Source: Oikopleura dioica (lineage: Eukaryota; Animalia; Chordata). Taken from it: a stretch of 64,000 nucleotides of DNA. This document shows positions 1 to 64,000 of the stretch, piece after piece. Made by a program: the position numbers and the translations under genes. The notes under the pieces were generated by a model, which made no database searches, was not told where the DNA came from, and was given only the letters and a program-made list of their open reading frames with translations. Numbering within the stretch: position 1 is the stretch's first letter; each line of letters begins with the position of its first letter. The stretch covers positions 12,400,001 through 12,464,000 of the forward strand of contig OU015568.1 in assembly GCA_907165135.1 (NCBI GenBank), given 5' to 3'.

Positions 1-618
1 TCGGTTGCGTCACGAGCTTGGCACCGGGCGTCGGCACTGTCATGCCGTTTGGCGCGGTCGGTGCTCCCTGACCAGGACGGAAAGCGTGATTGTCGTACGC
101 TGGTGGAGCTGATTGGAATGTCCTCCGCTGAAAAAGAGGATTTTAGACTCTCTAACTCTCCGTTATCGCTTTTACGGTAACACGTTAAAAGAGGCTGCAA
201 ACGTAAAATTCCCCAAAAGAGCGATAAGAAACCGCTAAAGAGAGTGACCCAAAACCGAACCTGATAGAAGGGCGTCAGATAAGGCCGGTCCGGCTTGTTC
301 AGCGTGTAAATATCTTCGTGCTGCTGGTTTTCGTCCTCGTCTTCGGCGATGTTGACGCTGCTCTTGAAGTAGTTGGCGTAAGCGCAGGAACCGACGCACA
401 GGAGAATCAAAGTGGCGATGATTGGGAAGAAGATTCGAATAACCATTGCATCTGAAAATTATCGGTAAGGACTGCCAGGAAAACTGTTTTTAAAGCTTAC
501 CATCTTCTTCGTCGTAATGATCGTTCCAAGCGGCAACGCCGTTGGGTTGTAGCGCAAGAATCCATAATGCCACCTCAAAGCCAAAGACCGTGGGCGCTCT
601 TGTAAAGACGTTCCCCAT
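1..618 (-). CDS. Small predicted single-pass membrane protein, 3' end outside window
   Basis: Spliced by eye from ATG 618 with GT-AG introns: MGNVFTRAPTVFGFEVALWILALQPNGVAAWNDHYDEED|DAMVIRIFFPIIATLILLCVGSCAYANYF...PFYQ|RRTFQSAPPAYDNH. Hydrophobic segment plus a PPAY (PY-type) motif; no family recognised. Confidence 0.6.
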
Positions 619-3600
619 CTTTGCTTGACCTTTCCTTGGAGAGGCGGTTTAACGAATCGGCCAGGCGTTATCTTTCTTTTATCATCGCTGCTTCTGAAAA
701 CAAAATTTACAATATTTCATAAACAAGGGAATTATCAATTGCCAATTGCCGAAATTCTTCGAATAACATTTTTTTTAATAATTATAATAAATATACTCCT
801 GGAGAAAAATAGGCCTCTTGAAACATTCTTGGACCAAAATTAACAATCGACTTAGTTTCCTTGTTGGTTGATTTTGAAATACCGTCGTTGTAGCGCGCAA
901 AACAAGGTCTATTTTGAGCATTGCGTCAATTACAATAATTTTAATTAATCAAATAAAGGATCAAAAAAAACTACTTCTTTTCAAAAAACAGGAAAAAACT
1001 TTCGAATAAATTTTTTAACAACGCTGTTCTGTAGCCGGAAAGAAGCGCCACCGCATCCTGAAGAAGGAAAATCGGCTAAAAGGGGTTGAACTTGAACCAA
1101 AGCCACATTATCCTCAACAAAAAGAGGCCGATTAGACTTTTTAGAAAGCGCCGCCGCAAAAATATAACGCAAGTTTGAACAACAATCCCTTTATAACGGA
1201 TCCGATAAGTTTCCGCTTAGCTGACGAAAATCGCGAAGTCTTGCGGTTAACGTTGAGAGAAATATTTGAGGCTCGATTTGTAAACAGATTTGGACTTTCA
1301 AGATTTTTGCAGAGGAAGAGAATTGATTCAAAATAGAAGTTGGAGGGCAAAACGGCCTTCTTTAAAAATAGAAATGATGAATTCTAGCGTGGCGATTCTA
1401 TTTTAGTCTACAGTTGGTCTTATATTTAAGGGTATCCTTTAGACTAGAGGCGTTTCTATAAGGGGTCAAGAAATTTCGATTCAAGGAGAATCCTTTTTAG
1501 AAAGATGAGAACAGCGCATCAAGGTGTGGTTTTTCGCGATGAAGAAAAGCAACAAGATAAAGCCGAGAACTGTCAAATTTCGCGATGGAAAACATAACAT
1601 GCTCTGATAAGCACAACCATAATTATTATGCTGATCTGGTTTCTTGACTCCTTGAAAACGAGGAGCGGCAATTCAAGTCTAACGTGGAACAACGCATAAT
1701 TATGAGATCTTTACTCGTCAAAATATGGCGGAAAAATTTGTGAACGAGATGAAAAATTTTCAAAACAACATTCAAGGGTCCATCGTTCAGGGAACGCACT
1801 GTAGGTTTCAACATTCATTCTCAAATACTGCTCAAAAATGTTTATTATAAAAAATTGCTATCTTTTGTTTTTTTTTCTCTTGAGCCGCAATGTTATCATT
1901 TTTAGACGGTCTTTTGATAAGAAAAGAATTAACAAAAATTAAAGTGCAATTACGGTAGTTAGCAAATGTTTCTCTGGCCGGATCTAGGCAGACAGATATG
2001 ACGGGGAACACCTGTTACAGAAGGGATAACCGCGTGTTTGACAGTCATGAATCCGCTTCATCAAAATTCGCGATCTGGCTTTCCGAGGCTCTATTTTTCT
2101 ACGTCCAGGTGTTTTTGTAAAATGATTTCACCGGCGTTCAAAATAACCCGGAATCAAGCCGAGTTAATGAGCGACGGCTCGGATCATCTACCACGAGGTA
2201 TTAAGCTTATCTCATATTAGAAGGCGTGGTCAATACGGTATTCGGGGCTTATACAGTAATGAGCGCATTTGCTAGAGGAAATATTAATTTGACCAAATCT
2301 GAGGCAAAAAAAAATGAACTTTTTTGCGAAAGAACGGGTTAATGGTTGAGCTTTAAAAATTGTCTCATTTCTTGTTCACACCCTTAATATAATAACTAAT
2401 GAATTTTGTATTGAGATCAATTTATATTTACCTTTTTCAACAAATTAAAATTTCAGAAATAGTTCTGTTTTTCGGCGATTTTTTCTTGCAAAACTCTCTT
2501 TTTTCGTTTTTTTCACAAATTTTTTCTCTGGCACTTTGAAAAAAAATTTGTTGACTATTTCTTGCGCTTAATTGTTTTCAAAATTGGAAATAAATCAAGG
2601 AGAATTGTAACTTTTTTTGCAATTCACGGTTCACGATTCAGAAGGCGCACCACCACCAGGGGTGCCTCTTGCTCCATAAGAGAGTACTTGGTGTCGCCTG
2701 CGGCAATCAGCGGGGCTGGATTAAGGGTGGCTACGGTGGTGGAGGAAGGCTAAGCGCACTCTTCGTATCCTCGGATAAGAAAATAAATCCTTGAGCACTT
2801 TCTGAAGGGATAAAAGGAAATTTTTAGAGGGCTTAGAAAAACACCTTCAAGAGAAGGAAATGAACTTCTAATTTTAACGAAAAAATAGAAAATTGTTATC
2901 AGCTTTTCAGCTTGAAAAACGGTCAATAGTTTGGAAAAGAAACTTGATTTTTTATTAGCTGACAGTATTTCGAGGAAAGGAAGAAGTTTTAAAATTTCAA
3001 AGATGAAAATTATTTCGTTAAATCTTCTCAATTTATCTTTATTTTTTACCTGTTTATTTTCACGGGCAAGCGCTATAATTAAATTATCAGTCGTACGGTG
3101 AAAAAACAATAAACACAAACGCCTGATAGAATTATTAATCAAGACCTTGAAACCAATTAACTAGCTGTTTTCATCCCAATCACGCTTAATCCCAAGAACT
3201 GCTGTTCTTTGACAACCCTTTTTTGATTCATCAAAAATAACCGTAACTCTTCCTCGCTTTTTTTTTATTTTTGGAATATGAAGAACATGGATTTATTTTG
3301 ATTTTATGCCGATGAAGTTATCGACCTTAAATCCTATCAACACGAAAATAAATTTCTTGGTGCGAAATTTGGATAAAGAGAGGGAGCACCCTAGCATGGT
3401 GGAGCTGCGCTAACGCTCGCCGCGCGCATTGGTGCAAAATGGCGCCCAAGACAGTCTCCCAATCATTAACTACCAACGAGTTGTTGCAGAAGTGGTTATC
3501 GTAAGGCTTTCTTCAGATAAGCACCAACAAGTAGACTTTGATGTGGGTGATTGTGTTTGTTAGAAATTTTAAGCATGAATTCATGGCAAAAAATAAAATT

Positions 3601-3628
3601 CTTTGAAATCAAAATGACTGTTTTTTAT

Positions 3629-4693
3629 TCAGTAGACTTTCAAAATTTGATTTTCGCAAATCAATATTTCTGCTTCAATGTTTCTCGACTCTTCCACTAC
3701 AGCCTTGAGATTTTCTTCACATTTTTTGAGATTTTCTTTCGCTTCTTTGACCAAACGTTCGCATTTTTGTTTTTTGCGATAAGTGACTTCTAGTTCAGTT
3801 TGAAATTGTCGAAGCTTGTCGAACAGTTCTTGACAGCAAGAAGTGTCAAAGAACTCATCAAAAGTCAACGAAGTATCGCAGTTTCCTTTCGGACAGGAAA
3901 ATTTTGCATCTGTTTTCGTGATTGGCAACGCGAGTGAGTCGGAAGAGCTCCAACAGATTTCACAAGTCGTTGGAGCTTCGAAGGGTTGGCTCATCAATTT
4001 TGTAAACCTAGCGAATTTCGGTTGATCCTTACCTGGACCAAAATCAAAAATGGTCCAGGTAAGGATTTTGGTCCACGTAAGGAAATGGTCCAGGTAAGGA
4101 AAGTCAAAAAGATTTTTTTTTCAAAGTAAAAAATCCGAAAACGTGACTTAAAAAAATTGTAGTCGACCCCCCTCTGAGAAATTTTTTTGAATTTTGAAAA
4201 TTTTTTAAATGTTATTTTTGGACTCAAACTGATAGATACAGGCAAAACGGACTAAATATCCGGAAGTATCAAATCTCCGGAATTGTCCAAATTTTTTTGC
4301 TTCCAAAATGCATGTTTTAAGTGTCATGGCCGACAGAAACCAAGTTGTAAAATAAGGGCGATACTAGCAATGTCGCCGAATGTCGCCGAATCTCGCTGAA
4401 TGTCGCCGAATCTCGCTAGAAAGACAATTTTTTAGGAATAAAAACAAAAATAACATGTTCGAGAGATTCTTTTTGCCATTTTTGATTTTGGTCCAGGTAA
4501 GGAAAATGGTCCAGGTAAGGATTTGGTCCAGGTAAGGATTTGGTCCAGGTAAGGATCAACCGCGAATTTCATCAACGAAAAGCGTTAATATCACACTTTA
4601 CCCGTGACATTCAGAGCATTCTTCTACCAATCCAACATTTTTAACAAACCTTTGATCGATTCTCTTTATATTGGATTCGATGTCGTCCAATTT
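3629..4693 (-). CDS. Cys-rich (zinc-finger-like) plus coiled-coil protein, 5' end not resolved
   Basis: ORF 3629-3997 (CEIC...CPKGNC...CC, then a heptad-rich tail) joins in frame to exon 4693-4602 (...EECSECHG|FTKLMSQ) across a GT-AG intron 4601-4008 that contains a MITE. Confidence 0.5.
4020..4561. mobile_element. Non-autonomous MULE/Mutator-type MITE, 542 bp
   Basis: TIR GGTTGATCCTTACCTGGACCAAA at both ends; subterminal TGGTCCAGGTAAGG repeats; exact 9-bp TSD GCGAATTTC (4011-4019, 4562-4570). Confidence 0.9.
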
Positions 4694-5019
4694 CTATCAT
4701 TTTTCCGAGGAACCTTCCTTATATCCGACCGTTCCTGAATCAAGCGAAGCGCTATTTATTCAAAGCAAATAATTGAGTCATTCAATTCAATAAAAACTTT
4801 CAAAAAGTTTTTCTGTATTCAATCAATTAAGACTTTGAATTCTTATTTTGTATCAATTTCAACTTCAAAATGCCTAAAAAGAAACGTTATTTAAAATTTT
4901 GCGTCAATTCGCCGGCAATTTAGTTTGTACTGGAGCAGTGCTGATTCAGCACTTCAGAAAAATTTATCTTTTTGTTTGACGCTTATCATTGTTTCCTAGC
5001 TCGGCGGGTGACTGGGTTG

Positions 5020-7087
5020 ATGCTAGGTAAACACGTTGCCTAAAATTTTCTTTTTAGGTTTCTTTCAACCCCATTGTGAGCGTTAAATCCCTGAAATCGC
5101 ATTGTCCGGTAATGTTGCGTAACGGAGTACGTAAAAATCGGGAAATTTTGGGAATTCGTGACCAGAGATAGCTTTTGCAAAAAATGTGGCTTGGAATTTT
5201 TGTGATTATAGAGCTGACCAGAGCTGCACGGCCGATATTTATCTTCCACGGCCTCAAGTCAAGAGTTCGAAATTAAAAACGAACGTGTACTAGCGGAACA
5301 GTCTTGAATATAAATTCAATTTGAAGTCATTATGAAATGGCGTTAAAAGAAAGCCAACTTTATTTTGAATCTAAATTTCAAGGATTATTTATTTTTATCA
5401 TTTGAAATGATGTTTCGAGTTTCGAGAAATAAATAATTTTTCCCATAATTTGAAAGATAAAATATTGAAGGTCTATTTTAACCTGAAGTTCGGCATTCTT
5501 GTAAAAGGAACATTCCCACGACTTCAACGACTTCCGCGGTTTTGTAGAGCAGCGAGCGCCTGGTACAATTATCCACTATGCAGATGTGGTAAGACTTATC
5601 GTTTCAAGCACCCTCTAAATATTTTCTCCCCAGTTCAACGGCGCGTCTTCTTTCCAAAATCTGCCCAAACAACATCTTGCTTATACAAAGGAGTTCTTAA
5701 AGCTTTCCGAACAGTATCCGGATGGAATCAACGTCGTCGCTTTTAGCCAAGGCGGACTGATAGGAATGGGTCCTGAATGATTTTCAAACAACTGTTTGTT
5801 TTCCTCAATCCTAAGTGTGGACCCTTAATTTCAGCTCGCTGCGTGCTCCAGTCAAATCAACACAATGTGCACACGTTTATCGCCATCTCAAGCTAGGGTT
5901 TTTAATTGTTCAACAACTCTTTATCTTTTCCTGACAAACGAACAAAGGATAACCCTTGAAAAAGCCCCCTGAACGGTCAATTCGGCGAAACCGACTATCT
6001 CCGCAAAAAGTACATAAAAGTCAACAAAGTAATCACTTAACCCTTATTAAAAAGAAAGTAAGAATGTTTTAGTTCAATTTGTATAAATATTTGTACCGAA
6101 AACGTGGACAATCACTTTCCATCGCGAATTACTGGCGCGACCCCTATCACCTGGATGAATACGCGGCTGCTTCTGAATACTTGGCTGTGTACAACGGCGA
6201 AACTCAGTGACCCGGGGTGAAAAGGACTTTCTCTTCTTTGCTTTCTTAATACTATTTACTCGGGAAATTAATTATTTTTTCTTCTGGGCTTGAATATCTA
6301 ATCTGAGAATCAAATCAATCAGCTCCTTCCCTCGCCCTTCTCAATTTTCACTTTTCACCCCTCCGTAGAAAACGCCCATCGATCCTGTTTGGGCTGATAA
6401 TTTCAGGAACTGGTTCTATTTTTTTAGAAATTGTTTTCAAGAAAACGTGGAACAAAGCTGAAAAGGGGTGCATCATGAGTTCTATGCGTGACCTGCTCTG
6501 TTTTGGCGATGCAAAAAGTTACGCCTCAAGAATTTAAAATTGCTTGCATACAGAAATTGCCGCTATCCGGCTTTACGTAAATATGGGACATTCTTAAAAT
6601 TGCCGAACCACAAAAAAAGTCGACTGAGGCAGCTAGTTACGATTGGTGGGCCAAATGATGGAGTTATTGAACCTTGGCAGTCGTCACAATTTATAAACTT
6701 TCGGTAAGTGATTTTAATAATCCTCTCAATAACGAATTCAAAGAGAAAACTCCACGGAAATCGCAGATGTATCAACATTCGACTTTTACAAACGCAATAT
6801 TTTCGGCCTAAAAACTCTCGAAGAAAAAGGTCGCTGGAAAAGACACGTTCAAGACGGCGTAAATCACCACCAGAAACTGGGCTCTTGAGTCGCGAAAAAC
6901 CACCAAAGTGCAATTTTATCTTTCCTGGTTAAAATTGAACAAGTCCGAGAGGTTATCACTTTGAGCCCTTTACTAGTGGATAAGGAATGAAACCGTCTTC
7001 GACAATTTTATCTGGCCATATCTTCGACAAGACCGACCTGCTTTTGAGTGGATGAATGATCCTGCACAAATTGAGAAAGATAGCTAA
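5020..7087 (+). CDS. PPT2: Palmitoyl-protein thioesterase (PPT2-like), multi-exon
   Basis: Exon translations RPIFIFHGL, GINVVAFSQGGL (catalytic Ser), GQFGETDYL, IANYWRDPYH, LVTIGGPNDGVIEPWQS, FGLKTL and WIRNETVFDNFIWPYL match the PPT2 family. Start and the last splice donor are uncertain. Confidence 0.85.
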
Positions 7088-7319
7088 CGGACAATTGTTA
7101 TGACTGCCGTAATTTCGAATAAAACTCCTAATAGGATCGATTAGGAGTCTGTTTATACCATAATTAAGCCCCTTACATAACATGAAAAGTCCAAGTTGAG
7201 TTCTGAAACGTGAGTTCTAGGTTTTCTTATAACAGATTACTAATTGGTTATAAAGTATTCAAAATAGTTTCTTTTTTAATGGAAAGAAGAGCTGATTATG
7301 AAAAATAGGAAAAAAAAGT

Positions 7320-9746
7320 TTATTTGAAGTAGTGTTGAGAATGATAAGAGTCAGAATACTGGGAGTAGTAGCCGGAGAAGTGAGACAGCTGTGATGGATT
7401 TCTTTCCGGCAAGCTCTGGGTCTCGCTGTAACTCGATCCGACAGCGCTGTCATTTAATCGAAGATCGTAATTGTCGTCTGGCAGTTCTTCGATAACGACT
7501 TGATTTTGCTCCTGCGACAAAGCGGCAACTGGGACTCTACGTTGGTGGTCGATCACGCGACTTTCGACGTATTCGGGGATGAAGAAGTTTGAAAGATATG
7601 TTCCTCGGTAAACTCCATTCTGAAAATAACAATTTTTGAAAAACTCTTTTGCAATGAAAAAATACCTCGATAGATTCAAGAGCTTCAAGTTCGACTTTAT
7701 ACTCAAGCTCCTCCATGACAGCAAGCTCGTGGTAAAACATCACAATATCCCAATATTGCTTCATCGTATCATTGTTGAATTCTTCAATTGTTTGGATCCC
7801 CATCGTCGCTAGAATCTAGGTTCAACAAAATCGCCCGAAACCAAGATCGGGTTTTATCGGGTTTTTAGTAGGTCGGAAAAATCGGATCGGGTTTTGTTGG
7901 ATTTTATCGGGTTTTTGTCGGGTCGGAAATCGGGTTTTTATCGGGTTTTTTGTCGGATTTTTGTCGGGTTTCCTACAAGCAAAAATTAAAAAAAATGAAG
8001 TGAAAAGAAGGTCAAAAACTCATCTTGAGCGGATTTTTTCAACAATTTTCGAGGATCATTTATAATAATATTTAGATTTTTGTACATTTTCCCATTGTGC
8101 ATCTCCTAGTACGATAAAAACGCCTGGTCGAATACGGTAGAATATAGAATAAATAATCCCACCCCTGTTTATATGTTTAGAAAGCTTAGACATTGCTGAG
8201 TTGCAGTTTAGGGGGTTAGGCCTTGCCGAGGTCACATGACCTCAAATAACCCATGGGGTTGAAAACAGGGCCGACTATTTTCCCCGGCGCCGAATTTTGC
8301 CCGATTGTCCGACTTTGCCCGATTTTAACCTCGTAAAATCTAGCCCTGCGCCGCCCGATTTGCCCGCCCGCCCGATTCTTGCCCGACTTGCCCGGTCCCA
8401 ACGTTCCAACATGGTTGAAAATAGTTGGAGTACTAAAGCCTTCAAGCTCAGGCGTTCTCTGAAATTCCTCGCCGAATTTCATTCTCTCAATTGACAGAAG
8501 ATTATCTTTGGTAAGATTAATGTGAATGTGCATTTTGAGTAAAAAAGGGCAAGGGAGGCTATTTAGACCGACTGTGATTGGCTGAAAAGGCAAGAAAAAC
8601 CCGACGAAATTCCGACAAAAACCCGATCCTACGTCGGGTTTTGAAATTTTCAGGATCGGGTTTTGTAGGGTGAAAAAAAACCCGACAAAACCCGATAAAT
8701 ATCCGATCCGATATCGGGTTTTCCGGGCATCGGATTTCGATTTGTTGAACCTAGGCTAGAATTTTATTTCGCATGGTGGAAATGCGAGATCTGTCTGATT
8801 GATTCAAAGGGAGACGAACATCTCTGGGGAAGTTGAAGCGGCTTTTGATTTGATTCGGTCTGATTCCAGCAAGAATCAGCCCTCGGACAATGATGTCCTG
8901 CTCATGGACGAGCTGCCAAGATCCAACACGATAAGTGAGGTAGATATCCAACCTAAAAGAAGAAATCTTCAAAACGCTCTCTCTCTTTCCTTTTTTACCC
9001 GCAAGGATCTCCATCGACAAGAAGAAAACAAGGCACATTCCATTGATCAAGCCTGGCTAAAAGTGCACGAGTGGCTCTATCAGGTTGTCCTCTTCCTGTG
9101 ACAAGAAGACAATCCCTGGTCGCGCTGAATCTTTCTTCTACAAGTCGCTGGTAGATTGCGAATTTCTCCAAAACAAGGACGAACTGTGGAAGTTGCACCT
9201 CATTCAAATTTATGTCCGAGATATCAGGTGGTATTTGCCCTCCTTGTTCGGAGGCAAAATTGCAGCCGGGGAGGTGGAGATGTCCCTGAGCTTCACCCTT
9301 TGCAGCTTGATGGAGGCGTAGCTCAGGACGAGCGACGGAGAGGATATACGCTAGCTCATCTTTTAGAGGCATAAAAATAAATGAAGAGACGCAGAGAGGA
9401 GTTTTAAAGCCTTTCCTACAGCAGTATCAACAACTCTTTGATCTTGAAACAATCCAGGATGCATGTAATAAAGTCCTCGTTTCGTCGAGCTGGCTCCCTC
9501 TCTGATCAACCTGTGCACTGTGATCCCTACTGTATAGAGCGAAAGAAATCTGTCTGAGAGGACTGACATTCGATATGAATCCTGCCTATTAAAATACTCG
9601 CTCCTTCGACTTTTGTTGGGCATATTTACTTCTACTCGGGGCTGGAAGTCCTGCTGACTTTTTATGCTCTCTGTCATGCGCACGAGTATAAACTCAAGGT
9701 GATAGTAATGCTTGGGGAAGAGTACTTTTCGTTGCAATGAATTCAT
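7320..9746 (-). CDS. SPO11: Meiotic topoisomerase VI A-like protein SPO11, interrupted by a MITE in a coding exon
   Basis: TKRGLYY (catalytic Tyr motif), LFQDQRVVD, LVLEKFAIYQRL, LVTGRGQPDRATR, LLVDGDPCGLDIY. The C-terminal KVELEAL...YLSNFFIPEY lies on the far side of the insertion (7815-7320). Confidence 0.93.
7816..8754. mobile_element. hAT-type MITE, 939 bp, inside SPO11
   Basis: TIR CTAGGTTCAACAAA; subterminal ATCGGGTTTT arrays; exact 8-bp TSD GCTAGAAT (7808-7815, 8755-8762). Confidence 0.92.
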
Positions 9747-10240
9747 GACTTGACTGATACACACCCCTGAATTCAATTCAGGTTAGAGTTTTATCTTGAC
9801 TCAACACTTTATTCAAATAAAAAGACAAAGAGGAAAAGAAGAGCCAGACAGATAAATGAAGACAAGTTGGTAGTAGCTTGAAGGGCTCTGGTTGTGTGAG
9901 TGTTTTTGTGATTCTACAAGATTTCTGGCTACTATTTTAGAATTTTTTTATCAATTGAAGAATGAAACAGATAAACGAATATCAAAATAGAGGGTTGATA
10001 ATATCAAAAGTCAAAAAATTAAAGTAAGCTTTTTTTTATTTTTTTTCTAAAAGTCGAAATTCAAAAAGAAGATGACGAATAAAATAGTTTGTGGAATAAG
10101 GCCGAAGTCGGGGCAGTAAACTCGATAATCCTAAAGAGGCAAAATCCACCTATTGTACCGCATAATGGGGTAAAGGAGTTTTGAGTAGCAAGTTTGCAAT
10201 AGCAGAAGGAGATTTCCTCTTTGAACGGGCATAATTCTAA

Positions 10241-12121
10241 TTACTTTGAGTCTTCTTCGCCTGGTGCGGCTTCTTTAGCATCACCTTGCTCCTAAAAATA
10301 TAAAGATGAAATGATGAAATCAAGGAAGAAAACTTACAGTTGGCTCATCATCTCCTTCAAGTCGAGGTTCCTCATCTTCAGAGCTTTGCTCAATCTCCTT
10401 TTCCTATAAACACACGTAGAAAGAGGAAATTGAAAACAGAATCTACCTCAGCATCGGATTTCTCGGCATCAGAATCGTGTGGGTCGTCTTCAGTTGGCTC
10501 ATCAGTCTTTTTCTTTCGAGCAACTTCGTCTTCTATACATTAAAATCAACATTTGATCGCTTTATTGAGCAATTTACCTTTAGATTCGCCGCTGCAGCAG
10601 AAGTAGATGATCAGTCCAAAGACTGGAATGATAACGGCCATGACGTAAACAGCCCAGAGCCATGGTCGACCTTCAGTTGCTTCGACGAAGGGAGTGAGAA
10701 CGTTGCTGTTCTGCTTCTTTCGCAAAGCCCAGGTCTACAAAAATGTCAACAGAACTCATTTTCTCTTTCTACAAACCTGTTCAACGAGCGCTCGAGCGGC
10801 GTCAGCGTTGTTTCCAATGTAAATGTTGTCGAAGTAGATATCGTCGGACAAAGTCCAGAGTTCGAGACCAATAGCGCCAATTGGAGTCATTTTATAGGGG
10901 GTAGCGTCTTCGAAATACTCTGGGTTGGGAATCTTACGTGGCGCCCACTTGCCATCGTAATCGGGGTTGTCGATCATTGGCGCTTTCCATTTACCCTTTT
11001 AAAAGTGTTTTCATGGAGAAATTCGGACTGTTGGTTACCTTGTAAGCTGGATTATTGATTTCCGGTCGGAGCCAGGCTCCACAGCCAGGAGCACTTTTGC
11101 AAAGTTCGTTTTCAATTAGCGGTGCTTCCCATTCGCCGTCCATTTCTTCGTCCCAATCGTCGGGCATCACGCTATCAGGATCAGGAATAAGCGCTTCTTC
11201 ATCATCGAGCCAGCCATCGGGCTTCACAGCATTTTCATCAGGAATCTTAGCTGGTGCAGTTTCATCCCAGTCTTCTGGCTTCACTGCCTCGGGATCGGCG
11301 ATTCGTTCTCGCTCGTCCCAGCTTTCGGGCTTCGAGTCCTCAGGGTCATTGATTTCCTAAATAATCCTCTATATTTTGTCATTTTTTGGAAGTGCTTACC
11401 TTTGGTGGAATTATTGGCGGGGAGATATCATCAAGAAGATTTCCAGACATAACCACCTTGTTATCGATGGAGATAGCGAAAGTATTATCGGTGTTGACTT
11501 CCAATCGGTAAACATGAGGCTTGTTATCGGTGTACTTCTTTTGAAGATCGCTGCTGTCCGCCTTTTTCGACGGAGAGCGTTCAGTGATTTCACCAGTGAC
11601 GGGATTTTTGTAGCGGAAGATGAAGTGGAGCTTGTAATCGGCGCCGCACTTGTCTGGACCAAACATGATCGTGAAAGGAGTTTTGTCGTCGAAATTAACT
11701 AAATCGTCGTCCGATTGAGAGAGAAGCTTCATGTAGCCACCACCGCATTCGATTCCGTTCTGGAAGGCAACTTCATATTGGGCAACGAAGTTCGACTCGA
11801 AGTTGAATGGCTTGTCAAGGTAGTTTGCAAGAGCGTGGTGGGCGGCTTTCTTTTTGATAACGAGGCCCTAGAAAACATTAAAAACTGAACCAAGGATGCT
11901 TTCTTTACTTGATCTCCTTCAAGAGCTTCTTTAGCTAGAGCTTCGACAGCCCATTTTCCACCAGCGTACTTTTCGTTGTCAGAGCGGGTCCAGCCATCGA
12001 TAGCGTCAGCGGAGTCAAAGGACTCATAAAAATGCACCGAGCCTTCTGGCACAGGGGTCTGGTAGCCGCTTTCGTCGGCCAGGCAAGAGCCGGCGATCAA
12101 CGCTGTTTTCAGCAATTTCAT
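10241..12121 (-). CDS. CANX: Calnexin
   Basis: Signal peptide; [29 protein letters not shown]-domain KPEDWDE repeats, [19 protein letters not shown]; TM segment and acidic tail. Confidence 0.96.
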
Positions 12122-12146
12122 TCTAAAACGAGCACATGTATAAAAC

Positions 12147-13199
12147 TTATGCATCAGAAAGGTATGCTCCAGACAGAGAAGAGTCCTCTGGCAATGTAGC
12201 TAGAAAAAACGGCAATTGAGCTCCTTCTTCCGGCGTTTTCTTCGCATTCGGGTTCCCTTTATTCATCTCAGTCGCCACAAATCCAGGGCAGCAAGCATTA
12301 ACGAGAATTTTACGCGAGTCCTCTTTCTTAGCCTTTTCTCTAAATTGAAATAACGAATAATTAAAAAAAGAAAAGCGGAGGCTGGTATTATCTACAGGTA
12401 GTCTAGAACTACTCACGCGTAAACACGAGCCAGAGCATTTATGAGAATCTTCGAAACGCCGTAGCAACTTCTTGGCAGATTTTTGTCACTTTCGTAGTTG
12501 TCGATGTAGGACTGGGCAAGTTGTTCTAGTCTCTCTTCCGTTAGAAAGATGTTGTTTTGACCTAAAAAGTGAAATTAATTGAAATCAATGAAGAAGGCTA
12601 AAATGCGTTTGTCTTGTTCTATTGTCCCTATTTTCGCCATGGCATGTGACAGTTTACCGATTTCGTGAACCAATGGGTGTCGGGCATTTGTTAGCGTCCT
12701 CATCGACACCATGGAGCTCATAAACACGACTCTGGAAGAATCCGCCATGAGCTCGTAAAACTCCTTCATCAAACACGAAGGTCCCCAAAAGTTAGTCTTC
12801 AACATATCCTCAACGAAGTCGCGTTTGACATTTCCACCGCCGCTTATCGCCGCATTTTGAACCAGCACGTCCAGCTGCCCGTATTCCTTCGCTACTTTTT
12901 CTCTCAAATTCGTGATGGAAGTCGAGCATTGTAAGTCGAGCTGGAGGACGTCGATGTTGGAAAGACTGCCCAGCTCGACTGCATTTTTTTGAGAAAGCAG
13001 TTTCTCGATTGAGGACTAACCTTTTGCTTTTCTTCCCTTTTCCAGGTTTCTAGAGACGAAATGTCAGTTTCAAAAATTGCTCTAGAAAAATATTGACCTA
13101 CCGAGAAGTTAAAATGACTTTGAAGCCTCCCAAAGCGAGTTTTCTGACAATTTCTTTCCCAATTCCGCGATTTCCTCCAGTCACTAGGGCGACCTTCAT
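12147..13199 (-). CDS. Carbonyl reductase-like short-chain dehydrogenase/reductase
   Basis: MKVALVTGGNRGIG, DVLVQNAAI, RVVFMSS, YGVSKILI (YxxxK), VNACCPGFVATEM, KTPEEGA. Confidence 0.9.
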
Positions 13200-13418
13200 T
13201 TTCTCAGCCTTAAAAGGAAGCGTAAAGTAAACAAAAAAGAGGGTTGAAGAATAAGTACAGAAAGTATAGTGGAGTGACACCCGGTGTAAATAACGAAGGA
13301 GCAAAAGGAACTGTGGGCTGTGTTTTCTTTTGATTGCACAAATGTGGTTTTCTTTTGAATTGGATAAGAAGGAACTTGAATTCTTGAAATCAAGGAAGAG
13401 TTCTGAATCGTCTTTCAA

Positions 13419-16400
13419 TTAATTGGGATGGCGAGAATCGCCAAATTGCTCGTAGCAAAGCTCGGCAAGATGGTGCTTGCAATCTGTCGTGTTTCCGAAT
13501 TTGTAGAGAATTAGATACAGAAGACAATGGATAATGACTGTATAAATAAATACAAATGTCCTCGCCATCTTAAGGGGGTAGAAACAGCTTTCTCGATTTT
13601 GGACTGTAGCTACATAATAGAAAACATATGATATATTTATGTAAACGGAAATTCCTCATAAATGTTCCTAGAAAAGGGGTTGAGCTTCACAAAACTGTTA
13701 ATGAAATTTGATTAACTATCATATGACTCGAGATATTCGTGTTTGAAAATTTGCGAAAATCGAAAATTTCGGAGAGAAGAGTTGCTTCCGAGCCCGCTCA
13801 CTCGAAAAATTGATGACTAAAACAAATTTTAAGGGAGATGTTCCTAGATCTAAGATGTATCTATCTTAACCTGAAGAGAAAATTTGAAAATGTAAGATTC
13901 TCTTGTCTGTAGCGCCGGTCAAAAATCGCCTTTTTCAGAGAAAAGCTGTTTCTACCCCCTTAAAGTAAGGTTTTCAAATGAGGAAAAAAGGAGCATAAAG
14001 AACTTACTTTGTTGCCAAGAATAAACTGCCCCATGTTGAGCGAAAACTTGTCAATTGGCGAGAGCGAAGCATACTTTCTTTGTTTCTCCGATTTTGAAAA
14101 TTTTGCAAAAGGGTCGAGCTGATTTTCGTATTGACCCGCGTATTTGCGTCCGGCTTCGTCATCGTTGAAAGTATTTGGATAGTTGCTGGAGCCGCTGCTG
14201 TTTGAACTTGGGCGGTAGTTTTGCAGGAATTTGATTTTCTCGTAAAGCTAAAAATGCGAAAATAGACGGAAAACATTTTTGATAAAAATTACTTTGACGT
14301 TGTCCAATCTCATTTGTTCAATCTCTTGTGTGAGCGACTGTATCGATTGTGTTTGCATCATGTTCTCATGCTCGAGGTCTTGCACACGTAGACTATAATC
14401 GCAATGTGTTAGGTGCATTCATTTTTTTCGTTATAAATAATTTACCGGAATCGTTCGCGCTGAGACTGAACAATTGTAAGAAGGGAAGAATCCGAGTGCT
14501 TGCTCGCAGCGTTAGGCAGAAGTTGGTCGCTCAGCAGGGCCGTGCTTTTTTGGGCGACTTCTTTCACCGCATCTGCGAGGAAATCCGCCTGGGCGTTTGG
14601 TGGAGAGGATTGTCCGTCCCCTGTTGTTCTAAGGGTATTTTTTCAAATCAGTAAAAGATGATATCTTTCTACCTGTAAGCTGAAGGAAGAGCATTCACCA
14701 TGAGCAAGTCCTTCTCCAATTTCTCAATCAACGCCTCTTGATTCTGGACCTGTCCCCTCAACGCCTGAACATCCGATCCACTCTGCTTGAGATCATTCGT
14801 TATGGAAATATTCTCCTTTCTCAACTGCGAATTTTCCGTTTGAAGACCTCGATTTTGCGAAAGCAAAAGAGTCTCAAGCGATTGTGATTCGATCTTTTGC
14901 TCGTCCTCGCCGGCGAATTGCGTTGATTTCAAAATGTCAAGTTCTTTCTTGAGAGCGATGAAGTCTTTTTGATCGACCAATGCGGATTCTAGCGAGGTTT
15001 TTTCATCGTTGAGTTTTTCGTTTTTTTCCGTCAAAGCTTAAAAATAATAGGAATGGGCAGCATTCCAGGTTTTAGGTTAAACTGTGGTTCTATCGGGATT
15101 TTCAGCCAATCAGGAAGAGTTAAGAAGCTTTCTGCTTACCTTCAAGTTGTCGGTTGAGTTGAGCAACAACGACTTGCGATTTTTCCGTGGCAGCTGAAAA
15201 CTCCGTGCTCAAGTGGTTGATCTCTCGCTCTTTTCTGCTCAATTCAGCTTCCAAACCAGCAATATTTGCCGCCAAGTCGGAATTGTCGGATGAGTCAAAC
15301 GCAGGCGCGGCGGATGACAGCTTTTCTCTAATTGGGAAGAACCAAGGTTAATTTCAATCCTTTTTCGGAATCGATTTTTCAAACCTGAGTTGATCAGCTT
15401 CTTTCTCCGCCGTTTCCGCCCTGTGCGTCGCTCTTTCAAGGTCAGATTCGAGCATGTCGAGTTCTTCCGTTTTCGCCTGTCGCTCTTCTTCATACTTGGC
15501 CCTGATTTCCAACAGCTCGTTTTGGAGCGATTCGAGTTTTTGCTGAGTAAGGGCGGCTCTTTGTTCCGTTTGTCCGAGCTTCCCCGCGACCATTTGTTGC
15601 GTCTCGAGCAGCTCCCTTTCTTTCTCCGAGAAAAGACTTTGCAGTTCCTTTTCTTTCTCGTCGATGCATTGAGACACGCTGTTTTCGTTTTCGGATTCCA
15701 GCTCTTTTATTCTAAAAACTTAATAAGACGAGCAGATATATGCGTCTCTTACTTTTGATTAAGTTTTTGAATTGTGATTTCGTGTCCCTTCATTTCCGCA
15801 AAATCCTTCTTGTATCCATTGATGGTGTCCTTCAGCTTCTGATTTTCGACTTCAATATCCTTCGCTTTCTGTAGCTTCTTCAAATTGAGCTCAGCAGCCT
15901 CCAAAGCGGGCAGAGGATCCGCGAGTTCGATTATTCGCTGGTAAAAATCAATTTAAATTCAATAAAAGCAAATTTGTACCTTGTAAATGTTCAAAAAGGC
16001 GGTTTCTGCGGCCTTTGATCGTTTTGATAAAGCATCAACTTCGCCTTGGAAGAGTTTGAGAAGGGGAGCAGCGGCTTTGCGGGCTTCTTCCGGAGATTCT
16101 TTTTTGAAGGTTTTTGAGGCGCCGATAAGTTTCTTGCGGGAAAGATCTGAAGACATTTGATAAGAATCGAACCTAATGTGGACAAGTTGGTATTTGAAGC
16201 GCTATCGAGAGAAAGTTGATCCATTTAAGTAACCCATAGAAATCCATACAACATGAAAATTAAATGAAAAGCATATTTACTTCCTGATATCATGAAAAAA
16301 ACGTCCCCAATCAAAAAGGTTACAACTTCTTGAAACTTTTTAAAGATTATCATTAAAAAGTTAATAATATTACCATTTTAACAAGAAAGAACACAAAATT

Positions 16401-16517
16401 ACCTGATTCGGAGCTCTTGGCAGCTAAATCTGTTGCCTTTTCGTCCATTTCTGACTGCAACTCGGACAACTTGACGTTTCTCCAAGTCGCCGCCATCGCA
16501 GCAATTGAGACCGACAT
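13419..16517 (-). CDS. CUX1: CASP (CUX1 alternatively spliced Golgi protein; COY1-like)
   Basis: N-terminus ...[54 protein letters not shown]; long coiled coil; CASP C-terminus SQRERFR...[13 protein letters not shown]...LDPFAKFSK...[23 protein letters not shown] (TM). Confidence 0.92.
13574..13959. mobile_element. TTAA-targeting MITE (Kolobok-like), copy 1, 386 bp, in last CASP intron
   Basis: TIR GGGGGTAGAAACAGCTTT; TTAA on both sides; near-identical to 22163-22548 in the opposite orientation. TTAA target with purine-purine start fits Kolobok rather than piggyBac (CCC start). Confidence 0.85.
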
Positions 16518-16731
16518 AATTATCAACGATTTCTCTTGATCTGATCAATCTATAATAAACTTTCATTCTTTAAACTTTTCTAATTTTCAAGCACGTAGTA
16601 CGAGTTCAGCGCGGAAAAAGAGGCCGAGTCAATGAAAAATATTCAATACGAGAAAGTCATTGGCGGAGACTCGGCGACGTGGCTCATATTTTTTAATTGA
16701 CGTTTTTCTTTACTCCTTGGAGAATTACAGT
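16518..16731. promoter_or_regulatory. Bidirectional promoter region between CASP and REV1
   Basis: The two start codons are 214 bp apart, head to head. Confidence 0.55.
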
Positions 16732-19274
16732 ATGACGAGGATCAACAGGGACATCAGAGATGTGAATGGATGGGGCGGATTCGGGGAGTACTGGGAAGAG
16801 CGATTGCGGAAATTGGATGACCAGTGGCTGAAACAAGTCCCAAAAGACGCAGGAAATCTCTTTCAGGTACCTTCTTTCAACCAATCAGAATCGAAGAAAC
16901 ACCAAAAATTTCAAGGGTCTTCGATTTTGGGTAAATGGATTGACTGATCCGCCGCAAAGCCAACTGAAGCAGATTTTCCTCAAAAATGGTGGAATTCTCG
17001 ACCTCGTCAAAACGCCGAAAACCGATTTTGAACTCGTCGAGACCCTCCCTCGCGGAAAAATGCTCCGACTTCTCCACCACCACCAAATTGTGAAGCCAAA
17101 GTTTATCACCGACTGTCTCAAAGCGGGAAAACTCGTCGATTGGAAGAAATACCGACTTTGGAAAGATCAATCGGGAAATTTGTTCACGACGAAGGAAGAA
17201 AAAATGAATGCTAGATTCATTGGAAAACTATCGTCTCCCAACTTTGTCGACGAAAAAATCTACGAGCGGAGTGGATATTCTGAAGAACAGCGAATGGCGC
17301 TTTCGGAAGAGCTTCAAGAGTTTCTAAAAGAGCGAAAGTTGCCGAAAAGCTGGGAGGATTATACGCACCCGAGGAAGAGCATTGGAGAGTATTACAAGAA
17401 ATCGAGGCTTCATTGGTTGAGCGCGTGGAAGGCGGAGCTGCATCATTTGGTGGCGGAGTTGACAAGGCCGCCGCTAATGGAGGGAGAGAAGATGGGACAG
17501 TTTATCGCGCATATTGATATAGGAACTGGTGATAAACTGTTCTCTCTTTAGTTTGTTCAACTTTATTTGATCATCAAAAATGAGATTCCTTCTTCGTCTC
17601 TGTCGCAATTCTTGATCAACCTGAGCTCCGAGGGCGACCAATTGCGATCTGCCATGGAACAACTGCTTCTTATGGCAATAAAAATCCTTCAAAGAAGCAG
17701 AAAGTCGCCGAAGAAGTTGAAAAGAACGATTTGCTAGAAACACATCGAATCGGCCATGGAGGACACAAAGTCGAAGCTGGTGAAAGCTTCTCTGAAATCG
17801 CTTCTTGCAGCTACGAGGCGCGCGCTTTAGGGATCAAGGCTGACATGTACCTTGGCCAGGCGCTGAAGATCTGCCCAGAACTTGTCGTTTTGGACTATCA
17901 ACTTGAGGACTGCAAGAAAGTCTCCGAAATTCTCTACGCCACTTGTGCCAACTTCACGCCTTTTATCGAAGCCATCAGTTGCGATGAACTCTACATGGAT
18001 TTAACCAAACTCGTTTACAAGTCAAACAAGGCTACGAAAGAAATAGCCGCAGAGGTGAAGCAAAAATTCAAAGATAAAACTGGAATAAACGTTTCCATCG
18101 GTCTCGGGCCCTCCAGAATGCTCGCTAGAATGGCGACAAAGAAAGCTAAACCAAATGGAATTTACGAGATTTCGGATGGATTTGAAATAACGGAATTGAT
18201 GGAGAACACTCCATTTATCGATGTTCCACAGATGGGGGACAGACACTGAAGAAAATTGGAGAAATACTGATCAAAAATGATATTCCTTTTCGCGACCCGA
18301 TTATGTGCTCCGATGTAGCGAAGATTCCGCGGGATCTTTTAGCTGACGCTAATTTTGGGTTTTGGGCTCTATAATTAATACAAATAACAATAAAGAAGAC
18401 TTGATTCACTGAAGTGATGAACTCAAAATTTATAGTCTATAAATTATAGAGCATATTTCAGGCCAAACCATATCAAGCAAATTCTGTCCTCTTGCCGAGG
18501 CGAGTTAAAAGAACAGCTCGAATATGAAAAGTACCCAAAAACCATCGGCTCCGATATCAACTACGGAATTCGATTCCGCAACTGGATCATGGCCGAGGAG
18601 TTTTTAACAGCCCTTACGCACTACATTATTGGAAAAATGAACAAGTACAAGGTCGAGGGAACGAAGTTGACGGTCAAACTCAATTACAGGGCAAAAGAGG
18701 CTGACTTTGAACCGATTAAATACGGAGGAATGGGATATTGTGAATCGCAGACGTCGACGAAGGATGTGATCAGTTTGAACGTACCAACTGTTGTCGAGGT
18801 GGCCAAAAGTATGCTCAGGTTTGGCAAATTGATACGAACTCAAAATCATTATCATTTGGTTTCAGCTCATTTTGTGTTCCTCTTTATGACTGGCGAGGGA
18901 TCAGAATGTCATTCACCGTAGAAAAGGTCGAAAAAAATGTTTTGAAGCGAAAAACCGCCGAAGGAATGGTCACAAATCTCGACGATTTTCTCCCCCAATC
19001 TTGGCACAGAACTCATCACGCATCCATGGACCACTTGGAATCTCGAATGCGGCGATTTCGAAACATGGACTCCTTTGAAAAGAGAGAAGCGATAAAATTC
19101 CAGCTAAAGAAGTCTATCCAAGAGTGTTTCGTTTTGGACATCTATCTTGACTTTGTGAAAGATTTCATTGGACTGTTGTTAGATATTGAGAGAAGGGACT
19201 TGGCTGAATTCTGCTTGATTCAAGCGAAAATTCCAGCTCTTGCTGCGCGAATGCTAAAGGTGAATTCTTACTAA
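16732..19274 (+). CDS. REV1: Y-family translesion polymerase REV1
   Basis: WGGFGEY...KLDDQ, BRCT (VNGLTDPP...IVKPKFITDCLKAGKL), SRLHWLSAWK, IAHIDIDSFF, SCSYEARALG, AISCDELY, SIGLGPSRMLARMATKKAKPNG, C-terminal domain. Confidence 0.95.
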
Positions 19275-19495
19275 AGGAGTTTTTTCTAGCTCTTATTTTT
19301 AGCCGAGAGATTGGGAGAACTTTTCGAAAATTCAACTGGCCAGAATCCACTTTCAATGACCCACTGCCAAAACAGAACAAAAAATATTTATCACAGAAAT
19401 AAATTGATTAAAACAGAAGCAGTTTAAAACTCTTATTTTATTGAAATCAAATAATCAATAAATTTATTGCACAAGCCACAAGTTGTATAATTTAA

Positions 19496-20248
19496 GGATA
19501 TAGCCTGTAAAATTCAACTTTCGTAGCGGCTAAACGCGAGGTCGGATCTTTTTCATTTCAAAAGCAATCCTACCTAAAAATGCACGAAAAACTCAATTCT
19601 GGTATATTTTTTAAAATTTTCACCTAAATTTTTCTCTCTAGAGCGACTTGAAATCTTACGATCGCGATTTCTCAAAATTTTTCCATTAATTCGCTAAAAC
19701 TAAACCGTGTTCTCTGTTGTTATCATGCTAAGCTAGAAAATTGAGGGAATAAAATTCTCAAACTCGATCAAATTTTCATTCTAGTATTATCCTCTTTCTT
19801 GCTCTTGCTTTTCTTCCGTGCGCGCTTTATCGCGTGTAGCCAATCAGAGCGCTCGCAAAAACACGCACGCTCTCCCGGAAAAGAGGAGGCGAGAGAGCGA
19901 GCACCGAGCGCAGCGCTTTTCATAGCTTCTGCGCGCTGAGTTAGCCTCATGGAAATGGCTGTAAAATCGGTTTCTTTCGGACTTAGAGAAAACTAAACCG
20001 TCAATTTTGTAGATAAAGGTCTAAAGAACCTACCTATCGAAAAAACTCGACCGATTTAGTGAAAAATTTTCGAGGAATCGCGATCGTAAGATTTCAAATC
20101 GCTCTAGAGAGAAAAATTCAAGTGAAAATTTTTAAAAAAGTACCAAAATTGAATTCTCCGTCCATTTTTAGGTAGGATTGTACTTGTAATGAAAAGATCC
20201 GACCTTGCGTTTAGCCGCTACGAAAGTTGAATTTTACAGGCTATATCC
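19496..20248. mobile_element. TTAA-targeting MITE with long (about 190 bp) imperfect TIRs, 753 bp
   Basis: TIR GGATATAGCCTGTAAAATTCAACTTTCGTAGCGGCTAAACGC; TTAA at 19492-19495 and 20249-20252; lies between the convergent REV1 and OSBP 3' ends. Confidence 0.88.
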
Positions 20249-20645
20249 TTAATTCAAGTAGAGCTTGATGATCTCTACAATAGTGAATAGTGTCTATTTA
20301 CAGTGCGTGATGCACAGTCACAAGTATAAAAAGAGAAGGGATATAATTTTTTAATCTAAAGCAGCACTACTGATACTACCAGTAAAACAGGCAAATTTGT
20401 TTTGAAGAAAAGAGGATTAAACTTTGTTGAAACAAAAATAGTTTTTTTTTTTCTTGCTTTGATTTACTGTAACTATTTGATGATATTATCATAATTGACA
20501 AAACTAATAGAACATAGGATGAAATGATGAATAAGGAGGTGATTTTACTAGATTTCTTGCATTTTTATTTTTCGGCAACTTAGAGAAAAAAAGGAGAAAA
20601 TAGAGAGTTTTGAATTTTACTGAACAGGTCTTGAAGCATTTAAAT

Positions 20646-23600
20646 TTATTGGAATATTGAAGGGCACTTTGACCAATCTTGCTTTTCTTTCTTCTCCCAG
20701 TACTCGCCCTGAATGGATATTTAAGGACAGTTACTCAAATGGAAAATGTACCTTATAAAGATGAAGTTTGAGGCCAGAAGTTTTACAGGTATCTTCTTTG
20801 AACCAAACCGGCTCCCAAGGACTCGTTCTAGCTTTCCTCCTTTCTCTCTGAGCTTGCTCAAGTCGCTTAAAATCGAATAAGCCATGGAGTAAAAGGAAAA
20901 AACGAACCTGTTTCTCAGCATTGGCTTCGTCCCACAAAGTTTCTTCCATGAGTTGCTGATCTTTTCGTAATCTCGAATCGGTTGGTGCGATGTTTTCTTC
21001 CATCTCGTTCAAGCTCACCGTGAACTCGCTAAAGTGGTACATCTTCTCGGCTCCTTTTGGAAGCGCGTACTAAAATCATGTTGATTATTAAAACCAAGGA
21101 AAAGAAGTTTACCTTTTTCCAAAGTTTTCTGGACGGAGTAGTTTCGTAGTCTTCTTTCTTCGCGTCTTTGATCTTGGTAACATCGGCAACGTCGAGATGG
21201 TCATCCCAAGTTCCAGTAATGACTTTTTAGCCTTTCCACTGGCGTCGAAAACTGTGCCCGTGACTTTGCGCGCTGGTTCTCGGGAGAAGTAAGAATAGGG
21301 ATGATATTTGAGTGTGCATTTGTGAGGAGTTATTGAAGACGCCACATCGTACTTTAAATAGTGCATTAAGTTTATGAATAATGTTTTTGATAACTCACCT
21401 CTCCGCTTTGCTCGATCCACAGTTTGCCGACGATGATATTGTGAACTGTAGTAGTGACTCGGCTCCAGTGATAGTGCTGGCCGTTCTTGTGGAATTTGAC
21501 CTACACGGAGAAATAAATAAGTAAATCGGGGGGGAACCGTAGCTTACGTGAATTGAGCCCTGAGGCATGACTGACAAGTATTTTCCCTGAACTTGGACGT
21601 GACCATCATTTCGCCGAAGAGTTCCCATCCACCGTTCCGCGATGAAATGGCGTGGAAGGCGGCGACTGGGGGATGATGCGACACTGAAATATTCATAAGT
21701 GGAAAATACGGAGAAAAGGAAATATAACCCTTTTCTGAAATATTTGTAGAACATTGGGAATACCCCCCGACAGATACCGAAGGTATGAGGCAAAATTGTT
21801 ACCTTGTTCGACAATGAGACGAAGTCCCATTTCCTCCTCTCTGTCGAGCTCGTAAGTCTCTCCGAGCAGCGGATTGAAGGGCTTCGTCGTTCTGATAAGC
21901 GTTGATGCGTAGGAAGAGACGGAAAAGGCGGCGACCAGGGCCAGCTGTTCTTCGACAGAGTCCGTGGCGGCGGCGCGATCGAGGTAGTCGTGGTATTCGA
22001 AGTCTTCGGTGATTCGCTGCAGCATAGAGAGCGGCTCGTTGAAGTTCACTGGCATCGGGATTTTTGAAAGGTCCTAAATCGATATCATGTAATCGACCTA
22101 TATTTTTGAGCCTACAGAATACGCCCTATTATTATTATTATAAATGAAAATAAATTATTTAAGGGGGTAGAAACAGCTTTTTTCCGAAAAAGGCGATTTT
22201 TGACCGGCGCTACAGTCAAGAGAATCTTACATTTTCAAATTTTCTCTTCTGGTTTAGATAGATACATCTTAGATCAAGGAGCATCTCCCTTGAAATTTGT
22301 TTTAGTCATCAAATTTTTGAGTAAGCGGGCTCAGAAGCAGCTCATCTCTCCGAGATTCACGATTTTCGCAAATTTTTAAACACGTATATCTCGAGTCCCC
22401 TGATAGTTAAACAAATTTCATGCACATTTTTGTTAAGCTCAACCCTTTTTCTAGGAACATTTATGAGGAAATTCCGTGGACATAAATAAATCTTATGTTT
22501 TCTTTTATGTAGCTGCAGTCCAAAATCGAGAAAGCTGCTTCTACCCCCTTAATTTGAATAACAAGAAATTTCTTTCTCGCAAATGAATATTGATTGGTAA
22601 AATTGTAAATATACACCTGTATGCATTCGAATTGATTGATCAAAGGATTATGCTTTTTAGTTGTTTACCTTTCCGATGCAAGAGCGCATTATGGACCAGA
22701 GGTTGAGTGGTTTATCCGGCTTATCCGGAATGGTGGTGCGCCGCTTGCGTTTGCCATCCTTATTTGTTGTCTCGACAGTCATCTAAAAACTCTTACAGTC
22801 AGTTTCAATAGGTATGGGACCATATAAGGGACAACCGGTGGTCTCGAACTGCTATTTCCCCACGGGCATGCTTTTACGTGACAAACATAAAAATCTCCCA
22901 GAGAACTGGCCAATTTGAAATTTTACCCAGGCCAAGGACAATATTTGAAGTTCAGACGGCCGAATTTCTAAATGCCGAAACAGAGTGCCAAGAATTTCTC
23001 TGACGCAATCACCAAAAAAGCGAATTTAAAGCTATAATTGTGAAGAAAAAGAGCATTTTTACGGTCAGAAGCTGTCTAAAAGGGGCTAAAAATGACTAGA
23101 GAGCATCGAAAATCGTAAAAATTCGTAAAAAGGATTTTCACCTGTTGATAAGTTTTTTTTTCTATTTTAGCTCTTTTTGGAAGATTGGGAAATGATTCTC
23201 TAAGGGGATTCCTCAGTAACTCGAGTTTAAAGTAATTTAGACACATGACGCAAACATGGGCGCAAGTCTTGAAAATACGGAATTAGACGTCCGGTTTTAT
23301 CGTCCATTTTGGAAATAATAGGCAGCACTGTTGCTAACCACTGGTAAATAAAAAAAGTAACCTGGTTCAAATTAGAACGTCCAAAATAGAAAAATTCTCT
23401 ACGGAAAATCACCAATCGCAAATAAAAAAAATCGCAAAAAACACGAAAGATTACGCCAAAAAATGGCGCGATGACACTCGAGTCGGAAAAAACGTCCCAG
23501 ATCACAGCTGTCCGTATTATTTTCTTTCTTTATTTTTCTCTGACTTGAAATCAAGGAAGAAAGTGGTAGGCCGGGTATTTTTGAAAGGCGTATCGCGCCC

Positions 23601-25986
23601 TTGTGCCCTTGTTCGAAATGGAAAATATAAAAAAGATATATAGAAAGGTAAATTGGCAAGATGAATAGGGCCTGCTTCATTCAGATTATTTAACAAGTGA
23701 CTACTCGAGAAAAAACGAAAGAAAGAGAGACAAGCTTAGTTTTGAAGGAATTTTTCTTTTGTATTTTTAAATACGGAGCTTACTTTGCTTTATTTCCGCC
23801 CAATTACACAAAATAGTCTATTTCTAATTAACGAAAAATTGAAATAAAATCACTCTCTTTTGAAAGCTTATTTTCTCTCTGAGATCTTTAATTTTTTGAT
23901 GGTGATGATGATGATAATCATTTATTAATCGCTGGTGAGTTACGTAATAAATTGTTGACAAACAAAATCTCTCCAAATAAAACACACAAATAGATCGAAA
24001 ATCTACCCCTCTTCCGTTCTGACCTTCTTTTCCACTTTTATGTTTTTCTCTATTCACTTACCGTAGCTACAGGAACATCTATTGATTCGCCGTCGGTCTC
24101 ACAGTCGTGGAACTCATCATCACTTTCACACATTGGCTCGGCGTAGTTCTAAAGATAAGTGAGGAATAATTAAGCACTCTTCTTTTAAACTTTGCCAGAG
24201 AAAGCGAAGATATATTACCATATTCATTTATTCATACAAATAATCGGGAAACTTTCCCCGTTTTCGAGAGAAGTCAATAAGTAATTACCTTTATAACATT
24301 GGCATGGGTAAATTCTGAGTTGTTATCGATCGAGGAGTCTCTTTCCAGCGCGTTTTGTTGGAGAGCTATTTTTTTAGTTTAGTTGACTTTTTTGAAGCTG
24401 AGAAAAACGCTCAAATGAGAAGCGTGGAGCAGCGATTTTTACGATGCCGCGTGTTCAGACCATCCTGTTATGAGATAACAGAACCTCATGATCAGGAGAA
24501 TTTATCAAAGACTTAACATGGTGACTCCCTAATTTTTTTAGGAAGAAAAAATTGAGCTTTGAACATAATTTTACGGTGAAATTTTTACCAATGACATAAA
24601 ATAAGGGTGTCATTATATGAACATAGTGTAAGGGTATACCTAAAGCTTCAATATTCTCTTCCAGTCGAAATCTTTGGGCTCTCTCTGAAGCGAGAACTTT
24701 TTGCCAATTTTCTGATGAATTCTTGAGACGGTTCGAAATTGAATATTAAAATTTGAACTTTGTTTATTTATTTTCAAAGAGAGAAATCTTCTCGCTAATT
24801 AGAAAACGCGAAAAGAGAGCGGGGACTAATCTCGTGTTTGTCAGTAGACAAGTGCCTTATACAGTAATCAGATAAGGCGAATAATCGATATTGCGAACCG
24901 TCGCCTTTGCTAGATTGACGAACTCGTTTGCAGCTACATTCATCGCCTGTTAAAAGCTTGACAAGGAAGCAGGAACATTTACAAATAATAAAATTTTACT
25001 GTTGAGCAAATTAGCATTCGAAAATTTCGAAAACTATAGTTTCTTCCTTGTTTTCAAAAATAACATCAATAGTTGATTGCCCAAGATGTTCAACGCAATA
25101 TTTTTTTATTTCATTTTAAATATTTGTATTTTTCAAGCGTTTTCCTCGGCAGTGATCATGAAAAGCGTCGTCTTCTCTTGCAACATCCGAATTTTGTCGT
25201 CGTCTTTGTCCATATCCGCAATGACTCGTTGAAGAGAAGATGCATGTTTTTTGATAAGATCGTGGCAAGTTTTAAGATCGTTGAGCTTATTCGATATTTG
25301 CTTCAAGTCGGCGCCATCGCCTGGCGATGACCCGTCATCCCCTTCCGAGTCCGAGTCCGTTTGATCCTCGCTGAAGCGCGGCTGTCCCGCCCGCGCCAGC
25401 TCGAGCCCGTGGATCCAGCGCTGTCTCTCCACTTCGCTTTGCGCCTTCAAGTGCCACGAAATGTTCGAACCAGAAGTTACGGTGAAACTAGTTCGGTCTT
25501 CGAAGCTTATTTCCGCCCCAGAAACATTTATCGTCCCTTTGAAAAAATATCAGTTGACAGTTTTTCTTCAGAAAAAGAAAACTGAAATCAACAAGGATAC
25601 ATAGAAAATTACTGTATTTTTGCTTAATTTTCTATTTTTATTTTCATAAATTATGTCAAATAAAATATTTGGTGTAATTTCGCTTCGAATCAAAGGTTTA
25701 AATTTTAGATAAAGTGAAACGAAAAAATCGGTCAAATAACTAACCACGCGCAGGTTTTCCTTCTTTCAAAACTATCACCTCATCAGTATCTAAGTCTTAA
25801 CGATTCTCCCTTGAACAATGATCCTTTCATTTTTCATCCCTTACCTCTACAAGTGTAGGACATTTCCTGCTGCGATCTGTAATAAGAGAGGTAGCCGTTT
25901 GAAAGAACAAACCACCTCCTCTGATAGCCCTTTAAATAATTGGTCCACTTGAAGAGCCATCCCTTAAGATTCGCCTCATCCGACAT
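20646..25986 (-). CDS. OSBP: Oxysterol-binding protein (PH + FFAT-like + ORD)
   Basis: [22 protein letters not shown] (PH), SDDEFHDCE (FFAT-like), [51 protein letters not shown]. Confidence 0.95.
22163..22548. mobile_element. TTAA-targeting MITE, copy 2, 386 bp, in an OSBP intron
   Basis: Same TIR, length and internal sequence as 13574-13959; TTAA at 22159-22162 and 22549-22552. Confidence 0.85.
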
Positions 25987-26611
25987 CTTAAAATTCGAAA
26001 ATGCAAAAAAAAAACTCAATTTTCTTTGATAAATTTCTTTATTATTGCGTTTTTAAACTGGTTGAAACGAGCATAAACTGAAAAATTACGAGTTCGACGA
26101 ATTTAAAAAGTGTAGTTCTGATTATAAGTGAAAAAAGAACAAGTAGAATTAGACTTGAAGAAAATAGAAATAGAGTAAACGGAAAGAATTAAATCTGTAC
26201 AGTGAAATAATAGAATAAAAGAATAGGCGCACAGGGTGATATTTTTTGTTCAGTCCGATTTGCGAATTCGAATATGCGAAACTTCTTCCGTCATCTTCAT
26301 ATTCTAAACAAAAGTTCTCAATTTTCTGGCCGTGGCCGACGCCCTCATAGGCATTTTTTCCGAGCAAATATCGCCTTCAGCCGTTGGACAATAGCTGTAA
26401 AGCCGCCTTCCCTTTATTTGAAGAAAATAGAAACTTGAGAATGCCAAAAAATGAAATAAAATGAAGCAAGAATGAAGAAGAAGAATCATTGCTTAATTTT
26501 TAAAAAATAAGCGATGGCTATTATTTTTTATTGCAACCAAATTTTAAAAAACTGCGAAATATTTGATGGAACCTGATTTTAAATAAATATCATTTCAAAC
26601 AACCTGTCTCT

Positions 26612-42215: not shown

Positions 42216-43267
42216 TTAAACATTGGTCGTTGCCATCGGTTTTCTCGACGTTCCAAGAATGGGTCGGTTGGTCATGAGACTGCCGCGGAAGGAATTTCGG
42301 GTGGTGAGAATGCTTGGCTGGCCGAGCTTCATTTCTCGAAGATCCATTCTTGGTGGTGGAGGAGGTTTATGAAGAACTTTGATTGAGGAAGAACGGGAGG
42401 AAGCAGTGGCAGGCTTGTGGAAGGATTTCTTGAGTCGGTTTTCGAGGTCGGAGGAGCTCATCGATCTGTTGAGAGAAAGAGAGTCTTCTGAGTGGTAGCC
42501 ACTTCCGGCGCTGGTCCTCGAGGAAATGGTCGAAGTGGGCGAGACGGTTGGGCTGCAATCGGGCGATTTGAAAGCGGAAGTGTACTCGCCCGAAAGCGAG
42601 TGGATTACGTCGCCGAAACTGCCGGACAGGGAGGCGAGATAATAACCGCAGGAAAAGGGTGATTTGATTTCCGGTGCGCGTTTCGAAATGACTCCGTAAG
42701 GACCGAACTTGCGCTTTTCCGTCGTTCGGATGAGAAGGCCGCAGACGTGGTTTTGCCCGATCGCCATGTAGACCGTGATCGAGAGGATCTTCTCGTTGTC
42801 TATGAGCGCCAAATCGTGGGTTTTTACTTCGGTGATGTTGGAGGCGCGGCCATACGTGATGGAGGTGCCGTTGAGGTAGCTAAACACGGTGATTAGGTGG
42901 GTGAATCATCAAATCGTGAAAAAATGGGGGCGTCAAATATTTAGCGACTGGAGTCACTACTTTGGTATGTGAAAAGTCCAAATGGGCATGAGTAGCAAAA
43001 AGGTGCGAAAAGATTTTATTTCTGTCCAAAAATGGGTTAATTTTAACCGGAAATGTCAAAAAATCATGCTCCATTTTGAAATTTGAAATCTTCAGATACC
43101 AATTTTTGTTTTCCAAAAATTACAATAAAGGCTTCTCGTTTGATTTCTTACCTTGGAGTGATGCTACCAAGAGCGGTGTATTTTCCCTGCAATTTGCCGA
43201 TGGTGAATTTTAACCCGGTGATGCAGCCATTGTCGGTTGTTCCTTGAAAAGTATTCTTGACCGACAT
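42216..43267 (-). CDS. Jacalin-like lectin domain protein with Ser/Arg-rich tail
   Basis: Two exons; ITGLKFTIG...NEKILSITV...VCGLLIRTTEKRKFGPYG...LASLSGSFGDVIHSLS follows the jacalin beta-prism pattern. Confidence 0.7.
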
Positions 43268-43587
43268 CGTTGTTTTCTATTCTTTTGTGATCTCTACTTT
43301 CAACTGTATTTCTCGATAAAAATAGTAGTCGTGGATTTTTTTGTTTTCGCAAGAATTGATAATGATTAAATTTTCCCTGGGCAGGAGTCTTTTTGAAAGA
43401 AAAAAATGCGACGCGGCGCTGGTGGCGCACGAGGGCCACGCCAAGTTCGCAGATGATTTTTTTCATCGCGATTGGCGACACTGTAAAAATGTGATTAGTT
43501 TTACGAAAGATGGATCTTGATTGGGACGATTAATGGCAGCTGCAAGCTGCGAGAAGGGTTGCAGGATGGGGCAGAAGGCCTTAGATA

Positions 43588-44272
43588 ACATACCCCCCCC
43601 TAAATTTCCGCGCAATTCGTGGTATTTCGCCCAAGTTTACGTTTCCTAACTTTTCCAAAACCCCCGAAATTTACGCTTCCTCGCGTTTCCCCGCGTTTCC
43701 AAATTTCTTCTCCTAACTTTTCCGCGTGTGCCCAAATTTACTCGCGACCCGCTGAAATGCGCGTCAACGCTTATGATTTCATTAATAGCGCCCAATTAAA
43801 CCAAGGGATTTCAGTCTTTTTTAGGTACTCGAGGCGCCAAAATTGGAATTTTTTCGTGGCTTGGACACATAAAAATCGTACAATTCGAGTAACTTAAAAT
43901 ATTGAGGTCTGGATTTTGCTCCGCAGAAGTCGTTTTCATCTATCGCACTAGCATAACGTTCTATCAAATATTTATAAACTTCACTGTAACAATAAACAAT
44001 AATTTTATCAAAGATAACATAAGATAGGGCTGCCCTATGAGGGAATCTGGCTTTTTATAAAAGATCATCCTTTCTTTGCCTGGAGCGAGCAAAACAAGAC
44101 TTTTGCGCACTCAGAAAGTTAACCGACGAAGCCAATCAGCGCCGCGAGCGTAAATTTGGGCGCACGCAGAAAAGTTAAGCGGCGTAAATTTTGGGGTTTT
44201 TGAACAAATCAGGAAGAGTAAATTACGGAAAATGTACCGAGGAATGCGCGAAAACTTGGGGGTGGGGTATGT
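43588..44272. mobile_element. MITE with probable TA TSD (Tc1/mariner-type), 685 bp
   Basis: Imperfect TIR ACATACCCC(C/A)CCCC...CGCGCA(A)TTC; TA at 43586-43587 and 44273-44274. Confidence 0.7.
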
Positions 44273-45161
44273 TATTCAGATAAGCAGGTAGTGATATGCA
44301 AAAAAGTGCAGAAAGAATCTGATCTTTTGACAGTGCTTGAATTTATTCTGAAAAAATCGTTGACAGTAGGGATTTTTTCTTTTAAAGTCGATCAAAATAA
44401 AGGAATTTCAATGTCGAGGAGTCAATTTGAAAAGAAATGATCTTTCACTTACCGGATGATTGAAATAATAAAGCCGGATACCGCAGATACTCAAGAGGTA
44501 ACAATTTTACGTTTAACAATCCAGGTGAGTGTACTTTGTCATGACAACATTTCCCTTTTTATGTCCTTCACGAATTCGCTCCTGGAATTTTAGGGGCGCG
44601 TTGGCCTTAGTATTTACTCATTTTCCCCTGAACAAAAAAGTCAGCAGAATTGTTTGAAAGCTAATTTACGATCATGTCCTCGTTTGAGCTCGGGTGTCTT
44701 TGAAGACTTATTGTCCATCGTTAAAATTATCCGGCTTATCTCAGTCCGTAAAGAATGATTATAGTTATCCCTGTTTTTTTTTCGCTTGCTCGCTGCATTT
44801 TTTTCTTTCAGGGCGGATCTTTGCGGCGGTAGTTGAAAGTTACAATTTATCTCAGATTTAGCGGTTGTTGCGGGTTCCGCAGGTTTTTATCTTGCTGGAT
44901 CACGTGGACGAAATTTGTGAATAGCAAATAAGATTATCCGAAGCTAGTTTCGTAGTTTCGATCGTGTTTTTTCGATGTTTGACAAGTTGGAATGCAAGAT
45001 TATTTTTTACATATATGCACATGGATTTACTAGCGTGTTCAGGAAGTAAAAACAACGATTTTGTAAATGAGTTCATTCTTAACCTACTACTGACGCCTGG
45101 TTTTGGAAAAGAGCCTTATTTGGGCCTTCCACCAATCAGAAGCCAGCATTATTTTTCGAGG

Positions 45162-45278
45162 GAGGCGATTTTCTGGCAGTTAGATTTTCTGGCAGTTAGA
45201 CTTTCTGGCAAAGGCGATTTTCTGGCAATGCCAGAAAATCTAATATGCCAGAAAGTCTAACTGCCAGAAAATCGCCTC
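45162..45278. repeat. Short palindromic element built from TTTTCTGGCAGTTAG subrepeats, copy 1
   Basis: Self-inverted: GAGGCGATTTTCTGGCAG...CTGCCAGAAAATCGCCTC; no TSD found. Confidence 0.75.
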
Positions 45279-46563
45279 TTTTGATTTCACATCTATAGTT
45301 AATGATCCTGGAAGATAAAAAAACGGAGAGAAGAAGAGCTCGGAATTCATCTTCTGATTCTTCTGAGAAATAGTCAGGCGCGCGTGGGCGGCGCGCTCCT
45401 CCCTTATTCGCCGCGCTGTGCTCGCCTGAATTTAGTTGATAAATCAACGGTTTTTTTCAAGCGGAAATGATGAAGATCAGAGAAGAATTAACTGCCAGAG
45501 GAATTAGAGAAGAATTAACTGCCTATAAAATTTTGCCCAATTCGCTTAAAACTTATGAACTGTGTTTCCGCTTTGTTTCGCCTCCAAACTTCAACCTTTC
45601 GTATTTAATGTATGATGCGTTTTCTTCTCTCTTTCGATGCACAAACCGTTGATAAGTTAAATGTTTCTATTTTTTTTCAATTTTTGACATTAAAGCTTTA
45701 CGAGTTGCGAAACTAAAATACTGTCTATCATTTTTAAATTTTAATTCAGAATTTCAATTTCAGAAAGGACTCAGTGTTGAAAATTGACCATATAAAATAA
45801 CAACGGGGAGAATATTGAACCCGTTATAATTGTGGGCCTCCAGAAGAATTTACCCGTTATAATTGTGCCCTTTCTTTAATTTAACATGATTTTGAACTCC
45901 TCGAAAGATATTGAAGAACTTCCTGCCAGTATTCTTCTCGCAGACAACAAAGAAAGCTTCCGAATTCTAGGAACTCGATGAATCAACAAAACGACGTGCT
46001 CGATTCCATCTTTAGGAGCTCCAACGAAGAAGAAAAATATATAGGAAAGGAGTTTCGAATTTTCTTTTGCAATCAATTTTTTCACTTATTGGTTTATTTT
46101 TCAGCGGCTTCAATTAACTGAGACGTTACAAATTTACCGGTGCAAATGCGTCAAATACAGTGCTGTGATTGGCTGAATTAGGGACACGTAGTCCTTTGAA
46201 AAATGAAAAATCGCCATAAATCCGAAATTTTTTGAGATCTCGAAAATCTGAGATGATACTGGCATAGAGCTTGAGATTCTCCGTCGATACGTATAAAGAT
46301 GTCTTGGGCTACAATGTAACCCTTAGGCGCTAGAGCAACAGCAAGTTTGCCCCGGTAATTTTGTAACGGCTCTGACCTATGGAAATCGTCCGTAACGAAT
46401 GTAACGAGTTTGATGAAAATGTAAGGAGCTTTTTTTTATAGAACATCAGAAGTCTTCTTCGTCGGAAGTGGCGAGTACTTCTTTTAATTGGCGCATCAAA
46501 TCGTCATCGTCTTTTTATTATTTATCAAGTTATTCTAATTAAATACAATTAAATAAGAAACCA

Positions 46564-49500
46564 TTATATACGTGTAAACAATCCTGGGATATCTGCTTTT
46601 CTCATTTCTTCGCGTTTTCGCAATTTCGCATTTTCCGCCTTCATTTTTTCCAGCTCTTCCCGTAACTCTGCGATCAACTCTTCATTTTGTTCTTTTTTTC
46701 TTTGAATGGTTTGACGCCGTTTATTTGCTATATCAGCATAGTAGCCCTAAATATTCTGCTATTTTCTTAAAGAAACATACAAGCATTACCTTAGGATCAT
46801 TTTCTCTTTTTTTTCGATTTCTTTCTTTAAGAATTTTCTTTTCTTTCGCAATTTGGGCTGCCAAACGCACTTCGGCTTCAGTTTTCTTCTTTTTCTTTTT
46901 TGGTGGGGAATCATGCTCGCAATAGGTTGATTTTTTCGCATTCCGCTTCACTTTTGCGCACAAACTACGCGTATTTTGCGAAGATTCGGGGCGCTCATCT
47001 AGAATAATTAACATTCTGCTTGATAAAACTAAACTTACGATCCGATTCAGAATCTGACAATGAAAGATCCCGCGTTTTGCGCTGTTTTGCGGATTTTGCG
47101 CTGCGAATATACTTCCGTGGCTGCTTGGGTTCAGATAGAACCAGCTTTTCGGGACTAGTTCTGTCATCAAAATTCCGGTAAGAATCAGATGTTGGACGAG
47201 AACGATTAGCTTGTCCGGCTTCGTCATTTTCTTAAATGAAAGTCATTTATTTTTTAAATATGGACAGTTACCTTGCTCCGATTCTGAAGACGAAGGACGA
47301 TTTGGAAACTGTTTTCTGATCGTTTCATCTATCTCATCGGTTTTATCCAGAAGTCGTTCCCAATGTATTGGAGATGGCGATTTTTCAACTAGAAATATTA
47401 AATTTTTGATATTTACATTTTTGATATATTACAGTTTTCAGGCTCACGATCCTCATTGTCCGACGGTAAAGAGTCCACTGGAGGTGGGTCGAACTCATGG
47501 ATAACAGCTGGCACATCGACTTCATCATTGCTCGTCTCCTCATCGACTCTTCTTTCCACTCTTTGAACTGGCTGAGCGATTGGCGCCGCAACTCTTCTCA
47601 AATCGAATTCTCCTCCTTGCTGAGCGAAAGGATCTGGGTCAACTTGCTCACCAGCTGTTTCTTGCTCATCGCGAACTGGGGACATCACAGGCATTGCTTC
47701 TTGAAACTGGTATGACTAAATAATTTTTATTTTTGTATAAAAAATAGTAACTATACGTCAGCTGTTGATTCTTTAATCAAATTTTGAAATACAGCAGTTT
47801 CTGGTTGCGTGGCGTTGTTGATAAAATGTCGGAGTTTCTGAGTAGATTTCAATGACTCGGCCTTTGATCTGGCCCTCATCAAGCCGAAGCCGACAGAAAC
47901 AATTGCTTCTTCGATTGAGCCATTTTCTGCGCATTTTTGTCAAATCTTGCTAGCTGCTCGTAGCGTACAACCGCAACTAAGGCGCACAATCTGTCATTTT
48001 TAGTACTTTGCTGGCTGTTGCTCTCAAGCTTAGCAATTTCCGTACTGAAGCTTTCACTTTTAAAGCCATTAGCAATGGAGATGACCGTAGATAGCTCTGT
48101 CGCATTGTTGATTCCTTGATCCACCAGGGATGAGTTCTAAACATTTAATTTTAGTTGGAATCGCATCTTCACGAATTCGATGTTTTTACAAGATTTCCCA
48201 TCGAAAAAAGGTAACTTACCATGATTTCAAGACTGTTATTAGTCAAGAATTTTGAACCATTCCTCGCTCCTATCGATAATGCAAGGGCCCATGAACTAGG
48301 AGGGAATTTAGCATCGTCATTCAAGTACGTCGTAGAAAGATATCTGTAGAACTCATTAATCTCGTCTTTGATTAGTGGTGTAGACAGTTCATCAAGTGTT
48401 CGACGCAAAAGCTGCATAAATGTGTCGTAGAATGTAGGTTCGGTCAAGTGAATGAATGGGATCGCATGGATGAGTGCTTGGAGTATCTTTCCATTTTTCT
48501 CCCAGAGTGCCAACAGTCCATGACTTTGTAAATATCTTCTAACACTCTGTAACCAATGAAAGTAGCACCCAACCATGCGTAGATTCTTCTCCGGCCATGT
48601 TTCGCGAATCGAATTTCTGAGCCCAGGTTCGAAATCGGACGAGACAGTTGTAAATTCAGAATCAGGACAAAGTTTCTTTTTGTAGATCAATTTACAGTTT
48701 TTCAGGAAAATCGGCTGCTCTGCTATTCAAAACTACCGAACGGCCGATTGTGGTCCTCATCAACGTTATTACACACGACAAATTCGCTGCCGAACCAAGT
48801 AAGTTCAAAATTTTCAATATTGATCATTTCCTTTAAAGCCTCAAAGACAATCTTGTAGCCTTCTTTAGACTGACCCTTGAGAATAATAAAGAATCTAGGA
48901 TTAACACTATCATCTCGGTCTCTTGATCCAATAATGAGGAGTTGACGGTAGCCAAACTTCTTTTGCTGGCCTTTCGTAAAGAATTTACCGTCAACAAACC
49001 AGTGTTTTGAAGAGGTCAGCATGCGCAAATCGTGTTGAGTCGCAAAAGCTAGAGCTTCATCCCATATCGGGCTTCGTTGTTCCGGCGAAAGAAACTCATT
49101 CATTAGAATCCATTTTGTTTCACCATCGCCTTTTCGTGATTTATTAATGAATTATTACTTTTCAATGTTCGTTTCGTGAAACAAAAATGATGTCCTCGTT
49201 GTCTCCACCTTACCCCTCATCTTTCGAATCGTTTTTAATCAAGCTACATTTGGTTTAGGTTCCATCCGACTAAAGACAGTAAAGTACAATGCAAAACACG
49301 AGCACGAATATGTCAATAACTTCAAAGTCTTGCAAAACTCGTTCAAAAAATGGGCGTAGATAAGGTTTGTCTTCATCAAAATTATAACTCTACACAGAAA
49401 CAAGAAATTAGACTACGTTGACGCGCCACAAAGTTATGAAGCAGATTCTGAAACCTTCGCAAGACACAATATTCTCTGCGAGAAGAAAGGACTCTGGACT

Positions 49501-51507
49501 CTGCCAGCTGATTATCCACAGGTAAAGCGTATCACTCAGAACTTTCTTTACAGTTATTCAGACAATTCTTGAGTGCTTCCAGCGAGGAAGAGAGACCGCC
49601 AGTGATAATGCTATCATTTGAGGCACTCCGACGCCAGATTTGACAGATTACACGACCCGTACTTATGGCGAGTTCGCTGCAACATCTCAATACCTGGCGA
49701 ATTCACTGAAAAAGCACGGACTTATCAGTGGAGAAAGCAAAATTGCGATCTACTCGTCGAATTGCTACGAATACGACGCAGTAATCATTGGAGGATACTA
49801 TCAAAATATATGCAATGTTTCGCTTTACGATACTTTTGGTGAACAAGCAGTCAAATACATTCTCGAGCACGTAAGTTTACAACTTCTTTACGAGATTATT
49901 TTTACTTTTTCTTCAGATTGAAGCTCCAATCTGCTTCGTTCAAAATCAAAAGAAACTTGACCTCATTCTCAAAATCAAGCCTGCTCATCTTCAAACAATC
50001 GTTGTGTTTCGAAAATTCAAGAAGGTCAAGTCCTCCAATTATAAAATCATAAGTTTCGACGATTTTATTGCAATCGGAAAAGACAGCTCGTTTGATAATG
50101 TTCCGCCGACTTCTTCAGGTAAAAATGATAAAAATAGGGGCGATCATTTAATTTCATTATTCAGACATTGCTACGATCAATTACACATCCGACACGACTG
50201 GCGATCCGAAAGGCGTCGTCTTGACTCACAAGAACATCTGCACCGTCTGCTGTGGCATTACAATCTTCTCGGTTAAAGAGCCTTGGAAAACAAGCGACGT
50301 CTGGTTCAGCTATTTGCCGATGGCTAATATTTTTTAAACTTGTTGACGTGCCCGACATGGATTATTATGCGCGCGAAGGAAAAGGAGAAATCTGCTTCCG
50401 TGGCGACAACGTCATGCAAAGTAATTTCCTTTCACCACTGTCAAGTGTCTCACACTTCGTTCAATGGTTTAAAAAGTTTTTCGACGCTAACTATCAGGTA
50501 AATCAAAAAGAACGCGAAATCCTTTTTCAATTCTGATTTCAAAGGGAGAACCTCTTGGTCCCGTTCATGCGAGAGCGAACGCTGGTGTGACTCCCGCTTC
50601 AAATTCGCTGCAGTTTCTACAACAGCAAAGAAAGCACCCGCTCGAGCTGGAGCTCCCGCTGCTCGGGTCCTCGAAGCCCCAAGAACTCCTGCATCGTAAG
50701 AGAAGCCGCTTGCGGCTTCGAATTTATGTTAGTTCAGGGAAAGACAAAGGAAAAAGAAGAACGCACGGCCTCTGCTTTTCTACCGTATCAAGGATGTCCC
50801 AAGCTCTAAAGGATAATTCAACTCAAGATTTAACTAAACTATATTCACTGTCATTTCTTTCGTGCATCTGTGCTCGGTCAAATAAATCACTTTCCTAGTA
50901 CTGTCATCCAGTCTTCCAAGCGTCGAGGATCAGGAACTGTAGCGGCCTTTATTTTTCTTTCGTACTTTCTGGAATTCTGAGCAAGACGTCTCATCTCCTT
51001 TTTCGTGAAAAGATTGCCTCTTTCCATGCTCGAAAGTTGTGAATCTTTTTGAACTTCTCCACGAATTGTCTGTTGACTTTTTGGGCGAATTTGGTTCCTG
51101 TTGAGCATGGACACAGTCGTTGCGTACTGTAATCGCTTCTTTTCGAGTGCATCGTTCTTCAGACATTTATTCATGTGAATGTCTACTTTCGACTCTAGCT
51201 TTCCACATCGCCAATTGCTGAGCTCAAAAACGAGGAGATTCCATATCAACAACTTTTGCAAACATCCAAATCTTCGTTGAACAGCGGAATGAAGCGTCTT
51301 TCGAATATGATTGATTTTCACACTCGACTCGCATCTTGAAACGGAAGTCAGGATCGTCGTTTTTAGAATGCAGAATCGTTTTCTTCGCTTTTCTTGCTTT
51401 GAAAGCAAATGATCTGGAAGCAACTTTGACGAGGAAGGATGCATTGTTTTTTGAGTTTCGTTGAATCGTTACCAAGGCAGGGTTTTCGACAGTACCACCA
51501 ATGTTTT
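46564..51507 (-). mobile_element. Intron-rich MULE (Mutator) transposase gene with single-base frameshifts
   Basis: Catalytic motifs LAFAT...LRMLTSSKHWFVDGKF (D), SDFEPGL (D), GCYFHWLQ, LTNNSLE (E). The putative N-terminal Zn-finger part (51507-50895) and its join to 49129 are inferred. Long C-terminal extension ends at a stop at 46564. No TIR or TSD found. Confidence 0.8.
49330..50420 (+). pseudogene. ACSL: Long-chain acyl-CoA synthetase (ACSL) fragment, rearranged
   Basis: TILECFQRG, SLYDTFGEQAV, YTSDTTGDPKG (P-loop G changed to D), SYLPMA, KLVDVPDMDY...GEICFRGDNVM. In-frame TGA at 49619-49621; large internal deletion near 50333; 3' part absent. Confidence 0.88.
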
Positions 51508-52119
51508 CTTACACGTTTTATAAAAATTCATTGACAAAGGCCACTTTTGACCCATTTATTCAAGATTAATAGCTGTAGCAAACATAAATCAGCTTCTTCC
51601 GGGAATTTCTGTGTTAATCACCCGGTGTTTGCATCTGATTTCGAGTACTTGGTCACAGTGAGCACCCACTGAGATAATGGCGCACGCAAATGCTTTTTGA
51701 AACTGAACTTGTTATAAAACTATCCTGAAAATTCTTCCTCAGAAGGTGGTGGAATCGGTGTCAGTTTCAACATTTTTCTATCCGCATTCTCTTCATCATC
51801 CTCCATTTTCTCAGAAAAATCAAAATCTAACTTTTCAGCTGCCTGTTAACCCGTTTGTTACTCCGAAAATAGCAAGAACGAACTGTGGATGCTGCCCTCA
51901 TTCTATTTTTAGCGCAGAAATTTCAATTCCAAATTCGTCGTCTTTTTTAGCGCCCTGAATAGTCGGCTTTTAGATCAAACGCTCCCGTCGAAAGGTGCAA
52001 ACTCCTGCTGAAACTGCTCCGGAATGAAATTTGTGTGATAATCACCAGTTTTTCGAATTTATAAATGATTTTATTAAAAAGAGTTTTTTGCAGAGTTTCA
52101 AATAATATGCATACTAAAA

Positions 52120-52266
52120 AGGCGATTTTCTGGCAGTTAGACTTTCTGGCAGTTAGATTTTCTGGCAAAGGCGATTTTCTGGAAGTTAGATTTTCTGGCA
52201 GTGCCAGAAAATCGCCTTTGCCAGAAAGTCTAACTGCCAGAAAATCTAACTGCCAGAAAATCGCCT
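52120..52266. repeat. Short palindromic element, copy 2
   Basis: Same subrepeat and palindromic layout as 45162-45278, with more units. Confidence 0.75.
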
Positions 52267-54210
52267 CTCTCTTATTTTTCTTGGCCAATTACCGACCAGA
52301 AACTTGGACCGCCTTACTAACAGGGACCTCAAATTTCAAGTTTATACGATTTTTTCTTTGAAAAGCTTATCTTCCGAATGTACAGCTCTTTATCTGGTCT
52401 GAGTTCTAAGTAAAACAAACTTGGCTTTTGGACAAAAAAGTCCTACCCACTTCAAAGCTTTTCTCAGAGCTTCAGATAGCCGCGCGTTTTATTATAAATC
52501 TTTGTCCATCTGATTGATCGCCCTTTCTACAAATCAAAACCGGCCCTAAAAGCTAAAATGACCTGCCGGGGCGAAAGGTCCCGTCGATCGCATCAAGTGA
52601 CCTGGTTTTTTGAAATTGAGGAAGTCCACGCTGTTTCATTGCGGCTCCTGCTGCGATCTGTTTTATCCAGCCCGCTTGATTCCCATGTAACAAAAAAACT
52701 GAAACAAGAAAATTTGAATGACAGGGGCGATCGAACATGGCCCCGTTTCTTTTTCCAAAATGTCGAGTTCGATAATCTTTTCTAGCTCCAGCAGTTTTCT
52801 AAGCCTCTTAGTCGATAAATCACCAGCCGGTTTTACAAGGTACTAATATAAACATCAAGATCGAATGTCCTCAAACGCTCGCAAATGTCCCTTGATGTCT
52901 CGGAATGTCTCTGAATGTTCTTAGATGTCTTTGAATAGCCCTAAATGTTTTCAAATGTCTGCGAATATCCGAGATTTTCATGAATCCTTCTAAAAAATCA
53001 AAACCCGTTTAGCAACATGTTTTGCAACAACCCAAAACAAACATTTCTAGTTACATTCCACAGCACTAACGCAACCTAGGTCGAAGGGGTCACTTCTAGC
53101 TCCAGGTGCACATTCAAATGTCCAGAATTCATTCAATTGCGAACAACAAGTCTCGGAATATAACAATTTCAAAAGTCACTCGAGACAGACACTTGGCAGG
53201 AGCGAAATTCACAAGCACTTCTCACTCGAATTCCGCATACGTTTTCTTTTATTACTGTTTTATTCCTGAGTGACAGTCTTTCTCAGCTAAAGCTACAGTT
53301 CTTGAAGAGAATGTCAGGCACTCTGTACCCTGTCATCATGTCAAATACGCCTTCTCTTCTTGTTGACCTCTTGTTAGTTTTATTCAAATCCTCTACTCAT
53401 ATCAAACTAATCCCTGCCTCCATAAAACACATAACAAAAATCCCCAAAATCAATCAACTTTGAAGAGTGAAATCGAATTGAACGCAGAGCAGGTGCTCTC
53501 AATCGCCGCCTTTGATAGAAAGAGTTGTCCTAGTTTATCCCTTTTCGAGTGTACAAACAATTTTCATTTGTCCCACATGTCACGCTTTTTTTCGGTAACG
53601 CCTTTGACGAGCTGCCCTAAATTTACTTAGCCTGCGATAAATAAACTGCTCAAAAAAGAAGAGTGCCCTGAAAATACTTAGATCCTCATCAGAAGCAAGA
53701 AATTGGGACGGTTCTTGAAAATAATTCATTTTAGGATTAGCGCTACTGTGGCTACTACTGCTAATGTACCAAAGAGTCCCTCCCCAGATGTAAAAATGAC
53801 ATTTATTTAAATCATTTAGGAGGCTCAATAAATAAGTGAATAACTTTGATGCTCCGCGCCCGCTGGAATTTACGGTAGTGAATGTCAGAGGCACCTCAAG
53901 TTGCGTGTACTTTTATGAGTCTCGCCGGGGTAAATACCGCTTGAATCCTTGAATCTCGAGGAATTTCGTAGTCACTGAGTAAACTTAGCATTGCCATTCA
54001 GGAGGAGAAAAACGTGTAAAATGCTCGAGCGAGCACGTCCTCGGATAATTTTGTAAATATTTATTCGCGGCCAAAGTTCATTCCCCAGGATTTTCCGATT
54101 TGCGCCGAGGTCCTCAAAACTGACCATGAGATTGGGGAAACGGTAGAGCGGATTGATGAATCGTTGGAGTGCGTATAAGTAGACTACAAGTGCAGATAAA
54201 ACCCAATTAG

Positions 54211-55169
54211 TAGGGGAAATCACTAATAATTAAGCTTTTTTTCTAGCTTAGAAGGGTGAGGTTATAATACAGATTTAGAATCCCCAGAAGCTGGAGATCA
54301 TTTTGACTATTGATAGTGGGGGGTCAACTCGTACCCTGAGGGCATTTAGGCCTCTCTGAAGCCCCAAAATCCGGCCAACTTCGGAAATTTGAATTTTTGA
54401 ACGCCCAGACCGCCCCTTTAGAGCCAGCGACTGTGCTAGAATTGTAGCCCAGGCTCTGACGGTCATTTTGAGATATAGAAAAGTACTGAGACCCGGGGGT
54501 TCCTGAGGAGCTAGAGGCTCTTGAAGTTCGGGAACTCGACAAAAATTGAGTACTTTTTCACAAAAAGTACACCATTTGTGTCACAAATGCCTCCAAAAGA
54601 CCCTTTATCTATGTTTCTTCAATAAAAAATGTTTTAGGAATCGTTTGGGGTCATCCGAGGTCACTCTAGGTCAGAAATTATGCAGAATTTAGAAAACTGT
54701 TATGAGTGACCCGATCTGACCTCGGATGACCCCAAATGATTCCTAAAACATTTTTTATTGAAGAAACATAGATAAAGAGTCTTTTGGAGGCATTTGTGAC
54801 ACAAATGGTGTACTTTTTGTGAAAAAGTACTCAATTTTTGTCGAGTTCCCGAACTTCAAGAGCCTCTAGCTCCTCAGGAACCCCCGGGTCTCAGTACTTT
54901 TCTATATCTCAAAATGACCGTCAGAGCCTGGGCTACAATTCTAGCACAGTCGCTGGCTCTAAAGGGGCGGTCTGGGCGTTCAAAAATTCAAATTTCCGAA
55001 GTTGGCCGGATTTTGGGGCTTCAGAGAGGCCTAAATGCCCTCAGGGTACGAGTTGACCCCCCACTATCAATAGTCAAAATGATCTCCAGCTTCTGGGGAT
55101 TCTAAATCTGTATTATAACCTCACCCTTCTAAGCTAGAAAAAAAGCTTAATTATTAGTGATTTCCCCTA
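54211..55169. mobile_element. hAT-type foldback element, 959 bp
   Basis: Arms 54211-54663 and 54717-55169 (453 bp each) are near-perfect inverted copies; 53-nt spacer; TAGGGG termini; exact 8-bp TSD CCAATTAG (54203-54210, 55170-55177). Confidence 0.92.
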
Positions 55170-56714
55170 CCAATTAGGCACTTTATTGCCGCCATAAAGT
55201 GGGGAAAACAGTGAGCGAGTATTTGTTGATGGTTTCATTGATTATGAGTGCGTTATCGGTTATTCTTTTTATTGAATAAAAAGGTTCAATGAGATGATTC
55301 TTGAATTTATTAATCCTTCGATAATGTCAACCAAATCAATTTGCGTCAATTACCAAAGTTCTCCCGATCTTTGATTTTTACGATGAGAAAGTTTGAAAGC
55401 CACTTTATTGGTAATCGAACTTTCAGAAGAAGGATAATTTCGGTAGTTTGTTACGGGCGTGTCTATCTTACGCGGTCAGTGGTGAATTTTTGAATAGAAA
55501 AAACATTACAAGGAGTCAATTCTCATTTTGTTTAGAATTCAGCGGACACTAGAATTATTTTAAAAGCGTCATTTAGGCCAGAGAGGTAATTGCGCTAAGA
55601 CCGCAATTATAAAAATTATGGGCTTATGATAAGCTTCGGTTCGCGTTTCGATCTTTCTACCTGCTCTGTTACTGTATTTTCCTACTCTTGAATTTTTGAC
55701 TGGTTTGCTGCTTGATCTGACATAAGAGTTACTATCCCTCGCTTATTCAAAATAAACAGTAGCGACAGTCTTTGACTTGCTGCCCTCAGATTATGCTGAA
55801 CTCAAGTTTAATCCTGCCAAATCATGTCGGTAAAGAATGTGAGTGCATATTTATTATGCGGCTTTAAATTGGTGTGAGAACTTAATATTTACAAGCCACT
55901 GACAAGACGGAAACGCGTCAAACTTATAAAAAATAGTATAATTGCAGGCTCTTAAACCCAGATCCTCGGATTTAGACATTCTAGAGCCGTGTAACAGACA
56001 GTAAAATGACCTCAGAAAGATTTTCTATTCATTTTTTCTTTTAAAAATTTGAGTTTGACGCGATCGACTTCAAGTGGCTTTAATATTTCCTGCTCATTAA
56101 AAATATTCTTGGCCGAGAAAAATTTACTTCCCTAAATTTAATCCAATTTGGCAGGATTTTATTCCGGCTAGGTGCCAGAAGTACCTCTGGAAATAGTTTT
56201 CCTCGATTTTTAGTATGTTCAGGTTCGGCTATAAAATCACAACAATCCACGTGCTCCATTTTAATAAAACTCATCGTAACAATCAATCGCCATCAGGAGC
56301 TTTAGGGACCACCCTTGAATTATTAATAGGTCTTGCAGCGAGGGTAATTATTCGCTGGAAAGAAGAGGGAGCCGATCCATCTTTGGAAATGTGTATCCTT
56401 CGAAAGGTGAAATTTCCGCTCCCGTCAAATGCCAACCGTCACGTTGTTAAATTCCAAATTTGGCGTCTTTATTTAGCCCGTTATTTGCAAGGCCAAACGT
56501 TTCCGGTTCCAAAATCAAGGAGCAAGTTTTCCATCACAAATTCGCTACCTCAACTTGAGGTCCTCAAGCTCAGGTCCTCAACTGCGAGCTACAGTATAAG
56601 TTTTTCTAACAGATCTGCCCCTCATTAAAATACGGACCAGTCCAGCAAGGCCCTCTTTTCACGCATTTCAAAAAGTCCAATTAATGAACTTTTAAGAGAG
56701 TGGGCTGTCCAGGG

Positions 56715-57142
56715 CAGGGTTCGGTATTTTGAATTCGCGAAATTATTCGTTTTTCATTTGAATTTCTATTTATTCGTTTACGAATATTCTCTATTGAGCG
56801 AATATTCACAACGAATGAAATCGAATTTTCTCGGAGAATTTTTCAGAAATTCAGCGAATTTCTCAAATATTCGCTCTGCCGCGCGCTCTGATTGGTCGGG
56901 CTTTGACGTTGCGCAGCCTATAATTTTATCTTCACCGCCTAAATAACCTTATAGCTCGCGGGCGCCACCCTTTTCTCACCCGCGGCCCTGGAGTTCAGCC
57001 AATCCAGGGCTGTACGCTCAATTTCGAGCGAATATTCGCCCGAATAGGCGATTCGCGAACAATCGCTTATTCGCTTTAGAAAAGAGCATATTCGCTGCGT
57101 GTATTGGCGAATTTTTCGACGAATTCAAAATACCGAACCCTG
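56715..57142. mobile_element. hAT-type MITE, 428 bp
   Basis: TIR CAGGGTTCGGTATTTTGAATTCG; 8-bp TSD GTCCAGGG (56707-56714, 57143-57150). Confidence 0.92.
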
Positions 57143-57703
57143 GTCCAGGGGCCCTTTGTCGATAACTGTCAAAAAATTTGAAGCATCGGCCGAAACTGAC
57201 GCTCGAATTGGCGAAAGGGCTCTAAGCCAGGCTTACGGTTTTAAATTTTTCCAAGTCCTTGAGTTTCAACTTGAGTCTTTTTCAAGTTTTGAAAAACTTG
57301 GCAAGGGTATTTTTGGGTGGAAAATGTATATTGACGGGTTAAATATGCATATTTCTATTGATAAAGAAGGTGAATCTGTTGTTAGGGAAGATTTTTATAT
57401 TTGGTAATTTTCGCTGTTGCAGAAAAGCTCAAAGGAATTCTTCTGGTTTGACGACTTGTCATGATTTACGAGTGCACTAATCCTACCCATTCAAACTGCC
57501 CTTTCGTACTTTCTCATTATAACCAATTTTTCATCAGCAAATGTCAACTTACATAACCCGCCGCATGAAAAGTCCAAATCATCTGCAAATATTTTTCTTG
57601 CCGCTGCGAGAATTAGCTTAATTGAAGCGATAGTTGCAGCTTTTTTTGGCAAGATGCGTGAGAAAACATCGTGTAGGATCAGGCAAAGGCGAGTGAAAAG
57701 TAT

Positions 57704-57775
57704 TGAAGAAGCCTGGGGTCGAACCAGGGACCTCCGTGTTCATGAACCGGTGTGCTACCACTGCACTACTTCTCC
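57704..57775 (-). ncRNA. tRNA-like Pol III unit inside the 3' LTR
   Basis: 72 nt; acceptor, D and T stems pair; A box TAGTGCAGTGG and B box GGTTCGACC; anticodon arm non-canonical; TTTT follows. Confidence 0.8.
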
Positions 57776-58075
57776 TGGGGACTATGTCCGCCATTTGAGC
57801 CAGTTACTATGCCTAAGAGGAGGGGACCTTCTCCCACAACTCCCCCTAGTAACTGCTCTAACAACTCGTCTTACATATGCCGCCTTGGGTTTTGGTTCTT
57901 TGTCTGGTGCCACGGTCCCCAACCGTTACAAGCCTACCAACCCTCCCAACCTTCAGCTTCTCCTGAGCTACTGAGTGAACCTTTGTCAATCTCAGCTTAG
58001 GGTTTGTTTTGGCTACCTAGACAACCCACTGTCTTCACCAGTTTGTAGGATCAGGCAAAGGCGAGTGAAAAGTAT

Positions 58076-58147
58076 TGAAGAAGCCTGGGGTCGAACCAGG
58101 GACCTCCGTGTTCATGAACCGGTGTGCTACCACTGCACTACTTCTCC
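58076..58147 (-). ncRNA. tRNA-like Pol III unit inside the 5' LTR
   Basis: Identical to 57704-57775. Confidence 0.8.
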
Positions 58148-58264
58148 TGGGGACTATGTCCGCCATTTGAGCCAGTTACTATGCCTAAGAGGAGGGGACC
58201 TTCTCCCACAATCGTCAGAGTTGTAGCATTTGCGGACGATTGTATTTTATATAGCCCCTGAGAG

Positions 58265-58586
58265 CAGGGTTCGGTAATTTGAGCTCAAGCTAAAACTCAT
58301 TTTGGCTAGACGCTCAAATTTCCTCAAATTGAGAACTCAAAGTGACTTGAGAAATCATTTTGAGAAGATTTGAGAGTTTTGAAAGTTTTGAGTTTTTGGG
58401 AGATTTGAGAGTTTTGAGTTTTCAAAACTCAAATTAAGCGAGCGCTTCCTTGATTGGCTCATGGATCGCCAGAATTGATTTCTCACCTGAGCTCTCATCT
58501 CTGAGTTCTCAAAACTCAAATTAAAAACGTGAGTCTCAAGCTTTGTTTCCTTGAGTTTTAGCGTGAGCTCAAATTACCGAACCCTG
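58265..58586. mobile_element. hAT-type MITE, 322 bp
   Basis: TIR CAGGGTTCGGTAATTTGAGCTC; 8-bp TSD CCTGAGAG (58257-58264, 58587-58594). Confidence 0.92.
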
Positions 58587-59058
58587 CCTGAGAGAGATTT
58601 CCACTTTCCCAGTAGTGAACGCTGCAAGTTTTCAAATATTTGAATGCTGATTAAAAAATTCAAAGAGGGGTCAATGCTCTTAGCAATCGGCTTCTATCGG
58701 TTTTACAAAGCTATAATAATTAATAGGTAGATTCTGAAATATTACAGTTATGACATGTGCCTTGTTTTAGTGTTCAAAGATGAATAGTCAAATAAACTTC
58801 TGAAAAGTCCTTTCATCAATGCCTAATAACTCGACCATTATCTTGGCGCATGAATAGAAAGAAAAATTTCTCCCCTCTCAGAGCAACGGAACGATTCGTG
58901 TGAACATTTAGAATTTGCCTCTACAAAGAATTTTTCTTCACACAAAAAGGGGCAGACAGGAAGCTTTCGTTTAACCAAGGTCATTATTTCTTTTATTCCC
59001 GAGTCTAATTGATGTTTTTCGGTATTTTCTCTGAAAATAGTCTTTATTTTTTCTAAGT

Positions 59059-62000
59059 TTAGTGAAATCGAAGCCAGTAGATAATTTCAGTTCCAGCTTC
59101 GTCCATCCACTTCTGGTTCTTGAGCAACTGAGTTTCGCAATGATCGAATGCTCTTTGGTCGAAAAGAGAAAGTGGACCGGTCCAGCGGATGATCGAGTCT
59201 TTCAAGTCATTCAGTCGCTGCTTGTCTTTTGAGAGTTCAATTTTGGAATCATAGAGGATGTCAAATGATTATTGAATTAAATGTTTAAACCCTTTCTTGT
59301 GCATTTGTTTCTTGCATGTACTCGCAGAAGCCTTTGACGACGGAGTTGATGACGCCCTCTTCCTTGATGACTTCGATGATTGCCTGGTCGTCGATGAACA
59401 AATCAATGACGATGTCTCGGATCTCAGGCTGCTCGGCTGCCTTCATCGCAAACTCACTGACGTAGCTGGGATAGTCGTCTGAAAATCACACGTGACAAAA
59501 CTGAGTGATTTTACGATAAATGGAGAATTTAAGAGAGGGACTTCCTTGTTGTCAGTCTGTCTTGTTTTATAGTAATTATTAATAATTGTCAAAAAGATGA
59601 TTTGAGTTTTAATGATGCTCCCACCTGAGATATATTCGAAAACTTCGACAATTTTCGCGGCATGGCTAGCTGGGAGGTATGCGAGGGCTTCAAGATTACT
59701 TCAAACTGAATTATCCGAAATTCAAAGTCAAATAAGTATATTTCTTGCGTCAAAGGAAATAAATCCCGCCTTTGATAAGTTTTGAAATTTCTTATGTAAT
59801 GATTCCATAATCCGTTTCCTGATAATTTCGCGTTGGTTTCCGCTGTAGATTTCGTCCACCAAGAGGTCAATGACTTGCTGAGTTCCGCCGCGGACGGCGA
59901 AGTGCTTTGCCTGAAGTCTGATGTGAACGTCAAGGTCGCGCCAGTCTCCGTTGCCGTTGACAACGTCAAGTGCGAGCTTCGATGCTTCCGAAAGGCACCA
60001 GCTCGATCCGTAGTTGCACGCCCAGCTTGTGTACAGCGAAGCCATTTTCTTTTCATCCGAGCCAGAAAGATCGTTGCTCATGTATCTATTCGTGCTGGCA
60101 AGGGACTGCATGTAATCTTCAAACAAGGCTCGGTTGGAGCTGAATCGGACGAGTTTCGCACCACTTCTGTGAGTATAAATTTCATCCTCGACGATTCGGT
60201 CAAACACAGTACCAGCATGCGCCCAAACGATCCAGTCCTGTGGCCGGTGGCTAATTTCAGCAATGGCCATCAACCTCGTTGGCTCCATCACGTGACCGTA
60301 ATTCGTATGGAAGTGTTCTCGATGTCCTAAAGCAGTGGCGAGGTAAAACTGATCCATAATCATTCCTGCGGTGAGCAGTTGGATGTTTTCAACGGTCTCC
60401 AGACAAGAAACCTGCGTCATTAACTGGGTAATCAATTCATTGAAGTTGGAAATAGAGCCATAAGAAGTTCTTGTGTAGGATCGTGAGTCGGGAAACGGCC
60501 AGAAATCGCGGCCAATGCGTTCTTTTCCGAAGTTGAGGGTTCGATCGGCAGCCATTGTTTCTTCTGTTAACCACTGAATTTCTGTGGAGCAAGAGTCGAA
60601 CTTCAATATTTTAACAGGAATGTTCCAGTTGTAATTCAACGAGCTCTCAGGAAGAGTGACCTCAGTATCTTGCCATAAAAATCGCTCAGCAAAAGCTTCG
60701 TGGGAGTCTTTGAAGGTAAGTAAGGGTAAACCCATCTGGAGAAAGTAGCCTTTGAAGGTTTCGTAAAACGTTTTTCCCTCTGGAAGGACTGCTGGATCGA
60801 CGAATTCGGAGATGTAGCTGAACCAAGTTTCGGTAGTAGGGTTGGTGAACTTGTTCTCGTTGAGGTATTTTTGCATACCGGCTGTTTTTTGAGTTCAGAA
60901 ATTTTGAAATTATGAGAGAAAGGTCGATCAAAGTTCGAACTTTTCCTTGGAATGCATCGATGCCGATTACGTCAATGATCATTCGGATTATTAGACTTCC
61001 CTTAGAGTAAGCGATACCGTCAAATTGGGCGTCGATAGCTTCACATGTATCCACAATGTAGCCGTCGTTGTTCTGTTTGTTCACGATCGGACGTGAGTTT
61101 CGCGTTTGATCCACCCAGTACGCCCAGTCCGAATCGTACAAGTACAAGTAATTTTCCCAGGCAATGCTCGAGTCGACAAATTGGAGACCAAAAGCTCCTC
61201 CCCATTCTGCAAAGCCCTCATTTATCTACAATTTAGATGATAGAAGGAAGATTTAATTCTCATTTTTACCCACAACTCGTCCCACCACTCTGCAGTAATC
61301 AAGTTCCCAGTCCATTGATGAACCAGTTCATGAGCTACAGTAGCTGCTACGTCAGAAGTCCAGAACTCAGTCATCTTGTCCGTATTTGTATAAAGCCAGG
61401 TGTAATCATAAGTGACTAGTCCCCAGTTTTCCATCGCTCCGAGACCGCTATTGGGGAATCCAATTTGATCGAGCTTTGGCACTCCTTGGAAGGCATCTGA
61501 ATAGTTGTAGCCGAAGAAATCGCTCAAGCCATCGAGAATAGCAATTCCAGCATCAAGAGCGAAGCTGGAAAATTCTATATTTTCAACCCACTTGGGAGAA
61601 TAAACGCGCATTCTGGCGCCGGTCTCAGGAGCAGTTCCTTCCACGTAAACGTAATTAACGACAGACAAGGAGAACAAATACGAGCTCATCTTTGGCGAGC
61701 GATCAAACACGTAAGTAACGGAAGAATCATTTTGTTGGATAACATCGATCGTATCCGTGTTCCATAATGCGTAGTAGCCTTCATTTCCGTAGAGCGTAAC
61801 TTCTAGGTCAAAAGTCGATTTGTACTCCGGCTCGTCAAACATTGGAAATGCTTTGCGGCCACCGCAAGACTCGAACTGAGTGACGAGAATGTTGCTGTAG
61901 GTCAATTCGTCAGGGCCAACGTAGTAGTCGACGAAGAAACCTTCATTCCAGCCTGCAGAAGTCACGTAATCGAATCTACCAGTAAACTCAATTCGTACAG

Positions 62001-62389
62001 TTGTCTTTTCCTGGAATTCGAATCCAACTAAAATGAAGAATAAAGAAAACTATTCTTGAAGATTTCTTACTGGGAATAGTGATGAAAATAAATCCACCCT
62101 CTTGAAAGTGCTCGACAGCTTGTCCATCAAGTGTCACTGACTTGTAAAAGAAATTCTCTTCGTTGAGCGCGAGGTATTCAAAGTCGCCCAAATTCCATTC
62201 GAAATCAACTTCCACCACGCCTGAGTAAGCGAAGTTCTCTGAGTTCAAATCGTTGATCGTCAGCTCTACCCGATAGTTCTCAGGAATAACTCCGATAGAG
62301 CCGTCTTCAGCTCTTGGTAGTCGGGACGAAGCAACCACATCTTGCCATGAGGCAAGAGCAGTGCCAAAAAGTAGCAGAAGAGGAATCAT
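59059..62389 (-). CDS. ANPEP: M1 family aminopeptidase (aminopeptidase N-like), with signal peptide
   Basis: SRLP...IPENYRV, VTQFESCGGRKAFPMFDEPEYKSTF, GAMENWGLVTY, AHELVHQWTGNLITAEWWDELW (HEXXH), IAYSKGSLIIRM, C-terminal QKWMDEAGTEIIYWL. The exact M1 paralog is uncertain. Confidence 0.9.
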
Positions 62390-62708
62390 AGGGTGACATT
62401 ATAACGCCGGTAGTTTTCTACTGAAAAACGAACTGATGCTTCGTTCTCATGATGACGACATGAGAACCATCATCTTATAGCTCCGAATTTTTCTTTCTAG
62501 AGACACAAACATTCATCAAGTCGATTCTTTCCAAATCCGACTTCTGCAGTCAGTCGGGCAGACATAGAGGTGGGCTAACTTCAGAATCTCGAAAAATGCC
62601 ACGGAAAAGTATCTTCCTGAGCTTGCCTTGTAATTGGACGGATTCCGACGTAACTGAGTCCAGCTGATTAGCTTTTTCTTTGAAGCAGGGATCTTTTTTT
62701 CGGCAGGG

Positions 62709-63991
62709 ATGATGGCAGAGATTTTTGAGAATTATCAAGGCGAAGAAAAGTAAGACTCAACTTATTTTGAAGATTCATTTCGTGATCATTTTCGATAAAA
62801 AGAGAATAGTTTCAAAATTTAAATTATTGCTCAAGGGACTCTGAGAAGGCTCCAAAAAGCGATCCTCAGAAAATGATGCGCCTTGCCCTAGAAATGTATT
62901 CATTGGGACTTGTTGGAGGCAGTCAGGCAAACGATATCGCGCTGTTAGAGCCACCGAAAGAAACTCAAAGTGTGACAGAGACTGTGAGAGTGCCAAGTGC
63001 GGATTACATCGCTGAAATTATCGGGAAAGGAGGTTATTTCGGTCAAGCGTTTATTAACAACGAAAAACCATATATTCTAGGCATGAAAATCAAATATCTT
63101 CGACAGAAGACCAAAACGTACATCAAGACGCCAAGTCGATTTGAAAAGCCAGAATTCGTCATAACAGGTAATCCGATCACTAAAGTATATAAACCGACAT
63201 TGAATCTTAGGCCGGAAAGAAGATGTCGCTAAGGCAGCAACAGAGATTCGGGAAGCGGTTGAACATTTCAATGCCGTTCGTGCTGCTCGCTATTCGCAGC
63301 GTTTTAATCCTGAACCCTCGGAAGACGCCATCACTATCAAAGTAAGGTCAAAGTAGATTACATCTATGATCCCTAATGAAACCCAGGTTCGCGTGCCATA
63401 CAAAGTTGTCGGTCTGGTAGTCGGCGTCGGAGGAACTACCATCAAGAAAATCCAGCAGCAAACTCGCACTCACATTGCGACGCCAAGTCGCACAGGCGAG
63501 CCGATTTTCCTCGTCACTGGATTGCCAGAAAACGTCGAACTCGCCAAGCAAGAGATTGAAGAGTACATCGATGCAAAAACGGAAAATTCTAAGATCGACC
63601 GAGACCTTGATTTCGCAGCGAATGGCGTTGAAATTGGCGATGATGGAAAGACGGAGAATTCTGTGTAAGAACTTTTTGACAACAACAACGATGACAGAGA
63701 TCTTTCAGATTCGGTGATTCTTCATCTACAGCTCAGGAGCGGGCTTTCAAGGCTCTTCAACAATTGAGCTCTCTTTCAATCAGCATGAGGGAAAAAGTCC
63801 ACGAATACCTAGAAAAGTAATAATGCCCCTTTTTTACGTAATTTACGATCCAATTTAGCTTAAACAGAAGCTCCATCGGAAAAACTCATTTCGATCTTTA
63901 CAAGAATTCTTTGAACCCAATTTTGAACACACCAATCGTTGTACCAGAGGAGAAACAAATCGTCGTTAACCTCAACGTACCGTTTTTATAA
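62709..63991 (+). CDS. MEX3: MEX3-like tandem KH RNA-binding protein
   Basis: MRLALEMYSLGL, VPSADYIAEIIGKGG|MKIKYLRQKTKTYIKTPSR, VRVPYKVVGLVVGVGGTTIKKIQQQTRTHIATPSR. Predicted stop at 63989-63991, followed by AATAAA. Confidence 0.88.
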
Positions 63992-64000
63992 ATAATAAAG

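Follow-up and report, generated by a model that had tools for sequence, protein, structure and literature searches.

A MITE insertion splits a coding exon of SPO11 in the Oikopleura dioica reference genome and probably creates a truncating allele

The SPO11 gene of Oikopleura dioica is interrupted in the OKI2018_I69 reference genome by a 939-bp non-coding element that lies within its third coding exon. This arrangement raises the question of whether the reference records a broken allele or an intron in the making. The initial annotation of the locus had offered a null allele and a nascent, transposon-derived intron as alternatives of equal plausibility. Both readings stand, but the equality does not, as empty sites, the poor context of a GC donor and a competing GT donor shift the evidence towards a null, unfixed allele. 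We analyzed a window of 64,000 nucleotides of the reference, and all coordinates below refer to this window, in which the gene is on the minus strand. The match to the reference is literal, in that the public protein CAG5088877.1 is an exact translation of exons of the window.

Reading of the frames, together with an assembled and translated model, gave a gene with the following parts.

7320-9746, minus strand: SPO11 gene, four exons, ATG at 9746-9744, stop at 7322-7320
9746-9416, minus strand: exon 1
9360-9415, minus strand: GA-AG intron between exons 1 and 2, 56 nt, frame shift from 0 to 2
9359-8999, minus strand: exon 2
8953-8998, minus strand: GT-AG intron between exons 2 and 3, 46 nt, also used by the public gene model
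8952-8755 (3a) and 7807-7666 (3b), minus strand: exon 3, split by the element
7620-7665, minus strand: GT-AG intron between exons 3 and 4, 46 nt, retained in the genomic contigs L001 and L002
7619-7320, minus strand: exon 4, ending in the stop at 7322-7320

Exon 1 matches the Pfam domain TP6A_N (PF04406; E 1.7e-11) and contains the RGLYY motif, and SPO11 thus has the 5Y-CAP domain with its catalytic tyrosine. The Toprim domain TOP6A-Spo11 (PF21180) was recognized on exon 2 with an E value of 8.4e-19, and the match continues into exon 3a at 2.1e-3; the acidic E and DxD motifs of this domain are present as LVLEK and DGDPCG. Sequence matches in the PDB were archaeal Top6A and yeast Spo11. The 56-nt GA-AG intron is supported by the sequence AVDELAYIL, which is unbroken in two relatives (P0003 and P0004). 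With the insertion site empty, the SPO11 model is open and encodes 443 aa, and apart from the insertion no further lesion was found in the assembled model. The dN/dS ratio is 0.017 against the wild haplotype L001 (dS of 0.11) and 0.093 against the sister-lineage contig L002, demonstrating that SPO11 is under strong purifying selection. A second SPO11 paralog, raised as a possibility in the initial annotation, was not found in the 64,000-nt window. An exact-product look-up with the exon-2 open reading frame returned no match, and when exon 3b, exon 3a and the longest open reading frame of the element were used as protein queries, P0151 was found and, beyond it, no more than one weak and partial relative (P0152); comparison of P0151 with the PDB gave a chance match only.

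The insertion has the anatomy of a cut-and-paste transposon flanked by a target site duplication (TSD).

8755-8762, minus strand: upstream TSD copy, ATTCTAGC, 8 bp; its last two bases (8756-8755) are a candidate GC donor
8751-8753, minus strand: in-frame TAG contributed by the terminal inverted repeat, truncating SPO11 after 297 codons
7816-8754, minus strand: the element, a MITE of 939 bp (non-autonomous DNA transposon)
7808-7815, minus strand: downstream TSD copy, ATTCTAGC, 8 bp

The terminal inverted repeats (TIRs) are perfect over 14 nt (CTAGGTTCAACAAA, at 8754-8741 and 7829-7816). The element starts with CTAG/GTTCAA and ends with GAACCTAG/, where the slashes mark potential splice junctions, and it presents the same ends in either orientation. 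Translation of exon 3a proceeds through ...STMRNKILA to a stop codon and resumes past the element as ILATMGIQT...KVELEALESIE. When the element and one copy of the TSD were removed in silico, the joint read ...MRNKILATMGIQ..., which restores the C-terminus of SPO11 as the initial annotation had claimed. Its placement of a MITE in a coding exon of SPO11 was likewise correct in all coordinates and junctions, as judged from the TIRs, the TSD, the domain matches and the empty sites, and the immediate stop that it had described for an unspliced transcript is found in frame at 8753-8751. The observation of an element that splits a bona fide SPO11 exon is therefore confirmed, and because empty sites exist (in L001, L002 and the DNA run X25) the arrangement is an insertion and not a product of chance.

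Uninterrupted exon 3 was present on three independent contigs. Contig L001 derives from a metagenome assembly in ENA and represents a wild haplotype with 97% identity to the window; since it retains the introns, it is genomic DNA. Its nucleotides 1-727 align to 9483-8755 and its nucleotides 720-956 to 7815-7579, such that the 8-nt overlap corresponds to a single copy of the target. The same empty site was seen at 87% identity in L002, a Logan contig of SRR23998815 from a sister lineage. The third contig, 1,383 nt in length, comes from X25, the DNA run that best matches the window (word share 0.76). It has 0 differences from the window over 8758-10069 (1,312 nt), passes from 8758 to 7810 with omission of 947 nt, and extends for 71 nt more across the joint. 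The comparison of presence and absence across haplotypes that the initial annotation had proposed thus turned up the empty site in all three sources. Because an empty site survives on a flank that is identical to that of the window, the insertion is judged to be very young and unfixed, and these alignments indicate that the empty state is ancestral and the insertion derived, very recent and not fixed. With empty alleles in X25 (on the identical flank), L001 and L002, the insertion is not fixed or common as an introner would be, and the insertion allele is known here from the reference assembly alone. That assembly was made from one male with a heterozygosity of ~3.6%, and its haplotypes were merged afterwards (PMC8008620). 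A diploid-level contig depth was considered as a sign of homozygosity for the empty site in X25; this was rejected as the depth is a whole-contig mean, and the argument on zygosity was dropped because an assembler can lose a low-coverage branch that enters a repeat.

A separate contig from a wild metagenome (L004, from ERZ27290310) is 97% identical to positions 7603-6223 of the window and diverges completely upstream of 7603, inside exon 4. A further insertion or a rearrangement on that haplotype could lie behind this break (L004:1-125), as could chimerism of the contig.

The 8-bp TSD is of the length produced by hAT-like elements, and the overlap of the alignment blocks in the empty-site contigs L001 and L002 is exactly 8 nt. 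A TIR of 14 nt and open reading frames without a Pfam match fit a short-TIR element that carries no transposase, and comparison of the element with Rfam and Pfam gave no match above threshold. The terminal motif of hAT elements is of the YARNG type; the ends observed here read CTAGG, which is not a clean YARNG. P-element-like and Merlin-like elements also generate 8-bp duplications, and the hAT-like label is therefore provisional. Within the window we found neither an autonomous partner with the same ends nor a second copy of the element. In X25, the summed contig depth was 2,000-6,500 for the element versus ~150 for its single-copy flanks (13-44x), and several indel variants were present. These data indicate a young multi-copy family with roughly 15-40 copy equivalents, and the depth provides the multiple dispersed copies that characterize a MITE.

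The element contains dense subterminal CCCGAT/CCCGAC repeats in inverted arrangement. Its two arms (7840-7975 and 8595-8725) each hold ~10 copies of CCCGAT/CCCGAC with runs of A between them and are mirror images of one another; in sequence they have the look of subterminal transposase-binding repeats. The G-rich center at 8270-8416, made of repeated CGGGCAA units, is 86% identical to a segment of a Tara Oceans contig (L003:2324-2480). No copy of the TIR was found in L003, and the CGGGCAA module may be common to another element or may have been captured from elsewhere. Metagenome scans for the junction of either allele and for the ends of the element gave no match. Folding prediction for the RNA of the element pairs its two ends (-300 kcal/mol, z = -5.2), which could either help or hinder their recognition.

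Candidate splice sites were scored with a rough position matrix built from 52 heuristically inferred AT-rich short introns of the window; the matrix is crude and biased to AT-rich contexts and was used only to rank candidates. All splice outcomes given here for the insertion allele are predictions. Three features are central to them.

8749-8750, minus strand: GT donor inside the TIR (CTAG/GTTCAA), canonical, ~38th percentile of inferred local introns
7816-7817, minus strand: terminal AG of the element (..GAACCTAG/), the acceptor of the public model and of the GC-AG option, weak, ~8th percentile
7816-8819, minus strand: intron of OKI2018_I69.PAR.g11999.t1, 1,004 nt, GT-AG, which removes the element plus 19 codons (VRLPLNQSDRSRISTMRNK)

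The best predicted pair is GT 8750 with AG 7816, which would excise a 935-nt intron and leave the TSD plus CTAG, 12 nt that include TAG. Because the residue of 8-bp TSD and CTAG amounts to 12 nt, splicing of this kind would always preserve the frame, and in the present codon phase CTAG reads as TAG. The GT donor thus lies behind the stop and offers no rescue, a point already made in the initial annotation, and the element's own GT-AG pair does not restore an open frame. Among the sites supplied by the element or the TSD, only the target-derived GC donor does so. Joining GC 8756 to AG 7816 would remove a 941-nt GC-AG intron, in frame and free of stops, with addition of 6 nt. This option had been laid out in the initial annotation with its two added residues, the CCTAG acceptor at the terminus and the GC at 8756-8755, all of which we located at the same places. 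The donor had also been called weak, and its context indeed ranks at the 2nd percentile of inferred local donors, below the median of random GT sites. Absent from that annotation were the public 1,004-nt intron (GT 8819 to AG 7816), a GT-AG intron that is in frame and costs 19 codons, and further in-frame routes such as GA 8770 to AG 7809, which is free of stops, has a donor at the 58th percentile and results in a net loss of five residues. Both candidate acceptors (7816 and 7809) fall at the 6th-8th percentile.

Three RNA runs (X6-X8, bulk oligo-dT) were considered as a test of splicing. They show fixed differences along the neighboring calnexin-like gene and zero depth over SPO11 exons 1-3a. 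Because the fixed differences occur all along the calnexin-like gene, these runs represent another O. dioica lineage, and they were rejected as a splicing test, the lineage being divergent and the zero SPO11 depth uninformative. In the upstream calnexin-like gene, the reads of these runs skip ~200 nt of the 3' UTR (window 9885-10090) and have long loose ends at 10172 and 10467, which suggests either indels specific to the lineage or an exon structure unlike that of the window.

The deposited gene model deserves separate comment. CAG5088877.1 (Oidioi.mRNA.OKI2018_I69.PAR.g11999.t1, label P0153), found in the 90% cluster of the exon-2 open reading frame, has 318 residues that are the exact translation of 9372-8999, 8952-8820, 7815-7666 and 7619-7320. 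It begins at an ATG (MPLKDE) inside the 56-nt GA-AG intron, whereas the true start is the ATG at 9746, and as a consequence it is without exon 1, TP6A_N and the catalytic tyrosine. The 19 residues that it drops are conserved in L001 and L002 and align to THPLKEQDIKRIKD of archaeal Top6A, near the end of the Toprim domain. Judged by sequence, the deposited SPO11 model is wrong twice, first in having no exon 1 and again in the deletion of 19 Toprim residues.

Taken together, we consider it probable that the reference carries a MITE insertion allele of recent origin that is not fixed and that ends the SPO11 reading frame after 297 codons, both with and without use of the splice sites in the element. 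In this view, a copy of a non-autonomous cut-and-paste transposon that is active and multi-copy (8-bp TSD, hAT-like) would recently have entered exon 3, landing on one haplotype of the Okinawa laboratory culture of O. dioica, and the single-male reference assembly would by chance have kept the insertion haplotype. A read-through transcript would stop at the TAG of the terminal repeat, and an mRNA spliced at CTAG/GT and the terminal AG would retain 12 bases including the same TAG. By either route SPO11 would lose its last third, which holds the C-terminus and the final part of the Toprim domain. A recessive sterile allele could ride, harmless, in heterozygotes, and loss of function with heterozygosity of the allele is the likeliest state suggested by the sequence. 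Loss of function is favored because the context of GT 8750 is ordinary and the GC donor ranks so low. Counting against it is the fact that SPO11 itself carries a GA-AG intron. About 11-12% of O. dioica introns are not GT-AG, including GC-AG and GA-AG introns (PMC8008620; bioRxiv 2023.05.09.539028), and because the species tolerates such introns the element could instead be a functional nascent intron, bounded by GC 8756 and AG 7816 with two extra residues (KIL-IL-ATMG) or by GA 8770 and AG 7809. The locus would then be a functional intron-gain polymorphism, which we regard as rather unlikely. Both routes are in frame and stop-free, the GA 8770 donor has a good context, and the larvacean Fritillaria borealis is known to have introns derived from MITEs (reviewed in PMC11282704). 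However, the GC donor shares next to nothing with the context of local donors, and a canonical AG/GT donor 6 nt downstream of it would compete for splicing and leaves the stop in place. The two acceptors score poorly, an intron of 941 nt is ~20 times the usual local length, and the allele is unfixed, with an empty allele on an identical flank. That a permissive spliceosome of O. dioica excises a fresh MITE in frame from SPO11 pre-mRNA through GC-AG or GA-AG sites, making this a case of polymorphic intron gain in a chordate, is accordingly put forward as an unlikely outcome.

The deposited model would be right about its third intron if splicing from GT 8819 to AG 7816 yields a shortened, partly functional SPO11. 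This intron is canonical and in frame, the model uses exactly these sites, and the deposited annotation made use of RNA-seq hints in general. Nevertheless, a gene finder restricted to GT-AG would choose 8819-7816 by default, none of the indexed O. dioica RNA runs searched matched the stretch, and the same model also leaves out exon 1 and the GA-AG intron, a sign that RNA gave it little support here. Because the segment that it deletes is conserved, close to the end of the Toprim domain, and because exon 1 is missed, we view this splice as improbable. Finally, an assembly artifact or a somatic event in the sequenced male would explain why X25, the best-matching DNA run, shows an empty site; contig-level data, however, are unable to show absence of the insertion. 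Three empty alleles hold a single copy of the 8-bp target that is perfectly duplicated here, and the TIRs are perfect as well, a combination that marks real transposition and not misassembly; long and short reads from the sequenced male itself served to polish the assembly (PMC8008620). Given the perfect duplication, an insertion outside the germline is highly improbable.

The insertion has practical consequences. In the OKI2018_I69 reference, which is widely used, SPO11 is interrupted, and work on larvacean meiosis should take the empty-site model. The insertion also shows very recent activity of the MITE family, possibly inside the laboratory culture. The design of the ends (CTAG/GT ... AG/ plus an 8-bp TSD, with 12 nt left) also makes a testable prediction on intron gain: under selection for insertions that can be spliced, copies in exons are expected to avoid the one codon phase that turns CTAG into an in-frame stop, and it is in this phase that the SPO11 copy sits. 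If polymorphic intron gain were instead true, the exonic MITEs of the reference genome would be a standing pool of nascent introns and not broken alleles.

A literature search for O. dioica SPO11 or for introners in O. dioica gave no match. The closest known systems come from other organisms. In maize, Ds and dSpm insertions in exons are partly spliced out by way of sites in the ends of the elements. The SPO11 insertion resembles these alleles in that an exon is interrupted by a cut-and-paste element, bounded by TIRs and flanked by a TSD, which has cryptic donors and acceptors at its termini, gives a phase-dependent outcome and is polymorphic. Unlike the maize alleles, it resides in a host whose spliceosome is unusually permissive and whose genome is very compact, and the SPO11 allele is known from sequence alone.

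Introners are DNA transposons that generate introns, known from Micromonas, dinoflagellates and others (Huff 2016, Gozashti 2022; PMC9860276, PMC11282704), and for Oikopleura, transposon insertion has been counted among the indirect lines of evidence that introns were gained (PMC3443670). As in introners, the ends of the SPO11 element and its TSD can supply splice sites, and for this family excision at CTAG/GT...AG/ beside an 8-bp TSD would add precisely 12 nt to the mRNA, keeping the frame in either orientation. The SPO11 element differs in its size of 939 bp, in being unfixed, in its splicing being a prediction only, and in the retained CTAG, which is an in-frame stop in this phase. The closest host is F. 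borealis, in which MITE-derived introns are fixed and short, mostly have AG-AC or AG-AT ends and have been shown to be spliced (Henriet et al. 2019, reviewed in PMC11282704; PMC13326754). In contrast to those introns, the SPO11 insertion is private or rare and the non-canonical introns of O. dioica are mainly G[ACG]-AG. What the two systems share is a larvacean host, elements with TIRs and TSDs, and species-specific positions in coding sequence.
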